From assembly GCA_963749155.1 (NCBI GenBank), contig CAVVLO010000001.1:352001-416000 (forward strand): a stretch of 64,000 bases of DNA, read 5' to 3'. A model generated the notes under the pieces. It was given only the letters and a program-made list of their open reading frames with translations. It did not search any database and was not told where the DNA came from. Below, one piece after another: positions 1 through 64,000 of the stretch (position 1 is its first letter; each line of letters opens with the position of its first letter). The translations under genes and the position numbers were made by a program. This stretch comes from an uncultured Armatimonadia bacterium (GTDB lineage: Bacteria > Armatimonadota > Zipacnadia > CAVVLO01).

Positions 1-831
1 GAACGAATCCGAGCTGCTGGAGCGTTATCAGATCGAGGTGCTGCCGCTCGATATGGTCGAATTCATCGAGGCGACGCGCCAGCTCGTGCGCGATCGTCAC
101 GCCCAATACGAGCCGAGCTTGCCGGACTGCGACAGCGTTTCAGCTTCGAGGGTTATAAGGACGATGAGCCTCTGCTCAACCTGCTGGGCGCGCGCGACAG
201 GTTGCTCGAGCTCGTCGAGGAGAAGCGCCTGGACGCCCTCTCGGTGCAGTCTTTTATGTCCATCTGCGATGCCCTTGGGGGCCTGGTGGAGTTCGCTTGC
301 GCCCTCGTCGCCGATGCGGGGGTGCCACTTGCTTGCGAGAGCGACCTCCACGGGGCAATCAGCGCGGTGATGCTCTCGGCGGCCACGCTCGAGACGGAGC
401 CCATCTTCTTCGCCGATCTCACCATCCGCCATCCCGAGGACGACAACGGCATCCTGCTATGGCATTGCGGCTTCCCTCCGAGCCTGGCAGGAGAAGGCTG
501 CAGGCCGCGCGTGGGCGACCATTGGATCCTCCCCGGCGAGCTTACCGGTTCTTGCCACTGGCGGCTGAAGGAAGGCCCTATCACCGTCTTCCGCTTCGAT
601 GGCGACCGGGGGCAGTATTCCGCCATTGCGGGGCAGGGAGAGAGCCGGACGGGGCCTGAGACCCTCAATACTTATGTCTGGATGCAGGTCGCCGACTGGC
701 CCACCTGGGAGCGCGCCTTCATCTACGGGCCGTATATCCACCACGTCGCCGCCTGTTATGGGCAGCGCGCCGCAGTGCTGAAGGAAGCCGCCCGCTACAT
801 CCCCGGCCTTGCTTTTGAGGAGTTGCCCTGA
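1..831 (+). CDS. L-fucose/L-arabinose isomerase-family protein, 5'-truncated by the window edge, frameshifted near 120-200
   Basis: NESELLERYQIEV at the start, then ACESDLHGAIS, LLWHCG, TYVW and GPYIHH motifs typical of FucI-related isomerases; its stop overlaps the next ATG (TGATG). Confidence 0.75.
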   Translation, partial: ERIRAAGALSDRGAAARYGRIHRGDAPARARSSRPIRAELAGLRQRFSFEGYKDDEPLLNLLGARDRLLELVEEKRLDALSVQSFMSICDALGGLVEFACALVADAGVPLACESDLHGAISAVMLSAATLETEPIFFADLTIRHPEDDNGILLWHCGFPPSLAGEGCRPRVGDHWILPGELTGSCHWRLKEGPITVFRFDGDRGQYSAIAGQGESRTGPETLNTYVWMQVADWPTWERAFIYGPYIHHVAACYGQRAAVLKEAARYIPGLAFEELP

Positions 832-3150
832 TGCCCGACCCTGGCGCGCACCTGTGGTATGACAGGCCTGCGGGCCCCTTCACCGAGGCGCTGCCAGTTG
901 GCAATGGCCGGCTGGGCGCTCTGGTTTTTGGGGGGATCACCCACGACAAGCTGGTGCTGAACGAGCAGTCGCTCTGGTCAGGCTCACCGCAGGACGCCGA
1001 CCGCCACGACGCCCACGAGGCGCTGGAGGAGCTCCGCTATCTGCTGCTCGCGGGCAAGCCCGTCGAGGCGCAGGCGCTGGTGATGGAACGCTTCATCTGC
1101 GCGGGCGCAGGCAGCGGACAGGGGCAGGGCAAATCGGTGCCTTTCGGCTGCTATCAGACCCTCGGCGCGCTCGAGACTGGACTGGCAACTGCCCGAGGGA
1201 GAGCCTAAGAATTATGTCCGGACGCTCGACCTCGAGACTGCCATCGCGACCACGAGTTTCACGCTGGAAGGCGTACTGTACCGGCGGCAGGTGTTCGCAA
1301 GTGCGCCTGCTGAAGCTTTAATCGTTCACCTCCTGGCCGACCGGCCGGGCAAGCTGACCTTCACCGCGCGGCTCTCCCGGCCCGAACGCGCCTCCGTGGA
1401 GGCCGTCTCCGCCACGGAATTGCTAATGACCGGCCAACTTGAGAGTGGTTCTGAGGCGCCTGGGATGCGTTTCGCCGCGCGCCTTGAGGCAGTTGTCGAG
1501 GGCGGCAAGGTGGAAGCGATCGATGGAGCGCTTTCCATCAGGGGCGCTGACGAGGTGTTGCTCTTTATCACCGCCGCGACTGACTATCAAGGCTTCGCCG
1601 GACGCCGCACCCTCGATCCGGTCGCCGCGAGCCTGGCCGATATTGAAGCCGCCGCTTCCCAGTCCTGGCGAGCGCTGCTCTCCGCGCATCTGGCCGACCA
1701 TCGGCGCTGGTTTGACCGCTGCAAGCTGGACCTGCCAGAAGGCCCCTCTTCCCACCTGCCTACCGACCAGCGGCTTGCGGCTTTCGCCAAAGGCGAGGCC
1801 GATCCGGCGCTTGCGGCCCTCTACTTTGCCTATGGCCGCTATCTCCTGATCGGCAGCTCTCGCCCAGGTGGCCTGCCCGCCAACCTGCAAGGGCTTTGGG
1901 CTGAGGAATTGCAGACGCCCTGGAACAGCGATTACCACCTCAACATCAATGTCCAGATGAATTACTGGCCCGCCGAGGTCACCGGCCTGTCCGAGCTTGT
2001 CGAACCCCTGGTTGCGCTGACCGAGTCGCTGGTCGAACCAGGTGGTCGCACGGCGCGCCACTATTATGATGCTCCTGGCTGGGTCGCGCATACGGTGACC
2101 AATGTTTGGGGGTTCACCTCACCCGGCGAAAGCGCCCACTGGGGCGCGACGCTGACCTGTGGCATCTGGCTGTGCGAGCATCTCTTCGACCACTATGCCT
2201 TCACGGGCGACCGCACCTATCTGGCACGTGTATGGCCCGTGCTGAGAGGCGCGGCCGAGTTCGCCCTGGCCATCCTGGTAGAAGAACCCTCTCACGGCTG
2301 GCTTGTAACCGCCCCGTCCAACTCGCCCGAGAACAGCTACCGGCTGCCTGACGACCACGTGGTGTCGCTTGCCCTCGGCCCGACGATGGATATGCAGCTA
2401 CTCCGCGAGTTATTTTCCAACTGTATCGAGACCTGCCGCGTGCTGGGAGTGGACGGCGATTTCTCGCGCAAGCTGGAAGCCGCCCGGGCGCGCCTTGCGC
2501 CCAACCAGATCGGCAAGCATGGCCAGTTGCAGGAATGGCTTCAGGACTGGGAGGAAGTGGAGCTTCAACATCGCCATACCTCCCACCTTTACGGTCTTTA
2601 TCCGGCCTCCGAGATAACCCCAGAGGGCACTCCGGAGCTTGCCGAAGCCGCCAAAGTGACGCTGGCGAGGCGCGGAGATGTCGGTACCGGCTGGTCTCTG
2701 GCCTGGAAGGTCGCCTTCTGGGCGCGCCTCCTGGATGGCGACCATGCACTGAGGCTCCTCGCCCAACTGCTGCGGCCGGCTGGCGGAGGCGTGGACTATG
2801 CTGGCAACGGCTCCGGCACTTATCCCAACCTGTTCTGCGCTCATCCGCCTTTCCAGATGGACGGCAACTTCGGGGGCTCGGCAGCCATCGCAGAGCTGCT
2901 GCTCCAGAGCCACGCTGGAGAGCTTCACCTGCTGCCGGCCCTGCCCGCGGCCTGGCCGGAAGGGCGCGTGAAGGGCCTTCGCGCGCGCGGCGGCTTCCAG
3001 GTGGACCTCGCCTGGGAGGAGGGACGACTGACCGAGGCCGTAGTTCGTTCGACCCTCGGAGGGCGCTGCGTGGTGCGGTATGGTACGACTCGGCAAGAAC
3101 TCGCCACCGAGCCAGGCGGCGTCTATCACCTCGGCCCGCCGCGCCCTTAG
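831..3150 (+). CDS. GH95 alpha-L-fucosidase/L-galactosidase-family protein, one frameshift near 1176
   Basis: [12 protein letters not shown] and LNEQSLWSG in ORF 831-1208; [45 protein letters not shown] and [11 protein letters not shown] in ORF 1291-3150; the frames join by removing one base. Confidence 0.92.
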
Positions 3151-5088
3151 GGGAACATATTAAGCGTCTGCAGTCCTGTGACGATGCCGAAAAGGTTCCA
3201 CCAGGTGGCCATCAGGAACTCTCCGAGCACCAGCCCGAGGAAGAAAGGCAAGGCCGTGCGGTAGAGGCGCAGGCCTCCGTAGCGCATTATAAGCAGCTTC
3301 GCGAGCCAGGCGATGAAGAAGGACACCCACAGCAGGTTGGTAGACCAGTTGCCCGCCAGCGCAAAGCCCACCGGGTGGAAGGGGAACCACATCAGTCGCA
3401 TACGCAGGGTGTTGAGCAACAGCGTCAGCCCCAGCCCGCCCCCAGCAGCCCAGGCGGCGCGTATTTCCGGCTGGCCTGTCCCGCGCAGGAAAGACTCCAG
3501 CCTGGCCCAGGGCTCCATACCGAACCAGCGCGGGCTCTGCATCTTCGCAAGTGCCCCAAACTGATACGCCGCGTGAAGCTCTGCCCACAGGCCCGACAGG
3601 AAGCCGACCCCGAGCGCCAGCATCATCGCCCAGGCAAGCTTCCGATAGCCGAAATGACCGCGCTCGGCCAGCTTGAAGCCTTCCAGCTGCAGAGGCATCG
3701 GGTGCGAGCGATACGAGCGGTTGTACCACCAGTTCAGGGTCATCCCAATGAGGTTCTCCCTGCCCAGCCTGTGCGGCCCGATAAACTTCGGTAGCAGACT
3801 GTCAGGCCCCACCAGGTAGAAATCCTGCACCGGCGGGCCAAGTTCGGCTCTCATCCGCGCCTGCGCGATGGCCAGTGCGATATAGATGGCGAGGAAGGCC
3901 ACCGTGAGCCAGTTGGCCATCCCCACGAAACGCCCGAAAGCGAACAGGATTATCAACCCGCCCAGCGCCCCGAAGGCCGCTACGCGATACGGCAGCGGTT
4001 CTCGTTCATCGTCAAGCTTCTCGCCGCGCTTTGTGATGGAAGAGAGCAACCCCAGCAGGTTGCGCCTGCCTGTCCACACCGCAAAGACGAAAAGCCCAAT
4101 CAACGCGCCAAAGGACTGCTCCGCCGGCCAGGGGTAGCCTGGTGTCTGGCTCCACCCGACCAGCGCGCCGAAGACCAGTTGGGCCTTCAGCAGCAGGTAG
4201 AAGAACCACGCCGAGAAGGACAGCTCCACCGGAAGCAGTACGCCAAGGCCTACCGCGAAGGGATACAGGCGCAGCGGAAACCACCCGACCGCGTTCCAGG
4301 GCGGCACTACAAGGTAGGTCTGCAGGTCGATGGCCTTCAAGTTGAGACTCGGCACCGCCGGATAAAGTGTAGTCAATCCGGCCAGTATGTCCTGCGAGGC
4401 CGCAAGCGCCAGGCCAATCCACAGCAGCCTGTTGCGGAAGAAACGCCCCGGATTGGAGGTTAGCTCCAGCGGCAGCAAGGTGAGCGGGTAGGTCAACCGC
4501 TCGCGCTCTGTCCACTGCTTGCGCAGCAGCGTGGTGAAGCAGAGCAGCACGAACGTCAGTACGAGGAAGAAGCGCCATCCAGGCAAGCCCTGGCACCAGC
4601 CAGGCCTTCACCACCGGCCAGGTGTAGAAGGTCGTTGCTCCCTCGAAGAAGCCCTTCACCGCCTCCGGCTGACGCACGGTCAGCCAGGTGGGCAGCCGGT
4701 CTATGAACAACTCGTCCCACTGGTTTTCGGCGGTCGCAAAGCGGAAGGGGTAGACGATTACTGGTACCAGAATCTGCAGCATATCGTGGCTTGGCGCCAC
4801 CGAGACAAGCTCTGCCATTATGTATATGGTGAGCAACTCGGCCTGCGTAAGGGCCTTGCTCGGTAGCCAGCGCTTAAGTGGCGCATTCAGGACGAGTAGT
4901 ACGAGCAGTAAGGTGATGGCATTGTAGAAAAGCGCAAGGCAGGTCGGGTGGCCTGTGTATTTCACGCTCTCGGCCAGATACAGCCAGTAGGAGTTGAAAG
5001 GCGCAAACAGCAGCGCAATAAAGACCGCGCGCAGCGTAACGCCGCGCGCAAGGGACTTGCCAACTGAAGAGTATTCCGCCTGTTGCAT
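3147..5088 (-). CDS. DUF6785/DUF6784-type polytopic membrane protein (putative transporter), frameshift near 4580
   Basis: Two hydrophobic ORFs (4012-5088, 3147-4586) join; motifs LRKQW.E.ERL.YPL, R.RAELGPP and W.PFHPVG, and many TM segments. Confidence 0.7.
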
Positions 5089-5190
5089 TACCAGGAAGAG
5101 TTCGCCCTCCCCAACCCGGGTTCCTGCGGGGCAGGGGCTTGCGCTTCAACACTGAACTAGACCCTCACTGTTTCCTGGGGAGGACTTGAT

Positions 5191-8100
5191 ATGAGCAGAC
5201 TTGCGCTGATTGTACTGGCAACGATTGCCCTGTTTAGCTGTTTGACGCCACTTTGGGCCGCTGGCGAGTTGGCTGCCGGCTTCAACACTCCGCCCGACTG
5301 GTCAAGGCCCTGGGTTTACTGGTTCTGGCTGAACGGCAACATAACGCGCGAGGGCATCACCCTCGACCTCGAAGCGATGGCGCGCCAGGGCATTGGCGGC
5401 GTGCTTATTATGGAAGTGGACCAGGGCGCCCCGGTAGGCCCGGTCGACTTTGCCAGCGACGAGTGGCGCGACCTGTTCAAGTTTGTCTGCAGCGAAGCCG
5501 ACCGGCTTGGCCTTGAGGTTAATATGAACAGCGACGCCGGCTGGAATGGCTCCGGCGGGCCGTGGATCACCCCAGCCCTCGCGATGCAAAAGGTGACCTG
5601 GAGCGAGACCCCTGTCACCGGCCCCTCCTTCTTCGATGCCGACCTGCCCCAGCCGGCGACGGTTTGGGATTATTACCAGGACATCGCCGTGCTGGCTGTG
5701 CCAGCTACCGACTGGCGCATCCCTGACATACTGGCAAAGCGGCCTTCCGTCGGCAGGATTTCGGCAACCAGGCTAGCTATGGAGAGGCTCCCGAAGGCCA
5801 GAGCGTCCCGCGCGAACAGGTACTTGATATTACGTCCTCCATCGTTGCCCCAGGCCACCTGCACTGGGATGTACCTGAGGGCAAGTGGACGATCCTGCGC
5901 TTCGGTTTCACGCCAACCGGCGCGGTCAATGGTCCCGCCCCCGCCTCGGGTACTGGCCCTGAGCCTGACAAGCTGAGCAAGGCCGGTGCAAAGGCCGCAA
6001 TTGACGGCTTCATCGGCAAGCTGGCCGACCGATAATGCGTCTCTGACCGGCAAGAGCTTCGTCCGCACCCATATTGATAGCTGGGAGAACGGCTCACAAA
6101 ACTGGACTCCCTTGATGCCGCAGGAGTTCGAGGCTCTGCGCGGCTACGACCTGAAGCCCTTCCTGCCCGTCTTCACTGGCCGCGTCGTGGACAGCCTGGA
6201 GATCTCAGAGCGTTTCCTTTGGGATCTCCGCCAGACCGTCTCCGACCTGCTGCTCGAAAATCACGCCGGCGAGATGGCCCGCCTGGCCGCTCAGCACGGG
6301 ATGGGCCTCTCAATCGAGGCTTACGGCGACACGACAGTGGATAACCTCGCCTACGCGGGCCGCGCGGACGAGCCGATGGGCGAGTTCTGGTCCTGGCCGT
6401 CCTTCGGCGCGGAGGGTACGCTGACCGAGATGGCCTCGGCGGCCCATCTCTACGGGCGCCCGATCGTCGGCGCAGAAGCCTTTACCGCCGGCGATGGCGA
6501 GAAATGGCTCTACGATCCCGCCTACATCAAGTCGATGGGCGACCGCGCCTACTGCCTGGGCATCAACCGGTTCGTCTTCCACCGGTATGCTATGCAGCCG
6601 TGGACCGATCGCCGTCCTGGGATGACGATGGGCCCCTGGGGCCTGCATTGGGAGCGCACCCAGACCTGGTGGGAAGAGTCCGGCGCTTATCATCAGTATC
6701 TGGCCAGGTGCCAGTTCCTCCTGCAACAAGGGAAACCTGTTGTAGACCTGCTCTATCTGGCGCCTGAAGGCGCCCCGCGCGACTACAATGTGCCTCCTTC
6801 ACTCGAAGCCACTGGTTATAAGGGCGATGCCTGCCCCACCGAGATAGTCCTGGAGCGACTTTCGGTTAAGGATGGCCTGCTGGTGACACCCGAGGGGATG
6901 AGCTACCGCGCCCTCGTGCTGCCTGGCTCGCCCACGATGACGCCAGAGCTGCTGGCGAAGCTCTCCTGGCTCGCTCGGTCCGGCGCAACGATCATCGGCC
7001 CGGCGCCGGAGAAGGCTTGCGGCCTTACCGGCTATCCCGAAGCTGATGCCGAGGTCGCCCAGGCTGCCGCGAAGCTGTGGGAGAGCGGCCGTATACTGCC
7101 ACCGCAGGAGCCAACCGAGTGGCTGGCCAAGCGCGGCATCGCGCCCGACTTCACCTCGGACCGTAACCTCGCCTTCGTCCACCATCAGATTGGCGACCTG
7201 GACCTTTACTTCGTCTCCAATCCCTTCAAGCACGCGGTCAACGCCACTTGCATCTTCCGGATGAAGGACAAGCACATCGAGTTGTGGGATCCCGAAACCG
7301 GGCAGATTTCGCCAGTCGCCTCCTGCCAGCCTTATGGCGACCAGACGCTGCTGCCGCTGCGTTTGGAGCAGTCCCAGGCTGTGTTCGTCGTCTTCAGGCC
7401 GGGCAAGCCCACCACTCCAGTGGTTTCCTACATCACGGAGGCAGGCGCGCATATATGGCCGGCCGAGACCGCCCAGTCTCCGGTGACTATCCTTCGCGCC
7501 ATCTGGGGCCCCAGGCGTTCCAGAGATGTCACAGGCTATGTACAGCGCATCGTGGACAGCGGCCGCACCAGCTTCCCCGTGTTGGAGCTGCTTGGGGCTG
7601 GCGATCCCGCGCCTCAGATCGTGAAGACGCTTACCGTGGATTATGAAGTCGAGGGCAAGCAGCTCTCGGCAGCCGCCAAGGATGGGGAGACTATAACCCT
7701 TCAGGCGCCGAGCGGCGCCAAGGTCGCCATCACGCGCGCCACCTGGGGCCCGACCGGCGATGAAGAGCGCTTCAAGGACGTCACCGAGCAGGTGCAGCAA
7801 CTGCTGGACAGCGGGCGCAAGAGTTTCGTTGTGGCCGAACTCGCCAGTAAGGGCGATCCCGCTCCCAACATCGTGAAGACGCTGGATGTCGAGTATGAGA
7901 GCGAAGGCCAGCAATACCAGGTCTCTGCCACCGATTCGGAATCTATCTACTTCCAGTTGCAAGAGGATGAGCAGCCCCGCCTGATGCCCTTCCGCGATGC
8001 CGGAGGCGCGTTGAAGCTCGAGGTCAGCCAGGCCGGCGAATATGAAGTCGTCCTGAGTGACGGCTCCTCGCGCGCCTTCACCGGAGGCGCTCCGCGTAAA

Positions 8101-8667
8101 ATTGACGTGCTCGGAAGTTGGGACCTGACCTTCTCCGAGGGCTGGGGCGCGCCTGCGCGCGCGACTTTCCCGACGCTGACAAGCTGGAGCGACTCGCCTG
8201 ATGAGGGCATCAAGTATTTCTCCGGCACCGCAACCTATCATAAGACCCTCCGCCTGCCGCGTGGCCTGTTCGGAGCTGACCGAAGGATCTGCCTCGACCT
8301 CGGCCGGGTCGCCTCGATGGCGCGCGTTAAGCTCAACGGGCAGGACCTTGGCCTGCTGTGGAAGGCGCCCTTCCGCCTCGACATAACCAAGGTGGCCAAG
8401 CCAGGCGACAATCAACTGGAGATTGAAGTTACCAACCTCTGGCCCAACCGGATGATCGGCGATGAGTTCTTGCCCGAGGACAGCGATCGCTGGTCCAATG
8501 GCACACTCAAGGCCTGGCCCGACTGGCTCGAAGAGGGCAAGCCCAGCCCCACCGGCCGCTTCACCTTCACCTCGTGGCGGCTTTGGCACGAGGGAGATGA
8601 ACTGCAGCCCTCCGGCCTGCTTGGCCCTGTCACTGTGACTTCGACGCAGTTGATCTCGCTTGATTAG
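5191..8667 (+). CDS. Secreted GH106 alpha-L-rhamnosidase-family protein with two inserted repeat domains; frameshifts near 5740 and 6030
   Basis: Signal peptide; RPWVYWFWLNGNITREGIT.DLEAM, SGGPWITP, HIDSWE, AEAFT, GINRFVFH, KYFSG.A.Y and EVTNLWPNR.IGD...SGLLGPV. Confidence 0.88.
7483..7953 (+). repeat. Tandem intragenic duplication of a ~75-aa domain (GDPAP.IVKTL.V.Y) inside the GH106 gene
   Basis: VTILRAIWGP...DVT...VDSGR.SF...GDPAPQIVKTLTVDYE versus VAITRATWGP...DVT...LDSGR.SF...GDPAPNIVKTLDVEYE; DNA similarity is also visible at ~7601 and ~7852. Confidence 0.85.
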
Positions 8668-8678
8668 GAGAAGCTCAG

Positions 8679-9926
8679 ATGACCTGCTCGCAGGCTGATC
8701 GCGATATCGTCCGGCGTCTGGCGGAGGAATATGCCGCTCTCGCAGCGCTGCCTATCCAGCGCGAACGCGCCGCCGAGTGGACGCGTCTGAATGACCTCGT
8801 CCCAGGCCGGCCGCTGCTCTGGATCAACGAGTTGCCCTGGCAGGAACTCAACTTCAACAACGAGCTGACCCTCCTCTGCCAGGACGCTTTCTGCCAGGGC
8901 GTGGAGTGGGAGCTGCGCTCTACTCTCTATCAGTGGCGCCATCTCCCAGGCGATATGGTGATCGAGCCAGTCCTCTACAGCAACCTGGTGATCCACGACA
9001 CGGGCTTCGGCATCCAGCAGGAGGGGGAGATAATCATCCAGGAGGGCGGGGCCCTCGCCTCGCAAGAGTTCGACCCTCAGATCACCTGCGAGGCCGATAT
9101 CGAGAAGATCAAGACGCCCGTCGTCACGCACGATATTGAAGCAAGCGAGGCCAATTTTCAGCGGTTGGTGGCGCTCGTGGGCGACCTCGTCCCCGTCCGC
9201 AAGCGCGGCATCGCGACCGCGTGGTTCGCGCCCTGGGATGAGCTTATCCGCTGGTGGGGTGTCCAGCCGGCCCTGATGGATATGGTCGAGCGACCCGAAC
9301 TCGTCCATCTGGGGATGGACCGCCTGGTAAACGCCTATCTCGCGCGCCTCGACCAGTGGGTGGAACAGAACCTCCTCTCCCTGCCCGAGGGCAATTATCG
9401 CGTCGGTTCGGGCGGTTATGCCTACACCAGCGACCTGCCGGCGGCGGATTTCGACCCCGAGCGCGTCCGGCCCCTCGACCAGTGGGGTCATGCGACGCCG
9501 CAGATCTTCTCGACTGTCTCGCCGGCGATGCACGAAGAGTTCGCTCTCCAGTACGAGCGCCGCTGGCTCGAGCGGTTCGGCCTGACCTATTATGGCTGCT
9601 GCGAGCCGCTGGACGTGAAGCTTGGCATCCTCGCCTCGGTGCCCAACCTGCGGAAGGTCTCGATGAGCCCGTGGGCCAGCCTCGCCTCGGCCGTCGAGCA
9701 GGCGGGCGGGAAGTATGTCTTCTCCCACAAGCCCAACCCGGCCGTGCTGGCGGAGGATCGCTTCAGGCCCGAAGTCGCGCGGCAGTTCCTCTCCGAGGCC
9801 CTGGAGCAGTGCCGCGGCTGCCCGGTGGAGGTCATCCTGAAAGACGTCAGCACCGTCCGCGGCGACCCTCAGCGCCTCTGGGCCTGGGCCGAGCTGGCCA
9901 GAGAAGTGTGCGAGGAGTTTGGCTAG
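8679..9926 (+). CDS. Uroporphyrinogen decarboxylase (URO-D)/MtaA-CmuA superfamily protein
   Basis: Intact 415-aa ORF with RBS AGGAG, 11 bp after the GH106 stop; VSP.M.EEF, YGCCEPLD and K.S.SPWA motifs. Confidence 0.75.
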   Translation: MTCSQADRDIVRRLAEEYAALAALPIQRERAAEWTRLNDLVPGRPLLWINELPWQELNFNNELTLLCQDAFCQGVEWELRSTLYQWRHLPGDMVIEPVLYSNLVIHDTGFGIQQEGEIIIQEGGALASQEFDPQITCEADIEKIKTPVVTHDIEASEANFQRLVALVGDLVPVRKRGIATAWFAPWDELIRWWGVQPALMDMVERPELVHLGMDRLVNAYLARLDQWVEQNLLSLPEGNYRVGSGGYAYTSDLPAADFDPERVRPLDQWGHATPQIFSTVSPAMHEEFALQYERRWLERFGLTYYGCCEPLDVKLGILASVPNLRKVSMSPWASLASAVEQAGGKYVFSHKPNPAVLAEDRFRPEVARQFLSEALEQCRGCPVEVILKDVSTVRGDPQRLWAWAELAREVCEEFG

Positions 9927-10013
9927 GGCGGGGCTTGCCAAGGCTCAGTTTCGCATGCAGAAAACTTCATATGGATTTAATATCGTGGTGGGGGGTAAAG
10001 GGTATTAAAGGTG

Positions 10014-10019
10014 TATAAT
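10014..10019 (+). promoter_or_regulatory. Candidate -10 element (TATAAT) in an AT-rich patch upstream of the degenerate gene
   Basis: Exact TATAAT in an AT-rich stretch ~45 bp before the ATG at 10065; no clear -35. Confidence 0.4.
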
Positions 10020-10064
10020 AGTATCAGAAGCGCCCATTTTACTCACCAGCTAGAGGTGGAGAAG

Positions 10065-11190
10065 ATGAAGTTCGCTACAATTCCCTTGCTGTGTGCACTT
10101 GTTTTCGCCCTTTGCCTACCTTCCTTCGCTCTGACCGAACAACAGGCCATCCAGGCAGTTCGCGATTTTGAGAAGAACCAGAGCCTGAAGGTGACAGGCG
10201 GCTCTTCTGGAGCGATGCGGCCTCATTCCCAGCTGGGCCTCGGTACTTCGACTCACTCAGTATACGCAGTCAAGGCTGACGTCTGCATTAACGGATGTAC
10301 AGAGGCCTACATGATAGCCGAATATCGCGTCGGTTCAGGTCCAGTCTGTCGCCTACACAATGGAAGGCGCCGGGCATCCTGTAACCGAAGTCCACAGGCC
10401 GAGGTCATTGCTGACAGTTATGCCACTGCACATACGCCAGGCTTTAGCCAGGAGCCAGTGGACAGCACTCGACGGCGAGTGCTGAGGGGACCACAGAGTA
10501 CCTTACTATCGGGCCCTTGCCAACGGTGCGAAGCCGACCTTGATGGTTGTACGGTGGATGTACCTGTGCACAGGTGTGTGACTGCATACACCAGACCACG
10601 AGGGCGTACGTCGCGCAGAGCGGTGACAGCCACGCTAGTCATCTCGAGCAGACGCGGCTGCTCGCTGTCGTTGATGAGTTCCTATCTCTGACGGCAGACG
10701 CCGGACGAGTAGTGTACTGGTCGCGACTGCAGACTCACTCCGTGTACTACCAGTTCCATTTCGGGAGCCAAGACTGAACAGGAGATTGATGCAGGCTTAC
10801 CTGTCAGTCTGTCGCCGTAGATGCAAACAGTGGCGATCGTTGTGTATGTGACTGGCTAGCGTGGTACCTCATCTCCGGAACCCCAACATGCCGCCGACGG
10901 GAGAAAGGGTCAGGAGATTGGAACCATACCACCGCTCCGCATGAGCTACACTGAGTACCATACAAAGCGGTGGACTGAAGGCCCTGGCCAGGCGCTTGAC
11001 CTATACGTGGCTTCGCCGTCAGACGTGTTCTGGATGATCACGGGTGACATGCAGCCAGGTCGAGGCCGCCGTGTTCTTCCTCGCGTGCTTCGGACTACTT
11101 GGGCTGGGGCTGTACCGGCTCAACAAGTGGCTGGTCCACAGTCGTCGGGCACCAGCACCTCAAACAACAGTTAACGAGTGAGTGGTCACT
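10065..11190 (+). pseudogene. Degenerate or error-rich gene for a secreted protein (PepSY-like start)
   Basis: Clean signal peptide MKFATIPLLCALVFALCLPSFA followed by LTEQQAIQAVRDF, after which no frame stays protein-like; ends at a terminator. Confidence 0.5.
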
Positions 11191-11200
11191 TAATCATAGA

Positions 11201-11240
11201 AAAGCCCCGGCCGTCCTCGTGAGGTCGGGGCTTTGCTTTG
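11201..11240. terminator. Bidirectional intrinsic terminator
   Basis: AAAGCCCCGGCC (11201-11212) pairs with GGTCGGGGCTTT (11223-11234), with A and T tracts on either side, between convergent genes. Confidence 0.75.
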
Positions 11241-11255
11241 GCGGCGGAGTTTGCT

Positions 11256-13536
11256 CTACTCCTCCCCCTTCGCCCCGAGCACCTGCACCTCGACGAGTTC
11301 GAGCGTGCCGGCCCAGGGTTCCTCCAGGTGCTGGCTGGCGCCGAGTTCCACCCGCAGATAGCGGCCTGGGCGGCTTCCCCCCGCCACTTTGTAGCGCCAG
11401 AAGTCGGCTGAGTAGGGCGCGCCCTCCTTCGGCACGTGGTTGGTCTGCAGCCACGGGCCCGCCTCGCCTCCGCCCTCGTGCACGGTCAGGAAAGTCAGCG
11501 GAGACCATTCTTGCCCCGCCTCACTCGTCGAGAAGCTGAGCACGCTCGGGATGAACCAGTATGTGCCGCCGATATCGCGAAACTGCAGTTGCACCTCGCT
11601 GATGGGCAGGCTCTTGCCCAGGTCAATCACCACCCACGAGGCGCTCTCGGAGTCGCGATCGTTCACCCAGAAGTTCTCCCCGTCGTCCTGAGCCAGCCAC
11701 CCATCGGTCAGCTTGCCCTCGATGCCCTGATAACCGCGCGCCGTGCTCGAAGCCGTCACGGGCCGGCCGTAGGCGAGGTTGTCTTCTCCCACCGGCTGCG
11801 GGAAGGCCGGCGGCCTGAGGTGCGTCGCCTGCAGGCTGCAGATACGCACGAGCTCATCGCATACCGGCTGAAGTTGCTGCTGGGTGGCTTCCTCTCGCAC
11901 CGACCCCTCGGAGAGGATCGCGTCCATCCGCGCCCTCAGCCAGAAGAGCCGCCAGCGCCAACTGACCTGGCTCCACTCGGGCAGTCGCGCGTCGATGGCC
12001 TCGGCCAGCTCGAAGGCCTCCGGCGCCTGCTCCAGCGACTGCGCGACCCAGTTGTAGCGCGGATGCGTGGCCTCCAGCAGATGGGAGAGCTTCACGAAAT
12101 CGCCCGTCACGTCGGGAGAGAGATAATAACTCGCCCATTCGGCCAGCGCCTCCTCCTGAGAGCGCTCTGGAGCCCAGTAGAAAGCCAGCCACTGCCACTT
12201 GGAGAGGTCCTCATAGCACCCTTCAGAGTATGGCCAGCCTCCGGAGATATAGGGTTTCATCAAGGCCTCGACGCGTTCGTTGAACTCCGGCAGCGCCGTT
12301 GCGCCGAAGCCGCCCCAGGGGTAGCTCTGGTACATCGAGATCTCGGGGAAGGCCACCAGCGGCCAACGCTCGGGGTCCTTGCGGTCGAGCAGCGGCTGCT
12401 GCAGCACATATTCGTCCTGCCCGGTGATGATTCCGGACAGCCAATCGGGGTGCTTCTCGTCCAGCCACTTCAACACGCCGGCGATCTCGCCCTGCGTCTT
12501 GGGGAAGTAGTCCATCTTCCAGGTCGAGAGCCATATCTCGGCCTCCGGGAAATGCCGGTGATACATCTCTCCGAGCGCATCACAGCACCGCAGGAAGCCG
12601 TTGCCTCCCCAGGGTTGGCACTCATCGCACCAGCAACCGCCCTGATCATAGGGCCAAAGCCAGAAGCCATCCACCTCGCCGAAGGCCAGGGCTATCTCTT
12701 CGAGGTTCTTCACAATCAATTCCAGTCCGCCGGGCTTGCTTGGGCATATCTCAACGCCGTAAGCGCCGAAGGTCCCAGGTGCGACGCGCAGCTCTGGAGG
12801 GCTTGCTCCGTAGCCCTCATTGGCCAGGCAGGTCAGGCCGAACTTCATCCCGAAACGATGCGCTGTCTGGCCAAAATGCTTCAGCCGCTGGAAGTGCTTC
12901 ACAGCCGCTGGGTCGTGGAAATCGGTGTACTGGTGCTGGTCGAACCAGACGAACAGGTTGTTGCAGCCCCAGAGAGCAAGGTCTTCGATCAGCCTGTCTA
13001 CGTCCTCGTAGGGCGCGACCTCGTAGAAGTTGCCGAAGTGCGAGGCGAAATACATCCCCCGCACAGGCATCGCCGGACTGGACGCAAGGCGCAGTTTCGG
13101 CAGCTCCAGCTTGCCCGGGGAGTAGCGCCCAAGCCGCAGCAGCTTGCCGACGCCCGCCACAAGCCCGGACTCGGACTGGCCGATGACGAACAGCCGCCCG
13201 GCCTCATCCGGCTCGGTCAGCAGGAGGAAACCATCCGGCCCGAGGGCCTCTCTGCTCGGCTAGCGCGGCCAAATCCGGGTCGGCAAGCGTGCCGAGGACG
13301 AGCTGGAAGGGCTGTTTGCCCTCACTCCCAATCGCAGGCGTGACCCCGGTGCGCTGCTCAATCTGGCGCGCGGCGAGTTCAGCGATGTTGAAGGCCACGG
13401 AACCTGCCTCGCCCCTCGGCGCAAGCTGCAAATCACCAATCGTAAAACTCTGATAGTCAGCCGCCATAAGCGCGCTCCCTCCTGATACTAAAAACAAGCA
13501 GAGTAGCAAGACCAGTAGCTGCCTGAAAATCTTCAT
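11256..13536 (-). CDS. Secreted glycoside-hydrolase-like protein (GH20/GH67-type N-domain, TIM barrel, C-terminal discoidin F5/8-type domain); frameshift near 13220
   Basis: Signal peptide in ORF 13204-13536; P.MPVRGMYFASHF.N.Y and WPYDQGGC.C..C; C-terminal NLAYGRPVTASS...LTDG...WVVIDLG. Confidence 0.6.
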
Positions 13537-13582
13537 CCGAATCGCCCTTCTGCCCAGGCCAGCCAGAGCGCCTCCGCCTGTT

Positions 13583-14959
13583 TCATCTGCCCGCCTTCTT
13601 GATAATCGCGACCAGCTCGCGTTCTTCTGCTTCGGAAATCAACGGCTCGGGCTCGAAGGCGCGTTCGAAGGCCAGCGCTTTGTCGCGAGCCTGCTCTGCA
13701 TCCGTACGTCGTCCAGTAGAAAGCCAGGCGCTGGTGAGCTGGCGCGACCACAGATGAGGTTCCCACAGCGCCTCGCGGAAGTTCATCACCGTGTATTCGG
13801 TCATCAGATGGCCCCCACCAGGCCCTGCCTCGGCGATCTCGGCGACCACTTCGTCCAGGTCGTCCAGCCCCAGTTCCGCAAATTGAGCCTCCAGTGCCCG
13901 CGCGAGTTCGTCATCCAGCAGCAACTGGACAGGGGAGCAGATCTCATCCAGTCCCAGCAATCCCGCCTGGATGGTGCCCAGCCCGCAGGTCAGGGCCGCC
14001 GTGACGGCGCTGGTGGCTTTCTGCGCGCCCGCCTCGAAGCCCGGCGCCTTGGCGTCGGTGAGGCCCGAGCCACAATTGACCGCGCACCCGTAGAAGCGTC
14101 CAAGCTCCGCAAAAACGAAAGAGAGCCGCTGCTGCTCGGGCCGCCCATAACACGGCGCGCCCTGCCGCATATCCACCGTCACGATGGAACTGGACAGGTG
14201 CCAGACGGTTTCAGGTCGGAAAGCCTTGTGAAGCAAAAAGAGGAAGAGCTGCTCCGCCAGTGTCAGCACCGCGATACCGCCGAGGGTCACCGGCGCCGTC
14301 CCGCCCTGGGAGGGGAGATGGCCGATGTACATTGGCAGACCGCGTTCAGCAAACCACAGCATCTGCTCGCACTCGGGCCGGGCCAGTTTGAGGGGCGAAA
14401 CCAGATAACCGACTGCGCTGAAAAGGTCTTCGAGCTGTCTTCCTGTCTGCGCCCCGCGCGCCTCGCATAACTCGACCAGCGGTTCGCAAAGGCCAGTGAG
14501 TTGCACGCTGCCGGAGTTCACTGCGCCATATTTCCAGCAGTAGAGCCGCTCCAGCAAAGGGATATGCCGGGGACTGAAGCCTGGCGGGACGAAGGGCAGT
14601 CCCAGCAGCCAGAGCCTGTCCTCGACGGCGAGCGATGCCGCCAGTGCGATGTAACAGGCCAGCTTGCGCTCATCGAAGCCGACCAACTCGCCTGTCTCAG
14701 GCTCCGCGTAATAGGACTGATAGATGCCCGTGGAAGCCGAGATGCGCGGCCTGCCTTCGTGGGGCGGCGCCTTGGGCGCCTCCGCCAGCGCCGCCTCGAC
14801 GGCCTGCGCGGGAAAGCGCACTCTTCCGCTGGCCTCATCCGTCACCCCTCCGACCGAGGTCAGCCGGTGGCGCAGTGCCTCGTGTTCGACCTCGACCCCC
14901 GTCTCAGCCAGCACGCGCAGCGCGGCAGCGTGCAGCTCCTTGGCTTTGCCTTCTGTCAA
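13583..14959 (-). CDS. mttB: Trimethylamine methyltransferase (MttB) superfamily protein without pyrrolysine
   Basis: LH.AAL.VL.ETGV, SPL, GGTAPVTL.G, DMR.G..YG.PE, TDAK.PG.EAG.QK and I..AGPGG.HL..E.T motifs; no in-frame amber codon; family-level call only. Confidence 0.85.
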   Translation of the reverse strand: MTEGKAKELHAAALRVLAETGVEVEHEALRHRLTSVGGVTDEASGRVRFPAQAVEAALAEAPKAPPHEGRPRISASTGIYQSYYAEPETGELVGFDERKLACYIALAASLAVEDRLWLLGLPFVPPGFSPRHIPLLERLYCWKYGAVNSGSVQLTGLCEPLVELCEARGAQTGRQLEDLFSAVGYLVSPLKLARPECEQMLWFAERGLPMYIGHLPSQGGTAPVTLGGIAVLTLAEQLFLFLLHKAFRPETVWHLSSSIVTVDMRQGAPCYGRPEQQRLSFVFAELGRFYGCAVNCGSGLTDAKAPGFEAGAQKATSAVTAALTCGLGTIQAGLLGLDEICSPVQLLLDDELARALEAQFAELGLDDLDEVVAEIAEAGPGGGHLMTEYTVMNFREALWEPHLWSRQLTSAWLSTGRRTDAEQARDKALAFERAFEPEPLISEAEERELVAIIKKAGR

Positions 14960-14998
14960 GCCAGCGGTCAGTGTTCAATTCTGCCGTCTCCCGAGAAA

Positions 14999-16138
14999 TC
15001 AGTACCTGCCATAATTTCTCGCCGTTTCTATCATCGCATACAGATTTTCATCGGGCGTATCTCGCCCGCACTGGTCACCGGTCGACAGGATGAACCCGCC
15101 CCCCGCGCCGGCGTCGTCAATGGCCCGCTTACTCTCCTCGATTACTTTCTCCACGGACCCCAGCAGCATCACTTCGGTGGTGTGGAGATTACCCATCAGG
15201 CTGATCCGGTCGCCCCAACGCCGCTTGAGGTCCGCCAGGTCACAGTCACCCATAGGAGGCGGCTCCAGCGGGTTGATGTTGTCGAGATCGGATTCCTCGG
15301 CAGCCAGTTTTACCAGTTGGCGTTCAGGCCCGCAGCAGTGGATCTGACTGATAACGCCTGCTTCCTTGCACAGCTTCGTCACCGCCTGCAGGGTTGGCAG
15401 GGCAAGCTGGCGGAAGATAGGCTCCGGGTTCGTAATCATGAAACCCGAGATGCCAATAAGGATGAGATCAGGTTGCGGGTCCAGCGCGAGGAAGGCCTCG
15501 GTCCGCTTGACCGTCGCCTCGTGGTATTGCTCGCAGCGCGCAATGACGACCGAGGGATTGTCGTACCACTCATAGCTGCTTTCAGGATTGAGCCCCAGGC
15601 CAGGCAAGCCGACACAAACTCCCACAACGCCTGCCTCACCAAGCTGCTGCCTGGCGGCGCGATAGGCCTCGAGCCCAGGATAACTGGTGCGCGCCTCGAC
15701 TTCTTCCCACTCGGTCGGCGCGCTGGTCGGCAGCCCGACCTTCGAGAGAGGCAAACGGACGGTTGGGGGATCGGCGATGTAATAGACATTGCACCAGTCC
15801 GTCCACTGTTCGACCCCCTCGACCAGGCGATGCAGCCTCGTGTAGATACGCTCTGGCGTCCGCGCGACGATGGCTTCGCGCCACTGAGGCTGGCTCTCGC
15901 GCCAGGCGATGTCAGCCTCCAGCTCCAGCGGTACGCCAGGCAACCACCCATCGAACTCGTAATGCTTGACTGTGTCGATGTAGGCCTGCCACAGGGGCGG
16001 ATCCTGATAGAGGTAGATATCCCAAAAGGGCTTCCCCGTGAGCTTGCAAGGGATCATATTGCTGGTATCCGGCGAGACCGGCACACTGTCCGGCTGGCCA
16101 TTGCGCATCGCGATGAGCATCCGCTCTCGACTGGTCAA
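14999..16138 (-). CDS. URO-D/MtaA-CmuA superfamily protein
   Basis: MTSRERM...PD.VPV.P start; IHCCG, INPLE.PP.GD, LMGNL and GGGFILSTGDQC motifs. Confidence 0.85.
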   Translation of the reverse strand: MTSRERMLIAMRNGQPDSVPVSPDTSNMIPCKLTGKPFWDIYLYQDPPLWQAYIDTVKHYEFDGWLPGVPLELEADIAWRESQPQWREAIVARTPERIYTRLHRLVEGVEQWTDWCNVYYIADPPTVRLPLSKVGLPTSAPTEWEEVEARTSYPGLEAYRAARQQLGEAGVVGVCVGLPGLGLNPESSYEWYDNPSVVIARCEQYHEATVKRTEAFLALDPQPDLILIGISGFMITNPEPIFRQLALPTLQAVTKLCKEAGVISQIHCCGPERQLVKLAAEESDLDNINPLEPPPMGDCDLADLKRRWGDRISLMGNLHTTEVMLLGSVEKVIEESKRAIDDAGAGGGFILSTGDQCGRDTPDENLYAMIETARNYGRY

Positions 16139-16162
16139 AAGGGCTTCCTCCCTAATCCAAAA

Positions 16163-18250
16163 CTATTCTACTTCTACGGTGCTGCCGGCCTCTCCGCCCT
16201 GAGGCAGAGTCACCTCATACGATGCGCCGGCGACTGTTACTGTCAGTTGCTTCAGTTGCTGCGTCGGGTCGCTGGCCCAAAGTTTGCCTTCGGCCAAATC
16301 AAGCGCCACGATGCAAGCCTCGGAGGCTGTCATCCGCTTGCCCGGCGAGTATTCGAGACTGCCAGAGTCCCAGAATATGGCTGCGACCAGTGTCCCACCG
16401 GCAGCGCGCACCGCCTGCAGCTTCGGCCTGTTGGCTAGCAGTGTGAGTCCGAGCTGCGAGGCCCGTTCGGCTGTCTGCTCGCGCGTTACACCGGGCAGCA
16501 CGATATAGGCATAGGCGGCCGCTTGAGGGTCCACGCCGTGGTCGAGGGCCAGGCGGAAGAGTGGCGCTGTGACTTCTTCCTGAGGCATCGTTATCTTGTC
16601 TTCTATCAAAGTCCACTTGCCCCTTGCAGGCTGGTTGAAGACCTCGACGGTCGCCGGACCGGGGAAGACATACCCGAGGCCATCGTGCCACACCCAGCGG
16701 ATTGCCGGGAGGGTATGACTGCCCTGTTCCAGTAGTTGGGCCTGACCTTCACTGCCTGCCCAGACCTCTCCCTGCAGCTCGCGCTGGTCGAGAGTGGTCG
16801 CGATTGGGTCAGTGACGGCCTCGCTGGCGCGGATGCCCGCTCCAAGCGCCACCACGCAGTCGGGCAGAAACACCCAGGCCTTGCGCGCCGAGACGCCATC
16901 TCGCAAGTAATCCAGCGCCGCGACACCGACCTGCCCAGTGCTCACGGCGCCTGCAAAGTCAACTGGCACGCGCGCATTGCCCTGCCAGGGGAACTTTTTC
17001 TGGCTCTGCGCGAGTGTCGTCCCGGGGATGGCCGCCCAATCCATCACAGGGCGGATGGCTTCGTATTCATCGCCGTTGAGGTAGAAGAAAGTCGCCCCGT
17101 CGCTGGTGTAATAGCCGCGGACGTTTTCGCTGTTGAGGGCTTCGGCGCCGATGGTGCGGTTGGAGGAGAGCTTGAGCGAGGCCATCCACTCCGCCTGACG
17201 ATGGATCAGATAATCTGAACGCCAAAAATAACGCGTCCCGACGAGGTCATTGGCCGCTGCTTGCTGGTTGCGAGTGACTACCGCCTGGTAGTCCGCAGCT
17301 TGCTCTGGATCCAGGCGCTGCAGCGCGCCGGCGACGCCGCTGACCGCCCGTCCCTTGCCGAGTTGGGCGTTCGGCCCGAGCTGGCGGCCGCAACTGCTGA
17401 AGTCCATATAGCCGCGCCAGCAGACCCACGCCTCGCCTTCCAGCACATAGTCTCTGATGATGGCGACTTTCTCCGGAGAATAGGCAAATCCAGTGCCCGC
17501 CACCAGGCCAATCCAGCGAGCGGATTCACTGGCGAAGGCAAGTCCATAATTTCCGAACTGCTGCTGCGGACCATGCTGGTGGAAGCTGTAATCGGGCTGG
17601 ATTCCCTCGCTGGTGGTGATAACGACCTCGCCCGAGATAGCAGCGATTGAGTCGCGCACGAGCTGCTCATCGCCAGTCAACGCGCCGCGCACGAAAGTAT
17701 TGGCGGCCAGCCAAATCTTGTTCTGGCCTGTCATCCTGATGCCCGAGCGCATCATTATCACGCCCGTCCCCTGATCGAACTCCTGCTGGGTGAGCGCCGG
17801 ACCGAGGACCACATACAATCTGCCGATTTCGCGGGGCGTCCAGATCTCGTTGTACCACCAGTTGGGACACTTGAAATCGCTCTCCAGCCAATAACCGAGC
17901 GCCTTGTGGATGCCCTCCAGCAGGCCCTCATCGCCTTCCAGTGGGCAGCCGGGCGTCGCCCAGGCCTTGGCCAGTTCGTTGAGCCTCGTCAGATGTAAAG
18001 TGGTGCGCCAACCGCCGCGCTGGGTGCAGTTGTACACGACATCGGGCCAGGCGCCCTCGGAATTCAGTGCCGCAAGAGAATCGCGTATCCGTTGCACGGC
18101 GGCCGCATCATAGACTGGCGCCGCACCGGTAACTGGATCAAGCCCCAGCGCTTCGGCGCGCAGCCGGTCTTTGAGCAGCCCCAGTTCATCCGCCGAAGCC
18201 AGGCTTAGAGCCAGGAACAGCGCCAACAGGCTGATAACTAGCACCTTCAT
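16163..18250 (-). CDS. Polysaccharide lyase family 8 (chondroitin/hyaluronate/xanthan lyase-like), secreted
   Basis: Signal peptide; NWWYNEI.TP, MTGQNKIW, GIQPDYSFHQHGPQ...GNYG, GRQ, DW..IPGTT and DHG..P....Y.Y motifs. Confidence 0.92.
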   Translation of the reverse strand: MKVLVISLLALFLALSLASADELGLLKDRLRAEALGLDPVTGAAPVYDAAAVQRIRDSLAALNSEGAWPDVVYNCTQRGGWRTTLHLTRLNELAKAWATPGCPLEGDEGLLEGIHKALGYWLESDFKCPNWWYNEIWTPREIGRLYVVLGPALTQQEFDQGTGVIMMRSGIRMTGQNKIWLAANTFVRGALTGDEQLVRDSIAAISGEVVITTSEGIQPDYSFHQHGPQQQFGNYGLAFASESARWIGLVAGTGFAYSPEKVAIIRDYVLEGEAWVCWRGYMDFSSCGRQLGPNAQLGKGRAVSGVAGALQRLDPEQAADYQAVVTRNQQAAANDLVGTRYFWRSDYLIHRQAEWMASLKLSSNRTIGAEALNSENVRGYYTSDGATFFYLNGDEYEAIRPVMDWAAIPGTTLAQSQKKFPWQGNARVPVDFAGAVSTGQVGVAALDYLRDGVSARKAWVFLPDCVVALGAGIRASEAVTDPIATTLDQRELQGEVWAGSEGQAQLLEQGSHTLPAIRWVWHDGLGYVFPGPATVEVFNQPARGKWTLIEDKITMPQEEVTAPLFRLALDHGVDPQAAAYAYIVLPGVTREQTAERASQLGLTLLANRPKLQAVRAAGGTLVAAIFWDSGSLEYSPGKRMTASEACIVALDLAEGKLWASDPTQQLKQLTVTVAGASYEVTLPQGGEAGSTVEVE

Positions 18251-18379
18251 CGTCTCCCTCCACCTATCAGGGTCTCTCCCTATTGGCGATGAGGGCCGGA
18301 GTTCCTTGTCAAGCCAAAGGCAGGAAGCTGCTCTGTCAGAGGCGAATCTCCTCCCACATCGCCTTGAGGAGGCTTCTCA

Positions 18380-19627
18380 ATGCCCCTGCCAGTTGTCCTG
18401 TTGATCGGATTAGTGGTGCTGATCGTTGCACTGGCGGCGCCAGGCCACACTTACGACTTCGCAAAGCCTGGGCCGGTGACTCTGGCCGAACTGGCAAGGT
18501 TGCCTCTTGCCGGTGTCACTGCGCACGAAGTTAACGACTATGCCCCTGGCCATTACGAGGGGCCTATGGAACCAAGTCCCCCTCACGCCGATATGAACGC
18601 CAGAAGGGCCCTGGTAATCCGCTGGGAAGACCGCCCCGAACGTTTCATCTTCAGCCATGAGGCCAGCTATTGCCCGCTACTCGAGCTGCCCAGCGGGGCC
18701 GCGATGTGCAACCAGTTCTTCGAGGGCAACCTCGGCGATGCGGAACTCTTCAACGATCCTGGACGCAAGGAACGCAACAGCTATGTGGATGTCGTCGAGG
18801 CTACCTCCCAGCGCGTCTGGGTGCGCTGGACCTACCTCTGCGTGAATATGAACGATGACACTAGCCCCCGCCTGCGAGGCACGGAGGACTATTTTGCCTA
18901 TCCCAACGGCCTGGTGCTGCGCCGGATGAGCTACGAGAGCCTGATGCCGGGCGAGGTGGTCGGCTACAGCACCCAGCCGGTCGAACTCTTCGGCGTCGGT
19001 CCAGTTGGCTCTACGTTGCCGGACCTCTTCCCTCTGGAGGCTACTCACGGCGACTACCTGACCCACCTTGCGCTCGATCTTTATTCCGACAAACGCTATG
19101 CCCTCTACTGGACGGAGGAGGGCGGCGTTCGGCGCGAGGGCGATGACGCGACCCTCGCGGCTATCTCGCGTTCAGGCTGCGCGCTGGTGTTGCCCTTCAA
19201 GGAGAAGCTTCTCTTTGCAGTGCTCGGCCCGGCCAGTGGTTTCGCCCCCGAGCGTAACCAGTTGATAGACCACTGCACCGCCGGCGCCGAAGGCGGCTGC
19301 GGCTGGGGCACAGGCCTCTGGGACCACTGGCCCATCGGCTGGCTCAACTCGCAGACCAGCTATTGGAAGCCAGGCTCCGAGTATCCCTTCAGCTTCGGCT
19401 CTATCGGGCAGTTCTTCGTCCCCCCGGGCGAGCGCATCAAGGCCTTCAGCCCTGACTATTTCGATCTGTGCAAGGATATGGAGAACAACCGCTGGACCGA
19501 ACGGCGCCTCTTCACCGTGCTGCTTGGCGCCGCGGACGACCTGGACGAGGTGCGTCGGATCGGCCGGGCCTGGCTGGACCAGGGCTCCTTCTGCAACCAG
19601 CCGGCCAGCCTGCGCAAGCTGAGGTAA
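18380..19627 (+). CDS. Secreted hypothetical protein
   Basis: Intact 415-aa ORF, GGAGG RBS, N-terminal hydrophobic signal, normal codon bias. Confidence 0.8.
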   Translation: MPLPVVLLIGLVVLIVALAAPGHTYDFAKPGPVTLAELARLPLAGVTAHEVNDYAPGHYEGPMEPSPPHADMNARRALVIRWEDRPERFIFSHEASYCPLLELPSGAAMCNQFFEGNLGDAELFNDPGRKERNSYVDVVEATSQRVWVRWTYLCVNMNDDTSPRLRGTEDYFAYPNGLVLRRMSYESLMPGEVVGYSTQPVELFGVGPVGSTLPDLFPLEATHGDYLTHLALDLYSDKRYALYWTEEGGVRREGDDATLAAISRSGCALVLPFKEKLLFAVLGPASGFAPERNQLIDHCTAGAEGGCGWGTGLWDHWPIGWLNSQTSYWKPGSEYPFSFGSIGQFFVPPGERIKAFSPDYFDLCKDMENNRWTERRLFTVLLGAADDLDEVRRIGRAWLDQGSFCNQPASLRKLR

Positions 19628-19653
19628 GCCCTACCCTTGGAGGAGGAGCTCTT

Positions 19654-22566
19654 ATGCAATTGCCTTTGATACTAATCCTGCTTCTGCTGACGCTACTAGC
19701 GGCTTTCAGCTTCGCCGCGGATTTGCCTTATGACGCCTATCGCGAGTGGGAGATCGCCTTTGACTTCGCCCAGCGCCTGGACCATGCCACCCAGCTCAAT
19801 ATGCCAGGCGCCAGCGTCCAGACCGAGACAGCCGGAGGCGTGGCGCTGCAGGCTATCTTTCAGCACTCCAATCTGGAGGGGCCGGGTGTCTCTACCCTCG
19901 TTTATGACCAGGTCGAACTGCCCGAGCTGGCCGCCGGAGAGCGCCTCCTCTTCGTGTTTGGTATCGGTTTCCCCGACCGGCTGGGCGACTTGCCCAGTTT
20001 CGATGGGTGCGGCTTCTCCCTCGAGATTGCCGGGGCAGAGGTTTTTTCAAAAGAATGGACCGCAGCGCCAGTGGGATTTCCATGAGGTGGACCTTTCGGA
20101 CTTGGCTGGCCAGAAGGTAAACGTGAGCTTCTACGTCGACCGACTGACAACCTCCAACGCCGACTGGGCCAACTGGGCGCAGCCGCGTATCTACATCGTC
20201 GGTCGCCCGCGAGTCCTGCCCGAAGGGCCGAAGTCCAGTTCGCTGCTGGTCGAGGCTCTGCTTGCAAAACCAATTCCTGACCGCATCGTGTCACAGACCG
20301 ATGGGGAAGCCGGCACAGTCGTTCTAGCGACCCTCGACCCAGGGCTTGACCTGCCCTGGCAGCTTTCGCGGTTGGCCGCTGAAACTGGCCCGGCCCCTGT
20401 GCCTCTGGCTCCGCGTCTGGTGGTGGGGGAGGGCCCCGACCCCGAGAACCACACCTTCGTCAAGGTGCTCTCTCAATATGGCCTGGCCGACCTGCAATTT
20501 CTGGCTTTCCCGCCCGAGGTGCGCGGCGGGGTGGCTGTCCGAATCGCGAAGCTGCCCACTGGCCAGCAGGTAATCATGGCGACCGCGCTAGCCCAAAGTC
20601 TGCCCTCGCGCGTCTTCGACCTGGCGGGAGTGTTCCTTGGAGAAGCCTCCCAGCTTGGCCTTGCCCCTCCTCCTGCCGATTTTGGCGCGGCAGAATTTGC
20701 TTCTGCTTTCGAGGGCGAACGGCTGCAATCAGTTGCCGACCCTTACCGGAGCCTCTTGCGTTCGGTGAGCAATTCCGGGACCCGGCTGCTGGATGTCGGC
20801 GCAAGGGAAAATGACTTCTGGTATTGCTGGTATCCCTGGAAGGAAGAACGTCCCGAGGCGGAGCGCAACTCCGACCACATCAGATTCGCCGAGTATCGCC
20901 ATCTCCGCACCGATTATGCGACCCCGGCCCGTATGCAAGCCGACTTCGAGACCAATGACGACTTCGAAGCCTGGGCGGGTGAGGGGCTGCGCAACGCAAT
21001 GGCGGGCAGTTTCAACGATTACAACACCGCCCCCCCCGTTATGTGGGAGCCCTGTTTCACTCATCGCTGGGCCAAGCCGCTTTTCCAGTCCTGGATAGAT
21101 CTCAAAGAGGCCGAGACTGGCCTGCCCAAATATGGGATGCTCACCCGCAACAACAACGTGGATGAATATGGCGAGTTTGGCCGGATTGATTTCTACGGGG
21201 GCACCTATGCTTTCGGCTGGCCGGCTGTGGACGGCTCTATGTCTGGCCTTTGCGGTCGGCTCTGCGCCAGCTCGCGCCGCTCTTCCGGGCCAATCCCGAG
21301 CATTTCGTTGCCGTCGAGCCGAACCACGAGCAGGAGATAGCCGTGCAGGCCGAAGGCACTCAGGGCGACTACAACCTCAAGATGATTGAGGGCTTCTTCC
21401 AATACCTGGCCGAACGCACTGGCCGCGACATCGAAGCCCTCCGGCAGGAATATGGCGCTCCCTTCGAGGGCTATTTCGACGCTCCACGCGACTGGGAGCG
21501 GGCTGATTGGGACGCCTATTCTGGCGATAATCCTTTCTTCAAGGCCTGGATAGACTATAACCGCTACATCGTCAACCGCCGCCTTGCGGAAACTTATCGC
21601 GAAGCGCTGCTTGCCGGCTTCCCGCCCGAGGCCATCAAGAGCCATCAGATTCCCGACCGCTATGCGATAGGCGGGCTTGCGGCCTTCAGCAGCGTCACCA
21701 ACCGCCACACGCCGATTGACTATGCGATGAACGCCGGTATTGGTTATGGCTACACGCGGTATGGCGTCTGGTATCAGGAGCAGCACAATGTCCAGCAGGG
21801 CGCCTGGTCCAGTGGCTTCGATCAAGTGATAATCGGCGAATACCAGGCGCTGACAACAGAGGTCGAGGACGCTTACGGCCAGCTTCGTTATATCTTCGAC
21901 CACGGCGGGCAGGGCGTGCATTGTATGGTCTGGCCCGATGACACCTTCAACGGCACAATGGCTCAGGCGCTGGACCAGCTCCTCGAGGAAGACCCTCTCC
22001 GGCCCGGCATCACGGGGGGAGTCGGGCAGGTCAGGCCTTTCGTGGAAGGCGACCGGCGCTTCAACCTGGTCAGCCTGGGCACCGGCCCCGAGCGCACTGG
22101 CCTCATCAAGAGCGTAGATGCCGCAGGCGCCTGGGAGGGCAGCGTCTATGTCGTGCCTTTCCACGCCCATCTCGAAGCCGAGGTGCTGGAACTCGCTGGA
22201 GACGAGTCTGGCTTCAGCGTTGGGCCCCTCTCAGGACTCGACTCGGGTCAGCAGGTAGAGGTAACTTTCGAGGCCCGCGCAACAGGCTCGAGGGGCACGA
22301 TAACCTTTAACGCGCTTGCGGGGAGCGTCCCGCTCGAAGGGCTTGAAGCCACTGTGCAAGTCGGCTCCAACTGGAAGCCAGTCCGTTATGTGCTGCGCGT
22401 CCCGCTGCCTTTCGATAATCTCGTTATCCAGGTCACTTGCGAAGGCGCCGAGTTGCTTGCGCCGCTTGCGGTACTCGAGACCGAGCAGACCACCAAGGTC
22501 TATACCGGCAAGCTGGACGGCCAGCGCCACAAGGGCGGCGTCACTTTCGATGTGATTTCCAACTAG
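19654..22566 (+). CDS. Large secreted hypothetical protein, possibly glycoside-hydrolase-like; frameshifts near 20065 and 21235
   Basis: GGAGGAGG RBS and signal peptide MQLPLILILLLL; three overlapping protein-like ORFs chain together; VEPNHE and IIGEY resemble clan GH-A catalytic Glu contexts (inference). Confidence 0.65.
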
Positions 22567-22581
22567 ATGGGGGAGCATCAA

Positions 22582-24578
22582 ATGAAGTCAACGCTCATCT
22601 CGCTACGCATCGGCACGCCCTTCTGGTTTCCCGAGGAGGGTTGCGAGGGCCTGCTGCGTTCTCTGGCGCCTTACACCCCGCCGCTGGAGGAGGTCGCTCT
22701 CTTCACCAGCTTCACGCACCCACCGGTGCCACTGGAACGACTGCGCACAGTGGCTGACCGCGCCGGCGAAGTAATGCCGCGCTTCCGCGAGCTTGGATTG
22801 CGCGCTGGAATCAACCTGCTTTCGGTCTATGGGCACCTGGACGAGAATCTCGACAACTCGCTTCAAGGCCCTTTCCAGCGGATGATGGACCTCGAGGGCA
22901 ACACCGGCCAGGGGTCTTTCTGCCCGCTCGACCCTGGTCTTCAGGATTACGCCCGGCAAGGGCTTATCGCGCTGGCCAAATCAGCACCTGACTTCATCTG
23001 GATTGACGATGACTTGCGGCTGGAAGGCCACGGCCCCGTCGGATTTGCCTGTTTCTGCGACCGGTGTCTGGCGCGCTTCGGCGAGGAGACCGGCCGTAGC
23101 TGGACTCGCGCAACGCTGAGGCAAGCTTTCGCTGGCCGCGAGAGCCTGCCCCTGCGCCGTGCCTGGCTCGCTCACAACCGCAGTGCTGCTTCGCGGCACA
23201 CTGGAACTCCTCCGCGCTGCCGTGGATGAGGTAAATCCAACTCTCCAGCTTGGCCTGATGAGCGGTGAGGCCACTTACAGCGGACTGGGCTTTGGCGAGT
23301 TGCTTGCGGCGCTTAGTAGCGAAGCCGCAGGCCCTGCCTGCTATCGGCCTGGAGGGGGTTTCTACCAGGACCACTCGCCCACCGACCTCGTGGATAAAGC
23401 CCACGGTATCGGCCGTCAGGTGGCCTTTGCCGGGCCTGCGATACTCAATATCCAGAGCGAGCTTGAGAATTTCCCTTATTGCCGCCTGACCAAAAGCACG
23501 ACTACCGTCTTCAACGAAGTAGCCACCTATATCGCCGCGGGCTGCACGGGCACCGCCCTCAACTTGCTGGGCGGGCTGGATGAGCAGCACGGCCTGGGCG
23601 AGTATGAGGACTACCTGAAGCGGATGGCGGACGTGGCGCCCTTCCTCGCGAAGGAGGTCTCCCTGTTCGGTCGCAGCGCCTGCGAGGGCCTCTGGCCGGC
23701 TCTTACACGTGATGTCTTCGCGGCAACCAATCCGGACGGTGACTGGTTGAACGCCCCTGCCTGGGGGAGCCGCGCCGCCTTCGCGCAGGAGCTTTCTCTT
23801 ATCGGCTTGCCGCTCGCTTATCAACGTGAATCAGCCTCCCTCGCCCTGCTCTCGGGCGATAATGTGCTGGCTTTTTCGAAGGAAGAACTGACTGAACTCC
23901 TCTCTGGGGGGTTGCTGCTGGATGCGCCAGCCCTTGCGCGCCTGCAAGAGCTTGGCCTCGGTGAGCACACAGGCTTCGCCCTTGCTGGACAGCGCGCTGA
24001 TGATACGTTGGAGGTCTTCGGCGATGACGAGTTGAGCGGAGCCTTCCCTGGCTGGGAGCGCGACTGCCGCCAGTCCTTCCGAGCCTGGTGGCAGCCTGGC
24101 TGGCTGCTGGAGCCTCTTTCGCAGGCTGCACGGCCTCTCTCTCGCGCTGTAGATTACGCCGGTAAAGATTATGGGGCGCTCGCGGGAGCCTTCGAAAACA
24201 CCCTTGGCGGGCGCGTGGCAATCCTCGGGTACTACCCCTGGAGCTATCAGCTCTGGCGAGGCTCGAGTGACAGGCTGAAGCGTCTGGCCCGCTGGCTTTC
24301 GCGCGATTCTCTGCCCGCCTGGTGTCGCGAGCCACCACCGGATGCCGCTCTGGGTGAGGCGCGATGAAGAAGGCAGACCGGCGCTTTTTGCCCTGAACGC
24401 CAGCCTTGATGCTGCCGAAGGGTGCCAGATTGCGGTCAAGGCTTCCGGCCCGGCGCGTTTTATTCCGGTCAGTGGAACTGAACAACGCCTGGAGCCAGGC
24501 GTCCAGCAAGGCGGCTATACCTTGTACGAACTGCCTTTGCTTGCGCCCTGGCAACCGGCGCTAGTGGCCTTCGACTAG
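22582..24578 (+). CDS. Hypothetical TIM-barrel hydrolase-like protein with a C-terminal trimerisation-like region; frameshifts near 23185 and 24335
   Basis: FCPLDP, PDFIWIDDDLR, CFCDRC, RPGGGFY.D and ELENFPY motifs spread over three chained ORFs. Confidence 0.65.
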
Positions 24579-24724
24579 CCCTGGCTGTCGGTTGACGGCT
24601 TTGCGGCCCTGAGAATAATATAGAACTCGCTTTGTTTGCAGTTCGACCTGGACAGTCTCGATCTCGCCTGGCCCATCTGATGCAGTGAAGTCGATCGGAT
24701 TTTTCCGCTGGAAAGGGAGATAAA

Positions 24725-25705
24725 ATGCAGAACTTAAAATTCGGCGCCTGTTTGCCGACCTTTGATTCATGCGCTGACAGGTATTGCCTGTCCGGTTATG
24801 GGCCGAAAAGAAGCCTGGACGAGATGTTCGAACGGGCATCCCAGGTAAAAGCTCTCACCGGGGTTGAACTGGTCGGAAACTGGCATCTCAACGACGATAA
24901 CTTCGAGCATATTAAGCAGACACTTGCCAGATACAACCTCGAAGTCAGTATGATGGTGCCCGACCTCTGGACGCAGGCCAAGTGGGGGAAGGGCTCCTTC
25001 GCCTCGAAGGACGCGAAGGTCAGGAAAGAAGCGGTCAAGGAAGTCACCAAAGTCATGGATATGGCGGCCGACATAGGCTGCGACAAGGTGGATGTGTGGC
25101 TGGGCCAGGATGGGTTCGACTACTCCTTCCAGTCTGACTATGTTGAAGACTGGAATAATATCGTGGAGTGCACAAAAGAGTGCGCAGCTCACCGGCGCGA
25201 CATCAAGGTCTGCATCGAATACAAGCTGAAAGAACCTAGGTCGCACTGCTATGTAGACTCGGCGGCGAAATCTCTGTTGCTCATCAACGAGGTCCAGCAG
25301 GAGAACGTAGGGATACTGCTCGATGTGGGCCATTCGATTGCAGCAGGTGAGAACCCGGCGGAGGCAGCCGCCCTGATCAGCAGATACAAGAACAAGCTGT
25401 TCTACATACATCTCAACGATAACTACAGGTCCTGGGACGATGACCTGATGTTCGGTTCCGTAAATACCATCACGCTGCTCGAGTTTATGTACTGGCTGGA
25501 CGAGCTAGGGTACGATGACTATTACACGCTCGACATTTTCCCTTACAGGGAAGATGGGATTCGGGCCGCGGAAGAATCCATCGAGTGGGTTAAAGGAATG
25601 AAACGCCTGCTCGACAGGATGGGAAGAGAGACCATAAAAGAGGTTCTGCAGTCAGGCGATGCGACCGAGGCCATGAGGCTGATCCGCGAAGCTATCTGTG
25701 CATAA
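24725..25705 (+). CDS. Xylose-isomerase-like TIM-barrel sugar isomerase (resembles the D-apiose/L-rhamnose isomerase-like group)
   Basis: W.GQDGFDY, IEYK.KEPR, LDVGH, HLNDN...WDDD and LDIFPYRE metal-binding motifs. Confidence 0.85.
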   Translation: MQNLKFGACLPTFDSCADRYCLSGYGPKRSLDEMFERASQVKALTGVELVGNWHLNDDNFEHIKQTLARYNLEVSMMVPDLWTQAKWGKGSFASKDAKVRKEAVKEVTKVMDMAADIGCDKVDVWLGQDGFDYSFQSDYVEDWNNIVECTKECAAHRRDIKVCIEYKLKEPRSHCYVDSAAKSLLLINEVQQENVGILLDVGHSIAAGENPAEAAALISRYKNKLFYIHLNDNYRSWDDDLMFGSVNTITLLEFMYWLDELGYDDYYTLDIFPYREDGIRAAEESIEWVKGMKRLLDRMGRETIKEVLQSGDATEAMRLIREAICA

Positions 25706-26417
25706 TGTGATCAGGGAGACCAGGATGTACAACGAGAAAGACCTTGAGGAAGTAGTAGCCGGTGTCATTAAGAAATGCATCCCGGACCTGGGGCAGACGC
25801 CCAACGTTCATCCCAGGGCGAAGATATTCGAGATAGGCAGGCTTATCTATGACAGGAACCTGTCTGATGCGGCGGGGGGCAACCTGAGCTGCCGTCATGC
25901 GGGGAAAATCTACCTGACCCCCCGCTATATGGGGGAGCAGCACCGTTATAACGTGCAGCATGACGAGATCATATCAACCAACCTGGATGGCTCGATTGTT
26001 GAAGGCGATGCCGCAATGGTAACCCGGGAGGGCTCCGCCCACTATGCGGTGTACAGGAAATACCCCCAGGTAAACGGCATCATCCATGCCCACCCGAGGA
26101 ACATCCTTCCCTTCGCGACGGTCGGTGTCACGATCCCTCCGATAACCGAGATGCTGGAACACTTCGGCGTCGGCGAGATAGAGATATGCGAGCGGGCCGA
26201 TCCGGCAACCCCCAGACTCGCAGAGACGGTATTAGATTACCTGAGCAGGAAAGAGGAGGCGTTGAACAGGTTCGGAGCAGCGGTTATGATTCCCAAGCAC
26301 GGCATACTGGTGGCTGGGAAGGACCTTGACTACGCCTATGCAATACTCGAAAGCATAGAGACTGCAGCCTATGTCTATATGCATTCGTGCATCCTGAAGG
26401 GCATATGTAAAATCTGA
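25698..26417 (+). CDS. Class II aldolase/adducin-family protein
   Basis: GGNLS.R, TP, REG..H..VY, IIHAHP and KHG.LV.G motifs; overlaps the isomerase stop; the true start may be the ATG near 25725. Confidence 0.88.
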   Translation: MHNVIRETRMYNEKDLEEVVAGVIKKCIPDLGQTPNVHPRAKIFEIGRLIYDRNLSDAAGGNLSCRHAGKIYLTPRYMGEQHRYNVQHDEIISTNLDGSIVEGDAAMVTREGSAHYAVYRKYPQVNGIIHAHPRNILPFATVGVTIPPITEMLEHFGVGEIEICERADPATPRLAETVLDYLSRKEEALNRFGAAVMIPKHGILVAGKDLDYAYAILESIETAAYVYMHSCILKGICKI

Positions 26418-26428
26418 TATTTCTCTTC

Positions 26429-26463
26429 GGCCCCTGGAGCCAGGCGCTCCGGGGGCCTCTTCT
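26429..26463. terminator. GC hairpin between convergent genes, probable terminator
   Basis: GGCCCCTGGAGC pairs with GCTCCGGGGGCC, followed by TCTTCTT. Confidence 0.55.
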
Positions 26464-26468
26464 TGCGA

Positions 26469-27992
26469 CTAGTCTTCTGTTGACGGTGGAGAAGCAGCTT
26501 CCTCAGCGGTCCTGGTAGCCTGTCTCAGGCCGCTATGCCGCGCTCCGTAGAGGAAGTATATAACCAGGCCGATAAGCAGCCAGACGCCCAGTCGCACCCA
26601 GTTAACGGTGGGTAGTGACAGCATCAAGGTCAGGCAGAAAAGCACGCCCATAATCGGCACGAAAGGCACCCAGGGGCAGCGGAAGGGCCGCGCCGCATCG
26701 GGGTCTCTCTTCCTCATCACCAGCACCGCCACGCACACGACCAGGAAGGCCAGCAGCGTGCCGATGTTGACCAGCTCCGCCAGTATGCGCAGTGGAAGCA
26801 CAGCCGCCAGCAGGCAGACCACCAGCCCGTTCAGCAGAGTGCCCTTCCAGGGGGTGCGAAACTTTTCGTGCACCGCTCCAAAGAATCGCTTCGGCAATAG
26901 CCCATCGCGCGCCATCGCGAGCATCACGCGCGGCTGGCCCAGCATCAGCGCGAGCAGCACTGTTGTGATTCCGACCACCGCGCCGACCGCTATCAGCATC
27001 TGCGCCCAGGGCAGCCCCACCTGGGCAAAAGCCTCTGCGACAGGGGCGCCGAGGTCCATCTGACTAGCTGGCACCATCCCTGTCAGCACGACGGTTACGG
27101 CCACATAAAGCACCGTGCAGATAAGCAGCGAACCAATAATCCCAATTGGCACGTCGCGCTGAGGATTACGCGCCTCTTCCGAATGCGCAGACACCGTGTC
27201 GAAGCCGATATAAGCATAGAAGGCGATCGCAGCTCCCGCGAGCATACCGACAGGTACCCCTTCGCTGCCCGCCTGGCCCAGGGTGAATCCAAAGATGGAC
27301 AGGCCGCCCCAGCCAAAGGGGGCAAAGGGATGCCAGTTGGCCGGGTCGATATAGAAGACACCGACCACGATGACAAACACCACCACGGCCAGCTTGAACA
27401 GCACCATCACATTGTTGACCAGGGTGCTCTCGCGGATGCCCTTTACCAGTAGTAGCGTTAGCACAACGATTATCAGCACAGCCGGCAGGTCGATAATCTG
27501 GCCAGTGCCAAAGATATAACCTGTGGCAGGTTCCATATCTATTGGCGGGCCTGCCAGCGACTCAGGGATTATGATGCCGAGCGATTCCAGCAGGTTGCGC
27601 GCGTAACTCGACCAGCCGCTCGCTACCGAGGCCGCCGCGACTGTGTATTCGAGCAGCAGATCCCAGCCGATAATCCAGGCGAACAACTCGCCCAATGTGG
27701 CGTAGGAATACGTATACGCCGAACCCGCCACCGGCACCATCGAAGCGAATTCCGCATAGCACAGCGCCGCCAGAGCGCATGCCGTGCCGGCCACCACGTA
27801 GGAGAGGGAGAGCGCTGGGCCTGCTTTGTCATGCGCGGCAACGCCTGTCATTACGAAGATGCCTGCCCCGATGATGCACCCAATGCCCAGGCTGATAAGC
27901 GCCCAGGAGGTGAGTACTCGCTTAAGGCGATGATCGCCCGCTTCCTCCGCGAGCAATTGAGCTACTGGCTTCCTGGCGAAGAGGTTACTCAT
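26469..27992 (-). CDS. APC-superfamily amino acid permease (cationic amino acid transporter-like)
   Basis: LGIG.IIGAGIFV.TG, ALCYAEFASM.PVAGSAYTY, FYAYIGFD and AMARDGLLP motifs. Confidence 0.95.
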   Translation of the reverse strand: MSNLFARKPVAQLLAEEAGDHRLKRVLTSWALISLGIGCIIGAGIFVMTGVAAHDKAGPALSLSYVVAGTACALAALCYAEFASMVPVAGSAYTYSYATLGELFAWIIGWDLLLEYTVAAASVASGWSSYARNLLESLGIIIPESLAGPPIDMEPATGYIFGTGQIIDLPAVLIIVVLTLLLVKGIRESTLVNNVMVLFKLAVVVFVIVVGVFYIDPANWHPFAPFGWGGLSIFGFTLGQAGSEGVPVGMLAGAAIAFYAYIGFDTVSAHSEEARNPQRDVPIGIIGSLLICTVLYVAVTVVLTGMVPASQMDLGAPVAEAFAQVGLPWAQMLIAVGAVVGITTVLLALMLGQPRVMLAMARDGLLPKRFFGAVHEKFRTPWKGTLLNGLVVCLLAAVLPLRILAELVNIGTLLAFLVVCVAVLVMRKRDPDAARPFRCPWVPFVPIMGVLFCLTLMLSLPTVNWVRLGVWLLIGLVIYFLYGARHSGLRQATRTAEEAASPPSTED

Positions 27993-28075
27993 GCTGTGTC
28001 CCCCCGGAACAGCTACCTGACCAGCTAACGAGCCTGATGGGTATTAGCGAAAAGTCACTCTCCTCCTGCCCGGTT

Positions 28076-29593
28076 TTAGTCACTCCCCGCAGTGGATATT
28101 GCTGCCAGGGGCGCACCTGCCTCAGCAAGTTCATCCAGCGTCAGAAAGTCTGTATCGTTGTAGGCTGCTGCAAGCGCTTCCTGGGGGTTCCACACGCCAT
28201 CTGCTACATAAGGGCCTGTCCAGGTGCAGAACCACAGCCAGCGCGCCTCAAGCACCCGCATCGTCTCTGGGCTTGGAATGGTGCCATTCTCGGTCATTGC
28301 CACTAGCTTCTGGCCACCGAAGGTGGTCTGCAACTCATCCCATTCGCCCGAGCCTGCAGCTGCCGATGCTCCCCCTTCTTTATATTGGTCCCAGCCCACG
28401 ATGTCCACCACATCATCACCTGGATACCAGTCTGGTTGGCTCGGGCCATTGCTCAGTACCCAGATCAGGTTGTGTAGCCCGTGATGCACTGTGAGGCGTT
28501 CATAAAGCAGTCGCCAGAGCTTTACGAAGGGTTCTGGGCCTTTGGCGCCCCACCAGAACCATCTGCCGGAGGCCTCATGCAGCGGCCTGAATAGCACCGG
28601 CACCTTCGCATCACTCAGCTTGCGCAACTCCTCCGCGATCGCATCGATATCTCTTAACAGCAACTGATAACGCTCCGAATCCGGGTCCGCCAGTGCTGCT
28701 GCTACATCAAAGGTCGTCGCTTTGGTGTAAAAACCTGCCCACCATTCTTTACCGGGTTCATCTAGCAGGTCCGCAGGCGCGTTCCAGTGCCAGCTCAGGG
28801 CTACCAGCCCTTGGCGACCCCAAAGCACTGCCTGCTCGGTCATCTCGCCTGGATTCGCCCCGCGCTCTCTGCGTGAAGGGGAGTAGTCCATGAAGTCATA
28901 ACTGCGCAGTGCCGGCTGTTTGCCTGTTGCTTCCAGGATGAGATTGAGCTCCTTGTCACCGCCCATCTGCTGGCCTGTGATGGTGTAGCTGCCATAGATA
29001 CTCTGAAGCCACGTAAAAAGCGCCTTTGCCTCGGGTGAGGCGTCTGGATCACCTAGCTCACTCTTCACAGGCAGGGGGGCCTTCACTTCGACCTTAGTGA
29101 GCCGAAGTTGGTCTACGTTGTACCAGCCCCATCCTTGGTTGATGCGAAGGGTATGCAGGCCTGCTGATAAGGCGAGTTTACCTGCTGAGGTTTCGGCCCA
29201 CTTGCCCTCTGCAGTCTGTTCGAACAGCCCCCCACCCGCGCCTTGTCCATCTACGGCCAGGTCGAAGCCTTTTTCCCCAAAGGGGGAAGCATAACGTATC
29301 ACCACTTGCCAGACGCCTTTGATGGGTACTTCGATGTCCACTTCCACCGCATCTGAGGCGGAATCGAAGCTTGTCACATAACCTGTCCCGCAGTAGCCAG
29401 CAAGGGCAGTGTCGACCTCGGTGCCAATCAGCCGCCCCGATTCGAATTCGGCTAGTAGCGCCTCAGACTGTGCCCACCCCTGGAGGTTGGGCAAGATTAG
29501 AAACCCACAGAGGCCAAGAAGCCTTAGAGCATGTCTCCAGACTGGTTTTGATTCAGGCTCTGAGGAGGACCGAAAGCTCAGTTGATTTTTCAA
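28076..29593 (-). CDS. GH26 beta-mannanase with an N-terminal CBM35
   Basis: GY.GTGYV and GWGWY.VD (CBM35); SWHW.AP, FRPLHEASG.WFWWG, WYPGDD.VD and TENG (GH26); start uncertain. Confidence 0.92.
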   Translation of the reverse strand: MKNQLSFRSSSEPESKPVWRHALRLLGLCGFLILPNLQGWAQSEALLAEFESGRLIGTEVDTALAGYCGTGYVTSFDSASDAVEVDIEVPIKGVWQVVIRYASPFGEKGFDLAVDGQGAGGGLFEQTAEGKWAETSAGKLALSAGLHTLRINQGWGWYNVDQLRLTKVEVKAPLPVKSELGDPDASPEAKALFTWLQSIYGSYTITGQQMGGDKELNLILEATGKQPALRSYDFMDYSPSRRERGANPGEMTEQAVLWGRQGLVALSWHWNAPADLLDEPGKEWWAGFYTKATTFDVAAALADPDSERYQLLLRDIDAIAEELRKLSDAKVPVLFRPLHEASGRWFWWGAKGPEPFVKLWRLLYERLTVHHGLHNLIWVLSNGPSQPDWYPGDDVVDIVGWDQYKEGGASAAAGSGEWDELQTTFGGQKLVAMTENGTIPSPETMRVLEARWLWFCTWTGPYVADGVWNPQEALAAAYNDTDFLTLDELAEAGAPLAAISTAGSD

Positions 29594-29684
29594 ACGGCAT
29601 CACTAGTGTAGAAAAATTGCCAGACACATAAAGTGGCCGGGATCTGGGAAAGGATTAGCTCCAATCGGCGCGAATCCTGCTGCT

Positions 29685-30765
29685 ATGGTCAAGCTGACGA
29701 AACGAGAGCGCGTAATGCGCACGATGCGGTTCGAGGAAACCGACCGCCCACCGCTGTATGACATCTTCCAGAACGATGCCATCATCGAGCATTACTCGGG
29801 CGGCAAGTTCGCCCCAGGCAACGGCGCGCGCCTGACAGGCCTGGCGGTTGGCGCCGTGCTGGATATGACCAGGATGGCCAACGGCCCAATCGAGAATCCA
29901 GGCACGGTAGCGACGCCCGATGGCTGGGAGCATCGCTCCGAGCGCTGGACCTATTGGGTCACCAAACGACCTTTCAACGACGAGGCAAGCTGCGCGGAGT
30001 TCATCAAGCAGCAAATCCAGCACTTCTCGCAGGTTGAGCACGGCCAGGCGACCCGCGACCAGTTTCATGCCTATCTGCGCGAGCGCGAAGCCTGCTTCAT
30101 CGAAGGCGATCCTGACGGCGATCCGACGGTGCAGATTGTCGAAAGCCTGCCAGGCCTCACCCATGTCTACAGCACGGCTACCCACGAGCTCCTGGCCTAT
30201 CTGCTTGCCGACCAGCCAGGGCTTATCGAAGAGTGGATGGAAGCCCTCACCCAGGCGGAGCTCAAACGCATCGACGCCATCGCCGATCCGGAGCTAATCC
30301 CGCTTGCCCTCACCGCCGACGACCTGGCCTTCAAGACCAGCCTGCTCCTGTCGCCCACGTGGCTCAGGCAGGTGTTTATGCCGCGATTCAAACGCCTCAA
30401 CGACGCCTGGCATGAGCGCGGCGCGCTGTGTATCTTCCACTCGGACGGCAATCTCTGGCCGATTATGGACGACCTCATCGCCGCCGGAATCGATGGTCTG
30501 AATCCGCTGGAGCGCCTTGCGGATATGCATCCGCGCGAGTTACGGCAGGCCTACCCCAACCTGGTACTCACCGGGGGGATAGACGTCAGCCAATTGCTTA
30601 CTTTCGGCAGCGTGGCAGAAGTGCGAGAGGCGGTGCTGGACGCCATCGAGGCGACCGACGGCGTGAGGTTACTTCCTCGGCAGCACCACCGAACTGCACT
30701 GGGATGTCAACCTGCAGAACGCCATCACAATGTTCGACACTGTGAAGAACTGGCGCAGGGGGTAG
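29685..30765 (+). CDS. URO-D/MtaA-CmuA superfamily protein; frameshift near 30665
   Basis: LTKRERV..T..F.E.DRPP, DDLA.K..L..SP, FHSDGN, GIDGLNPLE and GGIDVS; the corrected tail GYFLGSTTELHWDVNLQNAITMFDTVKNWRRG ends at TAG 30763-30765. Confidence 0.85.
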
Positions 30766-30837
30766 TATCCCCTGCACCCCTTTTAGGCCTTCGGCGCGAA
30801 GCGAATCCGGGGGGTGTGGGGGCAACTTGCCCCCGCG
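30754..30837. repeat. Inverted doublet of REP-like family A (GGGGTGYRGGGG-loop-CCCCYRCG)
   Basis: CGCAGGGGGTAGTATCCCCTGCACCCC...GGCCTTCGGCGC followed by the opposite-orientation GGGGTGTGGGGGCAACTTGCCCCCGCG. Confidence 0.8.
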
Positions 30838-30847
30838 CTTGTCCGTC

Positions 30848-32528
30848 TTAATCCACCGCCACGCCTGCTGCCTCTCCCAGCCCTTCCACATACTGCGGCC
30901 AGGTGGAGAGTTGCAGTTCCACCGAACCCTCGGTCACTGAAAGTGGCCGCTCCCGCCCCTGCCAGTCAGTGAGGGTGACCTGCTGGACGCCTGGGAGGTT
31001 CACTTTTACCGGCCGCTTGAGGTCTAGCGCTGACCCCGCGTGCGCTGCTTCACCGAGCTTGGAGCCGTCTGCTCGCGCGCCTGCGATAAGCTCTTCGGGA
31101 GTCACTTCTGTCACCCACCCAACCAGCAGCGGATCGTCCTCTGGGCCGAAGAGATAGAGCCGCACGGCGCTGTCCGGGTGCGCGAGTCGCCTGAGGAAGG
31201 GCCTCCCCCCGACCGCGCGCGTTGAACTGGGCATACGCGACATACGCTGGCCTTGGCGAGTAGTCGAATCCCACCAGCCCGAAGTTGTGTTCGTTCTCGA
31301 CTGGGTTCGCGCCATCACACAGGAAGTCATAATAGAACACTCGCGCGTAATCGTCCGGCATCGCCGCTACCAGCAGCGCCATCCGCGCCGCCTGCTGCGC
31401 CTGGCCTGCCAGGCCGACCGCGTTACTCGGCCAGCCGAGTTCGGTAATCCAGAGGCCTGGCCGTTTCGCCAAGCCGCGCGCCTGCTGGATATCCGACGCG
31501 AAGGTGCCAGTAAGCCCCTGCGCCAGGTCCAGTGAGGCCCGAGGCACCGGCGCGCCTTCGGTCGGGTACCCGACATCGCAAGTCGAGGGACTGGTGTACG
31601 GGTGGACGCTGAAACTGTCCATCCACGCCGCCCCGCCCACCTCGCGCAGCGCGGGTATATACCAGCTTGCCCAGCCGCCCGGCGCGGCGCCCGCCACGCC
31701 GACTACGAAGGCGTCCGGATTACCAGCCTTCACGCCTTCGAAGCCCGCCTTCACGATGACCGGGTATTGGTCGGGGGACAGCACTGAGAAGCCGTTTGGC
31801 TCGTTCCACAGCTCGAAATGGTCTACCGTCCCTGCCAGCGTCCGCGCAACGAATTCGGCGTAGCGTCCATAGGCTTCGGCTTCCTCCGGGGTGGCATGTG
31901 GATAGAGTGGATTATCATAAGCAAGGATGGCCAGCGTGCTGATACCAAGCTCCTTCAGCCGCTTGTATGCCGCCACGTTGTAACTCGGTAGCGAATACTG
32001 CCCCTGCTGCTGCTCGACGCCGATCCAGTAGATGCTGTCCCTCATCCAGCGCAAGCCTGCCAGCCGCATCAGCTCGGGGATAGTGGTGATATCGCCCTGC
32101 CCGTGATCGAAGTGGAAACACGCGCCGAAGGGGCTGTCCTCTGCGCCCTGGGCCTGCTGCCGCGCGGTCAGAGGACGCAGCACCGCCCAGCCCTGGGTGA
32201 GCACTGACTCCTCCCCCTCGACCTGCACTTGCACCTCATACCAGCCGAAATCCGGTGGCTTCAGGAAGAACCCAAGCGGCTTCTCGGTGTCTCGCTGGGT
32301 GGCTACCCGCACCTTCTGTTCGTCCACGACCTGCCCGAAGGCGTCCACCAGGCGCGCCTCGACGGCAAGCGGCTCGGAGAAGCTCGTCAGCCTCACCTGC
32401 ACGGGCAGCGATTGAACGCCCACAATTGCGCGCAGCGCCTGTGCCTGCCCCAATTCCAGCCTGCCCTGCGCCCAGGCGGGCAGCGAGAACAGTCCTCCCA
32501 GCACCAGTGTCAGCATTAGCCACTTCAT
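30848..32528 (-). CDS. Secreted clan GH-A (GH39/GH5-like) glycoside hydrolase; frameshift near 31230
   Basis: Signal peptide; W.RD...W..VE...G.Y, FELWNEPN, SVHPY, WITELGW and E.NFGL...D.SPRPAY motifs. Confidence 0.8.
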
Positions 32529-32533
32529 AGTCG

Positions 32534-33839
32534 CTACTCCCCTTGGGCCACGATGTCCGGCGGCAGGCTGATTGCCCCGCCGTTCTTCTGAAGGCGCAAC
32601 TCGCCCTCTACCTTTAGATCGCGCGCCTCGATGGTACCCTCGTCCTCGGTTAGCAGCAGCAGATTACCGAGCTTGCAGTACTCCAGCACTGCCTGCCCCC
32701 TGCCATAAACGCCAACCTGCCCGATGATACCCAGCCCTTCATCGAAGCGCCCTACAGTGGCGTTCTTTAGCTGCAGGAAAGCCTCGCTTGCGGTCCCTTT
32801 CCGCCCGACATCCACGGTCGTTGCTGTCGTCTGGGCGTTGTAAGTGCCCTCGTCACCGACCAGCGCGACCTTGCCCTCGAAAACAAACAGCTCGCATATC
32901 AGCGTCGGCCCTCGTCAGGATGAAATCGGTCTTCGGCCCATAGAGATACACGCCCCAGGTGCCGATGCCCGCCGGCTTGTCCTCGGTGCGGAAAGTAACG
33001 TTGGCCACCTTCAGACTGGTATTTGGCGTGACAAGCGGCATCGCTTCGCCCGAGGCGAGGGGATTCCACTTGCAGGGCAGCCAGGCCTCGCCGACCAGAT
33101 CGCCTCCAAGCAGAGCCGGTATCAAACTTGGACAGTCGCGCAGCACCAGCTCGGTCTCAGGTCCGCCTGTCGCCAGCCAGTTCACGAAGAGGAACCACAG
33201 GGGCACCTTAACTTGCTCCAGCCGGCAGCGGTACTGCGCCCCAGGCAAGTTGGAGGCATCGAGAGTGCGATTCAGCGGTTGATCAACCGGCAAGTCCAGC
33301 ACCCCTCTGCCGCCCGTGGCGAAGACATTCAGCGCGATGTTGAATTCGCTGTCTTTGATGATCGCATCGCCGTAGCCGGTCAGGATTACACTGTCAGGAT
33401 TGGGCCCCTGCACGAGCCGGGTCGCCCTGAGCCTTGCCCCGGGCTTCTCCCAGCCGAAGGTGATGCCATAACTGTAACGGATGGTCGTGTCGGTCGCCCG
33501 CCAGGTGCCGTGGTTGAGGCTGAAGATGGTCTGCGCGATGACACCGGATTGCTGCGTGCCACCGATAGTGGTGTTCTCGGTGACCAAGAGCCCGCCCTCG
33601 AGCTTAACTGTGTGCTGGCGCGCATAGCTTCCGACGATCTCGACCACGGAATCCTTGATTATCAACTCCCCACCCGGCTGGATGATGAGGTCGCCCTCGA
33701 CGAGGTAATGCCCTCCGAGCCAGAAAGTCCGCTCCGAGATGACTACATCGCCCTCATAACGCACCTCTCGCAGTCCATCTGCCTGCGCCCAGACCAGCCC
33801 GGCAAAGGCCACGAGCATTACCAGCAGGAAACTCTTCAT
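32534..33839 (-). CDS. Secreted hypothetical protein, beta-solenoid-like; frameshift near 32915
   Basis: GGAGG RBS and signal peptide MKSFLLVMLVAFAGLVWA; beta-rich repetitive GDLIIQPGGELIIKDS pattern; joins ORF 32534-32815. Confidence 0.65.
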
Positions 33840-33925
33840 CAGATTGCCTCCACCAGTGTAGTTTTCTACTAGTTCGACGCTGGCTGGGCGATTCCCCACT
33901 TATTCTGCACCATCAAACTTGCTCT

Positions 33926-33971
33926 GCGCCGAAGGCCTGGAATCGGGGTGCAGGGGCGCTGTGCCCCTGCG
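33926..33971 (+). repeat. REP-like family A copy
   Basis: GCGCCGAAGGCCTGGAATCGGGGTGCAGGGGCGCTGTGCCCCTGCG matches the copies at 30754 (reverse) and 45140. Confidence 0.8.
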
Positions 33972-34031
33972 CAGGTAATCAGGCCTTCCCGCCGAATCTC
34001 TGCCCTAGCCTGATCCAGAGGAGCGACCACT

Positions 34032-35400
34032 ATGCCTCGCCAGCGCAATCTGCTTTTCGTTTTCGATGACCAGCACAGATGGTGCAGCCTCGGCTGTTAC
34101 GGCGATCCGGAGGTTAGCTCTCCCAATCTCGACCATTTCGCCACGGGAGCGCTCAGGTTCCAGCACGCTTTCACCAACTGTCCTCTCTGCGTGCCCGCTC
34201 GCGGCACCTTGCTGACCGGCCTTCACGCGATGCGCCACCGCGCTATCAGCAACGATCTGCCTATCCGCCGCGATGTCACCAGTATCGCTCACGTGCTGGA
34301 AGAGGCCGGCGTCCACACCGGCTATGTGGGGAAATGGCACCTCGCAGGCGTCCCGCGCGACAAGCCGGTCACCCAGCCCGAGCGCCTCGGTTTCAGCGAG
34401 TGGAAGGTCGCCGAGTGCACGCACGATTATCTGCATTCTTACTACTGGGATGAGGACAACGTCCATCACAATATCGAGGGTTATGAGCCCATCGGCCAGA
34501 CGGATATGGCCGTAGACTTCATCCAGCGGAACCAGGGCCACCCTTGGAGTCTCTTCCTCTCCTGGGGGCCGCCGCACGACCCCTACCAGTGGGTGCCGCA
34601 AGAGTATCTCGACCTGTTCGATCCTGCCGACGCTGAGCCTGCGCCCCAACGTCGAGGAGCCTATCATCCAGACGCGCGAGCGCCATTACGGCATCGCCGA
34701 CCTGCGCCTGTGGCTGCAGGGCTATTACGCCCACATCGCCGCGCTGGATGAGCAGTTTGGCCGCCTGATGGCAAGCCTCGAAGCCACCGGCCAACTGGAG
34801 GACACCGTCGTCGTCTTCACCAGCGACCACGGCGATATGCTGGGCAGCCACGGCTTCGAGAACAAGCAACTGCCCCACGAGGAGTCAGCGCGCATCCCAC
34901 TGCTGATTGGCGGGCCTGGTGTCAGGGCAGGAGTTACCAACGAGCTCATCGGCCTGGTGGATTTGCCTGTGACCTTGCTCTCACTGCTGGGATTGACGTA
35001 TCCGGGCGAGGTGGATGGCGCGGATCTCAGCGGTCTACTGACCTCGGACAGAGCCGAAGGCCTTCGAGAGTGCTATCTCTACGACCTCATCCCCTGCCAC
35101 CAGGCCTTCGAACGGGGCGGAGATTCCTGGCGCGCGCTGAGGACGCGGCGCCACACCTACGCGCGTACGCCGCATGACGAGGGCTGGCTGCTTTTCGATA
35201 ATCTCGCCGACCCCTACCAGCAGCAAAATCTCATCGGCGACCCCGCCCACGCCGACCTGGAGAGCCAGCTTCGGGCCTGGCTCGACGAAGCGATCGCTCG
35301 CCACGACGAACTCCTCCCCTGGGAGGACCTCGTCCGCAAGTATGACTTCACCGATGTCTGGAACAAGAGCCAATCCTACTTCGGAAAGGAAACTTTGTAG
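34032..35400 (+). CDS. Cys-type formylglycine-dependent sulfatase, no signal peptide; frameshift near 34635
   Basis: N.LF.FDDQ.R, CVPARGTLLTG (CxPxR), GKWHL, PPHDP, FTSDHGD.LG.HG and K...EES..IPL motifs. Confidence 0.93.
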
Positions 35401-35442
35401 TGTAAACGAGGCGGGGTGGATCGCCCCGCCCCCAGAAGAGGC

Positions 35443-35468
35443 GTGTTTCGGGAGCTTGCTCCCGAAAC
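35443..35468 (+). repeat. REP-like family B palindrome
   Basis: GTGTTTCGGGAGCTTGCTCCCGAAAC, identical to the copies at 46657 and 48056. Confidence 0.9.
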
Positions 35469-35553
35469 TCGGGGCCGGATTTGCCTCCGAGCTTTCAGCA
35501 ATTTCATCGTAGAACAGGCTTAGTCGGCTCACTTTGCGGTGCTGAGCTCCTAG

Positions 35554-35582
35554 TTGACACTAGGTTACGTCAATGGTAAGCT
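35554..35582 (+). promoter_or_regulatory. Sigma70-type promoter of the AbiE-like operon
   Basis: TTGACA (35554-35559), 17-bp spacer, TAAGCT (35577-35582) preceded by TGn. Confidence 0.75.
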
Positions 35583-35584
35583 CT

Positions 35585-35689
35585 TTTCAGCAATATGCTG
35601 AAACAGCCTTTATACTGAAAAATAGGCGCATTATAGGCCATAATAGCTATATTTTCAGCAATAATAATATTTTCAACAGAAAGATGAAA
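35585..35689. promoter_or_regulatory. Operator-like inverted repeats, putative antitoxin binding sites
   Basis: TTTCAGCA-ata-TGCTGAAA at 35585-35603; degenerate TTTCAACA-gaa-AGATGAAA at 35671-35689 over the start codon; TTTCAGCAAT at 35493, 35585 and 35653. Confidence 0.65.
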
Positions 35690-36784
35690 ACACAAAAAAC
35701 ACTGAAAAGTAATGACCTTCTTGCAAAGGTGGAGCAGGCAGTTCGCGAGTCACTCGCGCAGGTGCCTTTCGTCGAGCTTGTCCGCATCGAACATGAAGGG
35801 CGACCTAACGGCCCTCAGGCGCGAGTTCAGTTCGACCTGCTTATGACGGTCAGGACACCCGCTGGCACGACTAACCTTGCGCTGGCGACCAAGGGGAGCG
35901 GCGAGCCACGTGTTGCCCGAGCAGCTCTCGACCAACTTGGCCGAGTTCTCCCGGCGCTGGAACCCCCCGCGTATGGGGTGCTGGCAGCCCCGTACATCTC
36001 TTTGTCCACCGCTGCTCTCTGCGTAGAGCGGAATTTTGGCTACGTTGATCTGGCGGGCAACTGCCGACTTGCCTTCTGGCCGGTGTTCATCAGTCGCGAA
36101 GGGGCACCCAATCCCTTCGCAAGGCGACAGGGTATAGTGTCGTTGTTCCAGGCTAGTTCCTTCAAGACACTCGCTGTACTGCGCGCCCTGCTGGCTTGGC
36201 CAAAACGGCGCTGGCGAACCGTCGATTTGGCCTCTGAAGCAGGTGTCAGCCTCGGCCTGGTCTCCTCAGTCAAGCAGTTGCTGGAAGACCGAGAATGGCT
36301 GGTCAGCACTAGAGACGGTTTTGTCTTGACCGAGCCCTGTTCGCTGCTAACCGACTGGGCGGTTAATTATGAACTGGACGAGGTTGCGACAAAAGGATTC
36401 TACACAAGCAAGCCCTTGCCGCAGCTTGAGGCAGAACTGACCTCGGTGGCTTCCAGGTTAGGTGTGAAGTACGCGCTGACTGGTTTGGCAGGAGCCTTCC
36501 GCCTGGCGCCAGCGGCGCGCTACCAGAGGGTAAGCCTTTATGTTGCAACTGGGCAGGAGGAGGAACTCGCGACGGCTCTTGGTCTGCGCCCTGTGCCTGA
36601 TGGTGCTAACGTCGAGTTCCTGACGTCACCAGATCCCGGAGTATTTCATTACTCCGCATTAGTGGGTGGCACCTGGATCGCTTCGCCAGTCCAACTGTAC
36701 CTCGACCTAAGGGCCACCAAGGCCCGCGGTGAGGAAGCTGCTGAGGCCCTCCTTCGCCAGGTGATTGAACCTCAATGGCGCTAG
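35684..36784 (+). CDS. AbiEi-like (DUF2186-type) type IV antitoxin/transcriptional regulator
   Basis: APYIS...C......Y.DLAGN, wHTH LASEAGVSLGLVS.V...L, YALTG..GA and SP.Q.YLDL....RGEEAAE; ATG 35684 is more plausible than 35573. Confidence 0.8.
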   Translation: MKTQKTLKSNDLLAKVEQAVRESLAQVPFVELVRIEHEGRPNGPQARVQFDLLMTVRTPAGTTNLALATKGSGEPRVARAALDQLGRVLPALEPPAYGVLAAPYISLSTAALCVERNFGYVDLAGNCRLAFWPVFISREGAPNPFARRQGIVSLFQASSFKTLAVLRALLAWPKRRWRTVDLASEAGVSLGLVSSVKQLLEDREWLVSTRDGFVLTEPCSLLTDWAVNYELDEVATKGFYTSKPLPQLEAELTSVASRLGVKYALTGLAGAFRLAPAARYQRVSLYVATGQEEELATALGLRPVPDGANVEFLTSPDPGVFHYSALVGGTWIASPVQLYLDLRATKARGEEAAEALLRQVIEPQWR

Positions 36785-37599
36785 ATCCGACGGATCGTCA
36801 GTGGGACAGCGGGGTCACTGCAGCCAGGGCAGTGCTGCTTGAAGTCACGCGTGTGCTGTCGGAGTATAAGGGCTTAGTAGTCCTGGTTGGTGGCTGGGTT
36901 CCCGAGTTGCTTTTTGGCCAGCATCCGGGCAGCCTCGATGTGGATCTTGCCCTTGACCATACAGCCTTGGACGAGGTTGGTTATGCGACTATCCGTCAGC
37001 TACTGGAACGAGCCGGGTATATACAGGATTCAGAGCGCGAGTTCGTCTTCTGGCGGCATCTAGCTGTCGAGGGGCGGGTAATTGAGGTGGAGCTTGACCT
37101 CCTCGCTGGCGAGTATGACGGCACGGCACGTAAACGCCGGCACCAGAGGGTGCAAGATATCACCGCGCGTAAAGCACGTGGTGCTGATCTGGCCCACGTT
37201 GCCCCTCTCGAGGTGCCCTTTGAGGGCACGCTCCCGAGTGGTGCGAAGGACAGAACCATCCTTCGCGTTGCCAGTCTGCCCGCCTTCCTGGTCATGAAGG
37301 CCTCAGCGCTTGCGAGCCGCCTTAAGCCCAAGGACGCCTTCGACATCGTGTTCTGCTTGCGCCACTACCAGTCCGATATCGAGGCACTCAAAGCCGAGTT
37401 TATCCCGTACCTGGTTAGACCTGTTGTGCTGCAAGCCCTCACAACCTTGGCTGAGAAGTTTGCGTCGCCTGAACACTTTGGCCCTGTGTCAGCGGCTGAG
37501 TTTCTCGGGGAGACAGACCCAGAGGCGCTTGAGATACTAAGACGTGACGCCTACGAGCGGGTACAAGCACTGCTGCGCCTGCTTGGAAACACCGCTTAG
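36775..37599 (+). CDS. AbiEii-like nucleotidyltransferase toxin
   Basis: V.VGGW.P.L...H.GS.DVD (Pol-beta-type G-G...DxD), F..MK..A...R.K.KDA.DI; overlaps the antitoxin stop. Confidence 0.8.
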   Translation: MALDPTDRQWDSGVTAARAVLLEVTRVLSEYKGLVVLVGGWVPELLFGQHPGSLDVDLALDHTALDEVGYATIRQLLERAGYIQDSEREFVFWRHLAVEGRVIEVELDLLAGEYDGTARKRRHQRVQDITARKARGADLAHVAPLEVPFEGTLPSGAKDRTILRVASLPAFLVMKASALASRLKPKDAFDIVFCLRHYQSDIEALKAEFIPYLVRPVVLQALTTLAEKFASPEHFGPVSAAEFLGETDPEALEILRRDAYERVQALLRLLGNTA

Positions 37600-37613
37600 T
37601 TGTCTCCCCCCTT

Positions 37614-38592
37614 CTACCCATACACCTTCTCGTTGACTGCCATCGCCAGGCGATACGAGGCCAGGGCATCGGCATAGGGGGAGCGGATAGGCGCCATCGA
37701 GCCTGTCTCCATCGCCTCGAAGAAGGCCAGCCACTCGACCTCAAAGCACTGGCTGTTCGGGGTGCCCTGGTAGCTCCACGGTTGCCCTGCAACCAGGCCC
37801 TGGGCCAGGTTGGCGAACATATCCACGTCCACGCTGCTGCGGTCGGTGATGATTGAGATACGACATTTCCACTGAGAGGCGCACCAGGAATGCCCGTGGC
37901 TCACCAGCGCGCCGTTCTCCATCGCCAGAGTCCAGCCGACCTTGTCCACCGTGTCGATGGCGTCGGTCAGGGGGAGCCTCTGCCGCAGCCCGAGCGCCGC
38001 GATCTGGACGGCGTCCGAGCCTGTGATATAGCGCGCCGCGTCGAGGTAGTGAACTCCCTGATCGCCGACCAGTCCGCCGGACTTGGCCAGGCTATAGGGA
38101 TTTGGATAGCCTGCGGCCATCTGGACATCCGCCATCGGCGATTCGTAGAGTATCTGCACGAGGGTCAGCTTGTCCCCTTGTACCGCCTGCATCGCCGCAT
38201 TGAGCGCCTGGTTGTAGCGACTCATAAAACCGACCGAATGGATAAGCCCCGACTCGTCCAGCAGCTTCAGGATGGCCTCGCCTGCCTCAACAGTGTGGCA
38301 GGGTGGCTTCTCCATCAGCACCGGGAGGCCTTTACTTCACGGCCAGCTCGATATATTCGAGTCGCGCATGGGCAGGCGTGAAGAGCGCAATGCAATCCGG
38401 TTTCACTTTGGACACCGCTTCGGCTGCATCAACAAAGATAGGTGCTTTGGGCGCCCATTTGGCAGCGAAAGCCTCGGCCCGCTGCTTGTCCAGGTCCACT
38501 AGTCCGACTACTTTGGCCTTGCCAGTTGTCTCGAGGGCCGCGCCATGGGAATGCGAGATGCCTCCCGAGCCGATTACGAGGACTTTCTTCAT
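37614..38592 (-). CDS. Gfo/Idh/MocA-family oxidoreductase; frameshift near 38330
   Basis: VIGSGGIS..H Rossmann motif, L.EKP, SGG...DQG.H.LD. Confidence 0.9.
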
Positions 38593-38711
38593 CTGTAGAC
38601 TCCTCCAGTCAAGCGAAAAGCCGCCTCTCGGCAGCCTTTGAAGATACGCCTCTCGCAGGAGAAGCCCTGCCTGGAAGCGAAACAGGAACCAGAGTTTTGG
38701 AAGGTGATCCT

Positions 38712-40509
38712 ATGAAAGGTCTGATGCTGCTTGTTTTGCTCGGTCTCTGCCTCGCTGGCTATGCCCAACCGAACTGGCGCGTCTCGAGCGGCGACTGGCG
38801 CCTCTCTTCAGATACTCTTGCTTGCGATGATCCGGACAACCGGGGTCCTTTGGTTGGACTGCCAGGCGCAGCATACCGAGACTTCACAGCCGAGGTGAGT
38901 ATCCAGTTCCAGGCTGACCACGTCGGCGGGGGAGAGGGCTGGGCAGGCCTGCTTGTGCGAGGCCGCAATCCTGTCGCCTATGGAGTCTTCCACTCCGGCT
39001 ATCTGGCCTTGCTGCGCGCAAATGGCCGGCTAGAACTGGGTGGAGGCCTGGGCAAAGTAGAGACTGGCCTCGACCCCCTTACCGCTCCGGTGCGGCTGCG
39101 CGTCGAAGCCACAGGCGACTGGCTGCGCGTTTTCGCCGACGGCAAGCAGCTCATTGAAGCGACGGGCCAGCTCTATCCAGAGGGCGAAGTCGCCCTGGCC
39201 CTTTTCGGCGCCGAAGCCACCTTCAGTGATTTCCAATTGACCGGCCAATCAGTGCCAAAAGAGGAGTGGACCCCAGTGCAACCCATCCAGCCAGTCCCCG
39301 AAGCTGCCCCGCCCGTTACACCTCTGCCCCGCATCGCCACCAGGCTGCGCGAGGGCACCCTCGGAGAGTTCTGCGTGAAGGAGACCGGCGAGCGTTTCTT
39401 CCCCGAGGGCTACAACTACACCGTGCTGGCGAACAACTGGCATGCGACCTTCGATACCGATGTCTATGACCCGGCCAATATGGAAGCCGCTCTTGCCGCG
39501 ATGGAGGCGGCTGGCTCCAACTGCATACGCGTCTGGAGCTGGGGCAGGGCCACGCATGAGACCAGTTTCTGTGGCGCCCAGAGTGACCGCGGGCTGAATC
39601 CGCAATATATGGCCAACTATGTGGACTTCCTGCGCCGCTGCACCGCTCATCATATCTACGTCGTGGCGATGGTGGACGAGTATCCCCGCAATGCCTGGTA
39701 CGACTGGGTGGACAGGGAGAACACCGCCCCTGACGATGAGCTGACGGTGCGCGGCTACAACCGCCAGTATCTCACTAGCGGCCTCATCGCCGCCAAGGCC
39801 GAGGCCTTGGGCGATTTCATCACCTATATCAAGCAGGCCGACCCTAATCTGCTCTCAACCGTGCTTGCCTGGGCTTTCTGTAATGAGGCTTTCGTAGACG
39901 CCAAGCTTGGTCCCTTCGATCAGGAGGAGGGACTGGTAACCTGCGCCAACGGCAAGACTTACGATATGGCAGACTTCGACCAGCGGCAGGCTTGCTGGGA
40001 TGAGGGCATCGTCCACTGGGCCAATGCGCTGGACGCCGTGGTGAAGGAACTCGATCCCGAGGCGATGACTACCGTCGGGATGTGGACTTCCGATGCTCAG
40101 CGGCGGGCGCCATACAATGGGATAGACCCCACCTCTGGTGTTGTGCAGGACCAGCGTTTTTGCCCGCGGCCCTCGGTGCTGGCCGCGCCGGAGTGCAACA
40201 TCGACTTTCTGGATATCCATGTCTACCCCTGGCGCGGACCAGAGGCCGCACTTTTTGACGAGATTCCGCATGAGTGGACTGCCCTGAAGCAACTTGGCAA
40301 AACGGTGCTGGTCGGCGAGTATGGCGCCTTTACGCACCAGTCGCCCGAGCCGGGTCCGGCGATGCAGGTAGTGCTGGGGATACGGCAAGAATCACTGGCG
40401 CACGACTACGCGGGTTTCCTCTTCTGGACGTGGAACCTGTCCGGCCCCGGTTGCTGGGCTGGGGTGGACCCGGGCTGGGCAGAGTTCCTGAAAGAGCAGT
40501 TCCTCTTGA
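38712..40509 (+). CDS. Secreted protein with a DUF1080/LamG-like N-domain and a GH5-like TIM barrel; as sequenced it reads through into the next gene
   Basis: Signal peptide MKGLMLLVLLGLCLAGYA; F.P.G.NY, N..RVW, AFCNEA, D.H.YP and VGEYGA; a TGA at 40507-40509 lies one base out of frame, so the end is approximate. Confidence 0.7.
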
Positions 40510-40532
40510 CGCGTCCTCGTCTCTGTCCCCCA

Positions 40533-40564
40533 CTAGAGGGGGTACAGGGGGGCCACCCCCTGTG
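40533..40564 (+). repeat. REP-like family A copy within the apparent read-through linker
   Basis: CTAGAGGGGGTACAGGGGGGCCACCCCCTGTG, similar to the copy at 42390. Confidence 0.7.
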
Positions 40565-40589
40565 CAGTTTGCCTTTGGAGGTTGCCTTG

Positions 40590-42353
40590 ATGCGGTTCTT
40601 CGCCCTTGCCTTGTTGCTCTGCGCCGCCTGGACTGCGGGCGCGGAGAATCTGACGGCTTCCCCGAGGCTATTCCAGCTTGGCGAGGGGTGGAGTGCTGCC
40701 GACGGCGCCTTGCAGTGTGATACTCAGGGCGATGCTTATGCCTGGGCCACTGGCGCTCCTTTATCTCCTGGTTGGAAGTTGCGGCTTGAAGCGACCATCG
40801 GCAAGCGCTACTCGGGAGAGGGCCAAAGCGCAGCGCTCAGCCTTGGGGTGGCGACAGAAGCCGCTCCGACCACGCCGGCGCTGCTCTTCAACGTCGAGAG
40901 CCGCACCGAGGGGAAGATAAACCTGACGGCTCAGTATCTCACCGAGGGCCAGTGGGTTCCTCTCTACGCCAGCGACTGGATTTCCTGCAAGGACGATCGC
41001 TTCACGCTGGAAGCCGAATACACGCCCGGCAACCGGTTCCTCGACCTGCGGCTGTGGAGCGGCAGCGGCTGGTACACGCACCTCCGCACTCGGCCCTTCC
41101 GCCAGGATTTGTTGAAGGCCTTGCGCTTCCCCGGAGCGCGCGTGTACGGGGGCGAGGCCCAGGTCGCGCTGCTCGAGCCGACCGAACTGCCCCAGCCCGC
41201 TGCGTGGCAGCCGCCAGCCGACCTGGTCAACTCGGCGCAGCGCGCAGGGCAAGACTTGCTTGCGGGCTACTGGGTAGGCGATGCCGTGACCGGTCACATC
41301 ATCGAGACCTATTATGGCTTCCGAAGGGAGGATGCCCCGCGGGACGATGTGCGCTGGCTGTGGGACAACGACCCTCGGGGTGGCATCTGGGAACGAGGTA
41401 CTCTGGTGTTCGCCCTTGCCGCTCTGTATGACGCCACCGGAGACGCCGATCTGCTCGCCCGCCTTAAGGCCGAATACGCCTACACTCGCGGTCGTTACAC
41501 CGCTGAAGAGATCGATTCCGCCCCCGGCACGACTATGATGGTTGGCTGCGACGATGTGGGCTGGGACGCCTGGTATTTCCTCACGCTATACCGGTATACG
41601 CAGGACCAGTGGGCTTTGGACCGCGCCCGCGCGCTGACAGAGGCCGCCTTCGCCCGGTGGGAGGACAGCGACCTCGGAGGGGGCCTCTGGTACAACGACC
41701 AGCGGCAGGCCAAGTCCACCTATCAGGCTGCGCTTTTGCTCTCGGCCCTCACCCTTTGGGAGCTGACGGGCGACGACCACTTCCTCGAATTGATGATGCC
41801 CGCCTACAACTGGACCGAGCTCAACTGCCTGCGCCCGGATGGCCTTTACTGGTGCGATTACGGCTGGGGCGGCCCGGTGGGGAAGGAGCGCCCGGGCGAT
41901 ATCCACGAGGCCGGCAGTGTCAGTTTCCTCGGCGGGAATATGATGATGGGCGTAGTGAACGCGCGCCTCTACCGAGCTACCGGCCAGCCAGAATATCTGG
42001 CTCGCGCGTTGCATTCGGTGGAGGCCATCAGCGCCCACGAGACAACCGAAGGGGTCTTGCTAAATGATCGCGATGCCTGGGCCAATGGCGCCTTCGCGCC
42101 CGAATGGGCTCGCGAAGTGCTGACCCTTCCTGGCTGCCCGGCGGAGGCTCGGGCGCTGCTTGTGCGGACAGGGGAAGTCATCGCCCAGCGCGCTCGCACG
42201 CTGGAGGGCCTCTACTCGCCTTGCTGGCTCACTCATCCCGCTGGGGAAGAGTGCCCCTGGCTCGCCGCCCAGACGACAGCCGGGCAGATAATGACTAGCT
42301 CCACGACGGCGACCTTCCTCATCGCCGCTACGCTGGGTACGTTACCGCACTAG
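40590..42353 (+). CDS. Secreted GH76-family (alpha/alpha)6 glycoside hydrolase with an N-terminal beta domain
   Basis: Own GGAGG RBS and signal peptide MRFFALALLLCAAWTAGA; CDDVGW catalytic DD, GGGLWY, Y.W......L..DGLY.D. Confidence 0.75.
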   Translation: MRFFALALLLCAAWTAGAENLTASPRLFQLGEGWSAADGALQCDTQGDAYAWATGAPLSPGWKLRLEATIGKRYSGEGQSAALSLGVATEAAPTTPALLFNVESRTEGKINLTAQYLTEGQWVPLYASDWISCKDDRFTLEAEYTPGNRFLDLRLWSGSGWYTHLRTRPFRQDLLKALRFPGARVYGGEAQVALLEPTELPQPAAWQPPADLVNSAQRAGQDLLAGYWVGDAVTGHIIETYYGFRREDAPRDDVRWLWDNDPRGGIWERGTLVFALAALYDATGDADLLARLKAEYAYTRGRYTAEEIDSAPGTTMMVGCDDVGWDAWYFLTLYRYTQDQWALDRARALTEAAFARWEDSDLGGGLWYNDQRQAKSTYQAALLLSALTLWELTGDDHFLELMMPAYNWTELNCLRPDGLYWCDYGWGGPVGKERPGDIHEAGSVSFLGGNMMMGVVNARLYRATGQPEYLARALHSVEAISAHETTEGVLLNDRDAWANGAFAPEWAREVLTLPGCPAEARALLVRTGEVIAQRARTLEGLYSPCWLTHPAGEECPWLAAQTTAGQIMTSSTTATFLIAATLGTLPH

Positions 42354-42389
42354 CGCCTCGCCGTCTCTCTCCCTGAGTTGCCTCGAAAA

Positions 42390-42591
42390 CTAGAGGGGGT
42401 GTGGGGGCAATGTCCCCACGCCTTTCAACCTTTGTTTTCATCCAAACCAGCGGGCGAAGCCCGTCCTGCTTTTGACTTTCCGCTTTTACTTACGTCCCAA
42501 CGCTTTGCGTGTTTCGGGACTTCAGTCCTGAAACCAAGCCCCTGGCGCTCTTCGTCTTGGCCCTTTGCAGGGGTAGATCTCAGACCCGCCC
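42390..42591. repeat. Mosaic of REP-like families A (42390-42420), B (42509-42534) and C (42567-42591)
   Basis: CTAGAGGGGGTGTGGGGGCAATGTCCCCACG; GTGTTTCGGGACTTCAGTCCTGAAAC; GCAGGGGTAGATCTCAGACCCGCCC. Confidence 0.75.
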
Positions 42592-42622
42592 AGGCTTTTG
42601 CTGCCACCGATAAAGGGCGCTG

Positions 42623-42688
42623 TTAAGCCAATCCCAGGTCTTCGCAGACCCTGCTGCAACCTTCCTGCAACACTTCCTTAACCCCCAT
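42623..42688 (-). CDS. Candidate 21-aa small ORF (MGVKEVLQEGCSRVCEDLGLA) or 5' remnant of a lost gene
   Basis: GGAGG 9 nt before the ATG, just downstream of a sigma54-type promoter. Confidence 0.35.
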   Translation of the reverse strand: MGVKEVLQEGCSRVCEDLGLA

Positions 42689-42722
42689 CCCAAACCCCCT
42701 CCCACCCGGGGCTTCTAGCAAC

Positions 42723-42737
42723 GCAAGAAGCGTGCCA
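42723..42737 (-). promoter_or_regulatory. Sigma54 (RpoN) -24/-12 promoter
   Basis: Minus strand reads TGGCACGCTTCTTGC, matching TGGCACG-N4-TTGC; intergenic; AT-rich patch immediately upstream (~42757-42786). Confidence 0.7.
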
Positions 42738-42937
42738 GAAGGCCCTTATCCTGGGCAATTTTGGAATAGATTTACAAAGATTTTACGTGGGCCTGGCTTG
42801 TCCGGCCTTCACCTTGGCTCAGCCAGAGGGCAAAACTGGGTCAAGGGCTCGCCCCTTCTGAAGATACTCAGGCCCCGCAGGCGATCACCAGGCCGACTCT
42901 TCCCCCTCACTTTCCTGGTCCTGCTATACTCTCCCCG

Positions 42938-45130
42938 ATGAATCTGCCACAGATTGCCAAAGTGTCTCGTTGGAGGCTCCAGATGACCGCGCTTATTCTG
43001 ATTGCGGCCTTGTGCGCCGCGCTTGCCCTTACTACACAAGCTGCCCCCGTCCAGCCGAAAGGCGAAGTCGTGCTGAAGCCTTTCGACCTGCAAGGTGTGA
43101 CCCTTGGTGGCACCCTCCGCCGGCAGGTGGAAGAGGTATCGGAATACTACCTGCGCCTGGTGAATGATGACCTGCTGATGCCCTATCGCCTGCGAGCCGG
43201 CCTGCCCGCACCTGGCGCCGGTATGGGCGGCGTCTACGTCGGTCACAATCCCTTCCCGCAATATCTCTCCGGCCTGGCGCGCCTCTACGCCGTCACTGGC
43301 GATGAGCGTTGCCGGACCAAGGCTCTGATTTTGCTGGAAGGCTGGGCCGAGTGCCTCGAGCCGGATGGGTTCTTCTTCTCCGACCGCAATCCAGGCCTGT
43401 TGCATTATTACTATGACAAACACGTCGCTGCCCTGGTGGATATCTACCTCTACTGCCATGAACCTAAGGCTTTGGAATACCTTTCCCGCATCACCGACTG
43501 CGCCGAGAAGGAACTCAGCCGCGTGAAGCTCTATGCCAGCCCCACTGGCTTTGACGGAGGCGAATGGTATACCCTCGCCGAGAATCTCTATCGCGCCTAC
43601 CTGGCCACCGGAGACACCCGCTATCGCGATTTCGCAAAGGTCTGGGAGTATCGCGACTACTGGAACTGCTTCGAATCTGACCCTGGTAAGGTGCTCTTCG
43701 AGGTGCTGGCCGAGAAGCACGGCTGGTATCACGCCTACAGTCACGTCAACACCTTCAGCAGTCTGGCTGCGGCTTATCTGACCGAGGGCAATCCAGCCGA
43801 CCTGGCTCTGCTCGAGAAGGCTTGCGACTATGTGCGCGCCACCCAGTGCTATTCGACCGGCGGCTACGGGCCTAATGAGAACCTGCTCCAACACCCCACC
43901 CTGATGCAGTTGCTTGCTGAAACCCATCGTCACTTCGAAACCCAGTGCGGCTCCTGGGCTGGCTTCAAGCTGTCGCGCTACCTGATGGCTTTCACGGGCG
44001 AGGCGCGCTTCGGCGACTGGATCGAGCTATTGTTAATCAACGGCATCGGCGCTTCTATCCCGATGAGCGGCGATGGCCGCGTCTTCTATTACTCTGACTA
44101 TAATCCAGGCGGCGCCGCCAAGCACAACATCGATGCTCCCTGGGCCTGCTGCACTGGCACCCGGCCTCAGGCGGTCGCCGAATACGCCAATCTCATCTAC
44201 TTCCACACCGAGAACGCCCTCTTCGTGAATCTCTACGCCGAGTCCACCCTCCACTGGGAACGCCCTGGCGGCGCTGTCGAGGTCGCGCAGAAGACAGTAT
44301 TCCCCGAAATCGAGCAGACGGTGCTGACCCTTGCACTCGATACTCCGGCAGAATTCGCTATCAACTTCCGCCTGCCCGGCTGGCTGGCTGGCCCTGTGCA
44401 GCTAACTGTGAACGGTGAGCAGTGTTCGCCTGAATTCACGGAGGATGGCTGGGCCAGGGTCGAACGCACCTGGCAGAGCGGTGATGTCCTTAGTCTCAAG
44501 CTGCCGATGAAGCTTTGGGTTAGCTACTACGATACGCCCAACACTTATCCAGCCGCCCTGATGTATGGTCCGGTGGCTCTGGCTGTACGCGGGCAGGAGG
44601 GCAATCCCGCCTCGCTTATTCCGCTGGACAACCTGGAGGGCGCGCTTGAACCCTCGCCAGGTGAGCCACTTACCTGGCGCGTTATCGCCAATCCTTCCGT
44701 GCTGGTGCGGCCTTTTTACGCCTTCAAGGAGGGAGAACGCTATTTCCTCTATCTCGATCCGGCCGTCATCGCTGCCTGGGCAAGCTATCGTTCTGCGCGA
44801 TTCACGGGCGAGTGGAAGGACTATGGCGACTGGATGGCCTGCTTTGTGCCTGGTTCTTATGCAGAATATGACTTTAAGGGAACTGGGTTGCGGCTCCATT
44901 ACACGCTGTTCGATGATTGCGGCCAGGTTGAAGTGAGCGTCGACGGACAGGTTGTTGCAACCTTCGATGAATATGGCCCGGTGCGGGGGGAGAAGGCTTA
45001 CTTCGACCTGACCGGCCTTTCCGATGAGGCTCACACGCTGCGCCTGACCGTGACGGGGAAGAAGGCAGACGCTTCCAAGGGCAACTATGCGAATATCGGC
45101 GCCTTCGAGCGCCTCGACCCGCCGAGCTAG
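42938..45130 (+). CDS. GH127/GH146 beta-L-arabinofuranosidase-family protein with a C-terminal beta-sandwich, secreted
   Basis: HAYSH, Y.TGGYG, ETQCGS, WACCTGT and NLY..S motifs; signal-like N-terminus, start may be slightly downstream. Confidence 0.85.
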   Translation: MNLPQIAKVSRWRLQMTALILIAALCAALALTTQAAPVQPKGEVVLKPFDLQGVTLGGTLRRQVEEVSEYYLRLVNDDLLMPYRLRAGLPAPGAGMGGVYVGHNPFPQYLSGLARLYAVTGDERCRTKALILLEGWAECLEPDGFFFSDRNPGLLHYYYDKHVAALVDIYLYCHEPKALEYLSRITDCAEKELSRVKLYASPTGFDGGEWYTLAENLYRAYLATGDTRYRDFAKVWEYRDYWNCFESDPGKVLFEVLAEKHGWYHAYSHVNTFSSLAAAYLTEGNPADLALLEKACDYVRATQCYSTGGYGPNENLLQHPTLMQLLAETHRHFETQCGSWAGFKLSRYLMAFTGEARFGDWIELLLINGIGASIPMSGDGRVFYYSDYNPGGAAKHNIDAPWACCTGTRPQAVAEYANLIYFHTENALFVNLYAESTLHWERPGGAVEVAQKTVFPEIEQTVLTLALDTPAEFAINFRLPGWLAGPVQLTVNGEQCSPEFTEDGWARVERTWQSGDVLSLKLPMKLWVSYYDTPNTYPAALMYGPVALAVRGQEGNPASLIPLDNLEGALEPSPGEPLTWRVIANPSVLVRPFYAFKEGERYFLYLDPAVIAAWASYRSARFTGEWKDYGDWMACFVPGSYAEYDFKGTGLRLHYTLFDDCGQVEVSVDGQVVATFDEYGPVRGEKAYFDLTGLSDEAHTLRLTVTGKKADASKGNYANIGAFERLDPPS

Positions 45131-45139
45131 AAAGGACAG

Positions 45140-45230
45140 GCGCCGCAGGCCTGGAACGGGGGTGCGGGGGGTAATACCCCCTGCGCCTTCCCGCCTTGGC
45201 CTTATGTAGGGGCGGGTCTGAGACCCGCCC
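45140..45230 (+). repeat. REP-like family A (45140-45185) plus GTAG-type family C (45206-45230) between convergent genes
   Basis: GCGCCGCAGGCCTGGAACGGGGGTGCGGGGGGTAATACCCCCTGCG; GTAGGGGCGGGTCTGAGACCCGCCC. Confidence 0.8.
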
Positions 45231-45240
45231 AGCTTTATTG

Positions 45241-46564
45241 TTATTTGAGCCCTTCCCCGACCTCGATGCCTTCGAGGTCCAGTTCCGACACGTCACTGAA
45301 GGCGAGGGCCGGCCGCTCTTCAGGCCCAGCCGCGCTGAACCTGGCCTCTTTTAGCGACAGCCCTTCTACGTGCCGCGCCCAGAGGCCGTAAGCCGGCACC
45401 GTGCCACCCAGTTTAAAGTATTCCGGCCAGCGCACCGGGCCCGGATCGTCCTCGATGAACTCCGCGAGCCGCCCTCGCGCGTCCTCTTCAGTGCCGCCGC
45501 CAGGCCCAATATAGCTTAGCCCCTCGATATTGGCCTGCCTTATTGGATGCCCTGGCGTGCCTGTCATCATCAGGGCCGAGTCTTTGTCCAGTCCAGAATT
45601 GTCGATGCTCATCTGTTTGAAGCTGAGGTTGCGAAGCTCCCCATACGCGACCGCTTCCTCCGGCGTCTCGACCCCCGCGCGGCCCTTCGAAAGCGTCAGA
45701 AACACCGGCCGCGGGACGTTCACCATCGAGAGGTCGCTGAAGTGGAGGTCCTCAATCGTCCCGCCCTCATAGGCCTGGATCTTCAGCCCTGAATCCTCGA
45801 TATCGCGGAACTTGCAATCTCTGACGTCCAGCCGCCTGATGTCGCCATATGAGAGCAACCCGATGCGCATCCCGGCCCATTTGCTGTGGAAATCACAGCC
45901 GCTCACAGTGATATCCTGGCAGGGGTATTCGCGCTTCGAGGCCTGCAGGCAGATGGCATCATCGCTGGTGTCGAAGACGCAGTGGCGCACCTCGACACGC
46001 TCGCAGCCGTCGAAGTCGAGCCCATCGCCATTCCAGTTGGCCCGGCTGCTAATAGTGACGTTTTCCACCAGAACATCGCGGCAATACAGCCAGGCGGACG
46101 TCCACGCTGCCGGATCGCGCAAGGTCAGGTCGCGCAGAGTGACGCCCTCGCAGTTCGATAAGCCGCAGCAACATTGGCCTGGGGTCGCCGGGGAAGTGGT
46201 CTCGGTCGCCCCGCCCGTCAATCACGCCGTGGCCTTCGAGGGAAAGGTTCTGGGCGTCGCGCGCGAACAGCAGGCACCTGTCCATATGCGACTCGCCGAG
46301 GTACATAATATGGTGGGTGTCGGTGGTGTAGTCGGCGTGGTTCTGGCTGCCAAGCAGAGCGGCGTTCTCCTCGACCAGCAGCCGCACACCAGACTTCAGG
46401 TAGAGGGTTCCCGTGACGAAACTGCCCTCTGCGAGGCGAACTGTCCCGCCGCCGGCCGCCGCGCACGCATCGATTGCCGCCTGCAGCGCGCGCGTCTCGA
46501 CCCTTGTGCCATCTCCCACCGCGCCGTAGCGCTTCACGTCAAAAACCATCAGAGCCTCTCCCAT
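45241..46564 (-). CDS. GH28 polygalacturonase-family protein; frameshift near 46165
   Basis: YGAVGDG...T.A.Q.AID.C...GGG.V, G.G.IDG.G, NGDGLD, TSDDAICL and PAYG...RHV. Confidence 0.88.
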
Positions 46565-46574
46565 GCCTGAAAGA

Positions 46575-46682
46575 CGCAGGGGGAGCTTCCCCCTGCACCC
46601 CCACTAGCGGCTTCGCCGGACAGCGACCGAAACTGCGCCGCATCCTCTTTCGCCCCGTGTTTCGGGAGCTTGCTCCCGAAAC
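46575..46682. repeat. Composite REP module (family A plus family B)
   Basis: CAGGGGG-loop-CCCCCTGCACCCCCACTAGCGGCTTCGCCGGACA (46575-46622), spacer, family B at 46657-46682; same layout as 49960-50058. Confidence 0.85.
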
Positions 46683-46765
46683 CTGAGTCGCTAGCCTTTG
46701 ATGTACCCGTAGTACCGCCCCATCCAGTACGGCAGCAGCCAGGCGGCGGCGTCCTCTTCGCTCCG
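46633..46765 (+). repeat. 133-bp direct repeat, left copy (family B palindrome plus an orphan copy of the last ~25 codons of gene 48090-49932)
   Basis: Base-for-base identical by eye to 48032-48164 (CTGCGCCGCATC...CTCTTCGCTCCG). Confidence 0.95.
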
Positions 46766-46878
46766 TCCAGCCTTTCTTCTGAGACTGTACTGACTGAGTA
46801 TACGAGATGAACGGTGGTAGAATGAAGAGGGACAGATCAACCCAATTCCTCAACGAGACGAGCGCCGGGAGGCGAGGC

Positions 46879-47309
46879 ATGAAGACAGTCTATCTGGTTT
46901 CGTGTGTGAGCAAAAAGAGATCAGGAACCTGCTGCCGCAAAAGACCTCTATATGTCAGACTGGTTCCTGAAAGCTCGCTCCTACGTCGAGAAGAGGGACG
47001 GAGCGTGGTTCATCCTGTCCGCCAAATATGGACTGCTGGACCCAGACCAAAAAATCGAGCCGTACGAAGTGACACTCAACACAAGGTCGGTCTCTGCTAG
47101 AAGGGACTGGGCCCAGAACGTACTCAAAGCCCTCGAGACGCAGATCGAGCCAACAGATCGCGTGGTCATCCTGGCGGGCGCCAGGTACCGGGAGTTCCTG
47201 ACCGAGCGCCTGGAAGACGCTGTGTGCCGAGGTTGTGATTCCAATGGAGGGGCTGCGCATTGGGGAACAACTGGCATGGCTAAATTCGCAGGGGGCGTAT
47301 GATGAGTAG
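46879..47309 (+). CDS. DUF6884-type (YaaA-like motif) protein; frameshifts near 46925 and 47212
   Basis: Reconstructed MKTVYLVSCVSKK..PAAAKDLY.SDWFLKAR...WFILSAKYGLLDPDQKIEPYEVTL...ILAGARY...PMEGLRIGEQLAWL. Confidence 0.8.
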
Positions 47310-47998
47310 GGCAGAGCACCTCCAAGAGTTTTACGCGCTCATCGATGAATTGAGTGACCGGGTAGGCGGGGCGCGCTTGCTGGGAGAGTGCAGCGCGAGG
47401 TCGGGATGGCCCAACCGCGGCGTGTATTTCTTCTTTGAGGAGGGAGAGACTCGCAGCGGGCCTGATGCCAGGCCAAGGGTCGTTCGCATTGGCACCCACG
47501 CGGTGACAGGCCGGTTCGAAGACCACGCTCTGGCACCGGCTTTCCCAGCACAAGGGCGTCGAGAAGAGCGGTGGAGGCAATCATCGCGGCTCTGTGTTCC
47601 GCTTGTGGGTGGGTGCCGCGCTCATCGAGAAGGATCCTGCGCTCTGTTGCTCCACCTGGGGTTGTGGCTCATCGGCTCCGAGAGAGGTGCGGGAGGCCGA
47701 ACACGATTTGGAATGCCTGGTAAGCCAGCACATCGGCAGGATGCGCGTGCTAGGGGTGGCGGTCGATGACGCTGCTTCGACTGCAAGCCTGCGTGGCCTC
47801 ATCGAGCGCAACGCCATCGGCCTTTTGAGCAACTACAATACCCCTGACAGAATTGATGCTCCCTCAGCGCAGTGGCTTGGCCGGTCATGCCCGAGCGAGC
47901 GGATCAAGCAGTCGGGACTGTGGAACTCGAACCACGTAGACGAGGGTTACAACCCAGCCTTCCTCGAGGTGTTGGCCACCCTAATCAGGTCGACATAA
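47299..47998 (+). CDS. GIY-YIG-like nuclease-fold protein; frameshift near 47509
   Basis: WP.RGVYFFFE...RVVRIGTHA...TLWHRLSQH.G...GGNHRGSVFR...E...IERN.I.LLSN...SGLWN.NHV; G-x-Y / IG / R-x-x-x-H / E / N order fits GIY-YIG (inference). Confidence 0.65.
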
Positions 47999-48031
47999 GA
48001 CGGGAGCGGCTAGCTGCCCCCTCATCCTGAG

Positions 48032-48164
48032 CTGCGCCGCATCCTCTTTCGCCCCGTGTTTCGGGAGCTTGCTCCCGAAACCTGAGTCGCTAGCCTTTGA
48101 TGTACCCGTAGTACCGCCCCATCCAGTACGGCAGCAGCCAGGCGGCGGCGTCCTCTTCGCTCCG
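48032..48164 (+). repeat. 133-bp direct repeat, right copy (holds the real 3' end of gene 48090-49932)
   Basis: Identical to 46633-46765. Confidence 0.95.
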
Positions 48165-49932
48165 GCCGCCATCTCCACCGTCGGGCATCCAGGGATTGCC
48201 GTTCCAGCGCCAAACGCGACGTTCGTTCATCGCCAACACGCGAGTGAGCTGGCGCCTCGGCGTGCCCGGCGCGGTGCGAAATTCCACATCGTCTCGGTGG
48301 CTGTTGCGCATATCCCACTGAACCAGCTCCCAGGGCCACTCTTCAAGCGTCTGAACGCTCTCCTCCACGTCGCACGGCGCCCCGGACAGCGCCCCGTAGA
48401 AGAAGTTATAGAAGGGCGACCGCTCCGGCCTGATGCCCTGCCAGGTCTGCTGGAGTGTTGCAAGCAGCACCGAGCGGCGGATTGGGTCTTCTTCCAGCGA
48501 CAGCAGCGGGAAGTAAACGCAATACGCCAGCTCATCGTCCGAATGGTTGATGCCGTACCAGGGATACTGCCGCCGGTAGGTCAGCGAGTTCAACAGGTAG
48601 TGATGCTCGCGGATGAGTTCGTCATAGGCCACCTGGTATTTGGCTGACGGGACTATATGGGAGGCGACCTTGAGATAGCATAATAACTCGGTGGAGTTGA
48701 GCCCGCGCTCCTCGTTCCAGAAGGGATCGTCGTTGAGGAACTGCGGCCCGAAGACGCCCCAACGCGTCTTGCGCCCTGTGTGCCCGACCAGGGTGTAATC
48801 ATGCTGTAGCAGGTTGTCGGTCACCGCTGCAACCACCTGGCGAAGCTGTGCCTTCTCGGCTTCATCGGCCACCAGTTCGTGGTAGAGATACCAGGCCAGA
48901 TAATGCCCGTCCAGCTCATCGGAGGAGCAATCACCTTTGCAGATAACTCCAGGGTGCGTTGGCGACTCGTACCAGATCAGATCGTCTTCCTCTGGGATGC
49001 GCACTGTCTCGGTCGGGTCGAAGCCGTCTACCTCCTCGCCGCGGTTGATGATCGCCCGCGCAGGGCAGCCCGGATAGCCCGATAGCCGCGTCAAATCGAG
49101 CAGCGCCTCATGGCTTTTCTTCGCCAGGGCTCGCGCCTCCTCACTGCCCGTGACCGCATACCGGAAAGCTTCAGCCGCCACGTAGAGAGCCGTCCACAGC
49201 CCGTCATTGTCACTGGCTTCGTGGATGAACCCGCCTTCAGGGTCGACCGGGTGTCTTCAGATGGCAGCCCGTTACCCAGCCGCGCCGGTTGTGCCGCGCC
49301 GCATTGCTCTCCTCATAATGGGCAGCTTTCTCCTCGAGCGTAATCTCGGCCTCCCAGATACGCCCCACCCCGCCGTCGGTCGCCAGCAACACGGAGCCAT
49401 CGTCCTGGGGAAGCAGCCCTGTCACTTTGTTGCCCGGTAGCCAGCGCTTGCCCCAGAAATAGGTAAATTTGCCCGCCCTGAGTCGCCAGGCGCCCTCGCT
49501 CGTGCCTGCCCAAAGGTCGCCGTTTTGCGCGAAAGCGAGGCACAGCACGTCCTCATAAGGCATCCCGTCGAACCTGTCGAAGGTATGCCACCAGTCTTCG
49601 CCATCACTTGCCACGATGCCCTGGCTGGTCGCAAGCCACACCTGCCCGCGTCCATCGGCCAGTACCTGGCGGAACTCGGCGTCCATCCGGATTGTCGGCT
49701 GATTCAGTTTGTAGGTGGATGGCGCCTTCAGCGGCTGCCAGCCTTCCACCGGCCTCCAGCGGAAGGCCCCAGCGCTGGTGATAACCCACCAGCCGACTTG
49801 CGTCCGGGCAGCGCTCCTTACCTCGGCTCCAGCCGGCAACCCAGGAGGCAGCAAGGGTATCTCCGGCGCAGGGAAGGGCTCCTGACACTCGCAGCGCTCC
49901 GCCCTCAACTGCGGAAAAGTCCTCTTTTGCAT
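48090..49932 (-). CDS. Hypothetical protein with N-terminal beta-propeller repeats and a C-terminal helical barrel (six-hairpin-glycosidase-like); frameshift near 49245
   Basis: AAGGAG RBS; D.RG.VWLAT..G and NGDLWAGT.EG repeats; SDNDGLWT..Y.AA.AFRY, KGD.SSDE.DG and WLLPYWMGRY. Confidence 0.7.
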
Positions 49933-49959
49933 AAGTCGCTCCTTGATATTTGGAAACGT

Positions 49960-50058
49960 CACAGGGGGAAGCTCCCCCTGCACCCCCACTAGCGGCTTCG
50001 CCGGACAACTTCGCGACCTCGCCGCTGACCGCGTGTTTCGGGAACTTGTTCCCGAAAC
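49960..50058. repeat. Composite REP module (family A 49960-50007 plus family B 50033-50058)
   Basis: CCCCCTGCACCCCCACTAGCGGCTTCGCCGGACA is identical to the 46575 copy; GTGTTTCGGGAACTTGTTCCCGAAAC shows compensatory stem changes. Confidence 0.85.
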
Positions 50059-50068
50059 CCCCTTTCGC

Positions 50069-51127
50069 TTAGCCTTTCATCACTTCGTCCCAAAAGGCCA
50101 GATAATTCGCCAGCGGCACGTTGGGCTCCATCTCGGTGGAGCTTCCAATCAGCAGTCGCCCCTCCGAGCCTGTCTCCCTGATCATCCGGCGCGTCTCGGC
50201 GCGCACTTCCTCGGGCGTGCCGTTCGGCATCAGATGGGTGACGTCCATCCCGCCGACCAGAATCGTCTCCGGCTGCTGCCTGCGCAGCTCGTAGACGTCC
50301 ATCCCAGCGGCCTTCTCGAGCGGGTTGATGCCATCCACGCCCGCTGCGATCAGGTCAGCGATGATATCCATAATATAGCCATCCGAATGGAAGATGACCT
50401 GCAACCCGCGTTCGTGACACTGGGCACATATCCGCTCCACATCCTCGAAGAAGCCCATCTCCCCGAACATCTCGCGGCTGAACATCAGCCTCTGCTTGTA
50501 GGCGATGTCCGAGTAGATCATCGCCAGACCCGCCGTTTCTTTGTGCGCGGTGAGTGCGATATGGTCGGAATTGGCTTGCTCCAGCGCCCGCAGCCATCTC
50601 AGCACCAACTCGCGGTCGTCCGCCCACAGGTAGGAGAAGACCTCCAGCCCACAGCCTCCGAACAGCGCGTGGTTTATGGCCGTCGAGGGCGTGCAGAAGA
50701 TGAACTGCGTGCCGTCCAGCTTCTCGAGCAGCTCCAACTGGCCTGGGATGGCTGCCTGACACTGCTCGGGAGTTGGGCGTTCGTTTGCTTCCATCTGCTT
50801 GCAGGAGGCGGTTATCCACTGCTTCCAGCGCTCGATATCCGGTCGCGCGTGTTTACGCTGCCAGACGGTCCAGCGATAGGCCACATACTCGTTGCCCCAG
50901 CCATCGGTCCAGGTCTTGCCCTCTTCATTGGGCACCGAGAGATGCCTCGTCCCGTCAAGTGCCCGCCCAATCGCGCGCGCCGAGACGCTAAGGTCATCTG
51001 TACCGTCCAGAGGCGCCCCTGCAAAGTGGGCAATTATCGCATCGTTCACAAGAATATCGAAGATTGGCGTCCGTTCGGGCCTCTCGCCCCTGCACGCCTC
51101 GGCCATCAGTCGGGCTGAATCCTGCAT
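50069..51127 (-). CDS. URO-D/MtaA-CmuA superfamily protein
   Basis: PERTPIFD...ND, SDIAYK, FHSDG, GVDGINPLE, GGMDV and IGSSTE motifs; paralog of 29685. Confidence 0.85.
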   Translation of the reverse strand: MQDSARLMAEACRGERPERTPIFDILVNDAIIAHFAGAPLDGTDDLSVSARAIGRALDGTRHLSVPNEEGKTWTDGWGNEYVAYRWTVWQRKHARPDIERWKQWITASCKQMEANERPTPEQCQAAIPGQLELLEKLDGTQFIFCTPSTAINHALFGGCGLEVFSYLWADDRELVLRWLRALEQANSDHIALTAHKETAGLAMIYSDIAYKQRLMFSREMFGEMGFFEDVERICAQCHERGLQVIFHSDGYIMDIIADLIAAGVDGINPLEKAAGMDVYELRRQQPETILVGGMDVTHLMPNGTPEEVRAETRRMIRETGSEGRLLIGSSTEMEPNVPLANYLAFWDEVMKG

Positions 51128-51139
51128 CCGGTGCTCCTG

Positions 51140-52831
51140 TTACTTGAATTGGAACCCATACAGCTTGGTCGCGCGCGCCTCGATATGCAGTCTGAGGGGC
51201 CTGCCAGCGAGAGCTGACAGGTCGCTTGCTCCCTTCCACGAGACCACTTTCCGGATGTAGTTGCCGCCGATCTCATCAGAGTCGGCAAGCGCAAAGCCGG
51301 GCAAGGCGTTGCCAGCGGCATCCTGGAGTTCTACCCGCAAGGTGCCTGCCGCCTGGGTGTCGACGTTCAACTCAAGCCGGTTGCCGGAAAAGCTCATCGG
51401 TGGGCTGGTGAACTCTCCCCCGGTGTAGTCGAAATCCAGCGAGACGAAACCATCCAGTCGCTGCCTCGCGCACCAGAGCCTGCCTGCGAAATAACGCTCT
51501 AACTCGGCCCTCGAAAGGTCGTTCAGACTGCCGTGGTGAGTACCCGCCTGGATCACATAGTACTGATAAATCCAGTCACCGAATCTCGCCATCCCCAGTA
51601 GCATAAAGTTGTAGTCGCGTGTGCACTCGGTCGAAAGACCAGGCGCGAGGTAGGGTTTGCGCTCAGGACGCATCCAGAAGACGCCATCTCGGCTGCATGC
51701 AAACTGGGTCACCAGTGGCCCATCATTCCCGTCCAGTCCCACGGGCGGCGGGGTATGCCGATACAGCGGAGGGAAGCCGAGATACACGTCCTCTGCCCAC
51801 GGATACTTGTGCGGGCAAAGCTGGTAGAAGTCGCTGTCCGGCGGATCCTGCGCATCTGGCCCCCAAACGAAATCCGGTGGCTGGGTCCAGGTGCTGTAGA
51901 TATCGTCCAGCTCGACCCGAGAGGTGCCCCGGCTCTGACTGGTTGGCGTCACGAAAACGTCTTTGCTGCCTGTCAGAATCTCGGCTGCGCGCGGCGCTGC
52001 TTCGATGACGCGCGTAAGTCCGCCCCGGCGCTCATAGGCCACATACTTGCCAAGCCGGTCATCCCACCAGGCGGGGATTGGCGTTTCGACATTATCATTG
52101 GTCAGCATATTGGGCTTGCGCGTGAAGCTCTTGCCATCAGGAGAAACCCAGAGCGCCAGGCCCTGCTCTGCCGGTCCCTGCGGATTGTCCAGCATCATTG
52201 GGGTGTTCTCGCTCGTAATCAGCTTCCAGCGTTCCTCGGGCGGGCAAGCGGGATTTGTGTCGTAGAAGGGAGTTGCTTCCACCCGGCCTGTCAGCACGAC
52301 ATTATTGGCTGTCGAGCCCTTACGCTCGAACAACCCAAGCTCGGGTCGAGTGAATTGCAACCCGTCGGTTGATTCATAAAGGCGCAGTGTAACGTCCCTG
52401 ACAGGGGGCAACTCGCCTCTGGATCGCTCAGGCCAGCGCTGAATGCGCCCCGCCATAAAATCAGAGATTACCGGGCCATAATCCTCCAGCCGGCAAGCGT
52501 AGATCCGCACTGGTCCATCGGCTTCAGTCTGGACGAGGGTCGAATAGGCGAAATACTCTTCCTCATACCCTTTGCCAGGCAACACGGGGAAGGTCTCGCG
52601 GGGGGGATTTACCCCAAGCTGGCAGCCGGTGCCGTCTTCGATGAACCGGTGGTCGATGAAGAGCTGCTTCCTGTCACCGACATCCCATATAGCAGGAGGA
52701 GGAGCAATCTCATATTCGACCTGTGCCAGCGCAAAACCTGCGACCGCAATCAGCAAGAGAGCAAGCTGGGTTGGCACCAGCACTGCCACCAGTCCTGCAA
52801 TCAGCAGTTGAACCACCAGGCGCCCTCTCAT
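51140..52831 (-). CDS. Secreted or anchored beta-propeller glycoside-hydrolase-like protein (GH32/43-type Asp-box repeats)
   Basis: QLFID...IE; repeated S.DG..F/W (ESTDGLQF, VSPDGKSF, CSRDGVFW); RLDGFVS and C-terminal LY.FQF. Confidence 0.65.
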   Translation of the reverse strand: MRGRLVVQLLIAGLVAVLVPTQLALLLIAVAGFALAQVEYEIAPPPAIWDVGDRKQLFIDHRFIEDGTGCQLGVNPPRETFPVLPGKGYEEEYFAYSTLVQTEADGPVRIYACRLEDYGPVISDFMAGRIQRWPERSRGELPPVRDVTLRLYESTDGLQFTRPELGLFERKGSTANNVVLTGRVEATPFYDTNPACPPEERWKLITSENTPMMLDNPQGPAEQGLALWVSPDGKSFTRKPNMLTNDNVETPIPAWWDDRLGKYVAYERRGGLTRVIEAAPRAAEILTGSKDVFVTPTSQSRGTSRVELDDIYSTWTQPPDFVWGPDAQDPPDSDFYQLCPHKYPWAEDVYLGFPPLYRHTPPPVGLDGNDGPLVTQFACSRDGVFWMRPERKPYLAPGLSTECTRDYNFMLLGMARFGDWIYQYYVIQAGTHHGSLNDLSRAELERYFAGRLWCARQRLDGFVSLDFDYTGGEFTSPPMSFSGNRLELNVDTQAAGTLRVELQDAAGNALPGFALADSDEIGGNYIRKVVSWKGASDLSALAGRPLRLHIEARATKLYGFQFK

Positions 52832-52918
52832 TGGCGAGTGCCTCCTCGGTTTCCAGAGCTGCCCGAGTGTTCGTCATATGAGCGCGCGCCCCTGCGAAGT
52901 CCGACCTTTTCGGCCTTG

Positions 52919-53737
52919 CTACCCCGCCTGGAAGAGGCCCAGATGCCAAAAGGCGCGGACAGTTAACACGGCGCCGACAGCAGTTATCAGGATTGCGCTC
53001 ACGACCGGTGCCCACGAGACCGCTCTGCTGTTCGCCTCAAGGCGTTTGCTGGCAAAGTTGGCGGCTTTCACCATAACGATGCCAATTGCAACTAATACGG
53101 CTGCCATCCCCAGGCTGAAGATAAGCACCAGGCTGAGCCCCTTCATGAATTCACCATACGCCACCGCTGCAAGCAGCACCGTCAGGGCCGCAGGGCAGGG
53201 CACGATACCACCGGAGATACCCAGTGCTACCAGTTGGCCAAGTGAAGGACGTTCGCCGGGCTTTACCTCGGGCGCGCGGGGATGAGAGTGGCTCTCTCCA
53301 CCCCAATGACTGTGGCCAGCCTCTGTTTCGTGAGAGTGATGATGGTCGTGGTCATGCGTCAGACCCTGGGCGTGCAGCTCTTCATGCGAGAGCTGCTCGT
53401 GTTCGTGGTGGTGATCATCGCCTGCCTTTGCTTGCCGCAGCCGCACGGTCAACATCCAGCCCCCGACGAGGATGACCAGCAGTCCAGAAACCACCTCTAG
53501 CACCTGGCCGACCGTTTCGGGAACAAAGTAGGCCGCGGCCACAGTCGAGAGCACTCCCAGCAGTATCACGCTGCCGGAGTGAGTAAGAGTGACCACGATC
53601 CCAAGCAATATTGCATCACTAATGCGGCCTTTGGAGCCTATCAGATAAGCGCCAACGACCGTCTTGCCATGCCCAGGCTCCAGTGCATGGGCCGCGCCTA
53701 GCCCGAACGAGCCCAGGGCAAGCCAAATAAACTCCAT
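52919..53737 (-). CDS. rcnA: RcnA-like nickel/cobalt efflux permease
   Basis: LG..HALEPGHGKT, His-rich central loop, G..GG.VPCPAAL.VL, FS.G.A..L. Confidence 0.88.
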   Translation of the reverse strand: MEFIWLALGSFGLGAAHALEPGHGKTVVGAYLIGSKGRISDAILLGIVVTLTHSGSVILLGVLSTVAAAYFVPETVGQVLEVVSGLLVILVGGWMLTVRLRQAKAGDDHHHEHEQLSHEELHAQGLTHDHDHHHSHETEAGHSHWGGESHSHPRAPEVKPGERPSLGQLVALGISGGIVPCPAALTVLLAAVAYGEFMKGLSLVLIFSLGMAAVLVAIGIVMVKAANFASKRLEANSRAVSWAPVVSAILITAVGAVLTVRAFWHLGLFQAG

Positions 53738-53751
53738 TTCAGGTCCTCCAA

Positions 53752-54033
53752 TCAGGTGATGAAACGTTCCAGTGCCTCGCGCAGCTCCAGAAGATGCGCT
53801 TCTACATCGCCGTCAGCTACTGAATCCAGCACGCAATGCTCCAGATGGTCCGACAGTAGTAGCTTGGCCGCTTTGTCCAAGGCTGACCGGATGGCTGAAA
53901 GCTGGATGAGTACTTCAGGGCATGACCTGCCCTCCTGTACCATCCGTTTCACTGCACCTACATGACCCTCGACACGGGCTAGTCTTGCGACAATCTGCTT
54001 TGTCTTGGTATGCGGATGAGTATGCTCTGCCAT
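53752..54033 (-). CDS. CsoR/RcnR-family metal-sensing repressor (InrS-like H-C-H-C fingerprint)
   Basis: HTHPH N-terminus, RL.R.EGH, C.EVL.Q..A.R.AL and H...C. Confidence 0.92.
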   Translation of the reverse strand: MAEHTHPHTKTKQIVARLARVEGHVGAVKRMVQEGRSCPEVLIQLSAIRSALDKAAKLLLSDHLEHCVLDSVADGDVEAHLLELREALERFIT

Positions 54034-54043
54034 AACAGCCTCC

Positions 54044-54062
54044 TATCCCCCCAGGGGGGATA
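54044..54062. promoter_or_regulatory. CsoR/RcnR-type operator
   Basis: Perfect palindrome TATCCCCCC-A-GGGGGGATA adjacent to the repressor RBS; C/G tracts with AT flanks are typical of this family. Confidence 0.85.
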
Positions 54063-54119
54063 TATTGACCATACAGCAAGTGGACAAGGGTAGTCAAGGT
54101 AGTAAGCGACTGCGGGTGA

Positions 54120-54167
54120 TCCGGCGAAGCCGCTAGTGGGGGATTACCGGCGGCAACTTGCTCCGCC
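54120..54167 (+). repeat. Partial or variant REP-like family A copy
   Basis: TCCGGCGAAGCCGCTAGTGGGGG is the reverse complement of the 46575/49960 arm, followed by a different hairpin. Confidence 0.7.
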
Positions 54168-54180
54168 TCGTGAGCTTGCC

Positions 54181-55503
54181 TTACTGTGCCCTTACCTGCA
54201 GCACCCAGTCGCCCTCGCCTGGTGTAATGAAGTCGCGCGCGCCGCCGGCGTGATCGAAGCGTTCCTTATCTGCCCAGCTTGCTGTGCGAGGGTTCCACCA
54301 GCGGGCCTCGTAGCGGCCGGGTTCAAGGCTTAGCCCCTTGTCGCCGCCCTTCGGGAAGTAAGCCACGTACTCGACGCCCGGCTGGGCCATACAGTAGCCA
54401 TCGCCAGTCGTCACGAGGCTGCGGTTCGGTGCCGCGTGGACGAAATCCCACTTCGAGGCGCGCAGCCACTTCTGCATCAACTCTACCTGCTCGACAGGCC
54501 TGGCCTCAGGGGTTGGATCCTCGATATGGTAGTTGCCGCCCGACATCAGGATGGTCCAGACCATCTGCCGCAGCACGTCCGGGTCGCCCAGCCCGTTGGC
54601 GAACTCGTCGACATTCATCGCCTTGCCGCGCTGCCAGTGGGGCTCCAGGTAGCGGTTGAGCTGGTCGGGATTCACTTCTTGACTTCGCCCACAGTGCCAG
54701 TTGATGATGTCCAGCTCCGGCACGTCATAGCACGCTTCGAGGTCGCTCTGTAGACTGCTGTAAGAGACCAGCCTCGGCCGGTCGGGGTAGTGCTCGGTCA
54801 GGTAGCTCTTGATAAACCGCGCCCAGTGGATGGCCCAGTCCGGGTGAGCCCAGGTGAGATGCTCGTTCTCAATCTCATACAAGATGCACTGATACTGACA
54901 GGTCTCGTCCAGGAACTTGCTGACCCATCGCTGCTGGTACCTTGCCAGCCTGGGACGGTTCTCCCACTGGTAGAAGTCTGGCGTACCCGAACTGCTTGCC
55001 GGCGGTGTCTCGATTCGGTTGATATTGTTGTCGCTGGCCCAGGGGTTGCCCTGCCAGCGGTTGGGGGCTGGCGGGTTCATACCGCAGCGGTCGAAGAGAT
55101 GCGGTTCTGCATAGGCCCCGAGCTCATCTGCCAGCGCGAGCGCCCCGCGCATCCGCTTCCAGTATTCGGGATTCCACCGGTTGAGGTCGAGTTTGTTGCC
55201 GCCCATTGGCGCGCCGGGGACGCTGCTGCGCTCCCACGGCCAGATGGCGCTCTCGCCCGCCCACGGCAGGAAATGCCAGATGCGCCAATACAGCACGTCG
55301 TGTTTGGCCTGCTCGCGCGCATCTGCCTGCCAGTCAAAATCGTGCGAGGTTGGCACCAGCCCACCGCAACTGGCGAATAGCACTGGCTTGCCCGTCTGCG
55401 TCTCAAGGAAGTAATGCGGGTTCTCAGGATGCAGCACCAGATAGCCGCAGGCCTGTCCGGTCAGTACGCCAAGTAGAATCCCAACTAGCCAAAAGCTTCT
55501 CAT
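54181..55503 (-). CDS. Secreted DUF4038/DUF6298-like TIM-barrel protein with a C-terminal putative collagen-binding-type domain
   Basis: Signal peptide MRSFWLVGILLG; NP.YF...GKP, DL..WN..YW.R, YEI.NE and W.NPRT......F..P..GDWVL. Confidence 0.7.
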   Translation of the reverse strand: MRSFWLVGILLGVLTGQACGYLVLHPENPHYFLETQTGKPVLFASCGGLVPTSHDFDWQADAREQAKHDVLYWRIWHFLPWAGESAIWPWERSSVPGAPMGGNKLDLNRWNPEYWKRMRGALALADELGAYAEPHLFDRCGMNPPAPNRWQGNPWASDNNINRIETPPASSSGTPDFYQWENRPRLARYQQRWVSKFLDETCQYQCILYEIENEHLTWAHPDWAIHWARFIKSYLTEHYPDRPRLVSYSSLQSDLEACYDVPELDIINWHCGRSQEVNPDQLNRYLEPHWQRGKAMNVDEFANGLGDPDVLRQMVWTILMSGGNYHIEDPTPEARPVEQVELMQKWLRASKWDFVHAAPNRSLVTTGDGYCMAQPGVEYVAYFPKGGDKGLSLEPGRYEARWWNPRTASWADKERFDHAGGARDFITPGEGDWVLQVRAQ

Positions 55504-55538
55504 CGCCCTCACTCCATCCGCTGCTCCACTCGGCTGGC

Positions 55539-55566
55539 GTGTTTCGGGAGTCTCTGCTCCCGAAAC
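55539..55566 (+). repeat. REP-like family B palindrome
   Basis: GTGTTTCGGGAG-TCTCTG-CTCCCGAAAC. Confidence 0.85.
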
Positions 55567-55591
55567 CCAGCCGACACGCAGCGCCCGGTCT

Positions 55592-56647
55592 TCACTCCTC
55601 AATATTGTCCTTAACAACGCACCCAGTCGCCTCACCGAGCACCAGCGCCGCTTCTGTGTTGTTCAGGAGGAAATTGTCCTTGATCAGCCAGCCGTGGCAC
55701 CCGCGCGCCAGCACCAGGCTGGACTTGTGTTTGTAGTCTTTTGCGTTCCAGCTAAAGACCTGGTTGCTGGAGAAGAGCGTCTGTTTCGCATCGAAAGCCT
55801 CGACGGCTGGCCACTTGCCTGACTCGCCCATCGAGTTGGTGTGGAAGGTGTTGCCGAGGAAGATATTGAGCCAGTTGTCCCAGCCCCCCTCGGGGTCGCC
55901 GATGATGACGCCTTGCTCATAGCTCATCTCGAACCGGTTGTTCTCGACGCGATTGTAGTTGGAGCCTGGCCCCAGCCTGAAGGCCACCCGGTTGCTCCAG
56001 TGGTAGTTCATCGAATAGGTGCCGGCCGAGGAATATTCGAGTCGCGCCCCGGTCTGCGGCGCGTTTTCGCCCTCTCGACTGTGCGCTCCGAACTGGTTGC
56101 CGACGATGTAGAAGTCATTGTTGCGACTGCTGTAGAGCTGGTCCTGCCCGTTGTCTATGAAGTGGCAGTTGCTGACTGTGTTGGACGACTGAGAACCCTT
56201 ATCAGCGGTTCCCTCGAACCTTAGGCCGCTCTCCGCGAAACTTGTTAGCCTGCAGAAGTCCACCACATTCGAGCCACAGGCGCCTTCGAAGACAATTCCC
56301 GCCCCTTCAGTGGCCGTTGGATCGCCGTGGATCATCATATTCCGCACGGCCGAGAAGCTGCAGTCCACGAACCTGATGGCATCGCCCGGGCCTTGACGCC
56401 GCAGCACCGTGCCCCAGCCGAGGCCTGAGACAGTGATGGAATGGGCCCCTCGAAACAGCAGCGTCCCCTCAAGCAAATAGGTGCCGGGGTGGATTATAAT
56501 CGTCCCGCCATCTTTCGGCATCGCCGCCGCCGCCGCCACCAGCTCCTCGGCGGTATTTACCTCGAAATATCGCACTGGCGCCTGCGCAAGAGCCAGATTC
56601 ATTACAGCCATCAGCCCTGCCAGTGCCACTAGCCAAACAAGCCTCAT
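55592..56647 (-). CDS. Secreted right-handed parallel beta-helix (pectin-lyase-like) protein
   Basis: Signal peptide; GGTI.I.PGTY, G.G.GT.L and repeated Asn-ladder motifs (VSNCHF.DN, I.GNQF, VENNRF, FLGNTF). Confidence 0.8.
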   Translation of the reverse strand: MRLVWLVALAGLMAVMNLALAQAPVRYFEVNTAEELVAAAAAMPKDGGTIIIHPGTYLLEGTLLFRGAHSITVSGLGWGTVLRRQGPGDAIRFVDCSFSAVRNMMIHGDPTATEGAGIVFEGACGSNVVDFCRLTSFAESGLRFEGTADKGSQSSNTVSNCHFIDNGQDQLYSSRNNDFYIVGNQFGAHSREGENAPQTGARLEYSSAGTYSMNYHWSNRVAFRLGPGSNYNRVENNRFEMSYEQGVIIGDPEGGWDNWLNIFLGNTFHTNSMGESGKWPAVEAFDAKQTLFSSNQVFSWNAKDYKHKSSLVLARGCHGWLIKDNFLLNNTEAALVLGEATGCVVKDNIEE

Positions 56648-56652
56648 AGCTT

Positions 56653-58503
56653 CTACTCCTTGATTGTAACAGTCAGTTCTGCTCCGGGCGCCAGGTCGAA
56701 CCCCAACACCAGGTGGTACTCTCCGGCGGTGTTCCAGGCCAGGGTTGTCTCCTTCGCGTTTGTCTCCAGCCTGGCCGGGTCGGGATGGCGGGTGAATTCT
56801 TCGGGCAGGCCCCACAAGGCGATTGCATAATCCATCTGACTCGCTTCAGTATCCATCCTCAGCTTCAAGGTCAGCCCGGCCTCGGTCTGCTGCCAGCGTG
56901 TACGCTCGACGCGCACCTGGGGCGTTGGGTGGAACTTGATTAGGCTGCCCTCGGGCGTGAGTTCGCTTTCCTGGCGTGTATAGTCGAACCACCAGATAGG
57001 AGTTGGACACTCTCGCTCGAACCTCAGTTGCCGTTTCTGGTCCTCTATCAGCAGGTATTCGGTCGACCGGGGATCTTTGTAGACATAAGTAAGCAGGTCC
57101 CGGAAGGCCTCAAGCGTCTGCGCGCGCGTCTCCCACGGGATGCGCTCACTCGTGACCAGCACCCGGTCGCCCGCGTAACCTGCAAGCCACCAGTGGTCAT
57201 AGTCGAGATGGTCAGTCCGACTGACAAATACTGTCCTCGGAGTCGCCTCATAATGGTTGCGATAGTAATCAGCCACATCCAGTGAACGCGCATAGACCAG
57301 CTTGAACTCCGATGGATAAGTGAAGGCCATCCGCCCGATATAGCGTTCGAGGTAACTCACCATCCCCGGCAGGTCCCAGGCCTCGCCCATGAAGTGGCTT
57401 GGGGGATAGTCTATCGGCTCGCCCTGCGCCCCGCCGAACAGGGGCATCAGACACCGCCGGATGACCGCTCATCCTGGCCAGATTCTCGCCTTCTCGAAGC
57501 GCCTGCCTGAGGCACTTGTCAGTCTCCTCGAAGTTGCCCTCGGCCACCTGGTAATGCCAGGGCGGCGGCCCAAGGAAATGCCAGCCCCCGCAGAAGTCCC
57601 ATTGGTGCGCGATCAGCTCTCCGCTGGTCGCCTGGTTCGGCTTGCGCTCGTCCAGTGGCGAGGCGAAGTAAGGGAACTCCGGCATCCCCAGCCACGGCCC
57701 ACCGTTTGACTCCCACATCCCGCCCTGGTCGTTAACTCCAAGCTGTATCAGCGCCTTGGCATAACCCGGCTCAAGCGGATGAAACTGCGGCACCTGCACT
57801 GCGCGCGCATCGCCCGGGTCAGGCAGCACTCCTCGCGCCCGGTCGAGGTCCGCGCCCCACTGGGCCAGGCGCTCTTCCGTGGAAAGGTCCGGCGTGTCCT
57901 GGAGCAGCGGCACGACACCATCGCCGAAGCGCCGTTGATAATCTGATATCAATACGCACTCCGGGTCATCTGCCGAAAAGCGATTTGCTTCGAGTCGGTA
58001 TTCGATTGCGATACCTGTCGCGTGGTAGTTGGGCCGCCAGTCCCCGCCCGTCGTGTAGCGCACCACTACGTATTCGTCTGTGACCACTGCGAAATAACGA
58101 TAAAGCTTCTCCCCGCCCACGGTCCACCGAGCCAGGTAGTTGCCAGGCTCTTTCGGGGTATAGGTGATACTCGCTCTGCCACCTTCGAACTCCAGCGGCA
58201 CGCCCGGTGAGGGAGACGCCTCCAGCCAGTCGAGGTTGCCGTCATCTTTGAAGCCTTCGGCGCGACCGCTGGATTGTTCGAGATACCTGGGAAAGACCAC
58301 CAACTCGCCAGGCGCCATTCCTTCGGGCAGATAGAAGCGGAAGTCGATACTTTCTCCCAGCTTGATGAGCCTCGGTCCAGTGAGCCATTGCGATTTGAGC
58401 CAGTTGCCCCGCCGGTGGCTCAACCTGCGCTAGCCCTGCGACCTGTGAGCCAGCTTGCCATCATCATCACCAATCCTGTCCAAAGGAGGTATGGCTTTCT
58501 CAT
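56653..58503 (-). CDS. Hypothetical protein, probably secreted; frameshifts near 57450 and 58400-58450
   Basis: GGAGG RBS and signal-like MRKPYLLWTGLVMMMASWL at 58503; ORFs 57269-58423 and 56653-57447 chain; PWLGMPEFPYF.S and HQWDFCGGWHFLGP. Confidence 0.6.
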
Positions 58504-58603
58504 AATGCCTCCTGCAACCTGCCTCTCGGCCCTTCCTTTGCTTTACCCGCAGGGCTCCAGGCTCCTAGGCCGAATTCTCCCTCCACCGAAGGAGGCCTGC
58601 CGG

Positions 58604-60068
58604 ATGCTTCAGCGATTAAGTCTGGGTGTTCTATTACTGGTGTTGCTTGCCCGGGCTAGCCTGTGCCGTGCCAGGCCAGCCCCAGGTCGCTACTTATCTC
58701 TTCTACTGGTACAACTCCGACCGGGGTATCGGCTTCCAGAATGCCCAGGGCAAGCACTTGCTGACCCATCATCCCTGGAATCCTGTCGGTTATTCCTGGG
58801 ACAATCCCGACTGGTATTATCGCGAACTAAAAGATATGGCAAGCGCAGGTATTGATATTGTCTTGCCAGTCTACTGGGGCTACCCCGGTGGAGAAGAGAC
58901 CTGGTCCTTCGTTGGCCTTGCGCCTCTCGTCGAGGCTGAGCGCCGCCTGCTGGCCGAGGGTGTGAAAGCGCCGAAAATCGGGCTCTTCGAGAGCGGCGCC
59001 GGTCTGGTTCATAACCAGAGCAACTATCAGGCCGACTTTACCACCGAAGAGGGCAGAGAGTGGCTCTATCAGACTGTCAAGCTGTTTTTTGAGCGCATAC
59101 CGCGCGACTTGTGGGCCACTGTAGAAGGCCGCCCGCTGGTCGTGAACTACACCAACGAGCACCGCATCTCTCACGATGACACCTGGCCTGGCTACCTGCG
59201 CGCCCGCTTCGAGCAGGAGTTTGGCGTCCAGCCTTATCTGGTGAAAGACGCAAGCTGGTCAGGGCCTGCCGACAGTGCTTATTGTTGGGGCTCGGCGCTG
59301 TATGGCCCCTCCGATTTTGGCGTTGCAACGCTCGGGCCAGGGTTCGATTCCTCCGCGGTAAATGGCCCGGACGCTCCCAAACGCGACAGGGAGGAGGGCG
59401 CTTTCTATCGTCGCTCCTGGGAGTGGCTTCTTGCGCGTCCCTTCGAGTCGCGCTCGAAACTGGTGCTGCTCGAGACCTGGAACGAACTTTTCGAGGGCAC
59501 CGATCTTTGCCACAGTCATGAATATGGTCGCGATTATATCCGCCTGACCCGCCGCTACGCCGAGGCCTTCCACCGAGGCGAGGTCTGGCCTTCGGCCTGG
59601 CTGCCCCTTGAGGCCAGCCTCTCTCTTGGCGAGACGAACACCAGCGCCGGCCTCACCCAGACTGACGTGCCCGATGGCGTAACCGAGCCTGTCGTTGTGG
59701 AGGGCGTTAGCGCTCGCCGCACCCTGGCTACTGATTATGAAGGTCGCTATATGCTGTTTGCGGTGGATGATTTCCTACCCCGAGGGAAGGGAGTTGTAGT
59801 GGAAGTCCAGGTGACCTGCCTGGACGATACCCCAGGCGAGTTGCTGCTCGAATACGACTCTCTAGATACCAGCCTGCCCTACACTGGTCGCTTCAAAAGC
59901 GCCGGCCTCGTCAAGCGAAAGGGCAAGGGAGGCTGGATGACTGCCACTTTCAAGCTCGTAGAACCTGCCTTCGCCAATCGCCTGCACGGGCAGGATATCC
60001 GCCTGGTGGATATCTCCAAAAACCTGACTGTGAAAGCAGTCCAGCTCAAAGTGTTGCGCTGGCGGTAA
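58604..60068 (+). CDS. Secreted DUF5010/GH99-like glycoside hydrolase with a C-terminal beta domain; frameshift in the signal region
   Basis: AAGGAGG RBS and MLQRLSLGVLLLVLLA; YLFYWY, L.DM..AGID, GPGFD, ETWNEL.EGT. Confidence 0.7.
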
Positions 60069-60111
60069 GTGAGTATAATTAAGTTAGCAGTATGCTCCAC
60101 TGGAGGCGCCT

Positions 60112-61368
60112 ATGGCTGGTTCCGGTGATGCCCGTTTTGCCCGTTCGCTACTCAAAACACTGCCTGAGTGGGAGGCCGAAGGCCTCGTCAGTCCCGAGCA
60201 GGCAACCGCTTTGCGCGAGCGATACCAGGTAGACGAGACGACGCATGCCAGGCTCTCTACTGGCACTCGTCTGGCCTGGTTACTCGGCTCCCTGGGCGCA
60301 ATCCTGATCGGCACCGGTGTCGTGATGGTGTTTGCGCGCAACTGGTGGGAGATCCCAATGGCCTTGCGCCTTGGCCTGATACTCCTGCTGATTGGGGGCA
60401 CCTATGCCCTGGGCGACCAGCTTGCCTTGCGTCGCAAGACGAGTCCCGTGATCGGCGCGACACTGCTCTTCCTCGCCACACTCTTCTTTGGCGCTGGCGT
60501 TTTTCTGGTTGGCCAGATGTACCATGTACAGGTGGAATGGGCCCACGGCCTGTTGGTATGGGGACTGGCGGTGCTGCCGCTTGCGTATCTCCTGAGGTCA
60601 GCGCCCATCCTGGCTGAAGCGGTTCTCGCTCTGTCTCTGTGGGTATTCTTCGTGTCAGTCCAGGTAGCCGAAGGAAGGGGCGATGGACAGAATGCCGTCT
60701 TCGGAATTGTATTACTGCTCGGACTTGCGCTCTACGGCCTGGGTCAGGCTCACCAGGCTCGCTGGCCAGAGAAGCGCCTATACCTCCCCCTACTGGTTAT
60801 GGGCACTCCGCTCATAATGCTCTCCCTTTACTTCCTGACTTTCAATCTCAGAGACGACGAATATTCGACTGCAGCCGGCTCCTGGCCTCTTCCCCTGCTG
60901 CCGGTCGTGCTAGGTTTTATCGCACTGGGAACGCTGTTGCTTGACCTCTTCCGTAATTCGGACTCGGTGCCAACTGCCCCTTACACCATCGGCCTGGATG
61001 CCTTGCTCATTGCACTAGGCGCGCTTGGATTCAGCCTGGCTTTCGGTTTCGCTCCCCACTCTAGTCTTGGCGCGCAGGGGCTCTACAACCTGCTTTTCCT
61101 CGTCGCTTCACTGCTCTTTATCGCCGCGGGTACGGAACGCCGCCAGCTTGGTCTGGTGAATTTCGGCCTGGGCGCTTTTGGTCTGTTAGTCATCACACGC
61201 TATTTCGACTGGTTCTGGGGACTGGTGCCGGGCGCGCTTGCCTTCATCGTTGGGGGACTAGTGCTGCTGGGATTGGCTTTTGGCCTCGAGCGGGCTCGCC
61301 GACGCCTTTTACACAGGATGCATCTGAAGCATAAGGCTGCCCCCCTTACAGGAAGTGAGCCCCAATGA
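60112..61368 (+). CDS. DUF2157-family membrane protein
   Basis: W..EGL.S.EQA..L..RY, LGA.L.G.G...F.A.NW..IP, FGA...L.GQ.YH and TRYFD.FW. Confidence 0.88.
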   Translation: MAGSGDARFARSLLKTLPEWEAEGLVSPEQATALRERYQVDETTHARLSTGTRLAWLLGSLGAILIGTGVVMVFARNWWEIPMALRLGLILLLIGGTYALGDQLALRRKTSPVIGATLLFLATLFFGAGVFLVGQMYHVQVEWAHGLLVWGLAVLPLAYLLRSAPILAEAVLALSLWVFFVSVQVAEGRGDGQNAVFGIVLLLGLALYGLGQAHQARWPEKRLYLPLLVMGTPLIMLSLYFLTFNLRDDEYSTAAGSWPLPLLPVVLGFIALGTLLLDLFRNSDSVPTAPYTIGLDALLIALGALGFSLAFGFAPHSSLGAQGLYNLLFLVASLLFIAAGTERRQLGLVNFGLGAFGLLVITRYFDWFWGLVPGALAFIVGGLVLLGLAFGLERARRRLLHRMHLKHKAAPLTGSEPQ

Positions 61369-61910
61369 GAGCGCGCCTCTGGCTCCTTGTCGGCCTCCAG
61401 GTGCTGGTGCTGCTGGCGATGGCCGGTTATTACCAGTACATAATCAGCTTTGGCACTGTAGTGCGTCTGCAGGCGGACCCTTATGACCCGCTCAGTCTGT
61501 TTCAGGGCCGCTATGTCTACCTGGCCTACAACATTACAGAACTGGACGAAGAAGCGCTGCACGCGCCCAGGCTTACGCCTTCCGACCCACGCGCAGCCAG
61601 TTTCTGGGTAACCCTTGAGCGGGCCGATCCTTACTGGAAAGCCATCGCCCTCGACCTGCGGCGCCCTGTGGGTCTTCCCGAGAACCAGGTAGCCTTGAAA
61701 GGCAGCGCCATCTGGGGACAGGAGAAAGGTAAAGTAAGGTTGAAATACGGTATCGAGAGCTTTTTCGCACCTGAGGAACTCGCCCCCGAGCTTGAAGCTC
61801 GCGGTCGCAAGGACAGTTTCGAGGTGGATGTCGCAATAGGCCCAGGCGGACGCGCCCTCATCAAACAGGTCTTCCTTAAGGGCAAACCCGTGGACCTTAT
61901 ACCCAGATAA
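61365..61910 (+). CDS. GDYXXLXY-domain protein
   Basis: G..V.L...P.DP.SLF.G.YV.L.Y and YGIE.FF.PE; overlaps the DUF2157 stop (ATGA). Confidence 0.88.
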   Translation: MRARLWLLVGLQVLVLLAMAGYYQYIISFGTVVRLQADPYDPLSLFQGRYVYLAYNITELDEEALHAPRLTPSDPRAASFWVTLERADPYWKAIALDLRRPVGLPENQVALKGSAIWGQEKGKVRLKYGIESFFAPEELAPELEARGRKDSFEVDVAIGPGGRALIKQVFLKGKPVDLIPR

Positions 61911-61984
61911 TTATAAATGTACTTTTTTCTTTCCAGAGGGTAAGCTTCGGCTTGCCCTCTTCTTTTGGAGGAGTATCACTACCG

Positions 61985-64000
61985 ATGGCCAACCAAAACC
62001 GATTCTTGCTCTCGCTCCTGCTCGTTGTTTTGCTGCCTTGCTTTGCTTATCCCGCCTCTGGAGACGATGGTGCTTTGTCTGCTTACAAGGGTCGCTATTT
62101 CGCTGGCGCTGGCGATACCCAGTATCTGGAACTCCTCGATATGTGCGCGCGCGTATTCTGGCCCGACCCCGAATATCAGAACCTCTCGATGCTCTACTCC
62201 CCCACCTGGAACGGCTTTGTAGAGGGCCCAACCTGGGGCGCCTGGTGGATCCAGAATAGCTACGGGCCGACTTATTGCGAATTGCCTTTCCTCACCGAGC
62301 CGTATACCACTTTCCTCCAGAACGCGCAGGACCTCTGGTTCGACCAGATGGGCGATGGCCTTCGTAAGGGCGCCTTCGACTGGGTCGCCCCCGACGGGTG
62401 CCTTTGCGATGCCGCCGCACCCGGCTGGATTGTCTACAGGCAAGGCGATGGCCGCACTGATATCCACGATTGGGCCGTCGAATTCACCGCCGCCGGTATC
62501 GTGATGCAGGCGGAGTTGCTGTTAATCAGCCGGGATGTTGAGGCTATCAACCACTATCTGCCGCTGCTGCGCCGGTCGGCCGACTTCCTCGAGTCGCGCC
62601 GAGATTCGACTAATAACCTCTTCCTCGCTGGCCCAGCCGGCAACCTGCTCGCGCCTAGCTATGCCGGCTACCACAAGCCTGATGATACCTATGGGATGGC
62701 TTATCTCGCCGGCCTCTCCATCACCACAATCGCCGCTCTCGACCGCCTGATAGAACTGGAGAAGCTCGCCGGCGATCCCGACCATGTCGCCACCTGTGAG
62801 CGCAGGCGCAACCTCGCTCGCCAGGGTCTGTCCGAGCTGGAGACGGACGAGGGCTATTTCATAAAGTCGCTCGATCCTGATGGCACGCGCCACGGGGTGT
62901 ATGGCGCCGAGAAGTATGGCTATTTCGAGGCCGTCTGCAACCATGACGCCATCGCCTTCCGTGTGGTGGATGACGCTCAGTCGCGCCGCATCTACGACAA
63001 GATTGCCTCGATCCCCGGCCTGCGTCCGGTCGACCTCATCATCACCAACTACCCCTCGCTGGACGATATGTATATGCCTGCAGAGGGCCTGTGGGGCTTC
63101 GGCACCTGGGTAAATGGCGGTCACTGGACGACCTGCGAGGCCCGGATGATGCTTGCCTACTTCCGCCTGGGCCAGTACGCGGACGCTCAGGCCTCGATGG
63201 AATACATCCGCACCCTTTACGAGACCTTCCGCACCGACAATCCGCTGGTCGAGTTTGGCGCCAAGCCCTATCAGCCCAGCCTGCCCATCAACTGTGTCTA
63301 TGACACCTGGGGCGCCCCTGCGGGGATGCTTCGCGGCCTTTTCGAGTATCTCTACTCCGCCGAAGGACTCACTCTGGTGCCGCATATCCCGACCGGAATA
63401 ACGCAGCTAGAGCAGCGTTTCCCCGTCCGGCTTGGGGACAAGCGCCTGTTTCTCTCCACTCGCGGGCAAGGCGAGATAACCGGCGTCCAGGTCAACGGCG
63501 CCCCGTGGAAGGACTTCGATGCTACCTCGGTGCGCCTTCCGGCTGATTCCCTACCCGCAAAAGCCCAGGTGGTAATACTGCTCGGGGGCGCTGAGGCTGG
63601 ACTTGCCAAGGCAGTCCTGCCAGGCTCCGAACCTGTCCTCGTGCCTGCGCCTGAAGATGACTTCTGGGACCTCACAGGCTACCTGCCTTTCGCCTCCGGC
63701 AACCTGCTGCCTCTGCGTCTGGGCGCGGATTCGAGCGGAGCCTGCCGCCTGCAAGGCTTGATGAAGCGCGCGCTTGTCTACGAGCGCGAACTGACGCCCG
63801 AGGAAGTCGCCACCCTCGCCGATCCAGCCTCTGAAGTGCCTGCAGACGGTTTGTTGCTTCACTTCGACCTGGGCGATTATGCCGATGGCGCCGTGCCTAA
63901 CCGGGCCTCAGCGGCTTTCTTCGCCGAAGTGCGCGGCGAGGTTGAACTGGTTGATACCCCCTTCGGCAAGGCCTTGCGTCTTGGTCAGGCAGGTTATCTC
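61985..64000 (+). CDS. Large secreted six-hairpin-glycosidase-like protein with LamG-like domain(s), 3'-truncated by the window edge and absent from the ORF track
   Basis: GGAGG RBS; MANQNRFLLSLLLVVLLPCFA; open frame containing WGAWWIQNSYG, WVNGGHWTT and LRLGADS.G...L.G......VY.R.LT.EEV..L. Confidence 0.75.
   Translation, partial: MANQNRFLLSLLLVVLLPCFAYPASGDDGALSAYKGRYFAGAGDTQYLELLDMCARVFWPDPEYQNLSMLYSPTWNGFVEGPTWGAWWIQNSYGPTYCELPFLTEPYTTFLQNAQDLWFDQMGDGLRKGAFDWVAPDGCLCDAAAPGWIVYRQGDGRTDIHDWAVEFTAAGIVMQAELLLISRDVEAINHYLPLLRRSADFLESRRDSTNNLFLAGPAGNLLAPSYAGYHKPDDTYGMAYLAGLSITTIAALDRLIELEKLAGDPDHVATCERRRNLARQGLSELETDEGYFIKSLDPDGTRHGVYGAEKYGYFEAVCNHDAIAFRVVDDAQSRRIYDKIASIPGLRPVDLIITNYPSLDDMYMPAEGLWGFGTWVNGGHWTTCEARMMLAYFRLGQYADAQASMEYIRTLYETFRTDNPLVEFGAKPYQPSLPINCVYDTWGAPAGMLRGLFEYLYSAEGLTLVPHIPTGITQLEQRFPVRLGDKRLFLSTRGQGEITGVQVNGAPWKDFDATSVRLPADSLPAKAQVVILLGGAEAGLAKAVLPGSEPVLVPAPEDDFWDLTGYLPFASGNLLPLRLGADSSGACRLQGLMKRALVYERELTPEEVATLADPASEVPADGLLLHFDLGDYADGAVPNRASAAFFAEVRGEVELVDTPFGKALRLGQAGYL

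Follow-up and report, generated by a model that had tools for sequence, protein, structure and literature searches.

A two-gene candidate defence cassette between 133-bp copies of a host gene end in an uncultured Armatimonadota bacterium: a probable insertion with long target duplication

Background

How does a pair of genes come to lie between two perfect copies of the end of a host gene, when neither the pair nor its neighbourhood encodes a recognisable integrase or transposase? This question is raised by a locus of an uncultured Armatimonadota bacterium. The window analysed here is a stretch of 64,000 nucleotides of its genome, and all positions refer to it. A preliminary description had noticed the repeats and proposed a very recent insertion of an enzyme-free cassette by an unusual route.

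Insertion with long target duplication (ILTD) of restriction-modification genes was reportedly described by Nobusato et al. in 2000. To our knowledge, its mechanism has never been demonstrated since the descriptions of 2000-2010. One general way in which long direct repeats can arise is Campbell-type integration or homology-facilitated illegitimate recombination. When one homologous anchor is combined with one illegitimate joint, or when a circle enters by a single crossover, the incoming DNA ends up with a copy of the anchor at either side. Under such routes the length of the repeat is arbitrary, and the repeats are identical if the donor is close kin.

In the survey of Furuta, Abe and Kobayashi (2010, PMC2853133), ILTD is an insertion type of restriction-modification genes that is free of transposase and integrase. 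It is marked by direct repeats longer than 30 bp and an insert shorter than 20 kb, with mobility genes neither inside the insert nor next to it; the repeat should correspond to one copy at an empty site of a related genome and should not be a high-copy element. The search there asked for homologs of both R and M, and a lone mcrA and an orphan M were also accepted; among the examples are repeats that run across gene stops, as well as a solitary mcrA gene of HNH type. We consider it likely that the locus described here is a case of this kind, in which the arrival of a two-gene candidate defence cassette at the 3' end of a chromosomal gene duplicated 133 bp of host sequence.

The repeats and the insert

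Table 1. Features of the locus, with positions in the window
Feature	Positions	Strand	Basis
'A' module: GC-rich palindrome with its tail; native intergenic DNA that follows the host gene and lies to the left of R1	46570..46622	.	
R1, orphan copy of the duplicated 133-bp target	46633..46765	.	repeat search, copy count
Parts of R1: REP-like hairpin; detached host-gene end (strand of the latter)	46657-46684; 46691-46765	-	
Inserted cassette, 1266 bp	46766..48031	+	single copy in genome
Gene A, DUF6884 / PDC-M57A homolog	46879..47309	+	PF21818 6e-35; PDLC04712 3.2e-30
Gene B, GIY-YIG-type protein, PDC-M57B homolog	47302..47998	+	PDLC04714; homologs with Pfam GIY_YIG_3
R2, native target copy, continuous with the host gene body	48032..48164	.	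repeat search
Host gene	48090..49989	-	ORF calls, Pfam, comparison with other runs

Compared letter for letter, R1 and R2 agree at 133/133 nucleotides, as had been claimed; a repeat finder gives the pair as 46633-46768 and 48032-48167 (136 nt, 99%). In each copy 75 nt belong to the coding end and 58 nt, which include a REP-like hairpin, to the sequence downstream of it. The coding part (46691-46765 in R1, 48090-48164 in R2) carries the last 24 codons (...RSEEDAAAWLLPYWMGRYYGYIKG*) and the stop of a minus-strand gene that ends at 48090, so the duplication of a gene end together with a REP hairpin is real. In genome-wide counts the whole 133-mer and the 75-nt gene part have exactly two copies each. 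Of the hairpin part (about 24-52 of the repeat) there are over 50 weaker copies, and it is therefore a dispersed REP-like element; a separate count gave 33 copies at four mismatches or fewer. The high-copy portion is limited to the 29-nt hairpin core, which lies within the repeat and away from its ends; the full repeat is not high-copy.

Which of the two copies is the original one? The C-terminal motif LLPYWMGRYYG is kept in the homologs from 6/6 relatives, and DNA matches in relatives continue across the boundary between R2 and the gene body (48164/48165). R2 is therefore the native copy, and R1 is an orphan copy adjoining the native downstream sequence. The A module to the left of R1 resembles 49955-50007 at 89% and has no other long copies in the genome, and 46631-46683 resembles 50007-50059 at 75%. 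The layout of A module, B hairpin and gene end recurs at 49955-50072, in agreement with the preliminary description. The host gene, in contrast, is not the single frame 48090-49932 given there. It consists of two ORFs in different frames, 48090-49181 and 49237-49989, and near 49246 it has one base more than all four of the other metagenome runs in which we found the cassette (see below). Its N-terminal part contains Reg_prop repeats, and the rest matches no family.

The insert has a GC content of 59.0% (61-62% in the flanks), is present once in the 4.17-Mb genome and is fully accounted for by two adjacent, co-oriented genes. A repeat search found no terminal inverted repeats at its ends. No integrase, transposase or resolvase family was found in its ORFs, as had been noted before for integrases and transposases, and the same holds for the 21 neighbouring ORFs at 30-64 kb with a length of 150 aa or more. 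No methyltransferase was found in the insert, and a sigma-70 promoter scan of 46500-48250 returned 0 sites. An AbiEi/AbiEii pair lies near the cassette; there are no direct repeats of note around it.

The two genes of the cassette

The insert is not enzyme-free, contrary to what had been supposed. It encodes a DUF6884 protein (gene A) and a GIY-YIG-type protein (gene B), which match both protein models of PDC-M57, a candidate defence system in PADLOC, and the genes are adjacent and co-oriented as in that system. A literature search did not find the name 'PDC-M57' in print. The present pair differs from PDC-M57 in that both genes are frameshifted.

Gene A has the motifs CxxxK and LSAxxG. Extra bases near 46933 and 47217 break it into three frames in tblastn comparisons (46879-~46930, 46928-47230 and 47220-47309). 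Gene B, which is 90% identical to its homolog P0001, is read in two frames (47302-47508 and 47510-47995) because of one extra G near 47507; its pieces match PDLC04714 at 3.6e-17 (profile residues 1-69) and 3.3e-40 (profile residues 97-233). The extra bases are absent from other metagenomes in 4/4 covering runs at 46933, in 2/4 at 47217 and in 1/2 at 47507. Since both genes are interrupted by single-base insertions, three in total, the cassette in this genome is probably inactive now.

What might the two proteins do? We read the gene A product as a DNA-binding partner of the nuclease-like product of gene B. PF26468 (GIY_YIG_3) is precomputed on 120/120 B homologs, among the matches listed, and Atlas clusters (score 0.97) carry PF26468 GIY_YIG_3 at 100%; a Pfam search of the homologs P0001, P0004 and P0012 returned 0 families. 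An AF2 model for the gene B family has a pLDDT of 92.5. Its best structural matches (VIA wide) are T4 EndoII (Z 5.9), the GIY-YIG N-domain of UvrC (5.3), I-TevI (5.0) and Eco29kI (4.1), and GIY-YIG nucleases make up 8 of the top 11 rows. Foldseek gave no match for the model at E <= 0.001 (top row Hpy188I at E 1.1), and the best match in a sequence search of B against solved structures was the unrelated ORF134 at E 0.15. The Z values of the model are middling, yet the family to which they would assign the protein is consistent. Eleven positions are invariant in 23 B-family sequences (G40, Y42, R59, R62, G64, H66, R79, H83, N93, E133 and E137), and putative catalytic roles were assigned to them by eye; the catalytic set of the superfamily consists of Tyr, Arg, Glu and Asn.

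Copies in other metagenomes

The cassette is also present, at 89-98% identity, in four other metagenomes (runs X1-X4). The search for it elsewhere that had been recommended was thus successful in one respect, but it produced no empty site: in the four runs no contig skips from 46765 to 48165, and none spans one whole repeat plus both sides. Contigs from X3 (46311-46705 and 46717-47129), X1 (47785-48075) and X4 (46681-48109) do cross the junctions of left flank and R1, of R1 and insert, and of insert and R2. There is also a closed-cycle contig in run X4 and a back-joint in run X1. As for the assembly itself, it consists of 7 contigs from an uncultured organism with 5.9% contamination. The rpoB and rpoC genes are each open in one frame throughout (1536 and 1759 aa), and hence the assembly is not generally indel-ridden.

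An empty site was not seen either among 40 relatives, which share only the class with this genome and gave short matches only. Because neither the relatives nor the runs offer an empty site, the case for target duplication at the present locus rests on internal evidence. Genome and metagenome scans for close relatives of the cassette returned only proteins of <=59% identity, and for the 80-90% identical proteins P0001-P0003 no DNA placement was found.

Was the insertion very recent, as had been proposed? The identity of the repeats speaks for it, but the frameshifts and the 89-98% copies in four metagenomes make it doubtful. If the insertion predates the 2-11% divergence of these relatives, then gene conversion or re-integration is needed to explain why the repeats are identical.

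Related cassettes

The family is patchy. It occurs in 6/79 genomes of the class and is spread over many phyla. Among plasmid records 10/72,556 have it, mostly haloarchaeal ones, and among the phage records searched 0/50,697. With few plasmid and zero phage matches no carrier vehicle was identified. At 54/80 genome loci the gene order is the opposite one, and the gene that follows B is a longer, DUF6884-like one.

The most informative relatives belong to a clade that we call L038, in which a cassette of B and a DUF6884-like gene occupies the same site in 6/40 relatives. A second copy of the last 152 bp of the host gene is present in three of these six and in the reference genome. The copies are identical at 146-148 of 152 positions within a genome, and the second one is broken in G085. 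The other three occupied sites are without a second copy. In 16 relatives the flank match ends at the repeat end and there is no cassette; seven of them were checked by sequence and have exactly one repeat copy each. Hence three states occur within the same clade: the site is empty and has one copy, or it holds the cassette together with two 152-bp copies, or it holds the cassette but lacks the second copy. Where the repeat is duplicated, the copy adjacent to the cassette runs into TGATT..., which is native to another sub-lineage as its tail, and the second copy runs into the tail of the genome's own lineage. This pattern of donor and recipient tails points to import plus one new joint.

Elsewhere in the family, the 3' end of an SDR-type gene is present twice in L131, as repeats of 52 bp (51/52), and a few other members have flanking duplications, with lengths of 36-154 bp. 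Flanking repeats of at least 30 bp were seen at 7/77 genome loci and 1/55 metagenome loci, compared to 4/245 shifted controls (Fisher p 0.024; 0.28 with one row per lineage and two doubtful rows dropped). The enrichment across the family is weak and we do not claim flanking repeats as its general trait. The 16 genome loci of A-B type include no convincing flanking repeat. Inspection by eye of the window, L038, L042, L087, L082, L131 and L016 revealed no conserved cassette ends.

Several further candidates were set aside. L082 (Bradyrhizobium, 98-bp repeats) was rejected as an example; its repeat is a dispersed element with many copies. L031 (REP-like) and L030 (a 26-bp hairpin) are doubtful. 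In L016 both copies lie inside a segment of more than 12.7 kb that is 99.8% duplicated, and it provides no boundary information.

Discussion

The evidence supports a discrete insertion bounded by duplicated host sequence, and this fits an insertion type that has already been described. ILTD (PMC2853133) resembles the present case in being a short nuclease-type insert that lacks both mobility genes and terminal inverted repeats and lies between direct repeats taken from the host. These repeats exceed 30 bp, vary from case to case and often span a gene stop, and they permit loss or amplification. The repeat here has 133 bp and the insert 1266 bp, and mobility genes were found neither inside it nor among the 21 neighbouring ORFs. 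The copy number of the repeat is low, as the whole and its 75-nt part are each found exactly twice, and an empty site with a single copy is seen for the related cassette of the L038 clade (7 genomes checked). The strict demand for R and M homologs is another matter, as there is no methyltransferase. The cargo is a GIY-YIG-type gene with DUF6884 and not a restriction-modification pair, the host is uncultured, and at this locus no empty site was found. The proposal of an unusual route was right in spirit, but the route had already been given a name. No observation made here favours the HUH or REP-primed capture that had been suggested as one such route.

Comparison with better known elements leads away from them. 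An IS or transposon has a transposase, inverted repeats and a short fixed duplication; the present insert has none of these, and its 133-bp duplication is, as had been pointed out, far beyond IS target duplications. Free-standing GIY-YIG homing endonuclease genes (I-TevI, T4 Seg) are likewise small genes between host genes with a patchy distribution, and the fold of the B model resembles the catalytic domain of I-TevI. However, homing does not duplicate its target, and the present family is chromosomal in bacteria and archaea and paired with a DUF6884 gene.

How could the duplication have been formed? We favour a route of one-sided homology plus an illegitimate joint, or of a circle, with the joining step being extrapolated from one other clade. 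The cassette would have arrived from a near-identical donor, pairing homologously in the host gene on one side, while on its opposite side a single illegitimate joint would have been made (homology-facilitated illegitimate recombination). Equivalently, a circle with one repeat copy might have been integrated by a single crossover. Either way the anchor would be left in two copies, one from the donor side and the other from the recipient side. Afterwards ordinary homologous recombination could pass the structure on among relatives, and the cassette could be lost or amplified if R1 and R2 recombined. These routes are known from transformable bacteria, whereas here they are proposed from sequence comparison.

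Another potential explanation is that the GIY-YIG/DUF6884 pair moves autonomously as a mobile element without a transposase, with its own nuclease opening the target. Together with DUF6884, the GIY-YIG protein would nick opposite strands 133 nt apart, the cassette would be ligated or copied in, and gap filling would produce the duplication, as after the cut of a transposase except that the stagger would be long and variable. The element would then cycle via a 1.4-kb circle or tandem by repeat recombination, in which case the closed-cycle contig of X4 and the back-joint of X1 would be traces of that form. The cassette does encode a nuclease-type protein, a few family members have duplications of 36-154 bp, and DNA breakage by a carried nuclease is suspected in the ILTD literature (PMC2853133). 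Nevertheless we think that this is unlikely. Across the examples there are no conserved termini or inverted repeats, the duplication length varies from 36 to 154 bp, three genomes have the cassette at one same site without the second repeat copy, more than 90% of loci are without a flanking repeat, and the cassette is single-copy in this genome. If it were correct, ILTD would be an enzyme-driven transposition pathway common to many nuclease-type defence genes.

Could a site-specific recombinase, acting in trans or since lost, have done the work? The 133-bp repeat would then be an att identity block, and the cassette would be a remnant or a hitchhiker of an integrative element that targets gene 3' ends. 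Integrase-borne islands at tRNA genes and other gene 3' ends typically do the same: they create a direct repeat with the 3' end of the target and keep the gene intact. In the ILTD survey they were the main confounder (PMC2853133). Nonetheless this seems quite improbable here, as neither the insert nor the 21 ORFs around it encode a recombinase, the insert of just 1.27 kb is wholly explained by two genes, and the repeats of related cassettes duplicate unrelated, host-specific sequences of differing lengths. An assembly artefact, or a cassette that landed by chance between two copies of a dispersed repeat that were already there, could be suspected from the hairpin with its >50 copies, the contamination of the 7-contig assembly and the several frameshifts in the region, but the 75-nt gene part is unique to R1 and R2, contigs from three other runs cross the junctions and rpoB and rpoC are open, which makes this explanation very improbable indeed.

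We therefore return to ILTD through one-sided homology or a circle. The locus extends the ILTD pattern to a GIY-YIG-type candidate defence pair that is not a restriction-modification system, and to an uncultured bacterium. It belongs to a wider question, namely how small defence or nuclease gene pairs move between genomes without a recombinase of their own. The L038 clade offers a natural series of empty, duplicated and unduplicated sites, with donor and recipient tails, and it suggests an origin in two steps, import by one-sided homology and one illegitimate joint. If this is true, long target duplications would be scars of recombination-based capture and not of a staggered enzyme cut.

The duplicated gene end

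The 1266-bp insert, single-copy in the 4.17-Mb genome, is a genuine insertion: host sequence of 133 bp is duplicated around it, its cargo is of nuclease type, and it has no recombinase. The direct repeats claimed in the preliminary description are exact: a script comparison of 46633-46765 (R1) with 48032-48164 (R2) gave 133 identical nucleotides out of 133, and the repeat search reported a 136-nt pair at 99%. An exact 133-nt repeat cannot have arisen by chance. This 133-mer occurs at only two places in the whole genome, as does its 75-nt gene part. It takes in the final 24 codons and the stop codon of the host gene, which is on the minus strand and ends at 48090, and also, at about positions 24-52, a hairpin core, GTGTTTCGGGAGCTTGCTCCCGAAACC, which has more than 50 weaker copies in the genome and is a dispersed REP-like element. 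Outside the window this element is clustered at C1:429060-434576, C3:337100-337303 and C3:451259-451553, with copies within a few hundred bases.

R2 is the host gene's own end, because the C-terminal motif ...LLPYWMGRYYGxI is shared by host gene homologs in six relatives and the relatives' DNA matches to the gene continue through 48164/48165. R1 is a detached copy adjoining native downstream sequence (the palindromic A module). The recurring order of A module, B hairpin and gene end, also part of the preliminary description, was found again in the neighbouring intergenic region at 49955-50072.

Gene content

The insert had been described as enzyme-free. This reading fails, since both the family of gene B and its structural matches point to GIY-YIG nucleases. 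Gene A (DUF6884/PDC-M57A) retains the CxxxK and LSAxxG motifs of DUF6884, which its Pfam authors, in the part of PMC11701544 that concerns it, regard as YaaA-like and probably DNA-binding and base-flipping. Homologs of gene B (PDC-M57B) number more than 3300 and are about 230-240 aa long. Precomputed annotation places Pfam PF26468 (GIY_YIG_3 in the protein atlas) on 120 of the 120 homologs listed; a profile search of homologs with a Pfam copy that is without this model returned 0 families. Structure work used the AlphaFold model (pLDDT 92.5) of P0001, a homolog 90% identical to the gene B protein. Foldseek gave no significant match to this model. An exhaustive structural search returned T4 endonuclease II (Z 5.9), the UvrC GIY-YIG domain (5.3) and I-TevI (5.0), with Eco29kI, PD-T4-3, Hpy188I, Slx1 and HIGLE among the further best rows; GIY-YIG nucleases take 8 of the top 11, at middling Z. 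With such cargo one may ask whether the GIY-YIG protein itself cuts its target with a 133-nt stagger, which we consider doubtful.

As the preliminary description held, the insertion is transposase-free. Neither integrase nor transposase was found in the insert ORFs or in the 21 ORFs of at least 150 aa at 30-64 kb of the window, and the repeat search reported no terminal inverted repeats at the insert. An integrase acting in trans is unlikely. The insert shows no sign of foreign origin in its composition (GC 59.0% versus 61-62% in the flanks; GC3 0.71-0.74 versus 0.68-0.78). The 30-64 kb region is a carbohydrate-enzyme neighbourhood. Inside its enzyme cluster, 9 kb upstream, lies a pair of AbiEi-like (PF09952, 2.6e-12) and AbiEii-like (PF08843, 3.6e-5) genes at 35573-37599, with no flanking direct repeats of note around it.

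Genes, junction-crossing contigs and extra bases of the window locus (X1 and X3, metagenome runs)
Feature	Position	Strand	Observation
Gene A	46879-47309	+	Pfam DUF6884 6e-35; PADLOC PDC-M57A 3.2e-30
Gene B	47302-47998	+	PADLOC PDC-M57B, matched in two pieces
Left flank/R1 junction	46311-46705		crossed by X3 contig
R1/insert junction	46717-47129		crossed by X3 contig
R1/insert junction	46740-47509		crossed by X1 contig, just 26 nt within R1
Insert/R2 junction	47785-48075		crossed by X1 contig
Extra base	46933		absent from all four runs
Extra base	47217		absent from two of the four runs
Extra base	47507		absent from one of the two covering runs

Other populations

The preliminary description proposed a search for the cassette and its flanks elsewhere. 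Both are present in Logan contigs of four metagenome runs (X1-X4) from four studies (sediment, sludge, sediment and wastewater), with flanks about 91-99% and the cassette 89-98% identical. Three junctions are crossed by individual contigs (Table). It is unlikely that the locus is an artefact or a chance insertion between repeats. No contig in the four runs reaches from unique sequence through a whole repeat into unique sequence on the far side, and in these populations the cassette may sit here or at another site; the check for an empty site, also proposed, gave no empty-site contig in the four runs.

A 1428-nt X4 contig (89% identical) lies on 46681-48109 and comprises the insert and parts of both repeats. 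In repeat coordinates the overlap between its two ends is exactly 30 nt (k-1, k=31). A closed cycle of insert and one repeat, as a circle or tandem array, would give this de Bruijn-graph signature; two repeat copies sharing merely one 30-nt identical stretch in the X4 population would also give it. One X1 contig (depth 3.8) connects 48271 back to 46473, three additional letters lying at the joint. A tandem or circular 1.8-kb unit made up of the cassette, its two repeats and a stretch of flank would fit this joint, and the contig may derive from another organism.

When intact homologs are used in tblastn, gene A is spread over three frames and gene B over two, and the frameshift points match single extra bases that other populations are without (Table). 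Two of the three shifts are also present in short-read contigs of other runs. rpoB (1536 aa) and rpoC (1759 aa) are uninterrupted frames, so indels do not pervade the assembly, and on these grounds we read the shifts, without certainty, as mostly real inactivating mutations. The host gene has an extra base at 49246 that is absent in all four runs. Three neighbouring genes are each split into two ORFs: a sulfatase (34032-34751/34768-35400), a GH28 gene (45241-46221/46049-46564) and the host gene (48090-49989). Split neighbours beside intact rpoB and rpoC suggest that genes in this region have decayed or that the consensus is locally in error.

The cassette family

Homologs of gene B are spread over many phyla of both bacteria and archaea; 557 stretches were confirmed, of which 80 loci were kept. 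They are present in 6 of 79 genomes of the source organism's class. They were found in 10 of 72,556 plasmid records, in 0 of 50,697 phage records and at 19 IMG/VR loci. DUF6884 lies upstream of B, as in the window, at 16 of the 80 genome loci; at 54 a longer DUF6884-like gene (217-224 aa; PF21818 2e-7 to 4e-6) is directly downstream, and 10 have neither arrangement by the test applied.

Among genome loci, 7 of 77 are flanked by direct repeats 30 bp long or longer, and among metagenome loci 1 of 55, versus 4 of 245 shifted controls (p 0.024; p 0.28 after one lineage was collapsed and two doubtful rows dropped). Statistically this is weak, and flanking repeats are not a general trait of the family. 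Another clean duplication is locus L131, where 52-bp repeats (51/52) duplicate the 3' end of an SDR-type gene. L082 was rejected as an example, its repeat being a dispersed element.

Several loci carry repeated copies. A Planctomycetales MAG has tandem PDC-M57B-type genes (L050:6001-8058), 54% and 53% identical to P0001. In a Halieaceae MAG a segment longer than 12.7 kb with gene B and the DUF6884-like gene occurs twice at 99.8% identity (L199/L200, G043:C3, 200 kb apart), and in each copy the cassette interrupts a transposase-like gene and is accompanied by an exact duplication of 36 bp. Two cassettes on one Alphaproteobacteria MAG contig (L053, L067) have upstream sequence in common, with a small gene (MKLLTKDQHAQLLKNGE...) in it, which suggests that a larger repeated element carries them.

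Possible routes of insertion

The anatomy of the window locus is that of an "insertion with long target duplication" (ILTD), of which Nobusato et al. 2000 is said to be the founding paper. The window locus agrees with ILTD in repeat, size, lack of mobility genes and low copy number. It differs in its cargo, there being no methyltransferase in the insert, and the likeness is drawn from features of the window locus itself. In the portions of Furuta, Abe and Kobayashi 2010 (PMC2853133) drawn on here, restriction-modification genes and a lone HNH mcrA gene are inserted without mobility genes, between host-sequence direct repeats of variable length above 30 bp (examples run from 45 to over 400 bp) that often cross a gene start or stop and permit amplification. 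The cases come mostly from naturally competent species, and those authors suggest that DNA breakage may be involved in the mechanism.

Either of the two likeliest routes would explain the identical repeats of the window locus. A near-identical donor could have paired by one-sided homology in the host gene, with one illegitimate joint; or a circle with one repeat copy could have integrated through a single crossover. Subsequent loss or amplification would run through R1 and R2, and excision in this way is possible, as had been suggested. That the insertion is "very recent" is unproven.

The decisive precedent is the clade of locus L038, where gene B and the DUF6884-like gene directly follow a conserved gene. 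The conserved gene's final 152 bp flank a 1.46-kb insert on both sides in three genomes (the reference, G095 and G103), the two copies within each being identical at 146-148 of 152 positions. G085 has a broken second copy; G097, G105 and G089 have the cassette at the same left junction but only one copy. For 16 of the 40 relatives the match ends at the repeat end and picks up again in the downstream gene; the seven of these that were sequence-checked have exactly one repeat copy each. Single-copy relatives include the closest ones (96% and 95% flank identity). The cassette-adjacent copy is followed by TGATT..., which is native to another sub-lineage (that of G091, G087, G105 and G089, the last two being occupied); after the second copy comes the tail specific to the lineage of the genome itself. 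Two sub-lineages have an identical joint of cassette end, ATTT and second copy. We infer that the cassette would have been at the site first, without duplication; one illegitimate joint, during transfer to a related genome, would then have made the duplicated form, which may have spread by ordinary homologous recombination and been lost repeatedly through recombination between the copies.

ILTD, already known, is here extended to a candidate defence pair, now frameshifted. The main value of the window locus is the mechanistic clue offered by the related L038 clade.
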